Assembly (NCBI GenBank): GCA_958296135.2
Contig: CATQHZ020000001.1
Location: 608,001-672,000, forward strand
DNA length: 64,000 bases
Origin: an uncultured Poribacteria bacterium
Lineage (GTDB): Bacteria; Poribacteria; WGA-4E; WGA-3G
Reading direction: 5' to 3'
This document shows, piece after piece, positions 1-64,000 of this stretch. Below the pieces are notes generated by a model. The model saw only the letters and a list, made by a program, of their open reading frames with translations. It had not been told where the DNA came from and did no database searches. Position 1 is the first letter of the stretch. The number at the start of each line of letters is the position of its first letter. The translations under genes and the position numbers were made by a program.

Positions 1-453
1 CGTCTGATCGATGCCTTTCTGTCCGAGTCCCCAGTAAAAGATGTGCGAGAAGAAATCGATGCATCCCGCCATGAACCCGAACCAGTCGTCAAATCCGTGG
101 TCCTCCGGACGCGAGCCTTTTGCGAGGCCTAAGTGCCATTTGCCGGACATGGCGGTGTAGTAGCCGCGTTGTTTGAGCGCGGTTGCGAGCGTCGGCACGG
201 AAGGCGGTAACCCTGTCGCCGTGCGATGGCCGGCGAGAATGGCGCGTACCCCGGCATGGCACGGATACCGTCCTGTCAGCAGTGCGGCGCGGGAAGGCGA
301 GCAGACCGGGGAGTTGGAATACCAGTCCGTGAAGCGGGTTCCTTCGGCTGCCATTCTGTCCAAGTGTGGCGTTTTGAAATCGGGCGCGCCCATGCAGGAG
401 AGATCGCCGTAACCCTGGTCGTCTGTCAAAAAGATGATGAAGTTCGGTTGCAT
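1..453 (-). CDS. Sulfatase (arylsulfatase family), 5' part; runs off the window
   Basis: Manual translation (absent from the ORF track): [20 protein letters not shown]...[16 protein letters not shown]...[13 protein letters not shown]. Contains the CxPxR formylglycine motif and the GKWHLG motif. Confidence 0.9.
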
Positions 454-546
454 TTTTTCCTCTTCTGTTACGAGCCATGCACGGCGAGGGAGAGCCCTTC
501 GCCCTACGGTAGGGATAACGTCACTCTCGCACGGGCGGATTCGGGA

Positions 547-2088
547 CTATTTCTTCCAAAAACGCCTGTCTAGGCTCCGATATTGGATTGCTTCGGAGAC
601 ATGCACGGCTTCAATATCGGGGCTTTGCTCCAGGTCTGCAATGGTGCGCGAGACCTTCAAGATTCTGTCGTAAGCGCGTGCACTGAGCCCTAACTGATTA
701 ATAGCGACGCGGAGCAAATCCTGCGCCTGTTCGTCGACGTGGCAATACTCGCGAATCTGCTTGGATTCCATATCGGCGTTGGCGTGAATCTTCGGGTTGT
801 TCTCAAACCGGCGGTGCTGCGTTTGACGCGCCGCTTCAACGCGTTCGCGAACGTTCTCCGACGGTTCTCCTGTTGTCTCAGCGGCGAGTTCGGCATACTT
901 CACGGCTGGCACCTCAGCTTGTATGTCAATTCTATCTAACAGGGGTCCGGAGATGCGCGAGACGTAACTCTGGATTTGGTTTTGTGTGCATTTGCAGTTT
1001 CGGCTCGGGTCGCCGAAGAAGCCGCAGGGGCATGGGTTCATCGCGGCGACGAGCATGAAGTTGGCGGGATACGTGAGCGATGCGGCGGCGCGCGAGATAG
1101 TGACGTGTCCATCTTCCAAGGGTTGCCGCATGACTTCCAGCACGTTTCTGCGAAATTCGGGGAGTTCGTCTAAAAAAAGCACGCCGTTATGCGCGAGGCT
1201 CACTTCTCCGGGACGCGGCACCTGTCCACCGCCGATGAGCCCGGCATCCGAAATCGTGTGATGCGGTGAACGATAGGGACGCGTCACAACCAACGGGGTG
1301 TCACTAGGTAAAATGCCGACGATGCTCTGAATCTTCGTGGTTTCCAAGGATTCATCCATGGACAACTTCGGCAGCAGCGAGGGGATGCGCTTCGCAATCA
1401 TCGTTTTGCCGGAGCCGGGCGGGCCGATCATTATCAGGTTATGTCCACCGGCGGCAGCGACTTCAATGGCGCGCTTGACATGCTCTTGTCCTTTCACATC
1501 GGCAAGATCGAGCGTGGTTTGGGGTATTCTCTCTTGTGCTTCTGCCGCAAGCGTGTAAGGTTCCGGTGCTATCTCTTTGGTTCCGTTGAGGAATGCTGCG
1601 GCTTCAGCCAAATGCGCGACAGGATAGACGTTCAGTTCCGCAACGATAGCGGCCTCCTTTGCGTTCTCAGCGGGGATGATGATGTCCTGTATCCCGTTCT
1701 CTTTTGCGGCGATTGCCATGGGGAGGCAGCCCTGTATGCTCCGAATGCTTCCATCAAGTGCGAGTTCACCGAGGATCATGGCGTTTTCAAGGCGTTCGCC
1801 AGCTATCTGATTCGTGGCGGCGAGCAGCCCGATGGCAATGGGCACGTCAAACGCGGACCCGGCTTTTCGGATGTCGGCAGGCGCGAGGTTGGCGGTGATG
1901 CGCCCCGGTGGAAAGTAGAAGCCGGCGTTTTTAATCGCCGCCGTAACCCGGTCTTTGCTCTCGCGGATGGCACTGTCGGGCAATCCGACGGTGCTGAAGG
2001 CGGGGAGGCCGTCTGCGACATCCACCTCGACTTTGACGATATAGGCATCAATTCCTAGCATTGCGCTGCTGAGGACTCTTGCAAGCAT
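547..2088 (-). CDS. comM: YifB/ComM family Mg-chelatase-like AAA+ ATPase
   Basis: Starts MLARVLSSAMLGIDA; has VGLPDSAIRESKDRV, Walker A GPPGSGKT, RSPHHTIS, LFLDELPEF and LSARAYDRILKVSRTIADL. Confidence 0.92.
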   Translation of the reverse strand: MLARVLSSAMLGIDAYIVKVEVDVADGLPAFSTVGLPDSAIRESKDRVTAAIKNAGFYFPPGRITANLAPADIRKAGSAFDVPIAIGLLAATNQIAGERLENAMILGELALDGSIRSIQGCLPMAIAAKENGIQDIIIPAENAKEAAIVAELNVYPVAHLAEAAAFLNGTKEIAPEPYTLAAEAQERIPQTTLDLADVKGQEHVKRAIEVAAAGGHNLIMIGPPGSGKTMIAKRIPSLLPKLSMDESLETTKIQSIVGILPSDTPLVVTRPYRSPHHTISDAGLIGGGQVPRPGEVSLAHNGVLFLDELPEFRRNVLEVMRQPLEDGHVTISRAAASLTYPANFMLVAAMNPCPCGFFGDPSRNCKCTQNQIQSYVSRISGPLLDRIDIQAEVPAVKYAELAAETTGEPSENVRERVEAARQTQHRRFENNPKIHANADMESKQIREYCHVDEQAQDLLRVAINQLGLSARAYDRILKVSRTIADLEQSPDIEAVHVSEAIQYRSLDRRFWKK

Positions 2089-2204
2089 ACCTGTTTTCCT
2101 TCGGAGCAAGCTGCGATGCTCCTGAAACGGGTTAATTTTCCTGGATAAAAACGTGTATCTATTATACCGTATGAGTAGAATAGAATGCAACTAGAAATTT
2201 TCTC

Positions 2205-2395
2205 CGGTAGGCGGGACATCCCTGTCCCGATATGAAACGCATCGAGACGCGGGAGGGCGCGCCTACCAAGAATCGAGACCAGGGGGCGCGCCTACCAAGA
2301 ATCGAGACCAGAGGTCTCTCCTACCGGGGCATCGAGACGCAGGAGGGCTCTCCTACCGGGGCATCGAGACGCGGGAGGACGCGTCTATCGGGGCG
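2205..2395. repeat. Cluster of REP-like palindromic repeats
   Basis: CCGGTAGGCGGGACATCCCTGTCCCGAT followed by about five ~30-bp ATCGAGAC...CCTACC units. The same motifs recur at 30640-30985 and 39284-39376. Confidence 0.8.
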
Positions 2396-2420
2396 GCATA
2401 ATTGGCGTTGTCATTTGGCA

Positions 2421-4136
2421 TTAGAGTTCAACTGCCAGCTGCGTGCCTTTAAAATGCCGCGCCGATTTTGGCCGTGACTCGATCTGCCACGGTAACTTCA
2501 CCAACTGGTTCAACGCTGCTGGATTCTCAAAATAGGCATCGTCTATCTGCCAGAATTGCAGACGCGGATACCGCTGTCCGTTATGCTCTATCGTGCCCTC
2601 CTTGTCCTGCACATCGCGCATCCCCTTGGTAATCGGGTGCAGGGTGATGAACACGCCGAACGCCGCATCGTTGTGATGCATCGCCGCACAGAACGCACGC
2701 ACATCCGCTTTCGCCGGTTTCCGTCCCGCTTTCACCTCCGCGATGACTTTCAACTGCGTCGCTCCCTCCTTGAAGTGCCGGTTCTCCCAGACACCCACGG
2801 TGCCAGTGCCGTCAAATCCGCCATCGCCGGAGTCCGGTGTCGGTTCTAGTCCGAGCCTTGTGACGGCCCAGTTGGCGAAGTCGTGATACCGCCGGTTGTG
2901 ATTCGCGAGCGTCACGGCTTCTTGGACATTGGTGGGATACCCGAAGATTTCATAGTCCACCGAGGGAAGCAGCCCGTGCCGCTCCTTGAGTCTTCGCTGC
3001 ACCGGATCCAACGCAAGGATAGTGAGATCGATGCCGATCCAACGTCGGTTGAGGGTTTCGGCGGCATCGAGGGTTGTGCCGCCGCCACAGAAGGGATCGA
3101 GAACAATGTCGCCTTCGTTAGAGGAGGCTTTAAGGAGTCGTTCCAAGAGCGCGAGCGGCTTCTGCGTGCCGTACCCCATTTTCTCTTTCGCGTTGCCTGC
3201 AATAGGATTGATGTCCAGAATCATATCCTGCACGCGAATCCCTTTTGATGTGGATAAATATCGCTTAAACCTCGGTTTTTCGCCAGTCGGTGGCCAATGA
3301 ATTAATCCGTTTGCGTTCAACACCTCCAGTTTTTCGTGGACGGAGAGGGATTCATAATTATCGGGTGGCACAACGCTTTCTGGCCAGGCATTTCGGCGAG
3401 GCGCGCTCCAGTGTCTGCCAACGAGGCTTGGGTTGACACCGCGCCACGGTTGCCCAGATTCACCGGTTTGCGTCACTCCGGCCCCGGTGAGCTCAATGAG
3501 ACGATAGGGGCCTTTTTCGTCTTCATGCCGATAAGCCTTTTTAACGTATTGGACATCGTGCTGTGTATAGACGGGATTCCAGACGTATTTGCTGCTCTTG
3601 GTATAAAACAGAATGGTGTCGTGAATCCTCCCGTATTTCCCGCTGCCACTATGCGCGCTGGTGCGTTTCCAGACAATTTCGTTCCGGAAATGCTGACTGA
3701 TGAAAATCGCATCAAGGCACCCTTTGAGGTAGTGGGATGCCGTTGTATCGCAGTGGAGATAGAACGAGCCGTTCTCTTTCAACACGCGATGCACTTCGGC
3801 GAGGCGCGGCCCCATAAAAGCGAGATAGGCGCGCATTTCGCCATCAGCACCAGTAGTTGCATGCTGAAGAACGCTGTCATATCCTTGAAGGCACTTGTTG
3901 AGTCGTTGATAGGTTTCGGTGTTTTGTTCTTGGACAAAGGCGCGTGCTTCTCTAGCTGCATCGTCCCATCGCCAGATATCGGTGAACGCTTTTTTCTGGG
4001 CTTGGGAGTTTGGCAGAAAGATGTTATAGTCGCGTCCGCTGTTGAAGGGCGGGTCCGCGTAGCCGCAGTCTACGGAATTGTCAGGAAATTCGCGTAGAAT
4101 TTGTAAGTTATCGCCAAAGTAGATGCTATTTTTCAT
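2421..4136 (-). CDS. Amino-DNA methyltransferase (beta class) fused to a C-terminal Mrr-like PD-(D/E)XK domain
   Basis: IYFGDNL, motif IV DPPF, TQKPLALLERLL, motif I LDPFCGGGTT; C-terminal DGGFDG...AEVKAG. Start taken at MKNSIYF. Confidence 0.88.
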   Translation of the reverse strand: MKNSIYFGDNLQILREFPDNSVDCGYADPPFNSGRDYNIFLPNSQAQKKAFTDIWRWDDAAREARAFVQEQNTETYQRLNKCLQGYDSVLQHATTGADGEMRAYLAFMGPRLAEVHRVLKENGSFYLHCDTTASHYLKGCLDAIFISQHFRNEIVWKRTSAHSGSGKYGRIHDTILFYTKSSKYVWNPVYTQHDVQYVKKAYRHEDEKGPYRLIELTGAGVTQTGESGQPWRGVNPSLVGRHWSAPRRNAWPESVVPPDNYESLSVHEKLEVLNANGLIHWPPTGEKPRFKRYLSTSKGIRVQDMILDINPIAGNAKEKMGYGTQKPLALLERLLKASSNEGDIVLDPFCGGGTTLDAAETLNRRWIGIDLTILALDPVQRRLKERHGLLPSVDYEIFGYPTNVQEAVTLANHNRRYHDFANWAVTRLGLEPTPDSGDGGFDGTGTVGVWENRHFKEGATQLKVIAEVKAGRKPAKADVRAFCAAMHHNDAAFGVFITLHPITKGMRDVQDKEGTIEHNGQRYPRLQFWQIDDAYFENPAALNQLVKLPWQIESRPKSARHFKGTQLAVEL

Positions 4137-4373
4137 TTTTTTGTTGTTTTTTGTTGTTCGCGTGGCGTTCGTTAACGGCTGTCGGTGCAATAACGTGCTT
4201 CTCCGTAGAGTCGTCATCGCCGTTGGCGATGCCTACGTTCTCGGGGCTAATTTTTGCGCGCTGGGTTCATCTGAACGGCATCGTCTCATTTGGCATTATA
4301 CCAAATTGCGGGAGATTTTTTCAAGTCCTGAACGATCCAGTTTTCCGTTTTTGATGTCCACCCGAATCTGTTT

Positions 4374-5399
4374 CTACGCAATCCTTGTATCGCCAGTCAA
4401 TTTATGCAACGCCTGCAGCTGCTCTCTATCGGCGATGACGAAGAGCGCGTCGCCGATTTCCAACTTCCGATTATACAGAGGATTATAGATAAAGGTGCCT
4501 TCTCGACTTCGGATGGCGATGACGACGAGGCCGCTCTGCTGCCGAACGCGGGCATCGGCGAGCGTCAGCCCGGCGAGCGCGGAATGTTCCTGAATTATGG
4601 ATTCGGTAAATCGCGTTCGCTGGTGGTTTTGGGTGATATTTGTGAAGAAATCGACGAGCTGCGGGTGGAGGAGGCCGGAGGCGAGGCGGATGCCGCCGAT
4701 CTGGTCTGGCAGGACGACTTCATCGGCACCGGCGGTGATGAGTTTCGCGGGCGAATTACTCTCAACCGCCTTGGAGGCAATGCGGAGCTGCGGGTTTATT
4801 TTTCTCGCGGAGATGACGACGAAAAGATTATCCTGGTCTCGGCTGAGACAGGTGACGAGCCCGCGGGCTCTTTGGATGCCTGCGCGCGTGAGCACCTCGT
4901 CATCGGTTGCATCGCCGTGGATGTAGAGGAACTTGCGGGTATCGGCGAGATGGAGGAGGCGTTCTTCCTCCAGGTCGATGCCGACAAAGGGCTCTTCGGC
5001 CTTGAGCATTTCGTCAAGCACATGGACACCTGTATCACCGATGCCACAAAGGATATAGTGGTTTGACAATTTATCGACAGTGCGCACGAGTTTTCTCAAG
5101 CGGAAGAAGTTTTGGAGTTGGCCTTCAATGAAAAAGGCGGTGGCGATACTGACGCTATAGGTAAAGACACCAAACCCGCCGATGAGCAGACACAAGGTGA
5201 AGACGCGTCCCTCATCGCTCATATCCAAGTGGCTATACCCCACGGTTGTTAAGGTAATAACGGTCATCCAGACTGCGTCTAGGAGCGTCCATGAACGCTC
5301 CGGGTTATCTCTTTCGAGAACGGTATACCCGATTGTTCCAGTGAGGAGCAGGCTGACTAGCAGTGTGAAAGCGATGATGATTTTGCGGTGGTAGTTCAT
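4374..5399 (-). CDS. Potassium channel protein (2-TM pore + TrkA-N/TrkA-C)
   Basis: Pore motif TLTTVGY, Rossmann motif ILCGIGDTG, GDATDDEVL. True start is MNYHRK; the longer ORF is read-through of upstream repeats. Confidence 0.9.
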   Translation of the reverse strand: MNYHRKIIIAFTLLVSLLLTGTIGYTVLERDNPERSWTLLDAVWMTVITLTTVGYSHLDMSDEGRVFTLCLLIGGFGVFTYSVSIATAFFIEGQLQNFFRLRKLVRTVDKLSNHYILCGIGDTGVHVLDEMLKAEEPFVGIDLEEERLLHLADTRKFLYIHGDATDDEVLTRAGIQRARGLVTCLSRDQDNLFVVISARKINPQLRIASKAVESNSPAKLITAGADEVVLPDQIGGIRLASGLLHPQLVDFFTNITQNHQRTRFTESIIQEHSALAGLTLADARVRQQSGLVVIAIRSREGTFIYNPLYNRKLEIGDALFVIADREQLQALHKLTGDTRIA

Positions 5400-5404
5400 A
5401 TTCT

Positions 5405-6055
5405 GGAACGACCGGGGCATAGCGGGGGCCAGGGCTGCTGCCGCTGGGCCTGTCCCTCGCGAGTTGGAAGTCCGTAGGGCGAGGGCCCGGCGATCACGAA
5501 TCGCCGAGGGTTCCCCTCGCGAGGCTGTCCCGAAGACCGGGCATGGCGGGGGACAGGCCCCCGCCCTACGGTAAAGGAAAAAGACATGGCGGGGGCCAAG
5601 GCTGCTGCCGCTGGGCCTGTCCCTCGCGAGGCTGTCCCGAAGACCTGGGCATAGCGGGGGACAGGCCCCCGCCGCTGAGCCCGTAGCGCGAGGGCCTGTC
5701 CCTCGCGAGGCTGTCCCTCGCGAGGCTGTCCCGAAGACCTGGGCATGGCGGGGGACAGGCCCCCGCCCTACGGTAACTGAAAAATGCACCGCAGCGCGAG
5801 GGAAAACCTGTCCTTCGCGAGGCTCTCCCGAAGACCGGGCATGGCGGGGGACAGGCCCCCGCCCTACGGTAACTGAAAAATGCACCGCAGCGCGAGGGAA
5901 AACCTGTCCTTCGCGAGGCTCTCCCGAAGACCGGGGCATGGCGGGGGACAGGCCCCCGCCCTACGGTAAAGGAAAAATGCATGCCGGGGGACAGGCCCCC
6001 GCCCTACGGTAAAGGAAAAATGCATGCCGGGGGACAGGCCCCCGCCCTACGGGGG
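5405..6055. repeat. Composite tandem array of REP-like palindromes
   Basis: Several GGGGGACAGGCCCCCGCCCTACGG and CCCTCGCGAGG units, with a 96-bp tandem duplication (about 5735-5930) and ~43-bp units (about 5943-6050). Confidence 0.88.
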
Positions 6056-6058
6056 AGG

Positions 6059-6406
6059 TTATTCTTCCTCTTCCGAATCCGCTGTTTGTTCATCATCAGA
6101 AGCGGCTGCTTCTGTCGCAGCCTGCTGCGCACTAACAAGGCGGACGTAACCTATCCGCAGTTCATAGAGAGAATTTGCCAAGAAGTTCGCTTCGGGGGCG
6201 ATGAGGTTGCCCTTCGTCTTCTCCTCAAGCAATTCTAGGCTATCGATAATCCGCTTGACGAGCGGTAGACTGACGACAACCTCGTCTGTCTCGGGGTTGT
6301 GGACACCCTCCATGTAGAGTTGCGCCGTGGTCACCAGGTCATTGACAAACGTGATAAAGTTCATCGGTGGGAGTGCGTTTATATTTTCATCGGTGGGTGT
6401 ATCCAT
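6059..6406 (-). CDS. DUF1844 family protein
   Basis: PPMNFITFVNDL...IIDSLELLEEKTKGNLIAPEANFLANSLYELRIGYV matches the family pattern. RBS GAGGAG precedes MDTPT. Confidence 0.75.
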   Translation of the reverse strand: MDTPTDENINALPPMNFITFVNDLVTTAQLYMEGVHNPETDEVVVSLPLVKRIIDSLELLEEKTKGNLIAPEANFLANSLYELRIGYVRLVSAQQAATEAAASDDEQTADSEEEE

Positions 6407-6419
6407 GCGATGCTCCTCC

Positions 6420-6791
6420 TTAGTCGTGATCAAAGATGATGATTTGCGCGAGTAAACTGCCGGCTTGGTTGTTGTGATGCGGGGTTTCGTTCATGGCGAG
6501 GAAGATAACGCCATCGGCGGGTGCAGGGTTGTCGTAACGCGAGCCGACAGCGAACACGGTATCTCCGATTCTCGCGATGAGGGCCCCGATATTAGTGCCG
6601 GGGAGCAGATAGGCGGCACTGCCGGGCGTATTCGCGATGCCGTCGCCGCCGCACCAGCCGATCCGATTTTGTAAGTCGGGCGACCAGGCGCCTTCTGCGT
6701 CAATAACGAGCCGTTGTCCTTTTTTCACCCGCACGTAACTCTCCTGCCAGATGGGGCTTGGGCGCGCGGTGCGGATAATTGTTAATGCCAT
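6420..6791 (-). CDS. Small beta-sandwich protein, possibly PA-IL/LecA-lectin-like
   Basis: WQESYVRVKKGQRLVIDAEGAW...GALIARIG...GVIFLAMNE...NNQAGSL pattern; RBS AGGAG. Confidence 0.5.
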   Translation of the reverse strand: MALTIIRTARPSPIWQESYVRVKKGQRLVIDAEGAWSPDLQNRIGWCGGDGIANTPGSAAYLLPGTNIGALIARIGDTVFAVGSRYDNPAPADGVIFLAMNETPHHNNQAGSLLAQIIIFDHD

Positions 6792-6843
6792 GATGTTTCT
6801 CCTTTTCGTTTAGGTAGGCGCGCTTGTAAAGCGCGCCTTTCGG

Positions 6844-7446
6844 TTACTCTGTCTTCTCACGAATCGTGATATTCGTGATTGCGTCGCCTTTGACGATGCT
6901 GTCAACTACCTCCATCCCGCTGAGCACTGTTCCAAAGACGGTGTAATCGCTATCAACGAGCGTGGTATTGCGGCATAAGAAGAATTGGGAGGCATCGGCG
7001 ACGCTAGCGCCTTCCTCCTTCGCCATTGCGACAACGCCGCGGGCCATCTTCTGCGCACCGTTCTCAATCGGGAGTGTTTCGTCCACCACAAACCGCGAAC
7101 CGGCTTGGATGAGGAGCGGTTCCACGCGGTGGAATGTCTCATCCTTATAGTTATTAAGTTTCGCGTTTTTGATGAAGTTCTGGGCGGTTTCTGGGGCTTC
7201 TGCGAGAAACTCAAACGCAATGTTGCCCTTCGCCGTTTCAATGACAGCGATGACGCTGGCCGGGTCCGTCTGCGGCTTAGCGGCGGTTTGCGTGGTGCCG
7301 GTGCCGGCGCGGCGTGCACGCGGCGCGGGAGCCGGCTTCTCTTCCTGCGTGCAGCTCATCAAAAGCGGCAGCAATAGGCCCGCCAACATGAGCAGCACGG
7401 TGAGGAAGAGGCTATGGGGTTGGTGACGCTGTTGTCGCTTGAACAT
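6844..7446 (-). CDS. Cyclophilin-type peptidyl-prolyl isomerase (lipoprotein, divergent)
   Basis: Lipobox-like LLMSC, IETAKGNI, FHRV, GVVAMAK, SQFF, YTVFGTVLSGMEVV. Confidence 0.8.
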   Translation of the reverse strand: MFKRQQRHQPHSLFLTVLLMLAGLLLPLLMSCTQEEKPAPAPRARRAGTGTTQTAAKPQTDPASVIAVIETAKGNIAFEFLAEAPETAQNFIKNAKLNNYKDETFHRVEPLLIQAGSRFVVDETLPIENGAQKMARGVVAMAKEEGASVADASQFFLCRNTTLVDSDYTVFGTVLSGMEVVDSIVKGDAITNITIREKTE

Positions 7447-7990
7447 ATTTTGACTTCGCCTCCAATCGGATTGTTGTCATGACATCGCCTACCTCTAGCA
7501 GCGTGACGACATCCATGCCGTGGATTACACGCCCGAAGGTGGTGTAATTTCCGTCAAGGTGAGGTTGCGGTTTCAGACATAAGTAGAACTGGCTCCCGGC
7601 GGAGTCGGGCATGTTCGCCCGAGCCATCGCTACCGTGCCTCTTAAGTGAGGACGTTGGTTCGGGTTTGTATACTCGTCAATAATGTTCCAACCGGGTCCA
7701 CCCGTTCCATCGCCTTTCGGGCACCCACCCTGAATGATATTCAGCCCGGGTTCGTCAACTTTACGGTGGAATGTCAAACCATCGTAAAACTTCTGTCTGA
7801 TGAGTTTTGTGAAGTTCTCAACAGCCACGGGTGCGGCAACGGGATAAAACTCAATGACGAATTGGCCTTTGTCGGTTGTGACGACTGCTACCTGCTCTTC
7901 CGGCGGTTGATTGCCGCTAGGAGGCAGCGCGCAGCCGGCTAGCGTTTGCAAAACGAGAAACAGTAGAAATAGATACGCGGTTGTTTTCAT
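7412..7990 (-). CDS. Cyclophilin-type peptidyl-prolyl isomerase (lipoprotein)
   Basis: LAGC lipobox, FYDGLTFHR, QGGCPKGDGTGGPG, SAGSQFY, PHLDGNYTTFGRV. Confidence 0.92.
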   Translation of the reverse strand: MKTTAYLFLLFLVLQTLAGCALPPSGNQPPEEQVAVVTTDKGQFVIEFYPVAAPVAVENFTKLIRQKFYDGLTFHRKVDEPGLNIIQGGCPKGDGTGGPGWNIIDEYTNPNQRPHLRGTVAMARANMPDSAGSQFYLCLKPQPHLDGNYTTFGRVIHGMDVVTLLEVGDVMTTIRLEAKSKYVQATTASPTP

Positions 7991-8106
7991 GAACGTTCCT
8001 TAAAACTGAATGCCTCCCACAAGCGCGCTTGCAAAGCGCGCCTACCGGGCTACGTGAATGCCTTCTGGCGGCGCGGTTTCCAACAGTACCTACCAGTGCG
8101 TGTGGA

Positions 8107-8856
8107 TTATCGGGATTTCAGGCGTGCCCAAGTTATCGCCAACTTATGGCGTGCATCTACTGCCAATGTGACAGGCGCCTCCATATCCGCCTGTAACGCC
8201 GCCTTCGTCAAAGCGTAGTTATACATTTTGATTTCATCAAGCGCGCCGGTAAGAAAACGTTCACTCCCGCCGCGCGCGCCGATGAAAAGCGCGTCATCGT
8301 TCGGGTTGAGCTTGCCTTTACACGCCATCTCGGCTTCAACTTCACCGTCAATGTAGAGCAGAATAGTATCGCCGTCCCAGGTGCCGGCGAGGAAATGCCA
8401 CTCGCCATCTTGAATACTGGGCCCGATGTTTTCGTCGTTGCAGACATCGGGCAGATCGAAAAATTGCAAGATGGTGCCGCCGTTATAGAGCGCGGCGAGG
8501 TTATACAAGCCCGATATCCAGGCGACTCCCTTTTCAACGCCGCTCTGGATTGCTTCGCCGCCTTCAATAAATACCCAGAATTCAATGGTGATGCCATCGA
8601 CAATGTCAAGGCTGCCGTGGTCTGGGATTTGCGCCGAGGTTTTTCCATCGAACGCCACGGCTTTCCCGAAAACGCCATCGATGAGCTTGGGGTTGCCTTT
8701 GAAAGTTGCGTCGTTGCCGAATTCTGACCGGTCGGTGGCAACCTTGCCGTTGAGTTCATCAAAAGAGAGATGCAGCACGAGTTCTTGCGCGGCAGCTATC
8801 CTTGCGATGGCGATGAACATTAGCATGCATAACACAAAAATAGGCATCTGTTTCAT
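8107..8856 (-). CDS. Secreted LamG-like jellyroll protein
   Basis: Signal peptide, LHLSFDE, GVFGKAVAFDG, WHFLAGTWDG, GALDEIKMYNYAL; tail AVDARHKLAITWARLKSR. Confidence 0.85.
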   Translation of the reverse strand: MKQMPIFVLCMLMFIAIARIAAAQELVLHLSFDELNGKVATDRSEFGNDATFKGNPKLIDGVFGKAVAFDGKTSAQIPDHGSLDIVDGITIEFWVFIEGGEAIQSGVEKGVAWISGLYNLAALYNGGTILQFFDLPDVCNDENIGPSIQDGEWHFLAGTWDGDTILLYIDGEVEAEMACKGKLNPNDDALFIGARGGSERFLTGALDEIKMYNYALTKAALQADMEAPVTLAVDARHKLAITWARLKSR

Positions 8857-8987
8857 ACGATGTGCCTCCGTGCAATAAATGATAAACGAATTCTATTTGG
8901 ATGTCAATAGAATTTAAAATAGCAAAAATGTTAAAAAAAGTCAAGGATAAAAAAAATTCGGAGAGGTTTGGTTGTGAGACACGTGCG

Positions 8988-10007
8988 TTAGGGCTGTCCG
9001 GTCTGGATGTTTACCGCATTAAGTTTATTACGCAACGTCTTTCGGCTAATGCCCAAAACCGCCGCGGTTTTCGTCTGATTTCTACCCATTCGTTCGTAGG
9101 TATCTAGAATATACCGCTGTTCTGCTTCCGCCAGCGTGAGTCCAATTGGGGACATTTGCTGCAAGTGCTCTTGAGAGGACTGAATGTCTGTGCGTTGGAG
9201 ACTAGGTTTCCGAATTTTAATGGGGAGGTGCATCGGTAAGATAACGTCTCCTTGCGCGAAGACGATTGCACAGATGACAACTTTTCTCAACTCTCGGACG
9301 TTCCCGGGCCATGGGTAACTTTCAAGGAGTGCAAATGTCTCCGGTGCGATGCCGCCGGCTTCTCTCTGTAAACGTTGGCTCTCTTTTTCCAGAAAGTAGT
9401 CTACCAACAACGGGATGTCCCCGGTTCGTTCCCGTAGCGGCGGCAAATAGATACTAAACCCGTCCAACCGATAATAGAGATCTGGGCGAAAGGTGCCGGT
9501 CCTCACCGCTTCATCAAGGTTGCAGTTGGTGGCTGCCACAATTCGGATATCCACGTAAATCTTTTTTCTGCCGCCGATGTGTTCAATTTCGCCGCTCTCT
9601 AGGGCGCGGAGCAATTTGGGCTGAAGGAGGAGTGACAGTTCTCCGATTTCATCAAGGAATAATGTTCCCTTGTGTGCCTGTTCAAACTTACCGTGATGCT
9701 CTTTCTTGGCGTCCGTATATGCTCCGGCATCATGCCCGAACATTTCGTTCTCCATGAGTTCTGGGGGAATTGCTGCACAGTTCACCGTAATTTTCTGTGC
9801 TTGTGCGCGGCGGCTGTTTTCGTGCAAGGCATCTGCTACGAGCTCCTTGCCGGTGCCCGTTTCGCCGTGAATCATCACCGAGACAGGTAAGTCCGCGAAC
9901 AGATCGATTTGTTTGAGGATTTCGAGAATCTGTGGGCTGTTGCCAATGATGTCGGCATAATTGCCCTTCAGGGCATCTCTGGCGTTTTTCTGGGTTCTGT
10001 TTTTCAT
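8988..10007 (-). CDS. Sigma-54 enhancer-binding activator lacking an N-terminal sensor domain
   Basis: GETGTGKE, GAYTDA loop, LFLDEIGEL, WPGNVRELR and a Fis-type HTH. The AAA domain starts about 18 residues from the N-terminus. Confidence 0.92.
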   Translation of the reverse strand: MKNRTQKNARDALKGNYADIIGNSPQILEILKQIDLFADLPVSVMIHGETGTGKELVADALHENSRRAQAQKITVNCAAIPPELMENEMFGHDAGAYTDAKKEHHGKFEQAHKGTLFLDEIGELSLLLQPKLLRALESGEIEHIGGRKKIYVDIRIVAATNCNLDEAVRTGTFRPDLYYRLDGFSIYLPPLRERTGDIPLLVDYFLEKESQRLQREAGGIAPETFALLESYPWPGNVRELRKVVICAIVFAQGDVILPMHLPIKIRKPSLQRTDIQSSQEHLQQMSPIGLTLAEAEQRYILDTYERMGRNQTKTAAVLGISRKTLRNKLNAVNIQTGQP

Positions 10008-10085
10008 CGCTTTTCCTTTCTTTGGGCGAGTAGGGCTCGGCCTGAACGCGCTGCTTTTTTGGCGTGTTCGTCATCATTTGGGACT

Positions 10086-10113
10086 ATGATAACAGATTTT
10101 CAAAAAATGTCAA
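10086..10113 (-). promoter_or_regulatory. Sigma-70-type promoter of the 8988-10007 activator
   Basis: Minus strand TTGACA-N16-TATCAT. Confidence 0.55.
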
Positions 10114-10389
10114 GGAAAAACCCAAAAAGATTTTCGCTCGTGTCAAGAGAAAAGCGGCAGCTCGGCAAATCTTTTTAAAAGACAAACGCAGCGTCAAACG
10201 GATGACGCTGCGCTTGTTCTGGCACCTGTATAGAAACGCGTCTACAGTGACGACATGCTTGCTGTGTCTGACGCGTCGGTTGTATTCTCCACCTCTGAGC
10301 GTGCAGCTATATTGTGGACAGAACGGGAGAACCCTTCTGTCAGTGCCTTCGGTTCAGAGCAGTAAAGGAAAGCCGCTAGCGGCCTCCGG

Positions 10390-10766
10390 CTAATTACACG
10401 GCCCTCCAAGGAAGTGGTGGTAAGTGTCCGCATGGACGTTCGTCGTCATGTTGTGGGACGTGTGCTCATACACGGTTTTATAGTGCACAAGATAGACCGG
10501 AGTCCCATCTTCACTTCTTATCCATGTTCCCACCGCCACTTCTCGCGGGGTGGCCGGCGGGTGATTGTACGCCTCTTCGGTAGTGGTGAATCGGTTCTCC
10601 GTATAGCAATAGTTTCCATTGCTATCGAAGAAATGATGAGTCCCGGACCACTCATGTCGAACGTTCGGCGTTGCATTCGCTGGTTTAACCACGACAGACG
10701 AAGGTAGCGTGAACAGCGTAGCAACAAAGACGAGGAGAGCTAAGCCTCCAAGAAATTTTTCAACAT
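10390..10766 (-). CDS. Small secreted hypothetical protein; start frameshifted at an A5 run
   Basis: The ATG at 10766 follows AGGAGG but is one base out of frame with a signal peptide FLGGLALLVFVATLFTLPSSVVKPANA. One extra A gives MLKKFLGG... Confidence 0.55.
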
Positions 10767-11172
10767 TGTTCAGTCCTCCTTGACATAGAAGACGTTGGCT
10801 AATAGGTTAAAGGCGAGTCTAGGTTCGATTGACGTACAGTGGCGCATCTACTCTTTAGTATCACGCGATCCCAAAACACGTGGACAGAACCAATTTTCGC
10901 CTTTTGGGTTTATGACAGTTAGGACAGCGCAAATCTATCATCTCTAGTAGGTGCTCCTTGAAAAGGCACACGCCAAAATACAAGGGGTAAACCGCGCCTA
11001 CCGGATGCGTTCTGCGTCAGACCTGGACAAATTTCTGACAGGTTCCAGATATCCCTATAGTGCTACTTGTTTTGCAACACGCTTTGAGACTCGATTCTGG
11101 CGTAAAAAACCGGTTAAAACCGTTTTCTACCTCATTGGTTTGATTAAAGGTGGTGCAGCAGGATTTGGATTT

Positions 11173-11751
11173 TTACGCGTCTTCATCCCCTTCATCCTCT
11201 TCATCCACCTCGCCTTCTTGCCTCCTTTTCTGCTCGGCTCGTATTTTCTTTAGTTCCGCCTTGGCCTCACCTCTGGTTAGGCCCCGTTGTTCCATTAGTT
11301 GTTTAATGACAACTTCATCGCGAGCATTCACAGAGATGATATTGACTTGTCCGCCTTCTGCCCTCAGTTTTCGGTGGTGTTCGAGTGAGCGCAGCGTTGC
11401 TTCTCTCGGAAAGAGATGATAGAGTGCTTCAAGATAGCCGATGAATTCATCATGAGCTTGTGATAACCCTCGTCGCAGTTTGCGTTCGCCGTCCACGACG
11501 ATGTGGACCTGGGGGATATCTCCAAATCTCTTGAGCAGCACCGCACGATAATAGGTAAGGTATAACGCCGTGTTTTCTGTCAGGTACCAGTCTCGAGGGA
11601 CGACTATGGCTTCCTCTTCGGGGGAAGACACAGTGGCAATACGAAACGGCGATTCTGCAGCCTCCTCAGCGTCTCCGCAACCAAAAAATGCGGACAAACC
11701 GAAGAGACATACAAAATAAAAAAACGAGTGTAAGGTACGAAGGTTTTTCAT
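11173..11751 (-). CDS. Hypothetical lipoprotein
   Basis: Lipobox-like FFGC after a hydrophobic stretch, acidic C-terminus, RBS GAGG. Confidence 0.65.
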   Translation of the reverse strand: MKNLRTLHSFFYFVCLFGLSAFFGCGDAEEAAESPFRIATVSSPEEEAIVVPRDWYLTENTALYLTYYRAVLLKRFGDIPQVHIVVDGERKLRRGLSQAHDEFIGYLEALYHLFPREATLRSLEHHRKLRAEGGQVNIISVNARDEVVIKQLMEQRGLTRGEAKAELKKIRAEQKRRQEGEVDEEDEGDEDA

Positions 11752-11769
11752 TTTGGGTGCCTCTCGGAA

Positions 11770-12012
11770 ATGATATTGACTTGTCCGCCTTCTGCCCTCA
11801 GTTTTCGGTGGTGTTCGAGTGAGCGCAGCGTTGCTTCTCTCGGAAAGAGATGATAGAGTGCTTCAAGATAGCCGATGAATTCATCAACCGACATATCGCA
11901 TAGATACGGGTGCCTCGCGCATTTTCACACTGAGGCAAAATAACCCAATGGATACCTTTCTTACCAAGAACTGGATAAAAACTACCCATCGGCAGCTCAG
12001 CCCCGCGCGCCG
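11770..12012. repeat. Mosaic duplication: 11770-11886 copies 11336-11452, and about 11886-12012 resembles 13346-13472
   Basis: Direct comparison; the first block is identical over 117 nt and the second is similar but diverged. Confidence 0.9.
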
Positions 12013-12354
12013 TTTCGCAGCACCGCGCGGAAATATAGGGAACCCTCTTCTTTCCGAGGGAGGTGCCGCTGAAGGCATCTTCGTTGGCCAACAATGGACC
12101 GCGCGGCAGCAGCATTTTTCTCACCGCGTCGGGGGTGCCTAGCGAGCCTCCAGTCCTCACGGCGCGTTGAATCTTTTTTCACTGTTTACCCAGTAAAGCA
12201 AATCGCCAGGGTTGAGCGGCGTATCCCTCACCGCTCGCAAAATGAAATCGAGCCCCCCGAGGCTCTGGCATCGCGCGAAGAACCGCTTGCTATTTCTCCA
12301 GGGGGCACCACCGTGTCGGGCTCCGCCGTTTGAGGCAAAAACCCGTTCACGTTT

Positions 12355-13209
12355 TTACCGCCGTTTGATGGCTCCCCAGGTGGTGGTTAACTTCCCCCAG
12401 GGCCGCACCTCAAAAGAGTTGCCATGGTAGGTGAGATGGTGCCCATTCCCGCTCGCATCCATCAGACGCTCCGCCTCACCCCAACCATCAAAATGCCAAA
12501 GTGCAACCGTGTGCGCATCCGGTTCAAAAGGCGCACGCGGCACCTCAATCGTCTCTTGCCAAAAATGATGCTCCAAGTTCTCCCGGGGATACCGGACGAT
12601 AGAGGAGATGCGCACCTCGTCAATCACGCCCTCGGAGAAAATCGTGGAAGGCGGACCGTCTCTGGGAGCCGGGTCAAAACCGAGCACGGGCTCGCGGGCC
12701 CCGCCAATACACAGCGGCCCCGGCGTGTTTATAAAGCCCCGAAATCCATCCAGTGCCCCCTTGAGAACGGTATTCGCGACTTCCTGACGATATTCGGCCT
12801 CAAACATCACCGCAATATAGTGCCATTGATTTATCGGCAGCCTCCCATCAGGACTCACAAGGAATCCCCATGAACGGCTATGCCCCGGGCCGTTCATCCT
12901 GAGGTTCACCTGGTCTTCGGCCAGTCCGATTTCATAACTGCCGGCTTTGTAAACGAGGGCCCATATCTCGCCCGGCTCCCCTGTCGTGTCGTTAACATCT
13001 TTCAGGGGCCGTTTGAGATAAAACCACAATTCCAAGGTGAACCCAGTCCGGCCCAGTCTGAAATCCAAGTCAAGCCGGTCAGGGATAAAGGCATACTCCC
13101 CGGGCGCGCCAATCGTGAAGTATCCGCCGCCGGCAGGCGAGGGAGGAATAGCTGGGGCCGAGGCAACGCCCCCCAGTCCTAACAGTATGAGAAAAACGAG
13201 AACGCGCAT
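12355..13209 (-). CDS. Secreted LamG-like jellyroll protein
   Basis: Signal peptide, FTLELWF, WHYIAV, GVIDEVRISS, HTVALWHFD; tail EVRPWGKLTTTWGAIKRR. Confidence 0.8.
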   Translation of the reverse strand: MRVLVFLILLGLGGVASAPAIPPSPAGGGYFTIGAPGEYAFIPDRLDLDFRLGRTGFTLELWFYLKRPLKDVNDTTGEPGEIWALVYKAGSYEIGLAEDQVNLRMNGPGHSRSWGFLVSPDGRLPINQWHYIAVMFEAEYRQEVANTVLKGALDGFRGFINTPGPLCIGGAREPVLGFDPAPRDGPPSTIFSEGVIDEVRISSIVRYPRENLEHHFWQETIEVPRAPFEPDAHTVALWHFDGWGEAERLMDASGNGHHLTYHGNSFEVRPWGKLTTTWGAIKRR

Positions 13210-13329
13210 TGAAACGCTCCTTTTAGCAAGTGCCGGGTGTTCACAACGGAATATGGAATCATTAGCACAAGTCGTTTTACAATTTCGTTAGAGACTCTCA
13301 TTCTAAATTCTAATCTATTTTTAGTTTTA

Positions 13330-13344
13330 GCAAGTTTCGTGCCA
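13330..13344 (-). promoter_or_regulatory. Sigma-54 (-24/-12) promoter
   Basis: Minus strand TGGCACGaaacTTGC, an exact consensus, 121 nt upstream of the LamG gene start. Confidence 0.8.
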
Positions 13345-13489
13345 AAACCGACATATCGCATAGATACGGGTGCCTCGCGCATTTTCACACTGGGGCAAAA
13401 TAACTCAATGGATACCTTTTTACCCGATAATAGGCTAAAAATTACCCACTGCCACATCATGCCCGCGCGCCGTTGCGGCACGGTCGCGG

Positions 13490-13650
13490 GGGACAGCCCC
13501 CGCGCTGCGGTGAGAGAAAGTGCTCGCGGGGGGAACCCTCGGCGATTAGTGCTCGCCGGGCCCCCGCGCTACGGGGAGGGAAAGTGCTCGCGGGGGGAAC
13601 CCTCGGCGATTAGTGCTCGCCGGGCCCCCGCGCTACGGGGAGGGAAAGCG
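13490..13650. repeat. REP-like ~65-bp tandem repeat
   Basis: GAAAGTGCTCGCGGGGGGAACCCTCGGCGATTAGTGCTCGCCGGGCCCCCGCGCTACGGGGAGG occurs twice. Confidence 0.8.
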
Positions 13651-13684
13651 CGTTCTCAGCAGAGGAAGGATAGGCCTGTGACGT

Positions 13685-14761
13685 TCATGCATCTCTCTCC
13701 TGAAAAGTTCTCAATTTGTTGCGCAAGGTAGGGCGGCTCACGTCTAATACCGCCGCGGTCTTCGCCTGATTTCCGCCCATCCGTGCGAGGGTTTCCAAGA
13801 TGTATATCTTCTCTACCTCCTTCAAGGTTAACCCGACAGGGATAGTGACGGTTGGCTGGTTTTGGGCTGCGAGAACCGCCTGGTTCGTGTCGGGTGCATA
13901 AAGTTTTTGCGGTAAGTGCTCCGGCAAGATAATTTTGCCTTCGGAGAGGATGAGTGCGTGAGTGACGACCTTTTTCAACTCTCGGATGTTTCCGGGCCAG
14001 GCGTAATCTTGGAGAAGTTGGAACGTCTGCGCGGCGAATCTGCCTATGGGTTCATCGGTGGCTGGCCGGTGTGCGTGCGCCTTTAACCGCTCGCGCAACG
14101 GTGGCAGCCGCATAGAAAATCGCGTGAGTTGCGGTGGTTCTTGTGAGAAGTGTTCCACTAACTCTCGGATATCCGCTTTCCGTTCGCGCAGCGGCGGCAG
14201 AGAAATGGAAAACCCCTCAAGTCGGTGATAAAGGTCTGCCCGAAATGCCCCTTCGTGAACGAGTTGCTCTAAGTTATGGTTAGTTGCGGCGATAATTCGG
14301 ACATTGACAGGCATCATAGTTTTGCCGCCGACGCGTTCAATCTCGCCTTCTTCTAGCACGCGTAGCAACTTGGGTTGGAGCGACAGGGGCAGATCGCCGA
14401 TTTCATCGAGGAACAGTGTCCCCTTGTCGGCGCGTTCAAACTTTCCGATATGCTGCCGCTTCGCATCGGTAAAGGCCCCCTGCTCATGCCCAAACAGTTC
14501 GCTCTCTAGGAGGTTCTCCTGAAGCGTTGTGCAGTTGACGACGACGAGAGGTGCTGTTGCGCGGGGGCTGTTATTGTGCATGGCGCGCGCGACTAATTCC
14601 TTGCCTGTCCCGGTCTCGCCGTAAATCATCACCGAGACATCATGTCTTGCGAGCAACTCAATTTTTGTCAGGACTTCGAGAGTCTGTGGGCTGCTGCCGA
14701 TGATGTCGCTGTAATCCCCGTGCAATGACTCTCTTGTCCTCTCTGCTGTTTCATGTTGCAT
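13685..14761 (-). CDS. Sigma-54 enhancer-binding activator lacking an N-terminal sensor domain
   Basis: GETGTGKE, ESELFGHEQGAFTDA, LFLDEIGDL, WPGNIRELK and an HTH; paralogue of 8988-10007. Confidence 0.92.
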   Translation of the reverse strand: MQHETAERTRESLHGDYSDIIGSSPQTLEVLTKIELLARHDVSVMIYGETGTGKELVARAMHNNSPRATAPLVVVNCTTLQENLLESELFGHEQGAFTDAKRQHIGKFERADKGTLFLDEIGDLPLSLQPKLLRVLEEGEIERVGGKTMMPVNVRIIAATNHNLEQLVHEGAFRADLYHRLEGFSISLPPLRERKADIRELVEHFSQEPPQLTRFSMRLPPLRERLKAHAHRPATDEPIGRFAAQTFQLLQDYAWPGNIRELKKVVTHALILSEGKIILPEHLPQKLYAPDTNQAVLAAQNQPTVTIPVGLTLKEVEKIYILETLARMGGNQAKTAAVLDVSRPTLRNKLRTFQERDA

Positions 14762-14924
14762 GACTTATCCTGTTTCGTTTATTTCCCCGTTAGGCGCGGT
14801 TTGTAAGCGCGCACCGGTTCGGTTGCGCGCTTACGGGCGGATAGAGACATCCGCCGTGACACGCCCTGTCGCATACTGAAACGTGAGCAAAGCGCGCCTA
14901 CGGTTGGCCTCTAGGGCTGTCCGA

Positions 14925-17006
14925 TTATTGCAAACCGGTTGCAACCAGAGTGATGCGCACCGGTTCTTCGGCTTTCGATTCATCTTTGTAGTTAAGCCCG
15001 AAGATAACTTGTGCATCGGATGCGGCTTTCTGGATGCCCTGCATTGCGCTATCCAATTCGGCCATCATGAAATCCTGTGGTGCTACCAATTCTACCAGGA
15101 TTCCGGTGGCTTTGGCGAGATTCGCGCCTTCGAGGAGCGGCGAAGAGATAGCGTTTTCTGCTGCGATACGTCCGCGTTCCTCGCCTGTCGCCTGTCCGAT
15201 GCCTATCGCTGTCTTGCCCGGGACCCGTAGGACAGCTTCAACATCGGCGAAGTCAACGGTAACTTCATGCTCGAAATTCACGATGTTCCCGGTGATGAGT
15301 TGCACGCCTCGGCTGAGCATCTCGTCGCTGATGCGGAAGGCATCCTGCATTTCGATGTTCGCGTCACCGTCGTCACCTTCGTCAATGAGGTGTTGATTGG
15401 CGACAACGATGAGGGAATCAGCAGCGGTTTGGAGTTCTTTCACGCCGTTTTCGGCTTGCGTTGCGCGCGGTTCTCCCTCAGCCTTGAAGGGCCGTGTGAC
15501 TATTGCAACGGACAACACGCCGTATCTGCGTGCGAGCGATGCGATGCGCGGCGCGGCCCCGGTGCCGGTGCCGCCGCCCATGCCGGCCACGATGAGCACC
15601 ATGTCTGCGTCTGAGACGAGGGTTTCTAGTGCTGCGCTATCTTCTTCTGCGGCCTTTCGCCCAATGTCGGGGTTGCCGTCTGCACCAAGTCCGTTGGTGG
15701 CATCCTGCCCGAGCTGGATGGGTGTGACATCGTCGTAGGTGTCCAAGGCCCCGCGGTCTGTGTCAACGGCATAAAATTCGAGCCCGGCTAACCCAGCTTC
15801 ACGCATGCGGTTGACAGCGTTTCCGCCGGCGGTGCCGACACCGATAACTTTCACTGTTACTGGCGCAGCCTTCAATTTCATCGGCATGATGAGATAGGTT
15901 TGCCGTGATTCACCTACCGGCTTCGCGATGCCGGGATTTAATTCACCGGAGCAGTTCAGTTTGACGCTTTCGGCCTCCATACGTGAGAGTGCTCCCATCA
16001 GCAGCCGTGCATCAAACCCGATGCGCAGGTTCTTCGTGCAAGAGTCAACAGGGACGAGTTCGTGTGCTCTCCCTAGTCCCGGGGTCTTCGCCGAAATCCG
16101 AATGTGCTTATCCGCTTCGTTGATTTCCAAGCAGACGACACAGCCTTTTTTCGGTTCCGATAGCATGGAGATGCGGCGGACTGCCTGCAGCATCGCTTCG
16201 CGGTTGAAAACGGTGCGGACTTCCATCGCCCCGGGTTTCGGGATAATTTTCTCATAGTCCGGGTATTCGGCATCTATCAAGCGCGTTGTCAGCGTGGTGT
16301 GCTCATCGGCGACAATCAGACACCGCGTGGTGTTAAACGGGACTTGACTTTGGAAGAACGAAACGTTCACCGAGTCAGCCTGGGCGAAGGATTGGGCGAT
16401 TGCCTGCACGGCTTTGAGCGGCACAATGAAGCCTGTCACTCCTGGCGGGGGTGTCAGCGCGTCACAATGCACAAGTGCGAGTTGGCGGCCGTCCGTTGCG
16501 ACTACCTCCGTTCTATCTTCTCGGAAGTTAAAATAGAGCCCGCACAGCATTTTCCGTTCTTTTTCCTCGGTGGATGCTGCGAATTCGGTTTTGTGGATAA
16601 CGTCGCACAGCGTCTGAGGGTGGATGTCCAAGGTTTCCCCTTCAAACGTCGGGAGTGTCGGGAATTCTGTTGCGGGTAGCCCGATAATTGTGTAAACGCT
16701 GTTCCCACACGCCAACTTCACCAAGTTGTTCGTCGGCGTGGTGAGGTGGATATCCAGTTCTGGTAGCCCCTTAACGATGTCCGCCAATTTCTTGGCAGGG
16801 ACGGTAATCGCGCCATCTTCCTGAATAGTCCCATCGACTTTGGTGCGCACGCCTACTTCCGAGTCTGTGGCGGCGCATTCAATTTTCTCCGCGTCCGCCT
16901 TGATGAGGACGTTTGAAAGCATCGGCGAAGTATTGCGCCCATTTGCAATACCCTGCACTATCTGCAGCGAGTGCAAGAGGGGTTCCTTTTGAAACGTTAA
17001 TTTCAT
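14925..17006 (-). CDS. Fusion of DNA polymerase III beta clamp (DnaN, about aa 1-378) and FtsZ GTPase core (about aa 383-693)
   Basis: DnaN part: ATDSEVG, GAITVPAKKLADIVKGLP, VATDGRQLA, TRLIDAEYPDYEKIIP, YLIMPMKL. FtsZ part: KVIGVGTAGGNAVNRM, GLGADGNPDIGRKAAEE, AGMGGGTGTGAAP, VDFADV, ITLVATG. Single ORF with RBS AGGAG. Confidence 0.93.
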   Translation of the reverse strand: MKLTFQKEPLLHSLQIVQGIANGRNTSPMLSNVLIKADAEKIECAATDSEVGVRTKVDGTIQEDGAITVPAKKLADIVKGLPELDIHLTTPTNNLVKLACGNSVYTIIGLPATEFPTLPTFEGETLDIHPQTLCDVIHKTEFAASTEEKERKMLCGLYFNFREDRTEVVATDGRQLALVHCDALTPPPGVTGFIVPLKAVQAIAQSFAQADSVNVSFFQSQVPFNTTRCLIVADEHTTLTTRLIDAEYPDYEKIIPKPGAMEVRTVFNREAMLQAVRRISMLSEPKKGCVVCLEINEADKHIRISAKTPGLGRAHELVPVDSCTKNLRIGFDARLLMGALSRMEAESVKLNCSGELNPGIAKPVGESRQTYLIMPMKLKAAPVTVKVIGVGTAGGNAVNRMREAGLAGLEFYAVDTDRGALDTYDDVTPIQLGQDATNGLGADGNPDIGRKAAEEDSAALETLVSDADMVLIVAGMGGGTGTGAAPRIASLARRYGVLSVAIVTRPFKAEGEPRATQAENGVKELQTAADSLIVVANQHLIDEGDDGDANIEMQDAFRISDEMLSRGVQLITGNIVNFEHEVTVDFADVEAVLRVPGKTAIGIGQATGEERGRIAAENAISSPLLEGANLAKATGILVELVAPQDFMMAELDSAMQGIQKAASDAQVIFGLNYKDESKAEEPVRITLVATGLQ

Positions 17007-17064
17007 TTTTCAAATCTCCTATTTCTCAGTAGTTATCAAAAGAGGATGCCGCAGAACGAGTCCG

Positions 17065-17091
17065 GTAGGCGCGGTTTGTAAGCGCGCCTAC
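17065..17091. repeat. GTAG-type REP palindrome (representative of a dispersed family)
   Basis: GTAGGCGCGGTTTGTAAGCGCGCCTAC. Related copies near 6814, 8022, 14791, 28389, 33945, 41103, 44518, 47520, 56566 and 61912, mostly just after stop codons. Confidence 0.8.
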
Positions 17092-17131
17092 GGGGGTGAG
17101 TCGGCATCTGTCCTAACATATCTTAATAATA

Positions 17132-17146
17132 GCAATTTTCGTGCCA
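17132..17146 (-). promoter_or_regulatory. Sigma-54 (-24/-12) promoter of the DnaN-FtsZ gene
   Basis: Minus strand TGGCACGaaaaTTGC, an exact consensus, 126 nt upstream of the ATG. Confidence 0.82.
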
Positions 17147-17481
17147 CATTGAAACCTGCACGTTTACGGGAGAGTCACCTTCAAGTTGGGTAAAATTTTT
17201 ATCGATAAGGGAAAGAATTTTACCGCTGCGGTTAAAGCGCATCCTGTCCGCGGCCTTCCTAGTGCCATGTCATGTTTGAATTCTCAATGTATCGTCATCA
17301 TATCCGCCTGTTGCTCAGAATTACCCGTTTATTTCCAGAATTTTCAATGGGATAAAATTCACGGAGTGCCCGCGCTTGAAACTCCAACATTTTTCTGACA
17401 GGGAGAACTGAATCGTTCTGGACAAATTCTGTGTTTGTTGGTATCATAACATGAAGCAGCGAAAAGGAGGCAGGAAAACCG

Positions 17482-19614
17482 ATGCAAACACTCGCGATTG
17501 AGGGAAAAACGTATACCAATTCAATAGGCATGCAGTTGGTGAGAATTGAACCCGGCAGTTTTCTCATGGGCTCGGAGAGGGCCCAACTCTCCGATGAATT
17601 AACCGATGGCAAGGCGCACCTGCGCGATGGCGATTGGGATGAACATCCTGTGCATCAGGTGACGCTCAGCACGCCGTTCTACATGGGCATTTTTCAGGTG
17701 ACGAATGCGCAGTATGAGGCATTTGACCCGGGGCACCGGCACCTGCGCGGTTGTCTCAATATGGGCTTGGAAGTTGCGCCCTACATCGGTTTCTCACGGG
17801 AAGAGGAGGAGGCTGTCGTGTTTGTAAATTGGCACGATGCTGTCGGCTTCTGTGAATGGCTCTCCGAACGTGAAGGCCAGCCTTACCGGCTTCCGACGGA
17901 GGCGGAATGGGAATACACCTGTCGTGCTGGCACAACGACGCACTTTTCTACCGGGGACACGCTTCCCACTGCGTTCCATAAAAACGTCGGCGAGAGCTGG
18001 TATCCCGATGCAGAAAGGGGCCGTGGCGCGGCAGAGGTAGTGCCGCTGCATGTCGGGCAAACGCCGCCAAACGCTTGGGGCCTCTACGATATGCACGGCA
18101 ACGTGGAGGAATGGTGCCACGATTGGTATGGTGCCTATGAACCGCAGCCGCAGGAAAATCCTGTCGGCAGGGAGGATGGGCTCTATCGTGTGACGCGCGG
18201 CGGCAGTCATTCCACATTGCTTTGCTATCTGCGTTCAGCAAATCGGATGGGCGCGGTGCCGGCGGATAAACATTGGTATATCGGCTTCCGGGTAGTCTGT
18301 GGCGCGGTGCCGGATACGCTGCCCCTCCGCGTGCCGCAAGTGGCCCTGTGGGGCCGTGATGTCAAGCAATCGGCGTGCGTGGCGAGCGCGCCGCCAGAAG
18401 AAACGGGCGCGGCCATAGAAAACGTGGTTACGTTGCCCGGCAAAAGCAAACTACCGTTTTTCGCCGAACCGCTTACTTATGTGAAAATCCCGGCAGGTTC
18501 AAACGGCCCGCTTTTCTCGGCGCATAACCATGTGCCATCAATTGTGGCGTGTCCAAACGGCGATATGTTCGCTGCATGGTATTCGTGCGTGACGGAACGG
18601 GGCCGTGAACTGACGGTGGCGGCGAGTCGGTTGCGTCACGGCGAAAACGAATGGGAACCAGCGGAACCGTTCTGGGGTGCTCCCGATAGGAATAATCACG
18701 CTACGGCACTCTGGTGCAATGAAGAGGGGCGCGTTTACCATTTCAACGGGTTATCCGCCGCGGCGACATGGGGGCCACTGGCGTTAGTTCTGCGCTATTC
18801 CGACGATAACGGCGCGACGTGGACACGGCCGCGGCTCATTTCTCCGGCACATCAATTGCGGCAGATGCCGATTACGTCCGTTTTCCGTAGACAAGACGGC
18901 TCTATCCTTCTCGCGTGCGATGCTGTCAGCGGTGGAAACGGCGGCACTGCCATCTGGCTCAGCGAGGACGATGGAGAAACGTGGCGCGACCCGGGCGCGG
19001 GGCAACCTATCCCTGAATTTGCCGATGGCCAGCGCGGCGCGTGGATTGCCGGCATTCACGCCGCTGTCGTTGAGCTCTCGGATGGGAGGTTAATGGCTTA
19101 CGGCCGCGGCGATACGATTGACGGCCGGATGCCGAAGAGCGTCTCTTCAGATGGCGGAAAAACGTGGCACTACAGTGCGAGTCCTTTTCCGCCGCTTTCG
19201 GGTGGGCAACGGTGCGTGCTGCTCAGGCTCACCGTAGACGGGCAGGCTGGTGTTGAAAAACCGGGTCCGATTTTCCTCGCCGCTTTCACGGGTGAGCGGC
19301 GGGCTCCGGCGGCGATGCCGATAGTGGATGCATCGGGGCAAGAACGCTCGGTGAAAGGTTTGTTCGGCGCGCTCTCTTTCGACGATGGCGAAACCTGGGC
19401 GCGCATCCGCCTTATCAGCGATGACGGCCCAGACCGGGAGCTAGAAACGATGGATGGCAGGCCCTTTACGATGGGAATAAGCAGTGCTGAGCCGGGCGGC
19501 TACCTCGCCGTGTGTCAAGGCAAGGATGGCACTATTCATCTGATTAGCAGCAGGCAGCATTATCGGTTTAACCTTGCGTGGCTGCAGGAGTCGCCGCCAG
19601 CAGTGGCGCGATGA
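17482..19614 (+). CDS. FGE-sulfatase (SUMF1) domain + BNR/Asp-box sialidase-like propeller protein
   Basis: RLPTEAEWEY, NAWGLYDMHGNVEEWC, IGFRVV; Asp boxes SDDNGATW, SEDDGETW, SSDGGKTW, SFDDGETW. Confidence 0.88.
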   Translation: MQTLAIEGKTYTNSIGMQLVRIEPGSFLMGSERAQLSDELTDGKAHLRDGDWDEHPVHQVTLSTPFYMGIFQVTNAQYEAFDPGHRHLRGCLNMGLEVAPYIGFSREEEEAVVFVNWHDAVGFCEWLSEREGQPYRLPTEAEWEYTCRAGTTTHFSTGDTLPTAFHKNVGESWYPDAERGRGAAEVVPLHVGQTPPNAWGLYDMHGNVEEWCHDWYGAYEPQPQENPVGREDGLYRVTRGGSHSTLLCYLRSANRMGAVPADKHWYIGFRVVCGAVPDTLPLRVPQVALWGRDVKQSACVASAPPEETGAAIENVVTLPGKSKLPFFAEPLTYVKIPAGSNGPLFSAHNHVPSIVACPNGDMFAAWYSCVTERGRELTVAASRLRHGENEWEPAEPFWGAPDRNNHATALWCNEEGRVYHFNGLSAAATWGPLALVLRYSDDNGATWTRPRLISPAHQLRQMPITSVFRRQDGSILLACDAVSGGNGGTAIWLSEDDGETWRDPGAGQPIPEFADGQRGAWIAGIHAAVVELSDGRLMAYGRGDTIDGRMPKSVSSDGGKTWHYSASPFPPLSGGQRCVLLRLTVDGQAGVEKPGPIFLAAFTGERRAPAAMPIVDASGQERSVKGLFGALSFDDGETWARIRLISDDGPDRELETMDGRPFTMGISSAEPGGYLAVCQGKDGTIHLISSRQHYRFNLAWLQESPPAVAR

Positions 19615-19662
19615 ACAGAGACACTCCGAAGGAATGTTCGTCGGAACCCCCGCTTTGAAAGT

Positions 19663-20352
19663 GTGTTGATGAAAATCGCCTCTTACGATGAGGGTGAGGA
19701 TTTCAACATGGACGACGATGTCATCAGTGAACTTGCAACATACGGTGTTATTACCGAGGATAGTGAAGGCCGGTGTGAAATTGCCAACCCGATTTATCTT
19801 TACCGCATTCTACGGACGTTTAAACCGCTTTTGGAGCGGTTCGAGAATGAATACCACCCTCAGGACACCGGTGGGTGTTTTCGGGACTACCTCACCTCTG
19901 ATAGGCAGATTCGGATGGGACGGTTGCTGGATAACTTCCGCGATTTCATCGCCCGTGTCGGCTTCAAGATTTTGGATATGCCACAAACGCCACAGGAATA
20001 TGTAGGCCAACGTCTGCTGTTCGCCTACCTCGAGCAGTTTGTCCTGCAGGTAGGCGGTGTGATGTATCTGGAGGTGCAAACCGGCCGCGGTCGGATAGAT
20101 TTGGCGATTGCTCACCGGGGACGCAAATACGTCGTGGAGGCCAAGGTTTGGCAAGGCGAAGCCTCGTATCAGGCAGGGAAAGCGCAGCTCGTCGCCTATC
20201 TGAAATTGGAACATGCCGTGGCAGGCTATTACATTGTGTTCGATCTCCGCAAGAATCCAGTGCCCCGCGTGGAAACCGCCACGCTCAACGGGACGACGCT
20301 TCGGAGTTACGTTATCCCGGTGTTGCAAGGACGGCCCTCAGACGCGCTATAG
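19663..20352 (+). pseudogene. C-terminal fragment of an AAA-ATPase/PD-(D/E)XK nuclease-domain protein
   Basis: IANPIY, EVQTGRGRIDL, VVEAKVW, GKAQLVAYL. No Walker A domain and no convincing start or RBS. Confidence 0.6.
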
Positions 20353-20394
20353 ACATTAAGCCGCTACGAGGCTTTAACGGATGGAGGAATTGAA

Positions 20395-21285
20395 ATGAAA
20401 CTCCCTTTTTTGCACCATGAAACAGACGTGAGTACCGACTTACGCGAGAGTCATGACATGCTCGATAATCCCAAAGCCCTGCGCGAACGGATGACAGCAG
20501 ATGGATATCTGCTTCTCCGCGGGCTACACGAACGGGAAACGGTTCTCACCGCGCGGCGGCAGCTTCTGGAGAAACTCTCTGCGAAAGGGATGCTTGCGCC
20601 CAATACACCGCTGATGGCTGGCATCTTCAACCCGGATTATCCGGAACCCACTTCTACCGGCTCCATGGGAAATAAGGCGTTGACGCGGATGCCTGCCTTC
20701 AAGGCCGTCGTAGAAGGCGCGCCGGTGATGGACTTTTTTCGGCGGTTCCTCGGCGGCGACGCGCTGACGTTCGATTTCAAATGGCTCCGCACGGCGGGCC
20801 CCGGCTCGGCCTCTCCGATTCATTGCGACATCGTCTTTATGGGCAGAGGCACGCAAAACCTGTATTCCTGCTGGACACCGTTCGGGGATGTGTCGTTAGA
20901 TATGGGGCCCATCGTCTTCTGCCTCGGGTCGCACCGGTTTGACAACGTCCGGAAAACGTATGGCAAAGCGGATGTTGATGCAGATCTGATTGAAGGACAT
21001 TTCAGTGATAATCCGAGCGACATCGTCGAGAGATTCGGTGGCCGCTGGGCAACGACAACGTTTGAGGCTGGCGATGTGGTTATTTTCAGCATGTTCTTGA
21101 TGCACGCGTCGTTGCGCAATACGTCCAACAACATTCGCATCACGGCGGATACCCGTTATCAACTCGCCGAAGAGCCGGCCGATGAACGCTGGATAGGTGA
21201 AAACCCGAAGGGCCATTACGCGTGGAAACAGCAGCACGCGGAGATTGAACCGTTGGCGGTTTCTCGGCAAAAATGGGGGGTATAG
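20395..21285 (+). CDS. Phytanoyl-CoA dioxygenase (PhyH) family protein
   Basis: DGYLLLRG, HCD iron motif, GDVVIFSMFLMHAS, RITADTRY. Confidence 0.88.
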   Translation: MKLPFLHHETDVSTDLRESHDMLDNPKALRERMTADGYLLLRGLHERETVLTARRQLLEKLSAKGMLAPNTPLMAGIFNPDYPEPTSTGSMGNKALTRMPAFKAVVEGAPVMDFFRRFLGGDALTFDFKWLRTAGPGSASPIHCDIVFMGRGTQNLYSCWTPFGDVSLDMGPIVFCLGSHRFDNVRKTYGKADVDADLIEGHFSDNPSDIVERFGGRWATTTFEAGDVVIFSMFLMHASLRNTSNNIRITADTRYQLAEEPADERWIGENPKGHYAWKQQHAEIEPLAVSRQKWGV

Positions 21286-21297
21286 GGAGGAAAAACG

Positions 21298-22365
21298 ATG
21301 AAACGCGCGAGAAATCAAAACGGATGTGCTAAGTTCATAGGGTTGCTGTTGCTCCTCGCCGTGGCGGTTGGGCTCGGCTTCCTCTTCCGGTATTATAGCG
21401 GGAGGCCCCCAGAGTCAACAGGCGTATCGTGGGAAGTCTACTTTAGCGACATCCGTCCCGGTGGCCCTGATAAAAACAATCCTTACACCCTCGACAAGCG
21501 GCTCGTCGCCAAATTGGAGACGGCCGCCGAACGGATTGACGCGGCACTCCAACAACTGAATTCCGCGCCGATAGCGGATGCCTTTATTGATGCGCACCGC
21601 CGTGGCGTGGAGGTGCGGGTTGTCACGGAGACAAAATATATTGAAGAACGGCAAATCGAGCGGTTGCAAGAAGTGGGCATCCCGGTAGCCGATGATGAAG
21701 AGCACGATGGACTGATGCACCACAAATTCATCATCATCGATGGCCGCTATGTCTGGACAGGTTCCTATAACACCACGAACAACGGCGCGTATAAGAACAA
21801 CAATAACGTCATCTGGCTGGACTCGTCGCAGCTCGCCTATAACTTCACGGAGGAATTTCGGGAGATGTTCCTCTACCGGCAGTTCGGGCCGACTTCAGAC
21901 GCGAGTGTGCAGTATCCGCAAGTAACGTTGGGTGATGGCACGCAGATTTTCACCTATTTTGCGCCCGAAAACAACACCGTTTCGCCGCTTTTAAGTGAAA
22001 TTCAGGCGGCGGAGCAGTCCATCTATTTCATGGCGTTTTCGTTTACACACGATATCCTCGGCGATGCGATGCGCCGCCAGTTTGGAGCCGGGGTTTCGGT
22101 GCAGGGTGTCTTTGAAGCACGGCAGGTTACTGAGCACTCCGAATACGATGCAATGCTAGCGGCAGGCATCCCGGTGGTTCAAAATGCAAAAAGTGGCATG
22201 ATGCACCACAAAGTCATTGTCATTGATGAGGAAACGGTGATAACCGGTTCCTATAACTTCTCGAAGAATGCTGAAACTAAGAACAGCGAGAACCTGCTGA
22301 TTATCAAGGGAAATAGCGACATTGCGCGTGCATACCTAGACGAATTTAAACGGATGGCTCAATGA
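21298..22365 (+). CDS. Phospholipase D/nuclease-like protein, membrane anchored
   Basis: Two HKD motifs (HHKFIIID...TGSYN and HHKVIVID...TGSYN) and an N-terminal TM segment. Confidence 0.9.
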   Translation: MKRARNQNGCAKFIGLLLLLAVAVGLGFLFRYYSGRPPESTGVSWEVYFSDIRPGGPDKNNPYTLDKRLVAKLETAAERIDAALQQLNSAPIADAFIDAHRRGVEVRVVTETKYIEERQIERLQEVGIPVADDEEHDGLMHHKFIIIDGRYVWTGSYNTTNNGAYKNNNNVIWLDSSQLAYNFTEEFREMFLYRQFGPTSDASVQYPQVTLGDGTQIFTYFAPENNTVSPLLSEIQAAEQSIYFMAFSFTHDILGDAMRRQFGAGVSVQGVFEARQVTEHSEYDAMLAAGIPVVQNAKSGMMHHKVIVIDEETVITGSYNFSKNAETKNSENLLIIKGNSDIARAYLDEFKRMAQ

Positions 22366-22443
22366 GGGCCACGCCTGTCAAGGTGGATGGATGTCTATAC
22401 CAGCTTGTTTTCCACGGGGATGGACAGCTATAGACATCTGTGC

Positions 22444-23205
22444 TTACACTTGCTTCACCCGCGCACTGTAATCGTCGTAGGCTCGCTCAATCTGCTTCGC
22501 TGATTCTTCAGGGCCGAGGAAATAGGAGCCGGTTAGCACTACCGGCGGCTGTCCGCGTTCCGTCAATAGCTCGGCGACGCGGCACTTTATCGCATTCGCA
22601 ATCGCTAATGTGCCGATGCTAGAGGTGGGGCCAACCGGGTGCGCCAGATTGGGGATATCCACGACAGCATCGCCCGGTGGGTTGCAGTTATCAATAGTCA
22701 AGTCGGCGACATCGCACAGCCGTTTGCCGGCGGGATGCTTTGAAGCCGAGGCGCGACTGTGCGCGAGGGAATTCACGGCGATGACGGGAAGGTTCCGCGA
22801 TTTCGCACCCATCGCGATTTCAACGGGGAGGACATTCGTGCCGGAGTTGGAAAAGACAATCATGCAATCGGCGGGGCCGAAGGTGAAGTTGCGCAAAATC
22901 ACCTCGGCGTAGCCCGGTATGTTTTCCAAGAAGAGGGCTTGGCGTTGCCCGTTGCATCCGACAACTTGGTTGTGGTAGGTAACGGCGAGCTCAACGATGG
23001 GATAGAAACCGGCGTAACTGCCGTAGCGAGGGAAGATTTCCTCGACTGCCATGCGGGAATGTCCGGAGCCGAAGAGGTAGACGAGGCCGCCGTTCGCGAT
23101 GGTTTCGGCGCACATCTCTGAAGCTTGCGCGATTGCATCCAGCTGCGATGCCTCAATCTGTCTCAAAACGTCTTGTGCAATTTGTAAGTAGCGTAAATGG
23201 GACAT
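22444..23205 (-). CDS. SIS (sugar isomerase) domain protein
   Basis: LFGSGHS, FSNSGTN, GPTSS. Confidence 0.85.
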   Translation of the reverse strand: MSHLRYLQIAQDVLRQIEASQLDAIAQASEMCAETIANGGLVYLFGSGHSRMAVEEIFPRYGSYAGFYPIVELAVTYHNQVVGCNGQRQALFLENIPGYAEVILRNFTFGPADCMIVFSNSGTNVLPVEIAMGAKSRNLPVIAVNSLAHSRASASKHPAGKRLCDVADLTIDNCNPPGDAVVDIPNLAHPVGPTSSIGTLAIANAIKCRVAELLTERGQPPVVLTGSYFLGPEESAKQIERAYDDYSARVKQV

Positions 23206-23556
23206 TTTTGTTATTCCTAGCGGTTGTTCAACTGTCTTTGGGTGAATGACGCTGACGCGTCTGTCTTTGGGTAAATGACGCTGACGCGTCGGGCCGCATT
23301 GACGTTGTCAATGCTTGCATGCCTGGGGCAATTCATCTGCTATTCTATCATATTTCGCGTGCAAATTGCAATTTTTTTTCTGTTTTCTTTCGCGTTTTGT
23401 GGTATAATATATGTAAACAGATTTTTTGACAGGAGCCTCCATCTCCTTATCACACCAAAAACTGAGTCATTAACAACGGGCACGTCACCCAAGACATTAG
23501 TACCAAGAATGTAGTTATTGACAACGTCAATAACGAATATACGTAGGAGAACGCCA

Positions 23557-24540
23557 TTGCACCAACAACCGTTATCGAACGTATTGCGAACGAGGAAAAT
23601 TCCCGGCGTTAGCAAAGACATCTCCCAACTGATTCTGGGAACGATGATGCTATCGCCGGTGGCATACTCGCACAGCACCGAGCTGCTGGACGCATTTTTT
23701 GAGGCTGGCGGCAACGCGCTTGACACCGCACACGGCTACGGCGGCGGCACCAGCGAAATGTTAATCGGGCTCTGGATGCGGGAACGCGGCAACCGAGAGA
23801 ACGTCTTTCTCATTGATAAGGGCGGGCACCCAAACGGCCGCGTGCCACGCCCGCGGCTGTCCCCTGAAGAGTTAAAGAGCGACTTGGACGAAAGCCTTAT
23901 TCGGCTCCGCACCGATTACATCGAGCTCTACATGCTCCATCGCGATGACCCGAGCATCCCCGTTAGCACGGTTATTGATTACCTGAATTACGAGATTCGG
24001 GCTGGACGCATTCGCGCGATTTCGGCATCGAACTGGGAACCGGAACGCATCATCGCTGCGAACACCTATGCAACGGAAAACGGCTTGAGCGGCTTCGTCT
24101 CGTGTAGCAACAACATTAGCCTCGCCGTGCCGATGGAGCCGATGTGGGGTGGTTGCGTCTGTGTTGACGCTGCTGCGCGCGCGTGGCACGAGGAGAGCCA
24201 ATTCCCGTTGATGCCGTGGTCTTCGCAAGCGCGGGGGTTTTTCAGCGGTGCGTTCACGCCAGAGAAGCGCGATAACGGCGACATGGTGCGCGTCTATTAC
24301 AACGCTGACAACTTTGAGCGGCTCGCCCGCGCAACAAAATTGGGCGAGGCACGCGGCTATTCCGCCATCCAGGTTTCCCTCGCTTATGCCGTGCAGCTCC
24401 CGTTTCCGATTTTTCCGATTGTAGGCCCGGCAAACGTGGAGGAGATGGCCTCCTCGTTAGGGGCATTGTCGCTTGAACTCTCCGCGGCGGAGATGGCCTG
24501 GCTGAACCTAGAGAACGCCGGTGAGGTGAAGTCAGGTTGA
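23557..24540 (+). CDS. Aldo/keto reductase
   Basis: LILGTM, LDTAHGYG, SLIRLRTDYIELYMLHRD. Probable TTG start after AGGAG; start is uncertain. Confidence 0.88.
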   Translation: MHQQPLSNVLRTRKIPGVSKDISQLILGTMMLSPVAYSHSTELLDAFFEAGGNALDTAHGYGGGTSEMLIGLWMRERGNRENVFLIDKGGHPNGRVPRPRLSPEELKSDLDESLIRLRTDYIELYMLHRDDPSIPVSTVIDYLNYEIRAGRIRAISASNWEPERIIAANTYATENGLSGFVSCSNNISLAVPMEPMWGGCVCVDAAARAWHEESQFPLMPWSSQARGFFSGAFTPEKRDNGDMVRVYYNADNFERLARATKLGEARGYSAIQVSLAYAVQLPFPIFPIVGPANVEEMASSLGALSLELSAAEMAWLNLENAGEVKSG

Positions 24541-24577
24541 CTTCAGAAGAGACACAGAAATTTCAGGCTGCTTTCAG

Positions 24578-25148
24578 CATGATGCGATGGTTCGACTGCA
24601 TCGGCATCATGTCACTTTGAACATTTTCCGCATCGATGTCGGGTTGAAATACTACATCAATTCCCGATGGATGCTGGAAGCGAACATTCCGTATGAATCC
24701 AAGGTGCAGGAGGCAACAGTAGAGGCCCTGGCTGATTATCCGAAATCCCATCGCTGATTGCTATTATCGCGTGCCGATTTACGGGAATCTGGCTGCAAAT
24801 GTGAGCCTACGCGGGAAGCTGCCGTTCTATGAAAACAGCAAAACCTATCGCGGTTTGAGGGAGCTCACCTATACGGCGGGATTGCATTACCGATTCACCG
24901 ATTGGCTGTCAGTTCATACGAGTTACCTCGGGTTTTATCAAGCCTACGCCTATTGGGCAGGCGAACGGGATATTAACACGGGGCTCCGTTTCAGCATGAC
25001 ATCGCTTGGTGCTTCCGTCGCAATGCCGTATGATGCCACGCTGTCGTTGACGATGATGTTGCCGTTGCGGCAGGAGACGCTTTACGATGACAGCGATGCA
25101 TTTAAATTCGGTCCGTTGGTTTCGTTAACGGAGCTTTATGCGTTTTAA
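24578..25148 (+). pseudogene. Remnant of an outer-membrane beta-barrel protein (broken frame)
   Basis: Upstream frame (LNIFRIDVGLKYYINSRWMLEANIPY) stops at about 24758. The next frame has amphipathic strands and a terminal Phe (TELYAF). No start or signal peptide. Confidence 0.45.
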
Positions 25149-25196
25149 ACGACGAGGCCTTAGCACGTTCCACGTAAGTCCTGACGAGGCATAGCC

Positions 25197-27338
25197 ATGC
25201 ATTTTTTTAAACAAATCGTTTTCCTGACTTGCTTTGCTTTTATTATCGGGTGCGGTGTGCCGAACAACCCGTATCCGAAATCCGAGCAGGAGCAGGAAAT
25301 TTACTACAGCACTTTCAGCGAAGAGCCGAAGCACTTCGACCCGGGGGTATCCTACAGTTCGGACGAATATCGGTTTATTCAGCAGATTTACGAGCCGCCG
25401 CTGCAATACCACTACCTGAAACGGCCCTACGAGTTGATTCCGTTGACAGCAGAAAAGGTGCCGATACCGCGCTATTTTGATGCAGCGGGCCGCGCTTTGC
25501 CCGCGGATGCCGCCGCGGATTCGGTTGCACGCGCCGTTTATGAAATTCGCATCCGGCCAGGGACGATGTATCAGCCGCATCCCTGTTTCGCGAAGGATAA
25601 AACCGGCGAACTGCTCTTCCATAACCTGACAAAAGCTGATGTGAGGGGCTTCACCGAAGTCAAAGATTTCTCGATGACTGGCACACGCGAGCTCGTCGCG
25701 GCGGACTATGTCTACCAGCTCCAACGCATGGCAGACCCGAGCGTTTCTTGTCCGATTTTCAGTACGCTGGCGGACTATATTCTGGGTATGGGGGCGTATT
25801 CGGAGGCGTTGGGTGCTTCCGAATCGAGCGCGGGAGGGTTCTCCTATAGCGATGCGCCGTTCCCCGGTGTGAAAATAGTAGACCGGTATACCTATCAGAT
25901 TATCCTCAAGACGAAGTATCCGCAGTTCGTCTATTGGCTGGCGATGCCGTTCTTCTCGCCGATGCCGCAAGAAGCAATCGATTTTTACAGTCAGCCTGTG
26001 CTGCAAGAGCGGAACATCACCATCGACCGGTTTCCTGTTGGCACCGGTCCGTATCGCATTGAGACGCTTGTGCCTTACAAAGAGATTGTTCTCGTGAAAA
26101 ACGAGCATTTTCGGGTGGAACGGTATCCCTCCAACGGTGCGCCCGGCGACAGGGAAGCGGGGCTTTTGGATGATGCGTGGGACATCATCCCGTTTCTGCC
26201 GAGGGTTGTCTACAAGTTGGAGAAGGAGTATATCCCGCGCTGGAACAAGTTTTTGCAGGGGTATTACGACGGTTCCGGTATCTCATCGGATACGTTCGAC
26301 CGGGCAATCGCCTTTGACGACACCGGTGACCCGAGAGCCAGCGAGTTGTTGCAAGCGAAGCACATCGTTTTGCGCACGAGTGTGCGCCCGACGACACTCT
26401 ACCTCGGCTTCAATATGCAGGACGACATTGTCGGCGGCTACACGGCGGACAAACAGAAACTTCGTCAAGCCATCTCGATTGCGTTGGATTATGAAGAGTA
26501 TATCGAAATCTTTTTGAATGGGCGCGGTGTGATTTCGCAGAGCCCTATTCCTCCCGGCATTTTCGGCTACGAGGCGGGAGAAGTCGGCATTAACCCGTAT
26601 GTCTATCATTGGGATGTACAGGCGGGCCGCCCGGTGCGGAAATCGTTGGAGGAAGCGCGCCGACTTCTCGCGGAATCCGGCTATCCGGATGGGCTGGACA
26701 AAGACGGAAACCCGCTCATCGTCCATTTTGATAATGCGTGGACTTCTGCTGGCGCGACACCGCGCTTGGCGTGGATGCGTCGCCGGTTTGAGCAACTCGG
26801 CATTACGATGGAAAACCGAACGACAGATTACAACCGTTTTCGCGATAAGGTGCAGCATGCGAACTTCCAAATCATCTCGTGGGGTTGGAACGCGGACTAT
26901 CCGGATGCAGAGAACTTCATGTTTCTCCTCTACGGGCCGAACGGCCGGGCGAAATTCGGCGGCGAGAACACCGCCAACTACGACAATCCGGCATACAACC
27001 GGTTGTTTGAAAAGATGAAAAATATGGAGAATTCGCCGGCGCGGCTGGAGATAATTCGCCAGATGAAACAGGTGCTGCAACAGGATGCCCCGTGGGTGTT
27101 TACCTATCATCCTGTCTCTTTTGGGCTCTCGCATCAGTGGGTGAAGAATAGCAAACCGAGCCCGTTGGGTGGGAATACGCTGAAATATCTCCGCGTGGAT
27201 GCGCCATTGCGTGCGCAAAACCGAGCAGCCTGGAATAAGCCGATTACCTGGCCGCTGTGGGCATTTTTCGGCGTTCTCATTCTCGGCACTATTCCGGCGG
27301 TGATTACTATGTGGAAACGAGAGCGCGGGAGAGATTAA
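25197..27338 (+). CDS. Peptide ABC transporter substrate-binding lipoprotein (family 5)
   Basis: Lipobox IIGC, PKHFDP, PVGTGPY, KLRQAISIALD, GWNADYPDAENF. Confidence 0.9.
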   Translation: MHFFKQIVFLTCFAFIIGCGVPNNPYPKSEQEQEIYYSTFSEEPKHFDPGVSYSSDEYRFIQQIYEPPLQYHYLKRPYELIPLTAEKVPIPRYFDAAGRALPADAAADSVARAVYEIRIRPGTMYQPHPCFAKDKTGELLFHNLTKADVRGFTEVKDFSMTGTRELVAADYVYQLQRMADPSVSCPIFSTLADYILGMGAYSEALGASESSAGGFSYSDAPFPGVKIVDRYTYQIILKTKYPQFVYWLAMPFFSPMPQEAIDFYSQPVLQERNITIDRFPVGTGPYRIETLVPYKEIVLVKNEHFRVERYPSNGAPGDREAGLLDDAWDIIPFLPRVVYKLEKEYIPRWNKFLQGYYDGSGISSDTFDRAIAFDDTGDPRASELLQAKHIVLRTSVRPTTLYLGFNMQDDIVGGYTADKQKLRQAISIALDYEEYIEIFLNGRGVISQSPIPPGIFGYEAGEVGINPYVYHWDVQAGRPVRKSLEEARRLLAESGYPDGLDKDGNPLIVHFDNAWTSAGATPRLAWMRRRFEQLGITMENRTTDYNRFRDKVQHANFQIISWGWNADYPDAENFMFLLYGPNGRAKFGGENTANYDNPAYNRLFEKMKNMENSPARLEIIRQMKQVLQQDAPWVFTYHPVSFGLSHQWVKNSKPSPLGGNTLKYLRVDAPLRAQNRAAWNKPITWPLWAFFGVLILGTIPAVITMWKRERGRD

Positions 27339-27374
27339 CATAACGGGGATGAAAGACACCTTGGAAACGAGAAA

Positions 27375-28358
27375 ATGTTGGCCTATATTATTCGGAGAAT
27401 CCTTTACGCGATTCCCATTCTTATCGGCGTGAATATCATCGTCTTCGTGCTTTTCTTCGTCATCAATTCGCCCGATGGTATGGCGCGTTCTATCCTCGGC
27501 GAAAAGAATATCACGCAAGAAGATGTGGACAATTGGAAACGCCAGAACGGCTACCATCTGCCGTTGTTCTTCAATACAGCGGCAGCGGGCGTTGCGAAGA
27601 AATTCACGCAGACTATCTTTTTCCAAAAGTCCGCGAAACTCTTCGTCTTTGATTTTGGCGTGTCGGATACGAACAACCTTGACATTACCTCGCAGATTTG
27701 GGAGCGGATGTGGGCGAGTTTGACTATTGCCGTGCCGACGTTCCTGCTGGGGTTGCTCGTCAATATCACTATTTCGATGATAGTCGCTTACTACCGTGCT
27801 ACCTACGTCGATTTCTGGGGGACCATCGTCGCCGTTATCATCATGTCGGTTTCGCAGCTCTTCTATATTATCGGGGGGCAGTGGTTGTTCGGCAAGCTAT
27901 TCCGTCTCTTTCCGATTTCGGGTTACGATGCGGGTGTGGAGTTGCTCAAGTTCGTGATTTTGCCGGTGGTTATCGGTATCCTCAGCGGCATCGGTGGTGG
28001 CATCCGATTTTACCGGACGATTTTCCTGGAGGAGGTGAACCGCGACTATGTCCGCACGGCGCGGGCGAAAGGCATGAGCGAGTCGGTTGTCCTCTTCAAA
28101 CATGCCCTCAAAAATGCGATGATTCCTATCTTGACGAACGTCGTCCTTGCGATTCCGTTCCTCTTTATGGGCAGTCTGGTGATGGAGGCGTTTTTCGCGA
28201 TTCCGGGGTTGGGCAGTTTCACGATTGAGGCGATTCAGGCGCAAGATTTCGCCATCGTTCGGAGCATGGTGTATCTCGGGTCGGTGCTGTATATTGTCGG
28301 TTTATTGATGACAGACATTAGCTATACCTTAGTCGACCCGCGTATTCGATTTGACTGA
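27375..28358 (+). CDS. Peptide ABC transporter permease (OppB/DppB family)
   Basis: MLAYIIRRIL, DYVRTARAKG, KHALKNAMIP, YTLVDPRI. Confidence 0.92.
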   Translation: MLAYIIRRILYAIPILIGVNIIVFVLFFVINSPDGMARSILGEKNITQEDVDNWKRQNGYHLPLFFNTAAAGVAKKFTQTIFFQKSAKLFVFDFGVSDTNNLDITSQIWERMWASLTIAVPTFLLGLLVNITISMIVAYYRATYVDFWGTIVAVIIMSVSQLFYIIGGQWLFGKLFRLFPISGYDAGVELLKFVILPVVIGILSGIGGGIRFYRTIFLEEVNRDYVRTARAKGMSESVVLFKHALKNAMIPILTNVVLAIPFLFMGSLVMEAFFAIPGLGSFTIEAIQAQDFAIVRSMVYLGSVLYIVGLLMTDISYTLVDPRIRFD

Positions 28359-28460
28359 TTTTGGCCTGGCACCAAGCGGTACATGCCGGTAGGCGCGGTT
28401 TGAAATCGCGTATCGGGTAGGGAAAGCCCACCCCGCTTAGCGCGCTTACAAAGGAAGAAT

Positions 28461-28898
28461 ATGATAGCAGAAAAGAGAAGTTACCAAATTATCCAAGGGT
28501 TCATCAGTCTCGGTTTAGGCGGGCTCAGCATCGTCTTATCAATGACGCTTCAGCGTTCTGGACATCGTCCGGAGATGCTGTCGCTGTTTTTTGTTATCGG
28601 TGTGACGATGATTCTCACCGGCGATTATCTCATTAACTTGTTCAGAATGCCGGTAGCACCGGAGAAACAGGAGATTGCGAGCGATGTCGGTTTCATCGCT
28701 TACGGCGCGTTTTATATCGTTGTTGCTATGTCGCGTCTCCTGCAGTTCAACTTCATTCACCTGACTTTGCCGTCCTTTCTTCAGCCAATCTGGATTCGGC
28801 GCGGCGTTGCCGGTGTTGGGATTATCCTGATTGCCGGTGGCATTCAGGGGCTCTGGACGTTGTGGCAGCAAATGCAGCAAGCCGAGCTGTCCGAATAG
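28461..28898 (+). CDS. Hypothetical 4-TM membrane protein
   Basis: Four hydrophobic segments; RBS AAGGA. Confidence 0.65.
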   Translation: MIAEKRSYQIIQGFISLGLGGLSIVLSMTLQRSGHRPEMLSLFFVIGVTMILTGDYLINLFRMPVAPEKQEIASDVGFIAYGAFYIVVAMSRLLQFNFIHLTLPSFLQPIWIRRGVAGVGIILIAGGIQGLWTLWQQMQQAELSE

Positions 28899-28994
28899 GG
28901 TAACGGGCGGCGAGAGACATCCGCCCGTTACGGCGATAAGAAAGCCGGCGTGCATGGGTTACGCCTTAAATCTATCGCAATCGTCGCGCCTACA

Positions 28995-29300
28995 CTACCG
29001 CGCGATAATCACGGCATACCGGAGCGGCGTTTCACCTACATTCCGAATCCCGTGCAAGACGCGGCAATCAACATGGATGGCTTGGTTGTCGGTGAGGCGG
29101 TGTGTCTGTTCGCCGAAAAGCACCTCACCTTCGCCGGAGAAGACGTAGAAAATCTCCTGTCCATCGTGTTGATGCGGCGGATGCGCTCGCGTGCCAGTTC
29201 CCACCTCGGAGATGTGGAGATGCAGTTGTTCCGCATCCGCACCTTCCTCAAAGATAAACCTATCGATGCCTTTGATATCGGTTCTTACTGTTTCAGTCAT
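28995..29300 (-). CDS. Cupin domain protein
   Basis: HPPHQH...EIFYVFSGEG and HGIRN. Confidence 0.85.
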   Translation of the reverse strand: MTETVRTDIKGIDRFIFEEGADAEQLHLHISEVGTGTRAHPPHQHDGQEIFYVFSGEGEVLFGEQTHRLTDNQAIHVDCRVLHGIRNVGETPLRYAVIIAR

Positions 29301-29449
29301 GGAAAGTTCCTCCCTAGTTTTTTTTCGGTTAATTTAGCATCTATCTCGGAATTTGTCAATTTATCGGCCTTGGGTAGAAGTGAGGCATCGCGGGGGACAG
29401 TGGACATCTCTGCAGCGAGGCGGCAGAGATGACAAAGTTAAAGTAAGTT

Positions 29450-29639
29450 GGCAAGCACTGGGTTCATCCACCAGACTGGCGAAGATAACAGCGCGGCATG
29501 CAGCGAGCGGGCGGCGCGCCCACCACTTGTGCAATGTGGAAGGATGTCCATGCGTGAGCGATGCATCCTTTGCGGCTTCTCGGTTGATTGCCTCTAACGG
29601 CAGGCTTACTTCTATGAGTTTGTTTCGGTATGTGGACAT
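29450..29639 (-). pseudogene. N-terminal fragment of a DUF1156 adenine methyltransferase
   Basis: [18 protein letters not shown]...[32 protein letters not shown], then the frame runs into a palindromic repeat. Confidence 0.8.
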
Positions 29640-29982
29640 GTGTTTCTCGCTATCTTGAGCTGCGTCAACCTTTTATTTTAATGATACTACATTTGCGCGT
29701 GGATGTCAAAGCCAATTATTGGATATGGCAATCTGCCCTGATACGCCACGGAAAACACTATAGTTCGCCGGAACGCTAATAACCTTAAGGTGCCCTGAGC
29801 CGACGGGGCTGCCATGTCATCTAATCTGGTCTGTTTGGGTTCGCCCGAGCCCGAACTATAGACAGAGACAACTAAAAGCCTCTGGGGATTCAGACAATTG
29901 CGGTTGACTAAAAACCTATAATTTGCTATAAATAGCATACCATTTACTCGGTAATTCAATTTCAAAATTTAAGGGGGCTTTC

Positions 29983-30630
29983 ATGAATACAAAGAATCTT
30001 GTGGCTGAGTTTATCGGCACGTTCGCGCTCATCTTTATTGGGGCAGGCGCGCTGGCGATAACAGAAGCAAACTTAGTGGGCGTTGCACTCGCCCACGGCC
30101 TCGTCATTGTCACGTTCGCGTATGCTTACGGGCACATTTCCGGCACGCACATTAACCCTGCCGTGACGCTTGCGCTCCTCATCGCGGGAGAAATCCAAAT
30201 CGCCGCCGCTGTGGGGTATTGGATTGTGCAGTTTCTTGGCGGGATTTTGGGCGCGGTGGTGCTCAAAGCGGTGCTGCCCGAAGCGGGCGACCTCGGCGTG
30301 ACGATTTTAGGGAGCGGCGTGACACAGACGCAAGGGCTCATCGTGGAGCTCGTACTCACTTTCTTCCTCGTCAATACGATTTTCAATACGGCGGTGAGCG
30401 GCAAGGCGGGGAACTTCGCGGGACTCGCGATTGGACTGACGTTAGTGCTGGCCATTCTCATGGGCGGACCGCTGACGCGCGCGTCACTCAATCCTGCACG
30501 GACGTTGGGACCAGCCATCGTCAGCGGGAATTTCGCTGATATTTGGCTCTATTTTGTCGGGCCGGCGGTTGGGGCGGTGCTTGCCGCGCTGCTCTATGTC
30601 GGTGTCTTGAAGGATAAAGATTCGGCGTGA
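29983..30630 (+). CDS. Aquaporin (MIP family)
   Basis: AEFIGTF and two NPA boxes (HINPAVT, SLNPART). Confidence 0.95.
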   Translation: MNTKNLVAEFIGTFALIFIGAGALAITEANLVGVALAHGLVIVTFAYAYGHISGTHINPAVTLALLIAGEIQIAAAVGYWIVQFLGGILGAVVLKAVLPEAGDLGVTILGSGVTQTQGLIVELVLTFFLVNTIFNTAVSGKAGNFAGLAIGLTLVLAILMGGPLTRASLNPARTLGPAIVSGNFADIWLYFVGPAVGAVLAALLYVGVLKDKDSA

Positions 30631-30639
30631 GTTTAACCT

Positions 30640-30985
30640 CTTCCGGTAGGCGGGACATCCTTGTCCCGATACTTCCGGTAGGCGGGACATCCTTGTCCCG
30701 ATACTTCCGGTAGGAGGGACATCCCGGTCCCGATACTTCTGGTAGGAGGAATAGCCTTCACCCGATACTGCACACATCGAGACCAGGAGGTCTCTCCTAC
30801 TGCAAGAGAAGAAGGCGAGATCTGCACACATCGAGACGCAGGAGGGCTCTCCTACTGCAAGAGAAAAAGGCGAGATCTGCACACATCGAGACCAGGAGGT
30901 CTCTCCTACTGCAAGAGAAGAAGGCGAGATCTGCACACATCGAGACGCAGGAGGGCTCTCCTACTGCAAGAGAAGAAGGCGAGAC
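30640..30985. repeat. Tandem REP-like arrays (32-bp units x3-4; 54/55-bp units x4)
   Basis: CTTCCGGTAGGCGGGACATCCTTGTCCCGATA units; CTGCACACATCGAGAC...CCTACTGCAAGAGAAGAAGGCGAGA starting at 30768, 30822, 30877 and 30931. Confidence 0.9.
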
Positions 30986-31018
30986 CACGGGGGCACTCGC
31001 CTTCTTCTGTGCGCGAGG

Positions 31019-31471
31019 TTATGCATTCACCTCGATTGGGATTTCCTTGGGTTTCACCTCTTCCGCTTTCGGCACGGTGAGCGTCAAGACACCATCGCGG
31101 TAGGTTGCGGTGATGGCATCGGCATCGACGTTCGGCGGGAGCGTGAAAGCCCGCTGGAAGCTGCCGTAGTGGCGTTCGACCCGGCGGTAGTTTTTCCCGT
31201 CGTCCGTCTGTTCCTGCCGTTTTTCGCCTCGGAGGGTGAGGACGTTGTCTCGGACAGAGACGTTGACATCGTCCTGCGTGAGTCCGGGCAGTTCGGCGCG
31301 GACTTCAAAGGTGTCGTCCGTTTCGGAAATATCGACGGCGGGGTTCCAGGTGTCTGCTTTCGCTTCCGTTTGCGCGTTCGGCTCGGCGAACAGGTTGTGG
31401 AAGAATTGCCCCATCTCGTTCTGAAGATTGAACAGGCTTCCTGCCGGTCTGCGTAAGGTTACGTAATTCAT
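31019..31471 (-). CDS. Small heat-shock protein Hsp20
   Basis: PAVDISET, AELPG, ERHYGSFQRAFTLP, ATYRDGVLTLTVPK. Confidence 0.95.
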   Translation of the reverse strand: MNYVTLRRPAGSLFNLQNEMGQFFHNLFAEPNAQTEAKADTWNPAVDISETDDTFEVRAELPGLTQDDVNVSVRDNVLTLRGEKRQEQTDDGKNYRRVERHYGSFQRAFTLPPNVDADAITATYRDGVLTLTVPKAEEVKPKEIPIEVNA

Positions 31472-31547
31472 TTTCATTCTCCTTTTTGTTTTAGTGTTGA
31501 CATTATCGTTGCAAATGCCAAACTTTGTTTTGTCTATAACGTTTTTA

Positions 31548-31603
31548 GCAATTTCTATGCCAAAAGTTGGCACGCTGCAAAAGATATAGCAAATTGCGTG
31601 CCA
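31548..31603 (-). promoter_or_regulatory. Two tandem sigma-54 promoters upstream of Hsp20
   Basis: Minus strand TGGCATAgaaaTTGC (31548-31562) and TGGCACGcaatTTGC (31589-31603). Confidence 0.75.
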
Positions 31604-31679
31604 AATGCAGCCGAGATAACTTGGGGCCCTGGATGGGGACGCGCTGATGGCTCGGGCGGTTTTCGCTCAACCGAAAGAC

Positions 31680-32220
31680 CGCGAGGGACAGGTTTTCCCT
31701 CGCACTACGGTTAAAAGGGCCCTTCAGTGAAAAGCCCTTAGTCCGTAGGGCGCGGTCCTGTGCCGCGCCGTGCTTCGGTCTATCAAGGGGCTTCGCGAGG
31801 GACAGTGGACATCTCTGCAGCGAGGCTGCAGAGATGACAACGTTTCGGCGTGACGGCCCTCGCGCTACGGTTAAAAGGGCCCTTCAGTGAAAAGCCCTTA
31901 GTCCGTAGGGCGCGGTCCTGTGCCGCGCCGTGCTTCGGTCTATCAAGGGGCTTCGCGAGGGGCAGTGGACATCTCTGCAGCGAGGCTGCAGAGATGACAA
32001 CGTTTCGGCGTGACGGCCCTCGCGCTATGGTTAAAAGGGCCCTTCAGTGAAAAGCCCTTAGTCCGTAGGGCGCGGTCCTGTGCCGCGCCGTGCTTCGGTC
32101 TATCAAGGGGCTTCGCGAGGGGAACCCTCGGCGATTCGCGCTCGCCGGATTTTCCCTCGCGCTACGGGGGCCAGGGGCAGACCGCGAGGGACAGGTTTTC
32201 CCTCGCGCTACAGGGGCCAG
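31680..32220. repeat. 160-bp tandem repeat (about 3 units) of composite palindromic elements
   Basis: AAAGCCCTTA at 31731, 31891 and 32051; contains the hairpin CATCTCTGCAGC-GAG-GCTGCAGAGATG, also found at 29405 (variant), 38283 and 51535. Confidence 0.92.
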
Positions 32221-32310
32221 GGCAGTCACCGTTTTGCCAAATTGACATGAGCGTGCCACTTTGGAGCGGCGGCGGTGTCAAAAAGGCACGCCAGAAAATG
32301 GCGGTGCGCG

Positions 32311-32967
32311 TCACACGTGTGCCGCGCGACTTTCACTAACACGCGCGCGGATGCCCGCAGCGAGCATCTGCAATGCGACTGAATTTTCATCATGAAACGG
32401 GATAACCAGGTCAGCATATTGTTTACACGGTTCGGTATAAACCGGGAAGTTGGGGAGCACATCTCGTCGATACCAATTGATAGCCCATTCCAGATCGCCG
32501 CCGCGTTGCACCACGTCGCGGAGCATCCGACGCAGGACTCGTTCGTGCGCGTCTACGTCAAGGAATACCTTGATATCCATCAACTTGCGCAATGCCGCGC
32601 TCCAAAAGATGAGGTGTCCCTCCACAATGACGACATCGCTTGGTTGGACGTATGAAGGTGCATCGCTGCGCTGCGCCGCCCGCGTGCCGGGGATAGGCAC
32701 TGCAATTGCTTCGCGCCTGCGGAGTTTCGCGATGTCTTCAGTGAGCGCGTCCCAAAGCACGGCATCGGGGTGATTGGCGGTAATGACCTTTTCCCGTTCT
32801 TCTGGGGAGTATTCTGCCCAATCCCGAAAATAGGCATCTTGATTGAGGACGATGGGTGCGCAATCCGCCAGTTGTTCGGCTAACAAGGTCGCGAAGGTTG
32901 TTTTCCCGGAGGCGGAGCCGCCCATGATGCCGAGGGTGATGGGGGTGAAATGCTGTTGTGTTTTCAT
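32311..32967 (-). CDS. udk: Uridine kinase family protein
   Basis: GIMGGSASGKTT, QDAYF, NHPDA, VVIVEG, RRMLRD, EPCKQYADLVIP. Confidence 0.8.
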   Translation of the reverse strand: MKTQQHFTPITLGIMGGSASGKTTFATLLAEQLADCAPIVLNQDAYFRDWAEYSPEEREKVITANHPDAVLWDALTEDIAKLRRREAIAVPIPGTRAAQRSDAPSYVQPSDVVIVEGHLIFWSAALRKLMDIKVFLDVDAHERVLRRMLRDVVQRGGDLEWAINWYRRDVLPNFPVYTEPCKQYADLVIPFHDENSVALQMLAAGIRARVSESRAAHV

Positions 32968-33058
32968 GGGGGTATCCTAGCAGCATTGGAGATGTAAAGC
33001 AAGCAGCAGAATGTCTTTTTCACCATCGATCGCGAGGGAAGCGGCGTTTTGCTTTTTC

Positions 33059-33088
33059 TTGACATCGGTTTTGAAAATCCGTTATACT
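33059..33088 (+). promoter_or_regulatory. Sigma-70-type promoter
   Basis: TTGACA-N18-TATACT upstream of the LamG gene. Confidence 0.6.
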
Positions 33089-33120
33089 ATATCCATATTT
33101 GACACAAGAAGGAGAAAAAT

Positions 33121-33882
33121 ATGATGAAAAAATCGTTTGTCTATCTTTTCATTGCGCAACTGATGATACTCACGCCGTTCGCCCTGGCCGATTTCACGGA
33201 GGGCCTCGTCCTGCATCATACGTATGATGAAGGCAGCGGCACACTCGCTGGCGACTCAAGCGGCAACGGGCACGATGGCGAAGTTTCCAATCCCGACTGG
33301 GTTGATGGAAAATTCGGGAAGGCGCTGCAATTTGGCGGTGAAGGAAGCGATGTGTTCGTTACTGTCGAGAGCACGTCGCTCCTCAACGTCAACGAATGCA
33401 CGTTCATGGCGTGGATTAACGCCGAGCATTGGGATGGCACCCGCCAGCTCGTCGGCAAATCTGTCCACGGCGGATGCACTGGCAGAACGCAATACGGTTT
33501 ATTTAGCGAAGGCGGTGTCTTCAAACTCCGCTTTGAAACCGAGGGCGGCAGAGCCGATATCACCACGGATCTGCCTGCAACCGGCGAATGGGTGCACGTT
33601 GCCTTCACCAACGATGGCGAAACTGCTACGATTTATATCAACGGCGAGGCGGTGGTTGATGGCGAAGTGCCGGGGCCGCTCAATGCCAACGATGACCCGT
33701 GGCGCGTTGGGCAGGATTGTGAACGCGAAAACTACGTCTTCGCTGGCATCATTGACGAAGTTCGCCTTTGGAACCGTGCGTTGTCTGCTGAAGACATCGC
33801 TGATTTACAAGGCCTGCTGACTGATGTTGAGGCGCGCGGAAAGTTAGCCACGACGTGGGGCAATCTCAAAGTGAGTCGTTAG
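33121..33882 (+). CDS. Secreted LamG-like jellyroll protein
   Basis: Signal peptide, DGKFGKALQF, WVHVAFTNDG, GIIDEVRLWNRALS; tail DVEARGKLATTWGNLKVSR. Confidence 0.88.
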   Translation: MMKKSFVYLFIAQLMILTPFALADFTEGLVLHHTYDEGSGTLAGDSSGNGHDGEVSNPDWVDGKFGKALQFGGEGSDVFVTVESTSLLNVNECTFMAWINAEHWDGTRQLVGKSVHGGCTGRTQYGLFSEGGVFKLRFETEGGRADITTDLPATGEWVHVAFTNDGETATIYINGEAVVDGEVPGPLNANDDPWRVGQDCERENYVFAGIIDEVRLWNRALSAEDIADLQGLLTDVEARGKLATTWGNLKVSR

Positions 33883-33981
33883 CGTATTGGATAAAGGCGA
33901 AAACAGACCCGGGAGTCTCGGTTTGAAACCGCGGCCCCAACAACGGGCGCGCTTACAACGCGCGCCTACCTATAGGCTCGG

Positions 33982-35916
33982 ATGTCCATATCCGCCCGCA
34001 ACCCTTCCATCAACAACATGTTTTGGGAACAAATCGCCACACACTACCGCGCAGGTTCTGCGCACCAATTTTTACTTCACTTCAACGTGCAGGACCTGCT
34101 TTATGACGACGTTTACGGCTATTTGCCGGCGATGCCCTACCTCATGGAGCAGCTCAACGTTTTGGGGTGCGCTCTGGTTATCGGGTATAACACCGCGCAG
34201 GGCATTATTTTTCCAAACGTTCGGCAGTGGCACCAAACGCAGCAGATGCTTGAAGTTGTCCCGCCGTATGAAAAGACAGGCGTTTTCCATTTTCAAAGTC
34301 TGGCGACATGGCTGCAGGGTTTCCGCGGTTTGCAGGGGGCGGGTGATGACGAAGTTCCTCCTGATGTCGCGCGGCGAAGGATTAATGCCGGTTTAGCCAT
34401 CGGGAAACTGCACGAAGACCCGGTTGCCAGTATAGAGCCCTCCCCTTCGGAGGAGCTGCAAATCAAATTGAGCGAGCTCCTGCGGCAAGACAGCGTGAAA
34501 GTTGGGCTGGTTATCAATTTTCTGGAGGAGTTCGCGCCGAATCATCCGTCGCTCAGTAGCGGTGCGAACGATGCTCGGCAGCGGTTCTTCAACCTCCTCC
34601 ACCATTGGGCATCGGATTTGGACATCCGCCGCCGCAAGCACATTATCCTATTGGTTACACAGAACACGTTTGACATTCATCCAAGTCTCACCGTGAATCC
34701 CGAAATTCCTGTGGTGGAGATGCCGTTTCCGGATTATGCGCAGCGGTTGCAGTTTATTGAACATCTGCACGCCATCCACATTACCGAGCCGATTCGCAAG
34801 TACAGTCTCGGCAATGCGCGTGCGCGCGAAGAATTGGCACGCGAAACCGCTGGGTTGAATCTGTTTGGCATCCACGATATTGTGCGCCAAGCCGCCTTGG
34901 CGCGCCAGGAAGCAAGGGGCGAACTGCTCCAAAACTATCGGCAGCAGAGCGTCAAAACTTTCAGTCACGGCGTTTTAGAGGTGAGCGAACCTCGCGAAGT
35001 TGCGCGAATGCAAGGGCCGAGTCATGTTAACCGCGCTATCCAAGAGATTGCCGATGGCTTGAAAGCGGGCGATTGGCGGCGAATTCCGCGCGGCATGCTG
35101 CTCCTCGGCCCTGCTGGGACAGGCAAGGTGTTTATCGCGAAACTGCTTGCCGGCAAGGCAGAAACGGCGTTCGTCCAACTGCGCTATGCGAGTCAAGTCG
35201 GCGAAGTCGCTATAAGCGTCAACGGGCACGAGGGCAGTTATGAACGAAATCTGAACGCTGCGCTCAGTTTCATCCGTGGCATCGCGCCGGTCGTTGTCTT
35301 TATTGACGAGATTGAGCAGGCATCGCCGCGCGCCAGCATGCAACCGGAGCATTGGGAGCGCGGCTTGCCGGTGAGCCTTGTGAATGCGATTAGCGATACG
35401 TCGTTGCGCGGCAAGGTAATCTGGGTAGGTGCGACAGATCGTCCGGATTTGATGCCGGCCATTTTCCGGCGCGTGGGGATTTTCGATCACAAGCTCATCT
35501 TGCTGCCGCCGACACCTTTTGAGCGGGCGGCAACCATGGAGATTTTTTGTGCGCCGCGCACGCAGGAGAGCATCGATTATCAAGCAATCGTGGGCGATGC
35601 ACGGACAGATGGTGTTACGGCTCGCGATCTGTGGTTAATTATGCAGCGTGCGCGGAACATCGCGTTGCGCGACCGTCGCGAACAGTTAACCGAAGCCGAC
35701 CTGCGCGAGGCAGTCGACGATTTCGTACCAGATTATTCGCCGGAGATGCAGCAATTTATGGGATTATTAGCGATGCGCGAGGCAAATTCGCGTGCGATGC
35801 TGCCGGATGCCTTACTGCCGGTATACCAAGAGTTCGTAGAAGGCACCCGGATTGATAAGACGAAGATTAATAGGCGGTTGTTGGAGTTGAGTGGGGTGCT
35901 TGGGTTGCAGGTTTGA
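33982..35916 (+). CDS. AAA+ ATPase with a long N-terminal region
   Basis: Walker A GPAGTGKV, Walker B VVFIDEIE, ATDRPDLMPAIFRR. Confidence 0.8.
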   Translation: MSISARNPSINNMFWEQIATHYRAGSAHQFLLHFNVQDLLYDDVYGYLPAMPYLMEQLNVLGCALVIGYNTAQGIIFPNVRQWHQTQQMLEVVPPYEKTGVFHFQSLATWLQGFRGLQGAGDDEVPPDVARRRINAGLAIGKLHEDPVASIEPSPSEELQIKLSELLRQDSVKVGLVINFLEEFAPNHPSLSSGANDARQRFFNLLHHWASDLDIRRRKHIILLVTQNTFDIHPSLTVNPEIPVVEMPFPDYAQRLQFIEHLHAIHITEPIRKYSLGNARAREELARETAGLNLFGIHDIVRQAALARQEARGELLQNYRQQSVKTFSHGVLEVSEPREVARMQGPSHVNRAIQEIADGLKAGDWRRIPRGMLLLGPAGTGKVFIAKLLAGKAETAFVQLRYASQVGEVAISVNGHEGSYERNLNAALSFIRGIAPVVVFIDEIEQASPRASMQPEHWERGLPVSLVNAISDTSLRGKVIWVGATDRPDLMPAIFRRVGIFDHKLILLPPTPFERAATMEIFCAPRTQESIDYQAIVGDARTDGVTARDLWLIMQRARNIALRDRREQLTEADLREAVDDFVPDYSPEMQQFMGLLAMREANSRAMLPDALLPVYQEFVEGTRIDKTKINRRLLELSGVLGLQV

Positions 35917-36002
35917 TGGGTTTTGGAGACAAAATGTCCACTCTCAGAGATACCGGCAGAGCTGGGAGCTGGTGAGGGACAGAGCCCTCGCCATTACGCG
36001 GA

Positions 36003-36422
36003 TTATCTGACGATAGCGAACCCGATATTATCGATGCCCGCTCGCATGGCAATATCCATCACCCGCACAACCTGCTCGTGGAACACGTCGCGTTCGGCCA
36101 TGATAGTCAGCCTGATTTTGGAAGCCTCCGGCGCGTTGAGGAGGTGGTTAAACATCTCCCCTGTGCGGACGATTGCTTCGGGGCCGGTACCGCTCATAAG
36201 GATGGTGCCTTCGGTTTCGCCGGGCGCAGGGTTGGCAATCCGGACGACAATAACTTTCTGATCCGGCGGCGGAAAGCACTGCGGCGGCGGAAGTTGGACC
36301 GGCAACCCCGGCACCGGCGCGAAGGTGGTTGATACCATAAAGAAGATCAGGAGCAGGAACACACAATTTATCATCGGTGCCATGCTGAGCGTCGGCAGTT
36401 TGCGTTTCCTCAGGTGTTGCAT
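36003..36422 (-). CDS. ExbD/TolR family biopolymer transport protein
   Basis: MAPMINCVFLLLIFFMVSTTF, VQLP, VVRVMDIA...IGFA. Confidence 0.85.
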   Translation of the reverse strand: MQHLRKRKLPTLSMAPMINCVFLLLIFFMVSTTFAPVPGLPVQLPPPQCFPPPDQKVIVVRIANPAPGETEGTILMSGTGPEAIVRTGEMFNHLLNAPEASKIRLTIMAERDVFHEQVVRVMDIAMRAGIDNIGFAIVR

Positions 36423-36631
36423 TTCAGATGCCTCCTTTGTGTTCTCTGGCGGACGACTCTGGAGGGTTGGCAGCAAGTGCCAGCCCTAGGGCCATCCTGA
36501 CGTTACCTTTTATGAACACCTGAGTCGTTAAGAAGTTACGCGAATTTCTATAGTGCAAAAAACAGCACTCAAACAGCTCAAAGCGGTAGGGGCGGTTTCC
36601 AACCGCGTGTTGCTATTGATAGGAGAAACCA

Positions 36632-38179
36632 ATGTCAAAACCCCGTTTCCTAGCAAACTTCATCGCCATCGTGTGCTGTCTCATCAGCGAAGCGGTTGCA
36701 CAACCGGTGACGGTGAATATCACAACGCCGCGGCGAGGCACAATCGTCACCGAAAAACATTCCATCGGCCATTTACAACCGCAATCAGAAATTAAGGTAT
36801 TTGCCAATATCGCTGGCAAAATCGTGGAACACTATGTGGTGGCAGGAGAAAAAGTGTCGAAAGGCGCGGTGCTCGCACGGAGCACTGCACGCCAAGCTGG
36901 CATCGCCGTGATACAGGCGGAAGCGGCGTTAAGTGCGGCGCGATCAAGACTTACCACTACGGAGGCGAATGCCCAGGCCCGCGTTGAATCGCAACTCGCC
37001 ATCGCCCAAGAATCACGCCTCGCAACGCAGGCGAAATTGGAGGAGACAAAGTTGCTTGCCGAGATGCGCGTCCGGAACCAACTCATCCAAGCGGAATCTG
37101 CCTATAAATCCGCTGCGGCGACGCTCGCACGTTCTGAAGTCAATGCGCGGCAGGCAGTAGAACGCGCGAAGGCGGAACTGGCTCGAGCGGCATTGGACTT
37201 TGAACGCACTAGGGCCCTGCATGAAAAACAGCACATCAGCGACAGCGATTTCGAGGCATCAGAGACGCGGTTCAAACTTGCGCAAAGTCGTCATCGAGAG
37301 GCCCTCGCGACGCTCAATCAGTTTGAGGATGGGACGGCGCAACTCGCCGTGGATAAGGCGAGGGCCGAGTTGGATGTGGCGCGGAAGGTGGTGGAAAGCC
37401 GCGGCTGGGAACGCGAAATCGCCGCCGCTGAATCCAAAGTAACGCAAGCGGAAGCCAACCTCAGCACGGCCCAGAAATTGGTGGAAGCAAAATCGTGGGA
37501 GCACGAGATTGCCATTGCGAGAACCGCTGTGCGTGAGGCGGAAGAACAACTGAAACTCGCGCAGGAGCAAGTTAACAACGCCGCCATCACTTCGCCCATT
37601 GATGGCGTGATTGCCATGCGCCACTTGAATGTCGGTGACTACGCCAGACCGGCGGCGGTGCCGGGTGCGGTGCCGGTGTTTACGGTGGTGTCCCTGGAGA
37701 CTATCAAAGCGGTTTGGCATATGCCAGCGGCAGATGTCCGCAGCGTTGAAATCGGCGATATGGTGCTGATGTCCACCGTAGGCATCCAGAACATCGTCTG
37801 CACAGTTGATTTTATCAGCCCTACCGTTAACCGTGAGGACGACACGGTGCATGTGCATGCAGCCGTTCAGAATTCTGTAGGCGCGCCCTCCCGGTCGCGA
37901 TTCTTGATACCCGGTGCCTCCATCACTGTCTCTGTCAAAATCGGCGAGCGGAAAAATGTCTTATTGTTGCCGCGCCGAGCGGTTTTGCGGATTCAGAACG
38001 GTGCGGGAGAGATTTTCGTCGTTGAGGGGAACGTTGCGCGTCGGCAGCAGGTTAGCGTTGGTGCTGTTTACGGCGGCGAGATTGAGATTACGTCGCGTCT
38101 TGCTCTGAAAACGCAGGTGATTGTGGATGTGCAGCATCGGTTGGCGGATGGCACGGCTGTCGCTATTGCATCCGATTAA
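36632..38179 (+). CDS. Efflux periplasmic adaptor (membrane fusion protein) with a long coiled-coil hairpin
   Basis: GKIVEHYVVAGEKVSKG lipoyl half-motif, ITSPIDGVI, VDFISP. Confidence 0.82.
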   Translation: MSKPRFLANFIAIVCCLISEAVAQPVTVNITTPRRGTIVTEKHSIGHLQPQSEIKVFANIAGKIVEHYVVAGEKVSKGAVLARSTARQAGIAVIQAEAALSAARSRLTTTEANAQARVESQLAIAQESRLATQAKLEETKLLAEMRVRNQLIQAESAYKSAAATLARSEVNARQAVERAKAELARAALDFERTRALHEKQHISDSDFEASETRFKLAQSRHREALATLNQFEDGTAQLAVDKARAELDVARKVVESRGWEREIAAAESKVTQAEANLSTAQKLVEAKSWEHEIAIARTAVREAEEQLKLAQEQVNNAAITSPIDGVIAMRHLNVGDYARPAAVPGAVPVFTVVSLETIKAVWHMPAADVRSVEIGDMVLMSTVGIQNIVCTVDFISPTVNREDDTVHVHAAVQNSVGAPSRSRFLIPGASITVSVKIGERKNVLLLPRRAVLRIQNGAGEIFVVEGNVARRQQVSVGAVYGGEIEITSRLALKTQVIVDVQHRLADGTAVAIASD

Positions 38180-38219
38180 GAGGTGCCTCCGCTGCCCGTA
38201 GGGCGAGGGCCGTCACGGA

Positions 38220-38361
38220 CACGCCTACAGCAAACGTGCGTGTTTTGCCTCGCGAAAGCACGCTACCTTACTTTAACGTTGTCATCTCTGCAGCCTCGCT
38301 GCAGAGATGTCCACTGTCCCTCGCCATGCACCGATCTCCCTCTTTTACCGTAGGGCGAAGG
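38220..38361. repeat. Composite palindromic repeat element
   Basis: Contains the CATCTCTGCAGCCTCGCTGCAGAGATG hairpin; matches 29396-29450 and 51515-51590 in reverse orientation. Confidence 0.8.
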
Positions 38362-38675
38362 ACAGGCTGTCCGGTGGGTTTTTCGGGCTGCTCAAGACAT
38401 GTGAACTTGACACCGATGCCGCCATACCCTCAGAGACTTTTTCTGGGGTAACCCCAGAAGAACTAGAACTGATGGTGAAAACAAGCGGCCTTCAGGGAGG
38501 CGGCGCGTTTTTCTCAGAGTCCAGCCGAGAGCTCTATCGATATAACATTACTATTGCAGATGGAGACTCGGAAGTATCCGTTGCTTATGATGATGTAACG
38601 CTCCCCGCCTCGGCTCACGTGTTAGTGGATTACCTACGGCAACATGCACGTCCGAAGGCGTTAGTCGGTGAGTAA
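38362..38675 (+). pseudogene. Emfourin-like (protealysin inhibitor) gene with its 5' end replaced by repeat DNA
   Basis: SGGFFGL..ELDTD...YRYNITIADG...VAYDDVTLP...LVDYL resembles the family as recalled. The upstream in-frame residues come from the repeat. Confidence 0.55.
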
Positions 38676-38747
38676 GCGCAGAAACAGCGCGTTTCCTGTA
38701 TAAACAGGTCGGGAGAGTGGCTCGCTAACTACGAGCTACTCTCGTTC

Positions 38748-39980
38748 CTATTTAGACAAAGATTCCCTCTCCAAAACATAAACCCGTATCTGCTCCCACT
38801 TCCGTCTAGACCGGTGCGTCGCAACCCGCCTTTTAAAGACATCGCGCACCCGAAACCCCGCTGCCGCAACTATTCTCTCTAAATTCTCAATCGCCTTCGG
38901 ACCGGAGGCATCCGCATACCCTAATAAAATCGTGCCTTCCGGTTTCAGGAAATGCGGGGCCTGTTCAAAGAACCGTTGCAGTGTTCGCTGTTTCTCATCA
39001 TGGATGGCGAGTTCAGATCTGTTTCGAGCGCGCGCCACTACCCACGGGGCATTGAATAGAATCAGATCGAATGACTGATGCGATGGAAAGGTTTCAAACA
39101 AATCACCGGGAGGCATGACGTGGATATTCGTATCTTCAGGATAAATCCGTCGGATATTCAGTTTCGTCGTTGCCACCGCTTCGGAGAGGAGATCGGACGC
39201 GTGGAGGGTAACCTTTTCTCCTAATTCTTGCAGCGCGAGCAGCGTCAGAACCCCGCAGCCGCAACCGATGTCGGCGGCGGAAATCGAGACCGGGAGGGCG
39301 CAACCATCGGAAGGAGTCGAGACCGGGAGGTCTCTCCTACCGGAAGGAGTCGAGACCGGGAGGTCTCTCCTACCGGAGAATGCCTGCAACGCTTCTTGAA
39401 AGCATTCTACCGTCTCTTGTGAACGCGGCGCGAGGACGTTCTCGGAGGCGACGAGGGAAGCATCTAGCGCGTTGACGGGATACGTCGTTTCAAGCGCGCG
39501 CTGGATACGTTGGACAGACACGACAGGGACGAGAAATGGATGCCCTTCGTTCGCGCCGGGCGGTTCGCCGATAAGTTCCAAAAGATAGGGCAAATCGGGA
39601 GGCGGCCCGGTCTGCAACGTGCCTTCTGCATTTGCCCAGCATAAAAGACGCGCGTAAGCCGCTTCCAAACGCGCGCGGGAGATAGAGCCTCCCGGGCGCG
39701 AGTGGCGATTGCCTTTTGCGCGCGAACCTGATTTATAGGCGTGCGCCGGTGTCACAGCACTTTTGTGGCGGCGAATGTAGCCCATCACCACCATAATTTG
39801 TTCCCAAGAACCTTCTACCACCGCAACGCCGCCTCGCTCAATGTGCGTGGAAATCCGACCGAGGTGTGCTAAGTCTTGGTGCGCGAACAATTTAACGCGC
39901 CCGCGCGCGAAGACTGCGTCGCGGCATTCGGTAGGGACATAGAGTTCGCCGATGTGGGTGACAGAATAGAACGGATTCAT
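38748..39980 (-). CDS. Class I SAM-dependent methyltransferase (HemK/RsmC-like) with an in-frame repeat insertion
   Basis: VLAPRSQET, ADIGCGCG, GDLFE, FDLILFNAPW. Confidence 0.8.
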   Translation of the reverse strand: MNPFYSVTHIGELYVPTECRDAVFARGRVKLFAHQDLAHLGRISTHIERGGVAVVEGSWEQIMVVMGYIRRHKSAVTPAHAYKSGSRAKGNRHSRPGGSISRARLEAAYARLLCWANAEGTLQTGPPPDLPYLLELIGEPPGANEGHPFLVPVVSVQRIQRALETTYPVNALDASLVASENVLAPRSQETVECFQEALQAFSGRRDLPVSTPSGRRDLPVSTPSDGCALPVSISAADIGCGCGVLTLLALQELGEKVTLHASDLLSEAVATTKLNIRRIYPEDTNIHVMPPGDLFETFPSHQSFDLILFNAPWVVARARNRSELAIHDEKQRTLQRFFEQAPHFLKPEGTILLGYADASGPKAIENLERIVAAAGFRVRDVFKRRVATHRSRRKWEQIRVYVLERESLSK

Positions 39981-40033
39981 GAAGGATGCGGGCAGATAGA
40001 GACATCCGCCTTGACAATTGATGCGTCATTCGG

Positions 40034-41083
40034 TTAACGGATTGCGACGATTTCGCCGGTTTTGATGGATTCTGCCTCTTTATAGCAGAGGAGGAGCGCG
40101 TCTCTTGCACCTACGCCGGAGAGCGCAGTGGGTTCCTCTTCCGAATCGATTGCCTCAACGGCATAGCGGAGCTCAGCGGAGAATGCATCAATCGGGTCTG
40201 CATCTCCTAAATCCACCGGCTGCACTTCGCCTGATTCGTCCAAGAGCGTCAATGGTACTGCGGTAACCGGCTCGCCGCCAAGTGTTGCGAAGTCATACAG
40301 CAACGTCGCTTTTTCAAGGTAGATTTCAAAGCCGTGCGAGAAGGCTCGGCCACTTTGAGAAACGGCACCGGAGGAACAACTCACGGCGAGTTCCTTGTCG
40401 TTGTAGATGTATTGCGTCGTCACATAATCGACGAAATGGCCGCCCGCCAGTTTGCCTTGCGAGAAGACAGCATCCGGCACGCCACAGATCAGTTGGATGA
40501 AATGCGTGTCGTGGATGTGCAGATCGATGCCGGGGCCGCCGCTTTTCTCGACATCGGCGAGTTCCCGCGACCAGCTGGGTTTGGAGATGATGCGTTTGAA
40601 ATGCGCGCCGAGGAGTTCGCCAGAGTCGCCACTCTCAATGATGCTTTTGGCGTGAGCATATTCGGCGAAAAAGGGGAGGACATGCGCCACCATAAAGGAG
40701 TTGTCCATCGTCTCCGCTAGCGCAACTATCTCGTTCGCATCGTCAATGGAGATAGAGATAGGTTTTTCGACGAGGGTATGTTTGCCCGCGTTGAGGGCTG
40801 CCATGCTGACAGACTTGTGCAGCTGTGTCGGCAGGCAGATATCCACCAGATCGATTTCTTCATCGGCGAGGAGCGCGTCAATCTCGCTATATTTTCGGAT
40901 ATGCGAGAGCTCTTCGATGCCGCCGCGGGGGCCGAAGTTGCCTTGAATCCCGGTCCAGTCTCCGTTTCGTTTTTTGGCATCGCGGGTGCAGATTGCGACG
41001 ACTTCGGCACCCGGAACACGCTGGATGCCGTAGTAGTGGATCATGCCCATGAATCCGATGCCGATAATGCCAATTTTTACCAT
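40034..41083 (-). CDS. Gfo/Idh/MocA oxidoreductase
   Basis: KIGIIGIGFMG, GKHTLVEKP, DLHIHD. Confidence 0.92.
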   Translation of the reverse strand: MVKIGIIGIGFMGMIHYYGIQRVPGAEVVAICTRDAKKRNGDWTGIQGNFGPRGGIEELSHIRKYSEIDALLADEEIDLVDICLPTQLHKSVSMAALNAGKHTLVEKPISISIDDANEIVALAETMDNSFMVAHVLPFFAEYAHAKSIIESGDSGELLGAHFKRIISKPSWSRELADVEKSGGPGIDLHIHDTHFIQLICGVPDAVFSQGKLAGGHFVDYVTTQYIYNDKELAVSCSSGAVSQSGRAFSHGFEIYLEKATLLYDFATLGGEPVTAVPLTLLDESGEVQPVDLGDADPIDAFSAELRYAVEAIDSEEEPTALSGVGARDALLLCYKEAESIKTGEIVAIR

Positions 41084-41134
41084 GTTTATATCCAACCCGT
41101 GAAGGCGCGCTTTGAAAGCGCGCCTACCGATGTT

Positions 41135-41929
41135 TTAACGCAACTCGCTTGCCCTGCGCTTAAGACTCCCCCACGTTGTAGCGGCTTTATCTTGCGGGGA
41201 GACCGCGAGGATATCACCGTTCATAATTTCGTTGATTTCGTCTTCGCTGAGGGCGCGTCGCCAGATGGCGGCTTCGTCAATAGAACCGTTTTCAAAGGTA
41301 TACTGCGGCCGGTCTTTGGAGCATCCGATGCGCAAATCCTGGTCATTCGTGCCTTTGAAATCGAATTTCTCAGCCTTTTCCTGCGCCAATTCGCCATCAA
41401 CGTAGATTTTCATGTCACTGCCGTCATAAGTGCCGACGACGTGATGCCATTTTTTCTCGTCAAGATCGTGCGGGGCGTTCAAGGTAGGGCGGCTGTTGCC
41501 GGTGCCCAAGAACATATTGAAATTCGCGCCGTCGCCAAAAACGCCTATGCCGTAAGACGAATGCTCACCGCCGTTATGGCAGTTTTTGTCAAACCACTGC
41601 GCGTTGTTATTCCATGCTTCCTGATAGATCCAAGCGGCCATCGTAATCTCACCGCTGATTTTCAGTTCTTCGGCAGCAGGGATGTTAACGCAGTCCGCGC
41701 CTTCGGCGGTAATGTTAATCGCCTTGCCGTATTTGCCATCGACAATTTTGGTGTTGGCGATGATGTCTGCGTCCAGGCCGTTGCCGGATTCGTCAGCAAT
41801 CGTCTTGCCGCCGGCCTCGTCAAAGGTCATGTAAATAACGACACCATCGTCAAGTGCCGCGGTGGCATCGTTTCCCACCGTGAGCAACATCACGGCGGCT
41901 AGCATTACCCAGATAAATAACCGTTTCAT
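41135..41929 (-). CDS. Secreted LamG-like jellyroll protein
   Basis: Signal peptide, DGKYGKA, WHHVVGTYDG, GSIDEAAIWRRALS; tail AVSPQDKAATTWGSLK. Confidence 0.88.
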   Translation of the reverse strand: MKRLFIWVMLAAVMLLTVGNDATAALDDGVVIYMTFDEAGGKTIADESGNGLDADIIANTKIVDGKYGKAINITAEGADCVNIPAAEELKISGEITMAAWIYQEAWNNNAQWFDKNCHNGGEHSSYGIGVFGDGANFNMFLGTGNSRPTLNAPHDLDEKKWHHVVGTYDGSDMKIYVDGELAQEKAEKFDFKGTNDQDLRIGCSKDRPQYTFENGSIDEAAIWRRALSEDEINEIMNGDILAVSPQDKAATTWGSLKRRASELR

Positions 41930-42221
41930 ATTTCTTCTCCAAAGTGAAAGTCTCGCGATACAAATTATGGTGCCATTTTAACACAAATCCGCAGAAAAGG
42001 TCAAACTGTTTTTGCTGTCTGTAGTTAGGCTTGCCCTTGGTGCAGCCTATCCGCAAATCTTCGTCATTGCTGCCAATAAAATCATTTGTCCTCCATGCTG
42101 TACCGAGTGGAACGCGGCACGGCGAGGCACAGGACCACGCCCTACGGGGACGCGACGCAGCACACCAAGGCCCAGGTCTGCGCCCTACGGGGACGCGGGA
42201 CTCGTAGCGCGAGGGACGCGG

Positions 42222-43085
42222 CTAAGCAGAAGCTAGCAAAGCGTTCATCAGTTCTTCCCATCGCCCCTCAAACTTCGCGCCGAATTCGGCTTCGCCGCCG
42301 GTTGCAAGCGGGCCGCGGAGCATCGGTTTCGTCGTGTTGTGCTTCTCCCAGAGCGCCTTGCCTCCGAAATCGTTGTGCAGGAAATGGAGCGCGACCCCGG
42401 CACGTTCCTTATCGGAGAGATTTGATTTGGTACAGTGCGCCACGCCATAACAGAAAAATAGCACGCCGCCCGCCTTCAATTCAATTGGGACGGCGCGCTC
42501 TTCTGGCGGATTGCACCGAATGTGATGGTCGCTCAGCGGGTCGCGGTAGTGTTCATAAGTCTCTCGGTGACTGCCGGGGATGACGTGCATGCACCCGTTA
42601 TGAACGTTGGCATCGTGGATAGCAATCCACATCGCCGTGCCGCGCAGCGGGTCCGCGATTTTGAAATAGGCGTTGTCTTGATGCCAACTGGTGCCGATGC
42701 CGATTTTCGGTGGCTTCCAAAACGCCTGATCGAGTTCCAGCATGAATTCATCGCCGATGAGTTGCTGCACAACGGAGACAACCTTCGGATGAAAGGGGAG
42801 TGCCTTGTGCAAGTCGCTGCGGTTGTTGAGCGGGATAACCTGGAGGTTTTGCCGTTCGCCTTCGTTGTCGCGCTTGGTGCCATCTTCCTGCAAGGCGCAA
42901 TTAATACCGGTTCCTTGTTTGAGTTCGGTGTCGTAAATCCGCTCCAATTCGAGGCGGAGTGCCTTTGCCTCAATGGGTTTAAAGAATCCCTCAATCGCGA
43001 GGTATCCGTCTTCTCGGAATTGGGCAAGTTGTGTGCCAGTGAGTTGCATTGTGTCTCCATTCGTGGTTAGTAGCTTTGCGCGCAC
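42222..43085 (-). CDS. Phytanoyl-CoA dioxygenase (PhyH) family protein
   Basis: FREDGYL, WHQD, NGCMHVIPGSH; start may be MQLTG at 43049. Confidence 0.9.
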   Translation of the reverse strand: MRAKLLTTNGDTMQLTGTQLAQFREDGYLAIEGFFKPIEAKALRLELERIYDTELKQGTGINCALQEDGTKRDNEGERQNLQVIPLNNRSDLHKALPFHPKVVSVVQQLIGDEFMLELDQAFWKPPKIGIGTSWHQDNAYFKIADPLRGTAMWIAIHDANVHNGCMHVIPGSHRETYEHYRDPLSDHHIRCNPPEERAVPIELKAGGVLFFCYGVAHCTKSNLSDKERAGVALHFLHNDFGGKALWEKHNTTKPMLRGPLATGGEAEFGAKFEGRWEELMNALLASA

Positions 43086-44461
43086 GGCACGATGATGGAA
43101 TCTACCATGCCGTGTAAAATTTTCTTATCGGCGGGACAGACTGCAGCCTGCATGCCGCCAAGTTTCACGGTATTCCCGGCTACAAAATAGTAGGGCCGCA
43201 GCAGCGGGCGGCAGGCCATCTCTAGGACATCGCCTGCGTCAAAATCGTAATACTGCATCCGCACCCGTTTCGCCGTGTGAAACTTTTGTAGGACATGCGG
43301 TGTTTTCTCAAAATTCGCCAGTCCGTTTTCGACAGCGGCTTCCCATTCTTCAGTGGGCAAATCGTGTCCGATTGCCACGCCGCGGCTCCCCCAGGCGAGT
43401 TCAGAAAATCCCGATGGCTTGATAACCAATTCGCGTTGTTTCTGTGTTATGCTGCTGAGCTGCTGCCAGTCTGTCACAGGGAGTCCATCAATGTCCAGTC
43501 CTGGGATGACGGCGTGCGGTGGTAACGGACGTGCGTCCAAAATCCACGTCTGTGGCATCGCCTTTTGCAGGAACGGGTAGCTCCGCTTGCCGAGTTGCCG
43601 CTGCCAAAAAGGTTGCAGTGCAGGATGATGGAACAGCGCGAGGGACAACTTTTCCTCCAGATATGCCTTCGGGGGCGGTGTCATCACGACGGTGCGTTTC
43701 TTCGCGCTATAGAGCATCAGTTCCGCCTTTGGAATGTTCGGCAGATCGAACAACTCATAGAAACGGTATAGCACGTCAACCTTGTTGCCATCGACACAGA
43801 GTCCATCTTCGGTGAAAATGATTTCGTTGGGTTTGACAGTGTGCGTTTGCACGCCTGCCTGACAAAGCGCGGTTTCAAGCCACTTCATCTCAGCCCAATA
43901 ATCTGCGGATTCGTCTGAAACGACGATGGCGAGGGTGGGTGCCTCTTTTTTGGAGAGGGCTCGAATCATGTCGGCGTATCCCTTCACCATGCCATCGCTT
44001 CCGCCGATAACGGGATAGCCGAGTTGCGCATACAGTTGTGACAGACAGCCGGTCGCGCCGATGAAACCCGGTATGGAATCCAGTTCTGTGATTGCCATTC
44101 CTTGGGCAGTGGGCAGGATATCGGGACGCAGCACACCGGGTAGTTGACTTTTAAACCGGTTCATCCGTCCATATTGGATGACTGGTTCAGGTTTTCCGAT
44201 ATCCAGATACTCGGCAACCCACGTAGGTTGGATGCCGCGCGCGCTTTGGGAATAGAGCAGGTTGGATGCCCGATAAAAATTCAGCAGATGTCCGCCGAGC
44301 TCCTCAAACCACTTTAGCTCTTCCGCCGAGACCCGGAATGGTTCCGGCGAGATGCGCCATGAGGCGTTGCAATCGGGATGGACATCCCGCTTCTCTCCGG
44401 AGAACAGCCGTGCCTTCGGAATTTCGTTATTGATAAATAGACATTTCGCTTTTGTATCCAA
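43067..44461 (-). CDS. Circularly permuted ATP-grasp / glutathionylspermidine-synthase-like ligase
   Basis: RPDI...ITELDS, VLYRFYELFD, LEEK, LVIKPSG, VLQKF; start uncertain. Confidence 0.6.
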   Translation of the reverse strand: MDTKAKCLFINNEIPKARLFSGEKRDVHPDCNASWRISPEPFRVSAEELKWFEELGGHLLNFYRASNLLYSQSARGIQPTWVAEYLDIGKPEPVIQYGRMNRFKSQLPGVLRPDILPTAQGMAITELDSIPGFIGATGCLSQLYAQLGYPVIGGSDGMVKGYADMIRALSKKEAPTLAIVVSDESADYWAEMKWLETALCQAGVQTHTVKPNEIIFTEDGLCVDGNKVDVLYRFYELFDLPNIPKAELMLYSAKKRTVVMTPPPKAYLEEKLSLALFHHPALQPFWQRQLGKRSYPFLQKAMPQTWILDARPLPPHAVIPGLDIDGLPVTDWQQLSSITQKQRELVIKPSGFSELAWGSRGVAIGHDLPTEEWEAAVENGLANFEKTPHVLQKFHTAKRVRMQYYDFDAGDVLEMACRPLLRPYYFVAGNTVKLGGMQAAVCPADKKILHGMVDSIIVPCAQSY

Positions 44462-44570
44462 AATTTTTGTCCTATCATGCGCCGGGCGGCGCGGTGGCAA
44501 ACCGCTTCAGGGCGATGGGCGCGCTTACAACGCGCGCCTATCGGGCAATGCCGCGGCAAGTCTAGCCTTC

Positions 44571-46160
44571 TTAATCTGACAGAGAAACCTGTTTCACCAG
44601 ATCGATTTGGTTTGCCGCGGTTAGCGTTTGCAAGACATCCCTGGGCACTGGGCTATCGACGTTAATGAGCGTTACGGCGATTTCCCCGAGGCGCGAACGT
44701 CCCACGGTCATATCGGCGATGTTAATGCCCCGGTCTCCCAGAATTGTGCCGATTAAGCCAATCATGCCCGGCTGATCGCGGTTGTAAATGAGCAGGATAT
44801 ACCCCTCTGGCCTCGCGTTGATATGAAGTTGATTGATTTGCACGATGCGGATATCCTTGCGGCTGAAAGCGGTGCCTTCGATGACAGAATCCCCTCTGTC
44901 CGTGGTCATCGTAATCGCGATGGAATTGGCGAAGTTGGCACTTGAATCGCTTTTCGTTTCCGTTACAGGGATTCCGCGTTGCTTCATTAGAAACGGAGCG
45001 TTCACGTAGTTCACGTTCGTCAGCACCGGTGCGAGCATTCCTTTTTGCAAGGCGACGGTTATCGGCGTGACATCTTCATTCTGAAAGAGGGTGCCGCTGT
45101 AATGGATCTGAGCCGCCGAGATTTGCCCTTCAACAATCTGCGTGTGGAAACTGCCGATTTTTTCGGCCAGCTCCAAGTAAGGCCCCAAAATATCAAGCGT
45201 TCTCGGGTCGATTTTCGGTTGATTCACGGCGTTGGCGACAGGGCTGCCGCGGAGCGCGTTCATCACTTGCTGGGCGACTTCAACAGCGACATGTTCCTGT
45301 GCCTCCGCTGTTGATGCACCGAGGTGCGGGATAGCGAGGACGTTATCTAACCTCAACAGCGGTGTATCTGTTGCGGGTTCGTTTTCAAAGACATCCAGCG
45401 CGGCACCGGCGAGTTGTTTCGTTTTTAAGGCGCGGTAGAGGGCTGCCTCGTCGATGATGCCGCCGCGGGCGCAGTTAATCAGGCGGCAAGTCGGCTTCAT
45501 CAGCGCGAATTCGGATTCACCGATGCTGTGATAGGTCTCGGCGTTGAGATGCGTATGCACGGAAATATAGTCCGCTTCCTGAAAGAGTGTTTCTCGTTCA
45601 ACGAGCCGGATGCCGATTTCCTCTGCTGCGCTGGCTGAAATGTAAGGATCATGCGCGATTACCTGCATGCCGAACGCTTGTGCGCGGCGCGCGACTTCTC
45701 TGCCAATTCTGCCGAGTCCGACGGTGCCGAGAACCTTGCCGTATAATTCAACGCCGATAAAATCGTCGCGTTGCCACGTCTTGTTTTTGAGGGAGATGCC
45801 GGCTGGCACAAGGTTGCGCGCCAACGCCAGCAGGAGCGCGAGGGTATGTTCCGCCGCCGCGATGGTATTCCCTGTCGGCGTGTTGACGACAAGGATGCCG
45901 TTTCGCGTTGCGGCTTCTACGTCAATGTTATCCACGCCGACTCCGGCGCGTCCGATGACTTTGAGTCGTGTCGCTGCGGCAATAATCTCAGCTGTGACTT
46001 TCGTCGCGCTTCGGATGAGCAGCGCGTGGTAATCGCCGATCCGTGCAAGCAATTCTTCGTGGGAGAGATTCAGCGCGACATCTACCGTGAAATCGCCGTT
46101 CTCGCTTAAAACGTCTAAGCCTCGCTGTGACAGCAAATCGCTGACCAGCACCTTATTCAT
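44571..46160 (-). CDS. serA: D-3-phosphoglycerate dehydrogenase
   Basis: GRAGVGVDNID, GLGRIG, NCARGG, PHLGASTAEAQ, C-terminal ACT domain (NRDQPGMIG). Confidence 0.96.
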   Translation of the reverse strand: MNKVLVSDLLSQRGLDVLSENGDFTVDVALNLSHEELLARIGDYHALLIRSATKVTAEIIAAATRLKVIGRAGVGVDNIDVEAATRNGILVVNTPTGNTIAAAEHTLALLLALARNLVPAGISLKNKTWQRDDFIGVELYGKVLGTVGLGRIGREVARRAQAFGMQVIAHDPYISASAAEEIGIRLVERETLFQEADYISVHTHLNAETYHSIGESEFALMKPTCRLINCARGGIIDEAALYRALKTKQLAGAALDVFENEPATDTPLLRLDNVLAIPHLGASTAEAQEHVAVEVAQQVMNALRGSPVANAVNQPKIDPRTLDILGPYLELAEKIGSFHTQIVEGQISAAQIHYSGTLFQNEDVTPITVALQKGMLAPVLTNVNYVNAPFLMKQRGIPVTETKSDSSANFANSIAITMTTDRGDSVIEGTAFSRKDIRIVQINQLHINARPEGYILLIYNRDQPGMIGLIGTILGDRGINIADMTVGRSRLGEIAVTLINVDSPVPRDVLQTLTAANQIDLVKQVSLSD

Positions 46161-46263
46161 AGGGCTATTTCCTCCGAATTTGACCTGGGAATAACTTATA
46201 CCAAATGATGTTCATTGGTATGACATTCCTTCCGGGTCCAACATTTTGAACGCCTTAGTTAAA

Positions 46264-46334
46264 ATGATAACACGTTGATGCGTATCGTGTCAAGAAAATT
46301 TTCTGTTGACATTTTTGGTGTTTTTTGGTATCAT
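46264..46334. promoter_or_regulatory. Back-to-back sigma-70-type promoters
   Basis: Plus strand TTGACA-N17-TATCAT (46306-46334); minus strand TTGACA-N18-TATCAT (46293-46264) toward serA. Confidence 0.6.
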
Positions 46335-46451
46335 AGTGATATATTTCTACACTCAGCAGGACTTACGCAAAAAGACATTTCCCCGTAGGTGCTGTTTTCA
46401 ACCGCGCCTATTGGTGTGTTCTGCGTGCAAGACTGCATAGGAGAAAAACCA

Positions 46452-46823
46452 ATGGATGAAAAAGTGTTCCATGTCGGTGGCGTTGAGCTCCGCGTCGATG
46501 AACGCTCCTTCGGATCGGACGGGGGGCCTTCCGTGCGCGTTTATGGGGAAGCGGCGGGAGAAAATGTCCAACTCCTTCGCTTTGACTGCTTCCGGAAGGA
46601 CCCGCACTATCACTACGATCCCACCGGGAAAAATGACCAGGGGCATCTTGATAAAACTCTTGTGCCAGACCCGGTTGCTTGGACAATTGAACAACTCCGA
46701 CAGAACCTCGTGGAGATGGTTTGCACTGCAGGATACGACAGCGTCGCCAACCAGATCGACCCGGCGGCCGTTGCGCAAGTCCTACCCGAGGTCGAATCTT
46801 TCATGCGAAAAGGAGGCAATTAA
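46452..46823 (+). CDS. Conserved hypothetical protein
   Basis: RBS AGGAG; motif LLRFDCF...PHYHY. Confidence 0.7.
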   Translation: MDEKVFHVGGVELRVDERSFGSDGGPSVRVYGEAAGENVQLLRFDCFRKDPHYHYDPTGKNDQGHLDKTLVPDPVAWTIEQLRQNLVEMVCTAGYDSVANQIDPAAVAQVLPEVESFMRKGGN

Positions 46824-46824
46824 C

Positions 46825-47490
46825 GTGTATCGAACTATAGCTATCAGCGTGTTCCTGCTTGCCCTCCTGGTGGGGTTCAGCACGTTCGCGGGGACGCCTC
46901 AGGAATGGGGCAAATGGAAGAAAGGCGAACTGCTCCTCGAAAACCATAGTTTTGAGGAAGACCAGGCCGCCTGGGAATTGGAAGATGGCGCGTGCTGCAA
47001 CCGCGGCGGGCTCTATACGATAGAGATCGATAAGAAAAACCCGCAACACGGGAAACAGTCATTGAAGGTAGTCGGACATAAAGCGACAGGGACTGCCTGG
47101 CACGCTAAGATTAAGCAGCGGGACACCTCAATGGAGGCTGGCAAGGAATACACGATTATTTTCTGGGCGCGCGCCGAGAAACCGCGCCTCGTCACCATCA
47201 GTGTCCAAATGCAACACGATCCGTGGACGTTCTACCAAGGGGGTGACATCAGTCTAACCGGCCCCGATTGGGAAGAGTATCACATCACGTTCAATGCGAA
47301 AGCGGATGTGGAGCGCGACATGTGGGTAGGTTTGTCCATCGCGCAATCCGATGTCGATTTCTGGATTGATAACTTCCGCTTCTTTGAAGGTGGTCCGGAG
47401 GATGACCTGACGCGCGATGAACCCTTCGCCGTGGACGCGCGTCAGAAATTGGCGACGCAATGGGGCGAGATTAAATCGGAACGGTTTTAA
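46825..47490 (+). CDS. Secreted carbohydrate-binding (CBM4/9-like) protein
   Basis: GTG start after AGGAGG, signal peptide, LLENHSFE, YTIIFWARAE, WIDNFRF; tail AVDARQKLATQWGEIK. Confidence 0.8.
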   Translation: MYRTIAISVFLLALLVGFSTFAGTPQEWGKWKKGELLLENHSFEEDQAAWELEDGACCNRGGLYTIEIDKKNPQHGKQSLKVVGHKATGTAWHAKIKQRDTSMEAGKEYTIIFWARAEKPRLVTISVQMQHDPWTFYQGGDISLTGPDWEEYHITFNAKADVERDMWVGLSIAQSDVDFWIDNFRFFEGGPEDDLTRDEPFAVDARQKLATQWGEIKSERF

Positions 47491-47592
47491 GGTTTGCCCT
47501 CCTTACGCAGAATGCCCACGTAGGCGCGGTTTGAAACCGCGCCTACCGGCAGCTTTTAGCTCTAGCGTAAGTCCCGTTAAGGAGACAATACG

Positions 47593-48342
47593 ATGCAAAA
47601 ATTCAGACTTTCGCTGTTAGTGTTAGGCATATTGCTGGCGGCGACGTTCACCGGTTGTGATTCAGCGATTACTGTCGGCTTGCTTCCGGCCCCGGATAGC
47701 AGCACTCTTCACGTTTCTGGCAGTGGTTCTGTCACCGGTGAGCCGGATATCGCGATGCTCCATTTAGGGGTAAGCGTTGAGCGGAAGAGCGTCGGCGAGG
47801 CTCGCGAGGAAGCCGCCAGCGCGATGATAACGGTGTTGGATTCGTTGGCGGCCAACGGGATTGCTGAAACCGATATTCAGACGCAGGCTTTCAGCATTCG
47901 TCCCGAATACGACTACGATTACAACCGCGATCCGGTGCAGATTTTGCGCGGGTATCGGGTGAACAACGAGGTTACCGCGAAAGTGCGGGAATTGGAGACG
48001 CTCAGCCAGGTTATTGACGATGCTGCGGCAGCGGGCGGCAATGTGGTGCTTATCAATTCGATTCAATTCATGATTGAGGACACCACGGCGTTAGCCACGC
48101 AGGCGCGCGTTCTCGCCATCAAAAATGCTGAGGCGAAGGCGCAGACTTTGGCGACAGAGAGCGGTGTCACTATCGGGAAACCCCTTTCGATTTCCGAGCA
48201 AACCAGCACCGCCGCGCCGCCGATTGCTTTTGACAGGGCCTTAGCGGTGGTTGCGGAGGAAGCGAGTGTAACGGCAACACCGGTGCAGTCCGGTGAGCTC
48301 ACGGTAACGGTGAACATCACGGTGGTCTATGAGATTGAATAG
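47593..48342 (+). CDS. SIMPL (DUF541) domain lipoprotein
   Basis: FTGC lipobox, VSGSGSVTGEPDIA, DIQT, VTVNITVVYEI. Confidence 0.88.
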   Translation: MQKFRLSLLVLGILLAATFTGCDSAITVGLLPAPDSSTLHVSGSGSVTGEPDIAMLHLGVSVERKSVGEAREEAASAMITVLDSLAANGIAETDIQTQAFSIRPEYDYDYNRDPVQILRGYRVNNEVTAKVRELETLSQVIDDAAAAGGNVVLINSIQFMIEDTTALATQARVLAIKNAEAKAQTLATESGVTIGKPLSISEQTSTAAPPIAFDRALAVVAEEASVTATPVQSGELTVTVNITVVYEIE

Positions 48343-48686
48343 CACCGAATTTGTAAGGGTGGATGTCTCTATCCGCCCTTTTCAATTCTCCCGAAATATT
48401 CTTCCAACATTGTATCGCCATTGCAGATCTGTTGCGGCAAGGTTGCCCTACAGCTGAGGCGGGGAAGGACCGGGCAATTCGGCCGGGCATAAGGACTTGC
48501 TCCTAAAAGAGGCGAAGTTGCTGTTTCTTCGCTGTTTTCAATGGCGTTACGCGATTCTGCAAAATCTTTTGGAGAACCCACCGTGCGAACACGGGCGGAA
48601 TTGCGTTGCCATACAAAGCATACTGGCTGGAAATGGAATTTGAAACTGCGCCTACGGGGTTCGTTTCTGCGTCAAGTCTTGTTCCC

Positions 48687-49847
48687 TTAATGCTCGTTTT
48701 GAAAAATAACAATCCGATTGCTGTTGGTGCCCTTCTTGTTATTGGAAACACCCCAGCAATTCGCTGTCTTCGTGAAGTGCTGCGAGTTGATCAGGAGCAT
48801 CTCCGGCACCAAACCGGCATCCATCGCCGCCCTGAGCACCTCATGCTCTAACGGAAGAGAACCGTTTCGGATTTCGCCTACCTCAAAGGCAATTCGGCCC
48901 TCTCGCCGCAAGACGCGCCGCAACTCAACGAACACGTCCCGCATCCGAGTACCCCACGCATCCAACGACGTGAATTGCCACAGTTTGCTCGCGTCAACTT
49001 CTATGCTGCAAAACCACATCCGTAACCAGTTGTCTTGTGCATAGTCAACCGTATCCAAAAACGGTGGCGACGTGACAACCAGATCTACCGATGCATCGGC
49101 GATGTGCGGTGTGTTATCAGCAGATTCAGTGAGCAGCACCGGAACCTCATCGTGCCAAAAATGGGAGGGCAGGCTATGCCGCAATAACTGCTTGGATTTG
49201 CGGAGGATTAACGCCTTCGTATCCCGATACTCCGGGTGCTGATGCCGCTTTGCATTGATTTTTTGCTGCGCCGTAACCGAAGTTGCGAGATTCGGCGGCA
49301 ACGTATAGACAGAGAAAAACCCTTTGGAATGTCCCGTCAGTCGACTACACGCCACCATCTGTAACCATGCATCGACAGCGTCAAGTTGCGGCTGTTGGAA
49401 ATAGGTTCGCCACCCGTAAATCTCCTGCAGCGTTTTTTCGTGGAAAAAGACGAGGAGCTCCGGGTCGATCGCGGCATTGGTAGGCAGGTTAACTTTCTGC
49501 AACCGCTCTTCAATTTCAGTCAACGTCGGCGGATTCAAGCGCGGTTGTGTGAGGACTTTGGACAGTGGGTTCACATCGTTGCCGATGACGCGATGCCCGT
49601 GCAACTGCGCTTCTATCAGCGTTGTCCCGCGTCCCATAAACGCGTCATAGACGACAGCATTGGGTTTGCAGAACTTCTGAATAAAATATGCTGGTAGCTG
49701 CGGTTTGAAACAGGCACGATAGGAGATTTCATGGAGGGAATGCCCGGCGCGCTGTTTCGCTGTCCAAAACTCGCCTTCGTGGGTTGGAATGTAGATGGAG
49801 TAACTGTTGGGTTGATTAAAATCAAGTGCCAGCTGCATCGTCGCCAT
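48687..49847 (-). CDS. Amino-DNA methyltransferase, alpha order (probably N4-cytosine)
   Basis: Motif I YDAFMGRGTT precedes motif IV VTSPPF. Confidence 0.85.
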   Translation of the reverse strand: MATMQLALDFNQPNSYSIYIPTHEGEFWTAKQRAGHSLHEISYRACFKPQLPAYFIQKFCKPNAVVYDAFMGRGTTLIEAQLHGHRVIGNDVNPLSKVLTQPRLNPPTLTEIEERLQKVNLPTNAAIDPELLVFFHEKTLQEIYGWRTYFQQPQLDAVDAWLQMVACSRLTGHSKGFFSVYTLPPNLATSVTAQQKINAKRHQHPEYRDTKALILRKSKQLLRHSLPSHFWHDEVPVLLTESADNTPHIADASVDLVVTSPPFLDTVDYAQDNWLRMWFCSIEVDASKLWQFTSLDAWGTRMRDVFVELRRVLRREGRIAFEVGEIRNGSLPLEHEVLRAAMDAGLVPEMLLINSQHFTKTANCWGVSNNKKGTNSNRIVIFQNEH

Positions 49848-50003
49848 GAATGATGTCCTTTCGGCGGCAGAGTCCTGCGTTAAATCATTTTACTATTGAT
49901 GAACAAGTTGGCGGTGCTCCTCCCCCTCCCAGTGCAGCAAATCTTTGTAATAATCCTTGAGGTTTGACATAAGATATGCCTCTATCTTCAGGAAACCGTC
50001 AGA

Positions 50004-50906
50004 CTATCGTTGTGGCAAAAACAGCGGTATCTGTTGGACAGCAGACGAGGCGGGGAACAAACGCGTTGTCCCCCAAATTGCGTTCAGATTTGGGGTAGAG
50101 ATATAGTCCTGAAAAAAGCGCGAAACATCATCGGCTTTTCGCGGTTCCATAACTCGATTGCGGATGAGTGCCACGTTGAACGCATCCAACTCAATGCCGA
50201 TCGATTTTCGACCCAATTGTTCCGCGACAACCAACGTTGTCCCCGAGCCCGCGAACGGATCGAGGACGACATCGCCCGGGGCTGTCGAAGAGAGGAGCAT
50301 CCGTAGCAGGAGTTGCATCGGTGTCTGCTGCTTATGCAGGCGGTTTCCGTCGGCATCGCGCAATGCTTCATCGCCAGCAAAATAGCCCGATGTCAACTCA
50401 CGGATATCGTCCCACACATCGGTGACAAACACGCCGTTTTTTCGGGCATGCTTGTAGCCTGCGGGCAATGGCGGATCGATGCGCAGCCGATGGAAGACAC
50501 GCGGCGTTTTCCCCTTCGTCGCAAACGCGATGACCTGGTAGTGTTTCCCAAACCGCTTCATCCCCGGCACCGCCGAGGTCTTCTTCTTCCAGACGATGAG
50601 GTTCTGGAACGCCCACCCGGCTTCCCTCAAACAGCGCAGCACAAATTCGGTATTCTTCTCGCGTTGCATGAAATAGAGGGCACCACCATCAGAAGTGAGC
50701 GCGTAAATCTTCGCACACACATCGCGCATCCAGTCCCAATATTCCGCCGCCGGCATGTTATCATCCCATGCCTTGTATACCTTGTCCTGATTGAACGGCG
50801 GATCGAGAAAGGTAGCGTCTATTTTTGACGCGATGCTGCTTCCAACTAAGGCAGAGGTGCAATTGGCCTGTAGCACAAAGCAGTGTGGGGTAAGAAGATG
50901 CTTCAT
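50004..50906 (-). CDS. Amino-DNA methyltransferase, beta order
   Basis: LDPPF, DVWDDI, HKQQTP, LDPFAGSGTT. Confidence 0.88.
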   Translation of the reverse strand: MKHLLTPHCFVLQANCTSALVGSSIASKIDATFLDPPFNQDKVYKAWDDNMPAAEYWDWMRDVCAKIYALTSDGGALYFMQREKNTEFVLRCLREAGWAFQNLIVWKKKTSAVPGMKRFGKHYQVIAFATKGKTPRVFHRLRIDPPLPAGYKHARKNGVFVTDVWDDIRELTSGYFAGDEALRDADGNRLHKQQTPMQLLLRMLLSSTAPGDVVLDPFAGSGTTLVVAEQLGRKSIGIELDAFNVALIRNRVMEPRKADDVSRFFQDYISTPNLNAIWGTTRLFPASSAVQQIPLFLPQR

Positions 50907-50943
50907 AAGAAAAGCGCCGGTGCGCGGCAAACGGACGCTGGGC

Positions 50944-51453
50944 CTATACGGTAAACTGCTTGAGCGTGTCGTCATCAAGGTTCTGCAAGAGATCCTTCGG
51001 TTCGCGTTTCTGGGCGCGTTCGAGTTCACTTTCGGGGAACCCGTGGTTTTCGATAACCTTTTCTGCAACGTAAATCGGTGCGTCGCAGCGGAGCGCGAGG
51101 GCAATCGCATCGCTAGGCCGGGCATCGATATCAAACGCCTCGCCGTTCGCCTGCAGATTTACCTGCGCGTAAAAAGTCTGCTCTTCCACATTGTGGACAC
51201 AGATACTGGTTACCTCTCCGTCAAGTGTCTCTATCACCGTTTTGAACAGATCGTGCGTCATTGGGCGGGGAAGCACCAAGTTCTCCAACGACATTTGGAT
51301 GGCACCGGCTTCCGATTCGCCAATCCAGATGAGCAACATGCGCTTGGATGCTCCCTCTTTCTCTTTCATTACGACTATCGGTGCGCCCGAGCTCTGATCG
51401 ATGGTGAGATAGGTTACGTTTACTTCAACCCTAGGCTGTTCATTTTTTTCCAT
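50944..51453 (-). CDS. Bifunctional nuclease family protein (DUF151)
   Basis: IWIGESEA, PRPMTHDL, IDARPSDAIALALR. Confidence 0.92.
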   Translation of the reverse strand: MEKNEQPRVEVNVTYLTIDQSSGAPIVVMKEKEGASKRMLLIWIGESEAGAIQMSLENLVLPRPMTHDLFKTVIETLDGEVTSICVHNVEEQTFYAQVNLQANGEAFDIDARPSDAIALALRCDAPIYVAEKVIENHGFPESELERAQKREPKDLLQNLDDDTLKQFTV

Positions 51454-51589
51454 TTGTGAGTTCCTTCTGATAAACCGTCGCTCCCTTAAAGAATAGCGCG
51501 CGACGACAAGCTATGCATGGCGAGGGACAGTGGACATCTCTGCAGCGAGGCTGCAGAGATGTCAGCGTTTCGGTGTAACGGCCCTCGCC

Positions 51590-53437
51590 CTATGAATCGG
51601 CGGTAGTATCGGAATCTGCTTTGGCGTTGAGTCCGGAAGCGTAATCCCGAACGACCTCGGCAATTTTCCCGGTATCCAGGCCGCTAAAGTCCACAATCTC
51701 CTTGAGCAATGGCAGGGCTGCTCCGGCATTCACAATAGAGCTGAGGATGCGGTTCGCGCCGCCGGCGGTCCCGTTCCCGTTGCTGCCGCCCAAGTCGAGT
51801 ACCCGGATGCTTTCAATCCGTTCCGCGGGTTTCATCAATTCACTGGTGACTTCGGGTAGCGATTCGACGAGTGCCAAGACGGCGTCGCTGACAAGCACCT
51901 GCGGTTCTGCCTTGTTCTTCGCGGTAATTGATGCCTCTTCGCCATCGGCTTTTGCCTGCGCTTCAATCAGTAGGGCGGCGGCGAGAATCTTCTGTGCTTC
52001 CGCTTTGACTTCGGCTGCGGATAATTCCGCTTTTGCGGCTTCAACGACAGCGTATGCTTCAGCATCGGCGGCGCGTTCTTTGGCAATCCGTTCTTCGTCT
52101 GCTTCTTGCTCGGCTCGAATCAGGGCGATCTGGCTTTCACGCTCTGCTTCCTCAATTGCCTCAGCCGTTGTGACTTTCGCCTCTGCCTGCGCCTTCTCTG
52201 CAGAAACTTGCAAGAGCTCAATCAGGGCAGCTTCGCGCGCCTTTTCCTTCATTGAGATCTGGATGGCATTTTCTGCCTGCGCCTCTTTCTCCTCGCGTTC
52301 CTTCTCAATGAGCACAATTCGGCTGGCGATGCTCGCCTGTTCCACGTCGCGTTCCTGCTCAATCTTGGCCTGATCAATGGAGAGGTTCCGCGCAATTTCC
52401 GCCTCTTGGACGCGCTGTTCCTGCTGAACGCGGGCAACATCGATAGCCTGCTTTTGTGAAATCTCGCTTTCTTGCACCTGGCGTTCCTGCTCAATCCGCG
52501 CCGTCTCCAAATTTTGCTTCTGGGTGATCTCGGCGGATTTCACGGCTTCCTCTTGCCGCAGCCGCGCTTCCTCAATGGCTTGCTGCTGCTCAAGTTGATG
52601 CGATTCAATCTCGCGCGCCTGTTCCGCTTTGTTGGTAGCGATTGCCTTTCGCTGTTCCTCCTGCGCGAACTCAAGCCGCCGTTCTACTTCTAGAGCCTGC
52701 GTTTCGGTTTCCTCTTCCCGCTGCTTAATCTCCAACTCCGCTTTGAGCCGGTCTTCCTCGCGTTTGACTTGGTTTTCGTGCTCAATGCGCGCGGTTCGCG
52801 TCTGCCGGTCTTCCACCTCCTGCTTGATAGTCTGGATGGCGACAACGTCAAAGCGGTTATTCTCATCAAGTGCGTCGAGAGGAGTCTGGTCGAGATTCGT
52901 CACGGCGACGCTTTCGAGCTTGAACCCGTTTTGCTCGAGGTCATCGCGGCAGGCTTCCTGAACCTGGTCGGAAAATTCTTGGCGTTTCTCGTGCAGTTCT
53001 TGTAAATCCATAGTTGCGGCGACGCTTCGGAGTACGCCGACGAGTTTCCCCTCCAGCAGTGTGTTCACAGCGGCTGGTGTCAAGGTTTTATCGCCAAGGC
53101 TAGCAACTGCTTTGAGGACATCCTGTTCAAGGGGCTCAATTTTGACATAGAACTGCGCTTCTAAATCGACACGCAGACTGTCTCGGGTAATCAAGGCTGC
53201 TTGCCCGGTGCGTTCCACTGGGAGCTGCATCGTGTTTAACGAGATGAGTTGCGTGGTATTCGTAATTGGATTGATAAGGCTGCCGCCGAAGACAACGCGC
53301 TTCTTGCGGCCTCCGGAAACCACGAGCGCGGAATCGGGAGGTGCCTTTCTATAGAAGGATTTGTAGATAAGCACGAAAATCACGAACAACGCTGCGGTGC
53401 TACCTACAATTGTGAAAAATAGGCTGAGATTCGGCAT
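51590..53437 (-). CDS. Flotillin/SPFH protein (YqiK-like)
   Basis: N-terminal TM, SPFH domain (LITRDSLRVD, DLEQNGFKLESV, LDQT), coiled-coil, KPAERIESIRV. Confidence 0.88.
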   Translation of the reverse strand: MPNLSLFFTIVGSTAALFVIFVLIYKSFYRKAPPDSALVVSGGRKKRVVFGGSLINPITNTTQLISLNTMQLPVERTGQAALITRDSLRVDLEAQFYVKIEPLEQDVLKAVASLGDKTLTPAAVNTLLEGKLVGVLRSVAATMDLQELHEKRQEFSDQVQEACRDDLEQNGFKLESVAVTNLDQTPLDALDENNRFDVVAIQTIKQEVEDRQTRTARIEHENQVKREEDRLKAELEIKQREEETETQALEVERRLEFAQEEQRKAIATNKAEQAREIESHQLEQQQAIEEARLRQEEAVKSAEITQKQNLETARIEQERQVQESEISQKQAIDVARVQQEQRVQEAEIARNLSIDQAKIEQERDVEQASIASRIVLIEKEREEKEAQAENAIQISMKEKAREAALIELLQVSAEKAQAEAKVTTAEAIEEAERESQIALIRAEQEADEERIAKERAADAEAYAVVEAAKAELSAAEVKAEAQKILAAALLIEAQAKADGEEASITAKNKAEPQVLVSDAVLALVESLPEVTSELMKPAERIESIRVLDLGGSNGNGTAGGANRILSSIVNAGAALPLLKEIVDFSGLDTGKIAEVVRDYASGLNAKADSDTTADS

Positions 53438-53491
53438 GAAACTTCCTCCATTGGGCAATTAACTCGGCTTAAAAGAGGGACGCAGCAGACC

Positions 53492-54199
53492 TTATTGCAG
53501 TTCTGCTTCTGCCTTCTTCACATCGAAGATGCGCTTTTCATCGTCATAGTTGACGAGGATGACGGTATCTCCCTTGACAGGATTCACTTCGTCTGTTTTG
53601 ACACGACAATTGACTGTTAAAGCTGGGCCATCAGGAACTTGCACGCGCGCCGTTCCGAAAGTCGTCGTGATTTGGCCGCTAATCACGCGTCCTCTCATGC
53701 CGAGGAGTTGGACATCGGTGATGGCGCGTTCGCTTTCTGGAAATAGTTTTGAAACGCCGAGTGTGAGGTAGCGGGTGCCGATGAAACTACAGAGAAACGC
53801 GATGCCGCAGGATGCCCAAAACCACTTGGGGTTGGCGGCGACGTTGAAGAGCGCGTTCGCGATGAGCCCCGAAATCCCCCACGTCGCGAAGAGCGACATC
53901 AGCACTACCATGAGGGGGACTCTGCCGACGTTCAGGAATCCTAGCACGTCAACGAAAGAACCGCTATGTTCTACTGCATCAGCGTCTGCGTCCACATCAG
54001 CGTCTATGTCTACATCAGCGTCTATGTCCACATCAGCGTCTACATCGACATCTACGTCCATATCAGCATCCACATCAGCGTCTCCAAAATCCATGCCGCC
54101 CATGATGAGGCGGAAGATGGCGAAGATGAAAACGAGCGCGAGCGGTGCGGTAAACCAAACATTGTAATCGACAAGGAGGTAATTGAGATATGCGAGCAT
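53492..54199 (-). CDS. YqiJ/DUF1449 NfeD-like membrane protein
   Basis: FLNVGRVPLMV, C-terminal OB-fold, upstream of flotillin; acidic (DADVD)n loop. Confidence 0.8.
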   Translation of the reverse strand: MLAYLNYLLVDYNVWFTAPLALVFIFAIFRLIMGGMDFGDADVDADMDVDVDVDADVDIDADVDIDADVDADADAVEHSGSFVDVLGFLNVGRVPLMVVLMSLFATWGISGLIANALFNVAANPKWFWASCGIAFLCSFIGTRYLTLGVSKLFPESERAITDVQLLGMRGRVISGQITTTFGTARVQVPDGPALTVNCRVKTDEVNPVKGDTVILVNYDDEKRIFDVKKAEAELQ

Positions 54200-54233
54200 A
54201 ACATGAGTCGTGCGGCTGTGCCGCGCGCCTCCT

Positions 54234-54614
54234 CTAAGGTTTAATATGTGCGCCGATGTGTGCTTGCACGCGCTTCGCTTCACGGAGCGTGAGATTATCG
54301 AGCCAATGCACGTTTCGCGTTACCTGAATTTCAAGGCGGGCTTGGCCAAAAATCCGATGCCTGAGTCCGCGAACGAGGCGCGCGTCTTCTATCTCCGTGA
54401 AAAGCACATTACACCGAATGTTGGCGTAGGAAACGCTGAGGCTGCCTATCTGCCGTTCGTCCAGCACCAAAAGGCGGTGTGTGGTGACAACGACAAAATC
54501 GGGGCTTAAGAGGGTTGAGCGGCCCAGCGTGAAGAAACAGCCGCGTTCACCAGGCATCAATTCGGCCCGGACCAGGGCTTGGATGCGGCGTGGTAAGTTC
54601 TCAAGAGCATCCAT
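54234..54614 (-). CDS. Hypothetical protein, bacterial PH-like domain
   Basis: RBS GGAGGG; ELMPGE...VVVTTHRLLV pattern. Confidence 0.55.
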   Translation of the reverse strand: MDALENLPRRIQALVRAELMPGERGCFFTLGRSTLLSPDFVVVTTHRLLVLDERQIGSLSVSYANIRCNVLFTEIEDARLVRGLRHRIFGQARLEIQVTRNVHWLDNLTLREAKRVQAHIGAHIKP

Positions 54615-54688
54615 GTTCCCCTCCGCTATTTTGGCGGTAGACGCGCTTTCAACGCGCGCCTCCGGCAATCTGCCGGTATCATTTTGAA

Positions 54689-55039
54689 TGGAGGTGGCGG
54701 GAGTCGAACCCGCGTCCGAAGGCATTTTAATAGAGGCTACTACATGCTTGTCACAGGATTAAGGTTCGCCTATCAGATGCTCCTATGCTGGCACCTCGGT
54801 AGACTATCTCAAGTAGAGGTTCGCGGTTCGCTTCCTGAGACAATGCGAACGGCTAGCCTGTCTTGCGGCGCTTTAGCTTCCCTGACAGGCGGCAGGTCGG
54901 CCAAGCGTGGCTGCGTTAAGCAGCCAGTGCTAATTCTTCATCAGCAATTATAATTGTTCCGCCAATTTAACGAGGCCTGCGGAGTCCTCGGCATGCAACC
55001 CCATATCTCAACTACCTACGTCGAAACCATTTCACCCCC
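54689..55039 (-). ncRNA. ssrA: tmRNA
   Basis: 5' GGGGGTGAAATGGTTTCGAC; 3' GACGCGGGTTCGACTCCCGCCACCTCCA; tag frame ADEELALAA* at 54945-54916; adjacent to smpB. Confidence 0.96.
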
Positions 55040-55088
55040 GACATCCCCGAACCTCCAACGAGGTTTGGGATAGCGTTATAGCCGTGTG

Positions 55089-55550
55089 TTATTGATATGC
55101 CCGCATTTCGCGTGCGACTTCCTCGCGTTCCAGCTGCGCGCGTTTATCGTAAAGTTGTTTGCCGACGGCGACTGCCAACTCCAGTTTCACCTTGCCGTTG
55201 CTAAAATAGGCGCGGGTAGGAACGAGAGTCATCCCCTTTGAACGGATGGCGCGTTCCAACTTGTTGATTTCCTGGCGGTGCAGCAGCAGTTTCCGCTTCC
55301 GCTTCGGCTCATGATTAGCCCTATTGCCTTGCTCATACAGGCCGATGTGCGCCTCGGTCAGAAATATCTCGCCATCGCTAATCTGCGCGTAACTATCTGT
55401 CAGATTCATCTGTCCGGCGCGGATTGCCTTGACTTCTGTCCCTTGCAAGACGATGCCGGCTTCATACCGGTCTCGCAGGTGATAATCGTGCCGTGCCTTC
55501 CGATTGACAGTAATTACCGGGTTCTGCGTAGAATTTTTGCGATTTTTCAT
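55089..55550 (-). CDS. smpB: SsrA-binding protein
   Basis: NRKARHDY, EAGIVLQGTEVK, RKRKLLLHRQEI, GKQLYDKR. Confidence 0.97.
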   Translation of the reverse strand: MKNRKNSTQNPVITVNRKARHDYHLRDRYEAGIVLQGTEVKAIRAGQMNLTDSYAQISDGEIFLTEAHIGLYEQGNRANHEPKRKRKLLLHRQEINKLERAIRSKGMTLVPTRAYFSNGKVKLELAVAVGKQLYDKRAQLEREEVAREMRAYQ

Positions 55551-55655
55551 AATTTTTGGCAATTTTGCGACGTTTGTATCAATTATACCACAAAATTAAC
55601 CCCTAGGTCAAGAAAAAATTCAAATAATTCACAAAATAAGGTTCGCGCGTCGCGT

Positions 55656-56522
55656 TTACCGCAGCGTTTTCTCAAACTCTTTCAACAAATTCCGTTGTCG
55701 CCGCGAGAGTGATTTGGGGACTTCCACAACCAAGCGCACCCGCAAATCGCCTTTTCGGCCGGCGGCATCCGTAATCCCTTGTCCGCGTAGCCGTAGCTGC
55801 TGTTCCGGCTGCGCTCCCGCCGGTACTTTAAGTTCCACCTCGCCGGTCACTTTTTGGATGCGTATGCTCCCGCCTAACGCTGCGGTTGTCATCGGAATCG
55901 TTACATCTGTTACCAGATCGAGCCCGTCTCGTGTCAACGTCGGGTGCGGTTGGACAGCTATCTGAACGAGCAGATTGCCTGCTTCCCCTCGGCTGTGCGT
56001 TTGTCCGTGTCCGCGAATCCGCAAGGTTTGTCCATCCTTAATGCCTGCTGGGATTTTAAGGGTGATGTTTTTGCCTTGGACGCGGACATTCTTCTCCGCG
56101 CCGAGTACCGATTCTGCGAAGGTAATGGTGAGATTGATGCGGACATCTCGGCCGCGCGGTGGTGTGGGTTCGCGTCGCTGCGGGCCGAACACATCGCCGA
56201 ATGCATCGCTGAAGCCACCGAAGCCGCCGCGCCCGAAAACATCGTTCAGGTTTAAGTTCGCGAAGATATCGTCCATATTGGCGTATCCCTCGAACCCCAT
56301 TCCGTGGACACCGGCGTGGCCGCGCGTATCGTAGACGCGCCGCTTCTCGGCATCGGACAAGACAGAATACGCGTTGGATGCCTCCTTGAATTTCTCCTCG
56401 GCGGCTTTGTCACCGGGATTCTTGTCCGGATGGTACTGGACTGCGAGTTTGCGATACGCTTTTTTGATTTCGTCCGGCGTGGCGTTCCGGGCCACACCGA
56501 GTATCTCGTAGTAGTCTCTCAT
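55656..56522 (-). CDS. DnaJ-class chaperone without zinc finger (CbpA-like)
   Basis: J-domain with HPD, G/F region, C-terminal domain; no CxxCxGxG repeats. Confidence 0.9.
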
Positions 56523-56582
56523 AGTGTGTTAAAGGCGGCGTATTGTCAATCTATGCTCCAGAAGAGCGCGGACAAAGCGCGC

Positions 56583-57695
56583 CTACAGCAGTGCACACAA
56601 CTCAGTTACGGTTGCAGTGCTTTCATACTGTTTGACGAGGGTAACTCCGAATTCGAGGGCGGCGGTTTCTGCCTGCAATTTTCGTTGCGCATCCAAAATT
56701 CCCTCAATGTCCTTAACATGCGCCGCGCCGATGAGCCGCCGCAAAACCTCCATGCCAGCAAATCCGGCCGCGGTGTGAAAAATGTGCTGTAACGTATCCG
56801 TTTTTCCACCGGCTTTAAATTCCGCTGCATAACTCTCCCACGTCCGAACGAGTGCGGTTTTGAGTTGCGCTTGCACGGCGGCGGTGCCGGTATGCGAGAA
56901 ATAGGATAAGCAGTAGTTCGCCCAGAACAGCCCGATATCAAAACCGACGGGCCCGTAAAACGCGAATTCTGCATCGATGATCTTCGCCGAATCGCCGTGC
57001 ACCATGACGCTTCCGGTGTGCAAGTCTCCATGAGTCACGCCCAGTTGTTCAGTCAGGAAGATGGACTTGAGCGCGCGCGCCTTTTGCAAAAACGCTTCAT
57101 CCGTTTTCAGTTGCGCAACCTTATCCGCCAATCCCGGCGTGTAGAAGTTGGTTTCGTGCTCCGTAAAAGGCAAGGTGAAGACATAGTCCGCCGTTATCGC
57201 CTGCATCTCTGTGTTATCAAAATGTTTTCGATAATGCGCTGCCTGCTCGGCGCGGGTTTCGCGATGCACACGCCCTAGAAATGTGCCTATCTGTGCCGGT
57301 ATCGCCGGATTGACGTTCCCCGCGATGAGCGCGTCTCGCAATAAATGGTAACCGCCCAGGTCTTCCATGACGATGACAGCGTTTTCTGCGTCAAAATAGT
57401 GCGGCGCGGGGGCGGCCCCCGCTGCCAACTGATGGTAGACTTCGAGCGTCCGGCATTCGTATGTCAAGCGTTGTGTCGTCAACGGGTACGCCGGCCCTAA
57501 AATCTTAATGTAGGGTGGTGCTTGCTTGATAATGAGCGAGCACCTCGGGTCCGCTGCGTCGAACACCCGATAGACGAAATTCAGGTTGCCATCGCCTATT
57601 TCCTCGGCGATGAGTTCAGCATCTGCATCGAAGAGAGCGATATCGGCGTGGCGTTCTTGAAGGTAACGCGGTATGGTGTCCTTGTTAAGTTCCAT
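56583..57695 (-). CDS. mtnK: S-methyl-5-thioribose kinase
   Basis: EIGDGNLNFVY, IIKQA, HGDLHTGS, IDAEFAFYGP. Confidence 0.92.
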   Translation of the reverse strand: MELNKDTIPRYLQERHADIALFDADAELIAEEIGDGNLNFVYRVFDAADPRCSLIIKQAPPYIKILGPAYPLTTQRLTYECRTLEVYHQLAAGAAPAPHYFDAENAVIVMEDLGGYHLLRDALIAGNVNPAIPAQIGTFLGRVHRETRAEQAAHYRKHFDNTEMQAITADYVFTLPFTEHETNFYTPGLADKVAQLKTDEAFLQKARALKSIFLTEQLGVTHGDLHTGSVMVHGDSAKIIDAEFAFYGPVGFDIGLFWANYCLSYFSHTGTAAVQAQLKTALVRTWESYAAEFKAGGKTDTLQHIFHTAAGFAGMEVLRRLIGAAHVKDIEGILDAQRKLQAETAALEFGVTLVKQYESTATVTELCALL

Positions 57696-57814
57696 CTTTT
57701 GTTCAGCACAGTGGGTGGATATGGGCATCCGCCCTTACGCTCTTCTCCACAGCCCGCGGCCCGTAGCGCGAGGGAAAACCTGTCCCTCGCGAATCCCTGG
57801 CCAAGAAGAACTAC

Positions 57815-58816
57815 TTAGCACAACAGGTTCTCGGCAATCTGAATAGCGTTCAACGCCGCGCCCTTGCGCAGATTGTCGGCGACTACCCACAGGTTCAAGC
57901 CGTTCTTAATCGATGCGTCGTCGCGGATGCGGCCGACATACACGTCATCCTTCCCGGCGGCATCCACGGCGAGTGGGTATTTCAAATTGCCCGGGTCATC
58001 GATTAACGTCACGCCGGGTGCATGGGCGAGGCATTCGCGCGCTTGCGCCGGTGTGAGTTTTTCGTGTGTTTCCACGTTAATCGATTCGGAGTGTGCGTAG
58101 AAAACCGGCACGCGGACTGTTGTCACCGAGACACCGATAGTCTCATCGTCAAGAATTTTCCGGGTCTCGTTCACCATTTTCAGTTCTTCTTCGCTATCGC
58201 CGCTGTCGGTGAAGGGCCAATCAAAAGCGACATTGAAGGCCATTTGATGCGGGAACAGTTCTAAGTCAATGGGTTTTCCTTGCAACGCCGACGTAGTCTG
58301 CCGGACGAGTTCCATCACGGCGCGCCCACTTTTGCCGGAGACGCTCTGGTACGTAGAGACGACAATCCGTTTGATGCCGGCAGCGTCGTAAATCGGTTTG
58401 AGTGCCACCATCATCTGGATGGTGGAGCAGTTGGGATTGGCGATGAGCCCGTTATGTTTCCGGGCGGCATCCATGTTCACCTCTGGCACGACGAGCGGTG
58501 TGTCTGCGTCCATGCGGAACGCGCTCGTATTATCAACGACTAACGCGCCGTTTTCTACCGCGGTCGGGATGAATTTTCGGCTCACCGTCGCCCCCGCGGA
58601 CGAGAAAACCACGTCAATGTCGCCGAACGAGTCGTGCGTTACTTCCTCAACGATGATATGTTCATCTTTGAAGGTTATAATTTCGCCGGCAGACCGGTGC
58701 GATGCCAGCAGTTTGAGTGAAGCGATGGGGAAATGCCGCGCCGCTAACAGTTCCAACAACGTATTGCCTACCGCGCCTGTTGCACCGACAATCGCAACAC
58801 GATAACTCTCACGCAT
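57815..58816 (-). CDS. asd: Aspartate-semialdehyde dehydrogenase
   Basis: GATGAVG, IANPNCSTIQ, STYQSVSG, DNLRKGAALNA. Confidence 0.96.
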   Translation of the reverse strand: MRESYRVAIVGATGAVGNTLLELLAARHFPIASLKLLASHRSAGEIITFKDEHIIVEEVTHDSFGDIDVVFSSAGATVSRKFIPTAVENGALVVDNTSAFRMDADTPLVVPEVNMDAARKHNGLIANPNCSTIQMMVALKPIYDAAGIKRIVVSTYQSVSGKSGRAVMELVRQTTSALQGKPIDLELFPHQMAFNVAFDWPFTDSGDSEEELKMVNETRKILDDETIGVSVTTVRVPVFYAHSESINVETHEKLTPAQARECLAHAPGVTLIDDPGNLKYPLAVDAAGKDDVYVGRIRDDASIKNGLNLWVVADNLRKGAALNAIQIAENLLC

Positions 58817-59098
58817 TTCTGATATTTTCCTCCTCATGGGAACAGATTTTTTTATCTTTGGCTGCTCTCGCTCGCAATTTGCAGCGCAAAAGTCTACCTA
58901 AAGTGCATTATACCAAATCGGCATAAGTTACGCGTCTAACCAGACGCATCAACGTCATTGAGTATTATACCATAAATAGGCGCGTTAAGCAAACATTTTG
59001 TTGGGGTGCGTGTTAAATGCCGGCATTTGAAAAAATCGCACGAAAAAATAAAAGATAACGAATTTTACCCTGCTGCTGGCGTTTCTTTGCAAAAATAG

Positions 59099-59190
59099 TT
59101 GACAAATTGCGAAAAATATGGTATTATTTTTAGGACGCTTATGATATGAGCGCACTTTAACTTGAAATACCTATATTTGTATAGTATAAT
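59099..59190 (+). promoter_or_regulatory. Tandem sigma-70-type promoters of HU
   Basis: TTGACA-N17-TATTAT (59099-59127) and TTGAAA-N17-TATAAT (59162-59190) in AT-rich DNA. Confidence 0.7.
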
Positions 59191-59239
59191 ATAGTTACTG
59201 TGAGTTTGAGTTAAATTTATTTTTAAAGAGGAATTTAAC

Positions 59240-59521
59240 ATGGCTAAATTAATGAAAGGCGACCTCGTGAGCAATGTTGCTGAGCAGACTGGGCTCGGCA
59301 AGAAAGCAGCGAATGCTGCCGTTGACGCAGTTGTCGCGACTATTCAGGGAGCCTTAAGTAACGGTGATTCCGTTGCGCTAATTGGTTTCGGAACTTTTGA
59401 AGTGAGGACGCGGTCTGCCCGCAGGGGCCGCAACCTGCACACCGGTGAGACGATGGACATTCCCGCGAAGAAGGTCCCCGCGTTTAAAGCCGGCAAGAAG
59501 CTCCGGGATGCCGTCGCCTAA
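59240..59521 (+). CDS. hup: HU DNA-binding protein
   Basis: [24 protein letters not shown]. Confidence 0.95.
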
Positions 59522-59587
59522 TTTAGGCGGCGCGGCTCGCGCAGTTTGCAGGCATTCTTCGCTTGCAACTTACGACGCTAATGCGTG

Positions 59588-59640
59588 AAAGCCGCGGGGG
59601 TGTTCTTCGTTTTCATGAGGGAACCCTTGCGGCTTTTTTG
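59588..59640 (+). terminator. Probable intrinsic terminator
   Basis: AAAGCCGCGGGGG...CCCTTGCGGCTTTTTT stem followed by a T-run. Confidence 0.65.
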
Positions 59641-59738
59641 TTTTGGAAAATAGTGCTGCAATATGCTAATATATTTGATAATGCGCGTTGTGCCATTTGG
59701 GGTGCAACACATTTTTGTCCCTAGTCAGGAGCATCGTC

Positions 59739-60791
59739 ATGTTAATCCGAACCAGAGCCCCGGTCCGCATCGACTTCGCGGGGGGATGGAGCGATGTGGC
59801 CCTCTTTACTGAAGCGTCTAAGGGGCTCGTCGTCAACGGGGCCATTAACCGGTACGCTTACGCCACGCTCGTCTGTGCCAGCCAAGCGCAGCATCCGGAC
59901 TCGGTTGAGCTCCAGCGTATCCTCGATAAAAGCATTCGCATCTATTCCGCCGATTTTGATACCTTCATCGAGGCGGAAGATGTGCGCCAATTGGAATACG
60001 ATGGCAACATCGATCTTGTGAAAGCGGCGGTGCGGCAGATGTCCATCCAAATCGGTGGCTTCGATTTAATTACGCAGTCCACGGTGCCGCCGGGTAGTGG
60101 GCTCGGCACCTCCGCGGCGATGGGTGTCGCGCTCATCGGTGTGCTTGGCGCGCTGAAGGACGTAACCTACCTCCCGTATCAGTATGCCGAACTCGCCAGC
60201 ACCATCGAACGGCATCAGCTCGGCATCCTCGGCGGCAAGCAGGACCATTATGCCAGTGCCATCGGCGGTATCAACTTCATGGAGTTTCGGGGTGAAGAGG
60301 TGAAAACGTCATCTTTAAGAATCCCGCCGCACATCCGTTATGAATTGGAAAAGAATCTCGTGCTGTGCTACACCGGGCAATCGCGGCTCTCTGGGAATAT
60401 CCATCAGAACGTAACACACGCCTATAAAAGCGGCGAACCGAGCATTCGGGAGGCGTTGGAGAACCTGAAATCCATCGCTGAAGCGACGAAAACCGCGCTG
60501 ATTCGTGGCCGTTTAGCAGACTTCGGCGAGCTGCTGACAGAAAATTGGCACAATCAGAAAAAACTGCATGCCTCTGTCACGAGCGAACAAATAGATGCAC
60601 TCTTTCAGATTGCGCGGGCGCACGGCGCGATTGGCGGAAAAGCGTGCGGGGCAGGCGGTGGCGGATGTATCCTTTTTTACTGCCAGCCGACGCGCGAGCA
60701 TAGTGTGCGGCAGAAACTTGAAGAAGCCGGCACCCGAATTATTGACTTTAACTTTGATGCTGACGGCATCCAGATGTGGCACGCCGAGTGA
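59739..60791 (+). CDS. GHMP sugar kinase (HddA/heptose-7-phosphate kinase-like)
   Basis: APVRIDFAGGWSD, PPGSGLGTS, GGKQDHY, GAGGGG. Confidence 0.88.
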   Translation: MLIRTRAPVRIDFAGGWSDVALFTEASKGLVVNGAINRYAYATLVCASQAQHPDSVELQRILDKSIRIYSADFDTFIEAEDVRQLEYDGNIDLVKAAVRQMSIQIGGFDLITQSTVPPGSGLGTSAAMGVALIGVLGALKDVTYLPYQYAELASTIERHQLGILGGKQDHYASAIGGINFMEFRGEEVKTSSLRIPPHIRYELEKNLVLCYTGQSRLSGNIHQNVTHAYKSGEPSIREALENLKSIAEATKTALIRGRLADFGELLTENWHNQKKLHASVTSEQIDALFQIARAHGAIGGKACGAGGGGCILFYCQPTREHSVRQKLEEAGTRIIDFNFDADGIQMWHAE

Positions 60792-60882
60792 TGCGTCAAC
60801 CTTATCCAAGGGACCGCCGCGCAGCCGATACTCAAAGGCGTTCTCCCTGCCAAGACAAACCGAGGAAAAAATAAGGAACGAC

Positions 60883-61896
60883 ATGTCAACGACACCAACC
60901 CAGACTGCTCTTGAAGCCGCCCAGTTTCTCAAAACGGCGCGAGAAAACATTTTAACCGAGCTCAAAAAGCGCATCATCGGGCAGAGCGATGTCATCGATC
61001 AGCTCCTCATCGCGCTCTTTTCCCAAGGGCATTGCCTGCTTGTCGGCGTGCCGGGGCTGGCGAAGACGCTGCTCATCAGCACCTTCGCGGACATCCTCGA
61101 TTTGCCGTTCAACCGCATTCAGTTCACACCCGATTTGATGCCCTCCGACATCATCGGCACCGATATTATTGAGGAAGAGGTGGACACGGGCAAACGCGCC
61201 TTCCGCTTTATCAAGGGCCCTGTTTTTGCCAACATCGTCCTTGCCGATGAGATTAACCGTACGCCGCCGAAAACACAAGCCGCACTGCTACAAGCGATGC
61301 AAGAATACAAAGTCACGGCTGGCGGCAATACCTATGGATTGGAACTGCCGTTCTTCGTGTTAGCCACGCAAAACCCGATTGAGCAGGAAGGCACCTACCC
61401 ACTCCCCGAAGCGCAACTTGACCGGTTTATGTTCAACATCTACATCGACTATCCCGACAAGGCGGAAGAAAAAGAGATTGTGATGACAACCACCTCCGCT
61501 TACGAGGCAAACGTCCAACCCGTGCTCTCAGGAGCGGACGTATTGCGGTTGCAACAGATAGTCCGGAAGGTGCCGATTGCCGAAGCAATGGTGGATTACG
61601 CCGTGGAATTGAGCCTGAATACGCGCCCGACGCAGCCCGATGCACCCGATTTTATTAAAGACTGGGTGAATTGGGGGGCGGGCCCTCGCGCATCGCAGTA
61701 TCTCGTGCTCGGTGCAAAAGCGCGCGCGATTATGCATGGCCGCTATCATGTCGCGTATGAAGACATCAAAGCGGTAGCGAAGCCGGTCTTCCGTCATCGA
61801 ATCCTGACGAACTTCAACGCCGAAGCAGATGGAATTACGAGTCTGGATATTATTGACAGGTTGTTGGAGCAGGTCCGGCCCCCGGAGGTGACATAG
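60883..61896 (+). CDS. MoxR family AAA+ ATPase
   Basis: GVPGLAKT, RIQFTPDLMPSD, DEINR, ATQNPIEQEGTYPLPEAQLDRF. Confidence 0.95.
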   Translation: MSTTPTQTALEAAQFLKTARENILTELKKRIIGQSDVIDQLLIALFSQGHCLLVGVPGLAKTLLISTFADILDLPFNRIQFTPDLMPSDIIGTDIIEEEVDTGKRAFRFIKGPVFANIVLADEINRTPPKTQAALLQAMQEYKVTAGGNTYGLELPFFVLATQNPIEQEGTYPLPEAQLDRFMFNIYIDYPDKAEEKEIVMTTTSAYEANVQPVLSGADVLRLQQIVRKVPIAEAMVDYAVELSLNTRPTQPDAPDFIKDWVNWGAGPRASQYLVLGAKARAIMHGRYHVAYEDIKAVAKPVFRHRILTNFNAEADGITSLDIIDRLLEQVRPPEVT

Positions 61897-61951
61897 TGGG
61901 ACAAACCCCGGAGGCGCAGTTTGCAACCGCGCACGGAATAGGAGACACAAC

Positions 61952-63432
61952 ATGAGAAATGCCCTCTACTTCGGCGATAACCTCCAGGTGATGCGCGAGA
62001 TGCAAACCGCACGCTACCACACCTGCTATCTCGATCCGCCGTTCAACAGCGGCCGCAAGTACAACATCTTCCTCGCCGCGTCTAAAGCGCACCGCAAGGC
62101 GTTTGACGACATCTGGCGGTGGGATGACGCGGCGCGCGAGAATCAAGACGCTGTCCTTTACTACGATGGACGGCACCCCGAACTGGTTGAAACGATGGGC
62201 AATGTATCAGGTTGTTTATCAGGATTTAACTATTGGTTAAGAAGGGGGGGGGTAAAGCAGAAGAATCGATGCGCGCCTATTTGGCATTCATGGCCCCGCG
62301 GTTGGCAGAGATTTGGCGGTTGCTGACACCGACGGGGAGCGTCTTTCTACACTGTGACCCGCACGCGAGCCACTATCTGAAGTGCATGATGGATGCGATT
62401 TTTGGCGCGTCGAATTTCAGGAACGAGATTGTCTGGTGCTACACCGGCCCAGGTTCTCCGAAGATGCGTCAGTTCAACCGCAAGCACGATACCATCCTCT
62501 GGTATTCCAAGGGCAAAACGTGGACGTTCAATAGAGACGATGTGCGTCTTCCCTACAAAGATCCGAACCAAACTCTACGCCGGGCTATGGATAGCGGCCG
62601 AGGGCTCGGTCAGGAACAGGTTCAACAGTATAGAGAACGCGGCAAAGTCCCTGAAACGTGGTGGACAGATATCGCAGTAGCTGTTCGCTCTTCAAGGGAA
62701 CGCCTCGGCTACCCGACACAGAAACCGCTGAAATTGTTGGAGCGTATCATCAAAGCCGCTTCCAATCCGGGCGACATCGTGTTCGATCCGTTTTGTGGGT
62801 GCGGCACGGCGTTAGATGCGGCGCATGGCCTCAACCGGCACTGGGTAGGCATCGATCTGACGGTGCTCGCTTTGGAACCGATGGAGCGGCGGCTTCGCGA
62901 ACGTCACGGACTTGTTCCTAAAGTGGATTACGACATTGCAGGATATCCGACAACGTATCAGGATGCCATGCTGCTCGCTGAACAGAACCCACACGACTTT
63001 GCAAATTGGGCCGTCACCCGATTGGGACTTGCGCCGACGGCGAACAGCAACGATGGCGGGTTCGATGGCACGGGGAAGGTGCTGCTTTGGGAAAACAGCA
63101 GCGCGGCGACGCAGCTGCCAGTCATTGCGGAGGTAAAATCGGGGAGGAGTCTGTCCCCCAATCAGGTGCGCGCGTTCCGCACGGCGATGCAGGATACGAA
63201 CGCCGCCATCGGCATTTTCATTACGTTGCACCCTGTCACGCGCGGGATGCGGCATCTCGCCGAGGCAGCAGGTGCAATTGAGCATAACGGGCGACGGTAT
63301 CCTCGGTTGCAATTTTGGCAGTTAACGGATGCGTATTTTGAGGCGGGCCTCATCCCCGTGAATTTGCCGTGGCAAGTAGATGAGCGTCCAAAGGCGGTGC
63401 GGCATTATGGCGGGGAGCAGACCTATTTTTAA
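61952..63432 (+). pseudogene. DNA methyltransferase-Mrr fusion, frameshifted at a G9 tract (62244-62252)
   Basis: The 5' ORF has LYFGDNL and DPPF; the 3' ORF has MRAYLAFM, DPFCGCGT and DGGFDG...AEVKSG. Together they are collinear with the intact paralogue at 2421-4136. Confidence 0.85.
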
Positions 63433-63493
63433 CAGGCATCGCGCGGGCACGATGCCTGAAAATGAGCCGCTTACCAAAATGGCGAAATGGGCA

Positions 63494-64000
63494 TCAGCGT
63501 CCAAGGTTCATTTCGTAGCGAAAAGTGATGCCGGGCAGACTCAGCATCTCATCCAAATTCGGCATCTGTTCGATTCCCAAGAGTTGCTCCAGCAACGAGG
63601 GCTTTTCCTCTTTGCGCACGATTCTGGGCTTTCCGTCAATGCCAGCAAATTCTGCGGCGAGTTCGATGGCATCAGGAAGGTTGCCGAGTTTGTCCAAGAG
63701 TTTCAAATCCAGTGCCTGCTTACCGGAGAAAATGCGTCCATCAGCGAGGGTGACGACTTCATCTCGCGTGAAATGCTCGCCTCGTGCGGTGAAGATGGTG
63801 TCAACAAACTGATTGTAGACATCGTCCACTGTGCCTTGCAGCACCGCCCGCTCCGCCGCCGTCATTTCGCGGAAGGGGGAACCGGTGTCCTTAAACGTGC
63901 TGCTCTTAATGACTTCGTGTTCCAACCCGATTTTGTCGTATAACCCCTTCAGTCGGGTGAACTGCATGATAACGCCGATACTGCCGGTGAGTGTGCCGGG
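63494..64000 (-). CDS. sppA: Signal peptide peptidase SppA, 3' part
   Basis: PGTLTGSIGVIMQ, IKSSTFKDTGSPFR, ADGRIFSGKQA. Confidence 0.9.
   Translation of the reverse strand, partial: PGTLTGSIGVIMQFTRLKGLYDKIGLEHEVIKSSTFKDTGSPFREMTAAERAVLQGTVDDVYNQFVDTIFTARGEHFTRDEVVTLADGRIFSGKQALDLKLLDKLGNLPDAIELAAEFAGIDGKPRIVRKEEKPSLLEQLLGIEQMPNLDEMLSLPGITFRYEMNLGR

What the first reader, a model, noticed from the sequence alone, without database searches (positions are those of the whole stretch)
14925..17006. Sliding clamp (DnaN) fused in frame to a tail-less FtsZ
Seen: one 693-aa ORF contains a complete three-domain beta clamp ending in YLIMPMKL (aa 378), a ~5-residue linker (KAAPV) and an FtsZ globular core with an intact GGGTGTG signature. 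The protein stops at ITLVATGLQ. The first glycine loop is altered (GVGTAGG versus the usual GVGGGGG) and the T7 loop reads TVDFAD rather than NxDFAD. The gene is not in a dnaA/recF/gyrB or dcw/ftsA context. Established: DnaN is a dimeric ring around DNA, and FtsZ reaches the membrane through its C-terminal peptide (bound by FtsA, SepF or ZipA), which is missing here. Inference: this is an accessory paralogue that tethers a tubulin-family GTPase to DNA or the replisome. It could couple replication to division by capping or poisoning Z-rings near DNA, or act like TubZ in DNA segregation. I know of no characterised protein with this architecture.
Basis: partly seen in the sequence, partly recalled or inferred. 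Interest (0 to 1): 0.93.

Follow-up and report, generated by a model that had tools for sequence, protein, structure and literature searches.

The report
Sliding clamp fused to tail-less FtsZ
One genus of uncultured bacteria (Candidatus Poribacteria) carries an extra, conserved gene that joins a DNA-encircling replication clamp to a stripped-down copy of the cell-division protein FtsZ, a combination I found described nowhere, which may physically link DNA to the division machinery.

Summary
Window 14925-17006 (-) encodes a 693-aa protein: a complete three-domain beta clamp (aa 1-378), a 5-residue linker, and an FtsZ globular core that stops where the core ends.

It is not an assembly artefact. 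The in-frame fusion recurs at 63-80% identity in 12 other protein clusters, in 3 of 3 genomes of one Poribacteria genus, and in 0 of the other 173 genomes of the phylum. Both halves are under purifying selection (omega about 0.23-0.26).

It is an accessory gene. The genome also holds a canonical ftsZ with a tail in a dcw cluster, and a standalone dnaN.

New findings:
- The clamp half is a recent duplicate of the genus's own dnaN.
- The FtsZ half belongs to an older accessory FtsZ lineage that elsewhere is fused to ECF sigma domains and to Pol III alpha.
- In a sister genus the same locus holds the unfused tail-less core.
- The gene sits behind a perfect sigma-54 promoter and in front of a receiver-less sigma-54 activator.
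- The T7 loop is degenerate in 10 of 11 orthologues.

Function is inferred, not shown. The most likely role is an inducible, DNA-tethered modulator of FtsZ polymers.

The parts
14925..17006 (-). dnaN-ftsZ fusion gene, 693 codons plus stop
   Evidence: Orthologues are at 63-80% identity. omega is about 0.23-0.26 in both halves.
15873..17006 (-). beta sliding clamp half, aa 1-378, three domains, ending ...YLIMPMKL
   Evidence: Pfam and NCBIfam. End-to-end alignment with solved clamps. Sister to the genus's own standalone DnaN, support 99. The otherwise invariant RYFLNG motif is lost.
15858..15872 (-). 5-residue linker KAAPV (aa 379-383)
   Evidence: The length is the same in all 11 aligned orthologues.
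14928..15857 (-). FtsZ globular core, aa 384-693, with no C-terminal linker and no C-terminal peptide. T1 reads GVGTAGG, T4 reads GGGTGTG, T7 reads TVDFAD.
   Evidence: It lies inside an accessory-FtsZ clade, support 99. A clade with the canonical FtsZ of the genus is rejected, p-AU 7.9e-10.
17131..17146 (-). sigma-54 type -24/-12 promoter TGGCACGAAAATTGCT, 125 nt upstream of the ATG
   Evidence: Perfect match to TGGCAC-N5-TTGCW. There are 3 perfect matches in the window against 0.03 expected. It is conserved upstream of the G002 fusion (perfect) and the G009 unfused core (1 mismatch). rpoN is present in the genome.
17065..17091 (-). GC-rich palindrome in the 5' leader
   Evidence: Read from the sequence. 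Other contigs share about 20-30 nt here (tables 5, 7, 8), so it is probably a dispersed REP-like repeat. Its function was not tested.
17015..17019 (-). ribosome-binding site AGGAG, 8 nt before the ATG
   Evidence: Sequence printed. The same ATAGGAGATTTG string is present in G002.
13685..14761 (-). sigma-54 enhancer-binding protein: AAA+ domain plus HTH_8, with no receiver or other sensory domain, 163 nt downstream on the same strand
   Evidence: Pfam. Orthologues lie directly downstream of the accessory ftsZ in 4 of 4 contexts: G000, G001, G002, G009. Close orthologues are rare. omega is 0.15. Co-transcription is not shown.
13329..13344 (-). second perfect sigma-54 promoter, TGGCACGAAACTTGCT, upstream of the LamG gene
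   Evidence: A perfect counterpart, TGGCACGGAACTTGCT, is present in G002.
12355..13209 (-). LamG/ConA-like protein gene (284 aa), a probable second target of the same activator
   Evidence: Pfam Laminin_G_3. The assignment to one regulon is inference from the twin promoters.

Best explanation
Shown. This is a real, expressed-looking accessory gene of one Candidatus Poribacteria genus. It arose when a duplicate of the housekeeping dnaN was placed in frame in front of an older, already tail-less accessory ftsZ. That accessory ftsZ sits behind a sigma-54 promoter and in front of a receiver-less sigma-54 activator.

Inferred mechanism:
1. Under the unknown signal that switches on the activator, the cell makes a clamp-FtsZ protein.
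2. The clamp half dimerises into a ring on DNA, alone or with the housekeeping clamp. This puts two FtsZ cores on the face of the ring from which the clamp's C-terminus emerges.
3. The FtsZ cores still bind GTP. Through their intact nucleotide-binding face they co-assemble with the housekeeping FtsZ.
4. They lack the membrane-tether peptide, and their T7 loop is degenerate. Such subunits would therefore hold FtsZ polymers on the nucleoid and slow or cap their turnover.

The outcome would be an inducible, replication-linked brake or positioning cue for the Z-ring, comparable in effect to nucleoid occlusion.
For: Real and functional:
- Architecture and exact domain boundaries.
- 13 of 120 listed hits share the architecture.
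- 3 of 3 genomes of the genus have it, and 0 of the other 173 genomes of the phylum.
- omega is 0.23-0.26 in both halves.

Accessory:
- A canonical ftsZ with tail lies in a dcw cluster, and there is a standalone dnaN.

Origin:
- Trees and AU test.
- A syntenic unfused 308-aa core in G009.

Inducible:
- A perfect sigma-54 promoter, conserved in G002 and G009. There are 3 perfect sites in the window against 0.03 expected.
- rpoN is present.
- The activator is downstream in 4 of 4 contexts.

GTP binding probably kept:
- The T1, T4, T5 and T6 motifs are conserved.

T7 degenerate:
- Canonical INVDFAD becomes V(S/T)V(G/D)FAD or ISIGFAD in the fusions and INVNFAD in the unfused core.
- N207, D209 and D212 are described as highly conserved T7 residues of E. 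coli FtsZ (passages of PMC8456036).

Precedents:
- Tail-less FtsZ paralogues are dispensable for division, localise to mid-cell only through the full-length FtsZ, and co-polymerise with it (passages of 10.1101/412759).
- A clamp tolerates a roughly 27-kDa fusion partner in vivo: dnaN-egfp and dnaN-mcherry replacing dnaN in M. smegmatis gave normal growth (passages of PMC4337567).
Against: - No biochemical, localisation or expression datum exists. No RNA run holding the locus was listed.
- The 5-residue linker puts a 34-kDa domain beside the clamp's partner-binding cleft, and the cleft-rim motif RYFLNG, invariant in housekeeping clamps of the order, is lost. Loading by the clamp loader, and hence DNA tethering, may be impaired.
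- The window's own copy has the first T7 Asp (TVDFAD), so the degeneracy is not uniform.
- In sister genera the same accessory FtsZ lineage is fused to ECF sigma and Pol III alpha, mostly with intact T7 loops. This fits a scaffold or regulatory role at least as well as a division brake.
- The conserved neighbour is a transcription activator, not a division or replication gene.
- The effect of T7 mutants (dominant-negative, capping) is recalled by me.
Confidence: 0.4

Rival explanations
1. Regulator of the adjacent sigma-54 activator. The tail-less FtsZ core, with the clamp as a DNA or replication sensor in this genus, binds the receiver-less AAA+ activator encoded just downstream. It gates the activator's activity in trans, as PspA does for PspF (recalled). 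The output would be transcription of the sigma-54 regulon (its own operon and the LamG gene), not Z-ring control.
For: - The activator has no sensory domain.
- It follows the accessory ftsZ in 4 of 4 contexts, across two genera.
- Its close orthologues are as rare as the accessory FtsZ: 85, 84 and 58% identity, then 51% or less.
- Twin perfect sigma-54 promoters flank the locus.
- In sister genera the same FtsZ lineage is fused to another transcription-initiation factor, an ECF sigma domain.
Against: - Gene neighbourhood is the only evidence.
- No known case of an FtsZ-family protein regulating an enhancer-binding protein is known to me.
- The gaps between the two genes vary (163 to about 680 nt), so a single operon is not assured.
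Confidence: 0.2
2. Replisome or DNA scaffold. The FtsZ core polymerises on its own or in bundles. This would gather clamp rings and the DNA they encircle, for segregation in the manner of TubZ or for building repair or replication foci. It would parallel the sigma-FtsZ-Pol III alpha proteins of sister genera.
For: - The accessory FtsZ lineage is repeatedly joined to replication proteins: to a clamp here, and to an extra Pol III alpha in G012 and G007 and in P0246.
- ECF sigma-clamp fusions are common in the same family.
- The GTP-binding motifs are intact.
Against: - No partner such as a centromere-binding adaptor is seen in the neighbourhood.
- The degenerate T7 loop argues against dynamic, self-sufficient filaments.
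- A. tumefaciens FtsZ1, also tail-less, does not polymerise alone.
Confidence: 0.2
3. Evolutionary accident with little or no function. The fusion would be a neutral or decaying gene, tolerated because both parents have intact copies elsewhere.
For: - It evolves 3-6 times faster at the protein level than the housekeeping paralogues: omega 0.23-0.26 against 0.07 and 0.04.
- Conserved motifs are lost in both halves.
- The taxonomic range is narrow.
- Contigs of two of the four runs carry an extra T behind 16757 that would break the frame.
Against: - omega is well below 1 in both halves at dS of about 0.45-0.53.
- The frame is open and the junction length unchanged in 11 of 11 aligned orthologues, down to 63% identity.
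- Three clusters hold 80 members in all.
- The promoter, ribosome-binding site and neighbour are conserved.
Confidence: 0.05
4. Assembly or gene-calling artefact: two separate genes joined by a chimeric contig or a sequencing error at the junction.
For: The window comes from a metagenome-assembled genome. The four runs that bridge the junction are from one sample and may be its source.
Against: - The same in-frame junction is found in other assemblies from other sources (ENA, Logan, NCBI), on contigs up to 5.8 Mb.
- The junction is protein-precise: the last clamp residue, then 5 residues, then the first FtsZ strand.
- No stop codon occurs in any of 11 aligned orthologues.
Confidence: 0.01

Closest known systems
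Tail-less accessory FtsZ paralogues: FtsZ1 of Agrobacterium tumefaciens, the second FtsZ of Rhizobium meliloti, FtsZm of Magnetospirillum gryphiswaldense
   Same: - An FtsZ truncated right after the globular core.
- It coexists with a full-length essential FtsZ.
- It lies outside the dcw cluster.
- Those proteins reach the Z-ring through, or interact with, the full-length FtsZ (passages of 10.1101/412759).
   Different: - None of those is fused to a clamp or to any DNA-binding module.
- They are alphaproteobacterial.
- FtsZ1 co-polymers hydrolyse GTP at the normal rate, whereas here the T7 loop is degenerate.
- This one is under a sigma-54 promoter.
Beta sliding clamp DnaN and accessory clamp paralogues (extra dnaN copies in some Bacillus and Streptomyces; recalled)
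   Same: - A complete three-domain clamp that aligns end to end with solved clamps.
- It is derived from the organism's own dnaN.
   Different: - It carries a 34-kDa domain 5 residues after its last residue.
- The RYFLNG motif, invariant in housekeeping clamps of this order, is lost.
- It is not next to replication genes.
DNA-bound or inducible FtsZ antagonists: SlmA, Noc, SulA, MciZ (MciZ capping is mentioned in passages of PMC8456036; the others are recalled)
   Same: The proposed effect is the same: FtsZ assembly is restrained where DNA is, or under a specific condition, by a protein that engages FtsZ subunits or filament ends.
   Different: - There is no sequence relationship.
- Here the FtsZ-binding part would be an FtsZ core itself, and the DNA-binding part a topological clamp rather than a sequence-specific binder.
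- The effect is hypothetical.
TubZ/TubR and other tubulin-family DNA segregation systems (recalled)
   Same: A tubulin-family GTPase is linked to DNA.
   Different: - In those systems the link is through a separate centromere-binding adaptor.
- TubZ is a divergent family, whereas this is a genuine FtsZ core (TIGR00065).
- No adaptor or centromere repeats are seen here.
Phage T4 late transcription: sliding clamp gp45 with sigma-like gp55 (recalled)
   Same: It is relevant to the sister proteins. The ECF sigma-DnaN fusions of related genera join a sigma factor to a sliding clamp, as gp45 and gp55 do non-covalently.
   Different: - The window's protein has no sigma domain.
- Its link to transcription is only through the sigma-54 promoter and the neighbouring activator.

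Membership tests
Beta sliding clamp (DnaN) | Three DNA_pol3_beta domains in order, full length | tested here: met
   Pfam 1-119, 128-250, 254-376. TIGR00663 at 247.5 bits against a cut-off of 137.65. End-to-end alignment with solved clamps.
Beta sliding clamp (DnaN) | Conserved partner-binding cleft including the C-terminal MPM(R/K)L | tested here: inconclusive
   TDGRQL, YPDYEKIIP, GFDARLL and YLIMPMKL are kept. RYFLNG, invariant in 15 of the 17 non-fusion clamps shown, is replaced by RKMLCG, RPFLKA or RDFLRT. Assigning these motifs to the cleft is from my recollection of the E. coli structure.
Beta sliding clamp (DnaN) | Head-to-tail dimer ring that the clamp loader loads on DNA | not testable with these tools
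   The AF2 model was too poor to use (pLDDT 42.4). The complex predictor was unavailable.
FtsZ | Tubulin-type GTPase domain plus FtsZ_C domain, with the GGGTGTG signature | tested here: met
   Pfam 385-542 and 597-693. TIGR00065 at 295.4 bits against a cut-off of 295.2. Aligns to residues 10-312 of solved FtsZ. The signature is present.
FtsZ | T7 synergy loop N-x-D-F-A-D | tested here: not met
   The window has T-V-D-F-A-D. 10 of 11 aligned orthologues have (S)-(V/I)-G-F-A-D. All 7 canonical FtsZ rows shown have I-N-(V/L)-D-F-A-D.
FtsZ | C-terminal linker and conserved membrane-tether peptide | tested here: not met
   The protein ends at ...VATGLQ, as do all 11 orthologues. The genome's canonical FtsZ has a linker of about 120 aa and DIPAFLR.
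FtsZ | GTP-dependent polymerisation and role in division | not testable with these tools
The gene is not in a dcw context.
Tail-less accessory FtsZ paralogues | Truncated after the core, and coexisting with a full-length FtsZ | tested here: met
   The unfused 308-aa form is at the syntenic locus in G009.
Tail-less accessory FtsZ paralogues | Co-assembly with the full-length FtsZ | not testable with these tools
   The core is 56% identical to the own canonical FtsZ core. No assay was possible.
Sigma-54-dependent gene | A -24/-12 element at a suitable distance, rpoN in the genome, and an enhancer-binding protein at hand | tested here: met
   A perfect site 125 nt upstream, with 3 perfect sites in the window against 0.03 expected. 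Conserved in G002 and G009. rpoN is present. The activator is downstream. Actual sigma-54 dependence was not tested.
TubZ-type segregation system | TubZ-family GTPase with an adaptor (TubR) and centromere repeats | tested here: not met
   The GTPase is a true FtsZ. No adaptor-like gene lies among the neighbours. I made no dedicated search for repeats beyond what searches showed.

The most novel reading that the evidence does not exclude
The fusion would be one face of an unrecognised Poribacterial system. In it, an accessory, tail-less FtsZ lineage serves as a modular coupler between replisome parts and transcription-initiation factors. The replisome parts are the beta clamp here and an extra Pol III alpha in sister genera. 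The initiation factors are ECF sigma domains fused in cis, and a receiver-less sigma-54 activator encoded next door. Gene expression and perhaps division would then be gated by the state of DNA replication. That would be a cellular counterpart of phage T4's clamp-activated late transcription, built with a tubulin-family GTPase as the switch.
Probability: 0.2. Interest if true: 0.92.

Novelty: new variant of a known kind. Interest (0 to 1): 0.78.

Why it matters
How bacteria tie chromosome replication to cell division is a long-standing question. The known links are indirect: nucleoid-occlusion factors, SOS inhibitors and terminus-binding proteins. Here evolution has covalently joined the two emblematic machines, the ring that rides on replicated DNA and the polymer that builds the division ring, and has kept the product under selection.

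Whatever its exact role, the protein is a ready-made probe:
- It can be expressed in laboratory strains.
- Each half has well-established assays.
- Its relatives form a natural series of architectures in which to test what an FtsZ core does when attached to DNA-transaction proteins: the unfused core, sigma-FtsZ, sigma-FtsZ-Pol III alpha and sigma-clamp.

Two limits apply. The fusion itself is confined to one genus of uncultured bacteria, and every functional statement here is inference.

Tried and rejected
Structure.
- AF2 of the full protein with the 11-sequence alignment A1 gave mean pLDDT 42.4 and pTM 0.30. That is too poor for any statement on geometry. I attribute it to the shallow alignment.
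- A deeper mixed alignment, A2, put the DnaN-only rows onto the FtsZ half. I discarded it.
- I left the second AF2 job unused because coordinates cannot be inspected here.

Interaction.
- Complex prediction for the FtsZ core (A4) with the activator (A3) was answered 'not available'. Nothing was folded, so the binding idea remains untested.

Earlier findings.

More loci.
- The metagenome scan used generic DnaN and FtsZ patterns. 0 of the 80 loci kept cover both halves.
- The genome-contig scan gave only the two Poribacteria MAGs already known, plus 13 unrelated dnaN loci.

Expression.
- No RNA holder was listed.

Rejected readings.
- Assembly chimera (see rivals).
- Read-through of two neighbouring genes. 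In G009 no dnaN lies upstream of the core; the FGE/BNR gene does, divergently.
- A recent copy of the canonical ftsZ (AU test; I named the group after seeing the tree).
- A terminator between the fusion and the activator: none was found by the scan.
- The Q-L-T-R-F motif in the activator's insert as a clamp-binding motif. I did not pursue it. It is also present (Q-L-E-T-F) in G009, where no clamp is fused, and its fourth position is not hydrophobic (consensus recalled).

Literature.
- The IncA preprint (10.1101/2025.01.13.632716; abstract and passages) concerns a RarA-type ATPase and does not bear on this locus.
- Searches were used only as search listings.
- Supplements are closed. The linker used in the M. 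smegmatis dnaN fusions (Text S1 of PMC4337567) was not seen.

Rows left out.
- P0004 and P0010 (short contigs) were left out of alignment A1.
- The trees use matches from 16 of the 40 relatives (one of them, G001, contributes only a canonical FtsZ row), the own genome, and three metagenome fusions.
Full report
1. The observation.

The ORF listing and translate give one 693-aa ORF at 14925..17006 on the minus strand. Pfam finds the three clamp domains (1-119, 128-250, 254-376), the tubulin/FtsZ GTPase domain (385-542) and FtsZ_C (597-693), all above their cut-offs. NCBIfam finds dnan over 1-378 and ftsZ over 381-692. The ftsZ match only just passes its equivalog cut-off, 295.4 against 295.2 bits.

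Against solved structures, the clamp half aligns end to end up to the very last residues of clamps. The FtsZ half aligns to residues 10-312 of FtsZ cores and stops there. Five residues, KAAPV, join the last clamp residue to the first FtsZ strand. An AGGAG lies 8 nt before the ATG.

2. Real, not a chimera.

Logan contigs from four runs each span 14700-17300 in one piece. All four runs come from one sample, which may be the source of the window, so this is weak on its own. The stronger evidence is recurrence:
- 13 of the 120 listed hits of the 5.8-billion-protein search have all five domains at 100% coverage and 63-100% identity, with lengths of 687-710 aa.
- Three of those clusters hold 18, 21 and 41 members, on contigs up to 5.8 Mb. 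Only one member carries a name, 'DNA polymerase III subunit beta'.
- In 11 aligned orthologues the frame is open, the linker has the same length, and every protein ends at ...ATGL(Q/D/E).

Among 176 genomes of the phylum, a junction-spanning query matches over its full length in 3. These are the three genomes of genus g1, one of them cut by a contig end. All other listed matches start at the FtsZ side. Record titles name the organisms Candidatus Poribacteria.

In a scan of 1.84 billion cluster representatives, only one other representative (P0012) covers both halves. The four other two-stretch hits are FtsZ-FtsZ tandems.

3. Selection.

Between G000 and G002, omega (Nei-Gojobori) is 0.232 for the clamp half and 0.242 for the FtsZ half, at dS of about 0.47-0.53. 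Against G001 the values are 0.264 and 0.226. The housekeeping dnaN gives 0.071, the canonical ftsZ core 0.040, and the neighbouring activator 0.150. Both halves are therefore constrained, equally, but more loosely than their housekeeping relatives.

4. An accessory gene.

The genome (5.19 Mb in 4 contigs) has a second FtsZ. This one has GVGGAGG, INVDFAD, a long linker and a DIPAFLR-type end, and it lies beside ftsA, an FtsQ-type POTRA protein and a Mur ligase.

The genome also has a standalone 370-aa DnaN on the chromosome, 67% identical to the clamp half. A third DnaN lies on a 144-kb contig full of phage-type genes.

5. Two histories.

In a 35-row clamp tree, the four fusion clamp halves form one clade (support 99). 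That clade is sister (support 99) to the standalone DnaN of genus g1. The fusion side of this split is about six times longer, 0.43 against 0.07 changes per site.

In a 36-row FtsZ tree, the fusion cores do not sit with the canonical FtsZ of g1. They lie inside a 17-row clade (support 99) of accessory FtsZs of the same bacterial family. Forcing them together with the g1 canonical FtsZ costs 40 log-likelihood units, p-AU 7.9e-10. I named that group after seeing the tree.

Their nearest neighbour (support 89) is a 308-aa FtsZ of genome G009, genus g4. It is also tail-less and consists of nothing but the core.

6. The locus.

G009 has the same gene order as the window. An FGE-sulfatase/BNR gene is followed, divergently, by the FtsZ core and then a sigma-54 activator, with a LamG gene further on. 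G002 is syntenic with the window as well.

The fusion therefore arose when a dnaN copy was set between the promoter and an existing tail-less ftsZ. It did not arise by loss of a stop codon between neighbouring genes.

7. Regulation.

A perfect TGGCAC-N5-TTGCW element lies 125 nt upstream of the ATG (17131-17146, minus strand). A near-identical one lies upstream of the LamG gene (13329-13344). The window has 3 perfect sites against 0.03 expected, and 0 of 100 shuffles reach 3.

G002 has perfect sites at both corresponding places. G009 has a one-mismatch site 79 nt upstream of its FtsZ core. An A/T-rich tract and the ribosome-binding site are also shared between G000 and G002. rpoN is present.

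The downstream gene encodes an AAA+ sigma-54 interaction domain, a lid and HTH_8, but no receiver or other sensor domain. It follows the accessory ftsZ in 4 of 4 contexts. Its close orthologues are few: 85, 84 and 58% identity, then 51% or less. No terminator-like site was found between the two genes, but co-transcription is not shown.

8. What has changed in the two halves.

Clamp half. TDGRQL, YPDYEKIIP, GFDARLL and YLIMPMKL are kept. The RYFLNG motif is replaced by RKMLCG, RPFLKA or RDFLRT. That motif is invariant in 15 of the 17 non-fusion clamps displayed; the exceptions are sigma-fused ones. From my recollection of the E. coli clamp, this segment lines the partner-binding cleft, next to which the C-terminus emerges.

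FtsZ half. The T1, T4, T5 and T6 motifs are kept. The T7 loop is not. Canonical INVDFAD reads VTVDFAD in the window, VSVGFAD or ISIGFAD in the other 10 of 11 orthologues, and INVNFAD in the unfused G009 core. N207, D209 and D212 are called highly conserved T7 residues of E. coli FtsZ in the passages I read of PMC8456036. That their mutation cripples GTPase and poisons wild-type polymers is my recollection.

9. The wider family (noticed, only partly followed).

The same accessory FtsZ clade contains three further forms:
- Proteins of 1370-1486 aa with ECF sigma regions 2 and 4, a full FtsZ core and a complete Pol III alpha (G012, G007, and P0246). The polymerase is an extra copy there.
- Truncated sigma-FtsZ forms.
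- 407-aa proteins with an ECF sigma domain plus only the GTPase domain of FtsZ.

Most of the 120 hits listed are ECF sigma-DnaN fusions of about 575 aa. In G012 and G006 such a gene lies 1-3 kb from the sigma-FtsZ(N) gene, among ABC-transporter genes.

So three domain types, clamp, FtsZ core and sigma, occur in all three pairwise combinations in this bacterial family, and a replicative polymerase joins in.

10. Mechanism.

Shown: the anatomy, conservation, accessory status, origin and promoter type. Inferred: everything about activity.

I favour an inducible, DNA-tethered FtsZ modulator (confidence 0.4). The ring half would put the protein on DNA. The core would join housekeeping FtsZ through its intact GTP face. 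Without a membrane tether and with a weak T7 loop, it would hold or cap polymers on the nucleoid.

Precedents:
- Tail-less FtsZ paralogues reach the Z-ring only through the full-length protein and co-polymerise with it (passages of 10.1101/412759).
- Clamps stay functional with a roughly 27-kDa fusion partner in M. smegmatis (passages of PMC4337567; the linker is described in a supplement I could not see).

Against this reading:
- The very short linker and the altered cleft rim may prevent loading.
- The conserved partner is a transcription activator.
- Sister proteins point at least as much to a regulatory or scaffold role.

The rivals are a trans-regulator of the receiver-less activator (0.2), a self-polymerising DNA or replisome scaffold (0.2), a nearly neutral accident (0.05) and an artefact (0.01).

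11. Novelty.

Four full-text searches returned no paper on a natural clamp-FtsZ fusion or on the sigma-clamp fusions. The terms were FtsZ / sliding clamp / fusion / Poribacteria; Poribacteria + FtsZ; six phrasings of DnaN-FtsZ fusion; and ECF sigma + C-terminal extension + DnaN. The three 'DnaN fused' hits are engineered tags in the two whose passages I read, and by its title in the third. The library lacks most subscription journals, so absence there is not proof.

I file it as a new variant of known kinds, namely tail-less accessory FtsZ and accessory clamp. There is a 0.2 chance that it is part of a new coupling system.

12. Limits.

- No expression data exist for this locus.
- The AF2 model was unusable.
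- Contexts are known for only four genomes.
- The trees are quick-search trees of a chosen subset of rows.

Noticed in passing
L019:7000-8724 (-) (G012); also L020:3845-5578 (+) (G006); P0014 and many others: ECF sigma factor (regions 2 and 4) fused N-terminally to a complete beta clamp, about 575 aa. It is widespread in genera g2 and g5 of the same family: frames of at least 570 aa with a clamp match occur in at least 12 of the 41 genomes, and that listing is truncated. It is reminiscent of phage T4 gp55-gp45 (recalled). A search for ECF sigma + C-terminal extension + DnaN found no paper.
   Followed up: partly
L084:2561-6670 (-) (G012, 1370 aa); L086:2332-6789 (+) (G007, 1486 aa); P0246: Single proteins with ECF sigma regions, a full FtsZ core and a complete DNA polymerase III alpha (PHP, polymerase, finger, HHH). 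The polymerase is an extra copy in G012. Frames of at least 1349 aa occur in at least 10 of the 41 genomes. G004 (551 aa) and G013 (585 aa, followed by a transposase-like ORF) look like truncated forms.
   Followed up: partly
L019:4789-6009 (-) (G012); L020:8906-10129 (+) (G006): 407-aa proteins with an ECF sigma domain plus only the GTPase domain of FtsZ. They lie 1-3 kb from the sigma-clamp gene, in a cluster with ABC-transporter-like genes and a DUF5916/CBM9 protein.
   Followed up: partly
G000 contig C2 (143.9 kb), for example L017:1-14001: The genome's third DnaN sits among thymidylate synthase, thymidylate kinase, RNA ligase, a GIY-YIG/NUMOD3 endonuclease, a radical-SAM protein, SSB and dUTPase. 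The contig also has its own Pol III alpha. It is probably a large phage or other element binned with the genome.
   Followed up: partly
window 16757: Contigs of two of the four runs (X1, X4, the shallower ones) carry an extra T (TT to TTT) inside clamp domain I. This would shift the frame. The two deeper runs do not have it. It is either an assembly error or a minor variant.
   Followed up: no
window 14824-14857 and 17065-17091; also about 13480-13620: GC-rich palindromes flank the fusion gene. Other contigs of the same runs share 20-30 nt with them (tables 5, 7, 8), which suggests dispersed REP-like repeats. Two direct copies of a GC-rich unit of about 70 nt lie upstream of the LamG promoter. 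Related palindromes occur in G002.
   Followed up: no
window 31588-31603 (-) and 31547-31562 (-): A third perfect sigma-54 promoter consensus, with a one-mismatch site beside it, at the start of ORF 31019..31573 (-).
   Followed up: no
window 13685-14761 (-): The sigma-54 activator has GAFTDA where the family consensus of alignment A3 reads GAFTGA. It also has an insert of about 45 aa that repeats the LPPLRER motif (…SISLPPLRER… then …SMRLPPLRER…). Both features are shared by all four orthologues.
   Followed up: partly
alignment A1, columns 105-116 (window aa about 104-105): 8 of 11 fusion orthologues carry an 8-12-residue insertion in clamp domain I just before the strand ...IIGLPATEFP. The window, P0002 and P0013 lack it. 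Its effect on the ring interface is unknown.
   Followed up: no
P0121, P0130, P0131, P0142 (other organisms): Tandem FtsZ-FtsZ fusion proteins of 731-840 aa, each with two full cores.
   Followed up: no
window 54686-55039 (-): tmRNA gene, Rfam RF00023, 169 bits.
   Followed up: no
window 19663-20352 (+): A 229-aa ORF with a weak PD-(D/E)XK hit (E 8.9e-4, below the cut-off). It found no match in the G002 stretch, whose neighbouring matches leave room for about 2.2 kb of other DNA there.
   Followed up: no
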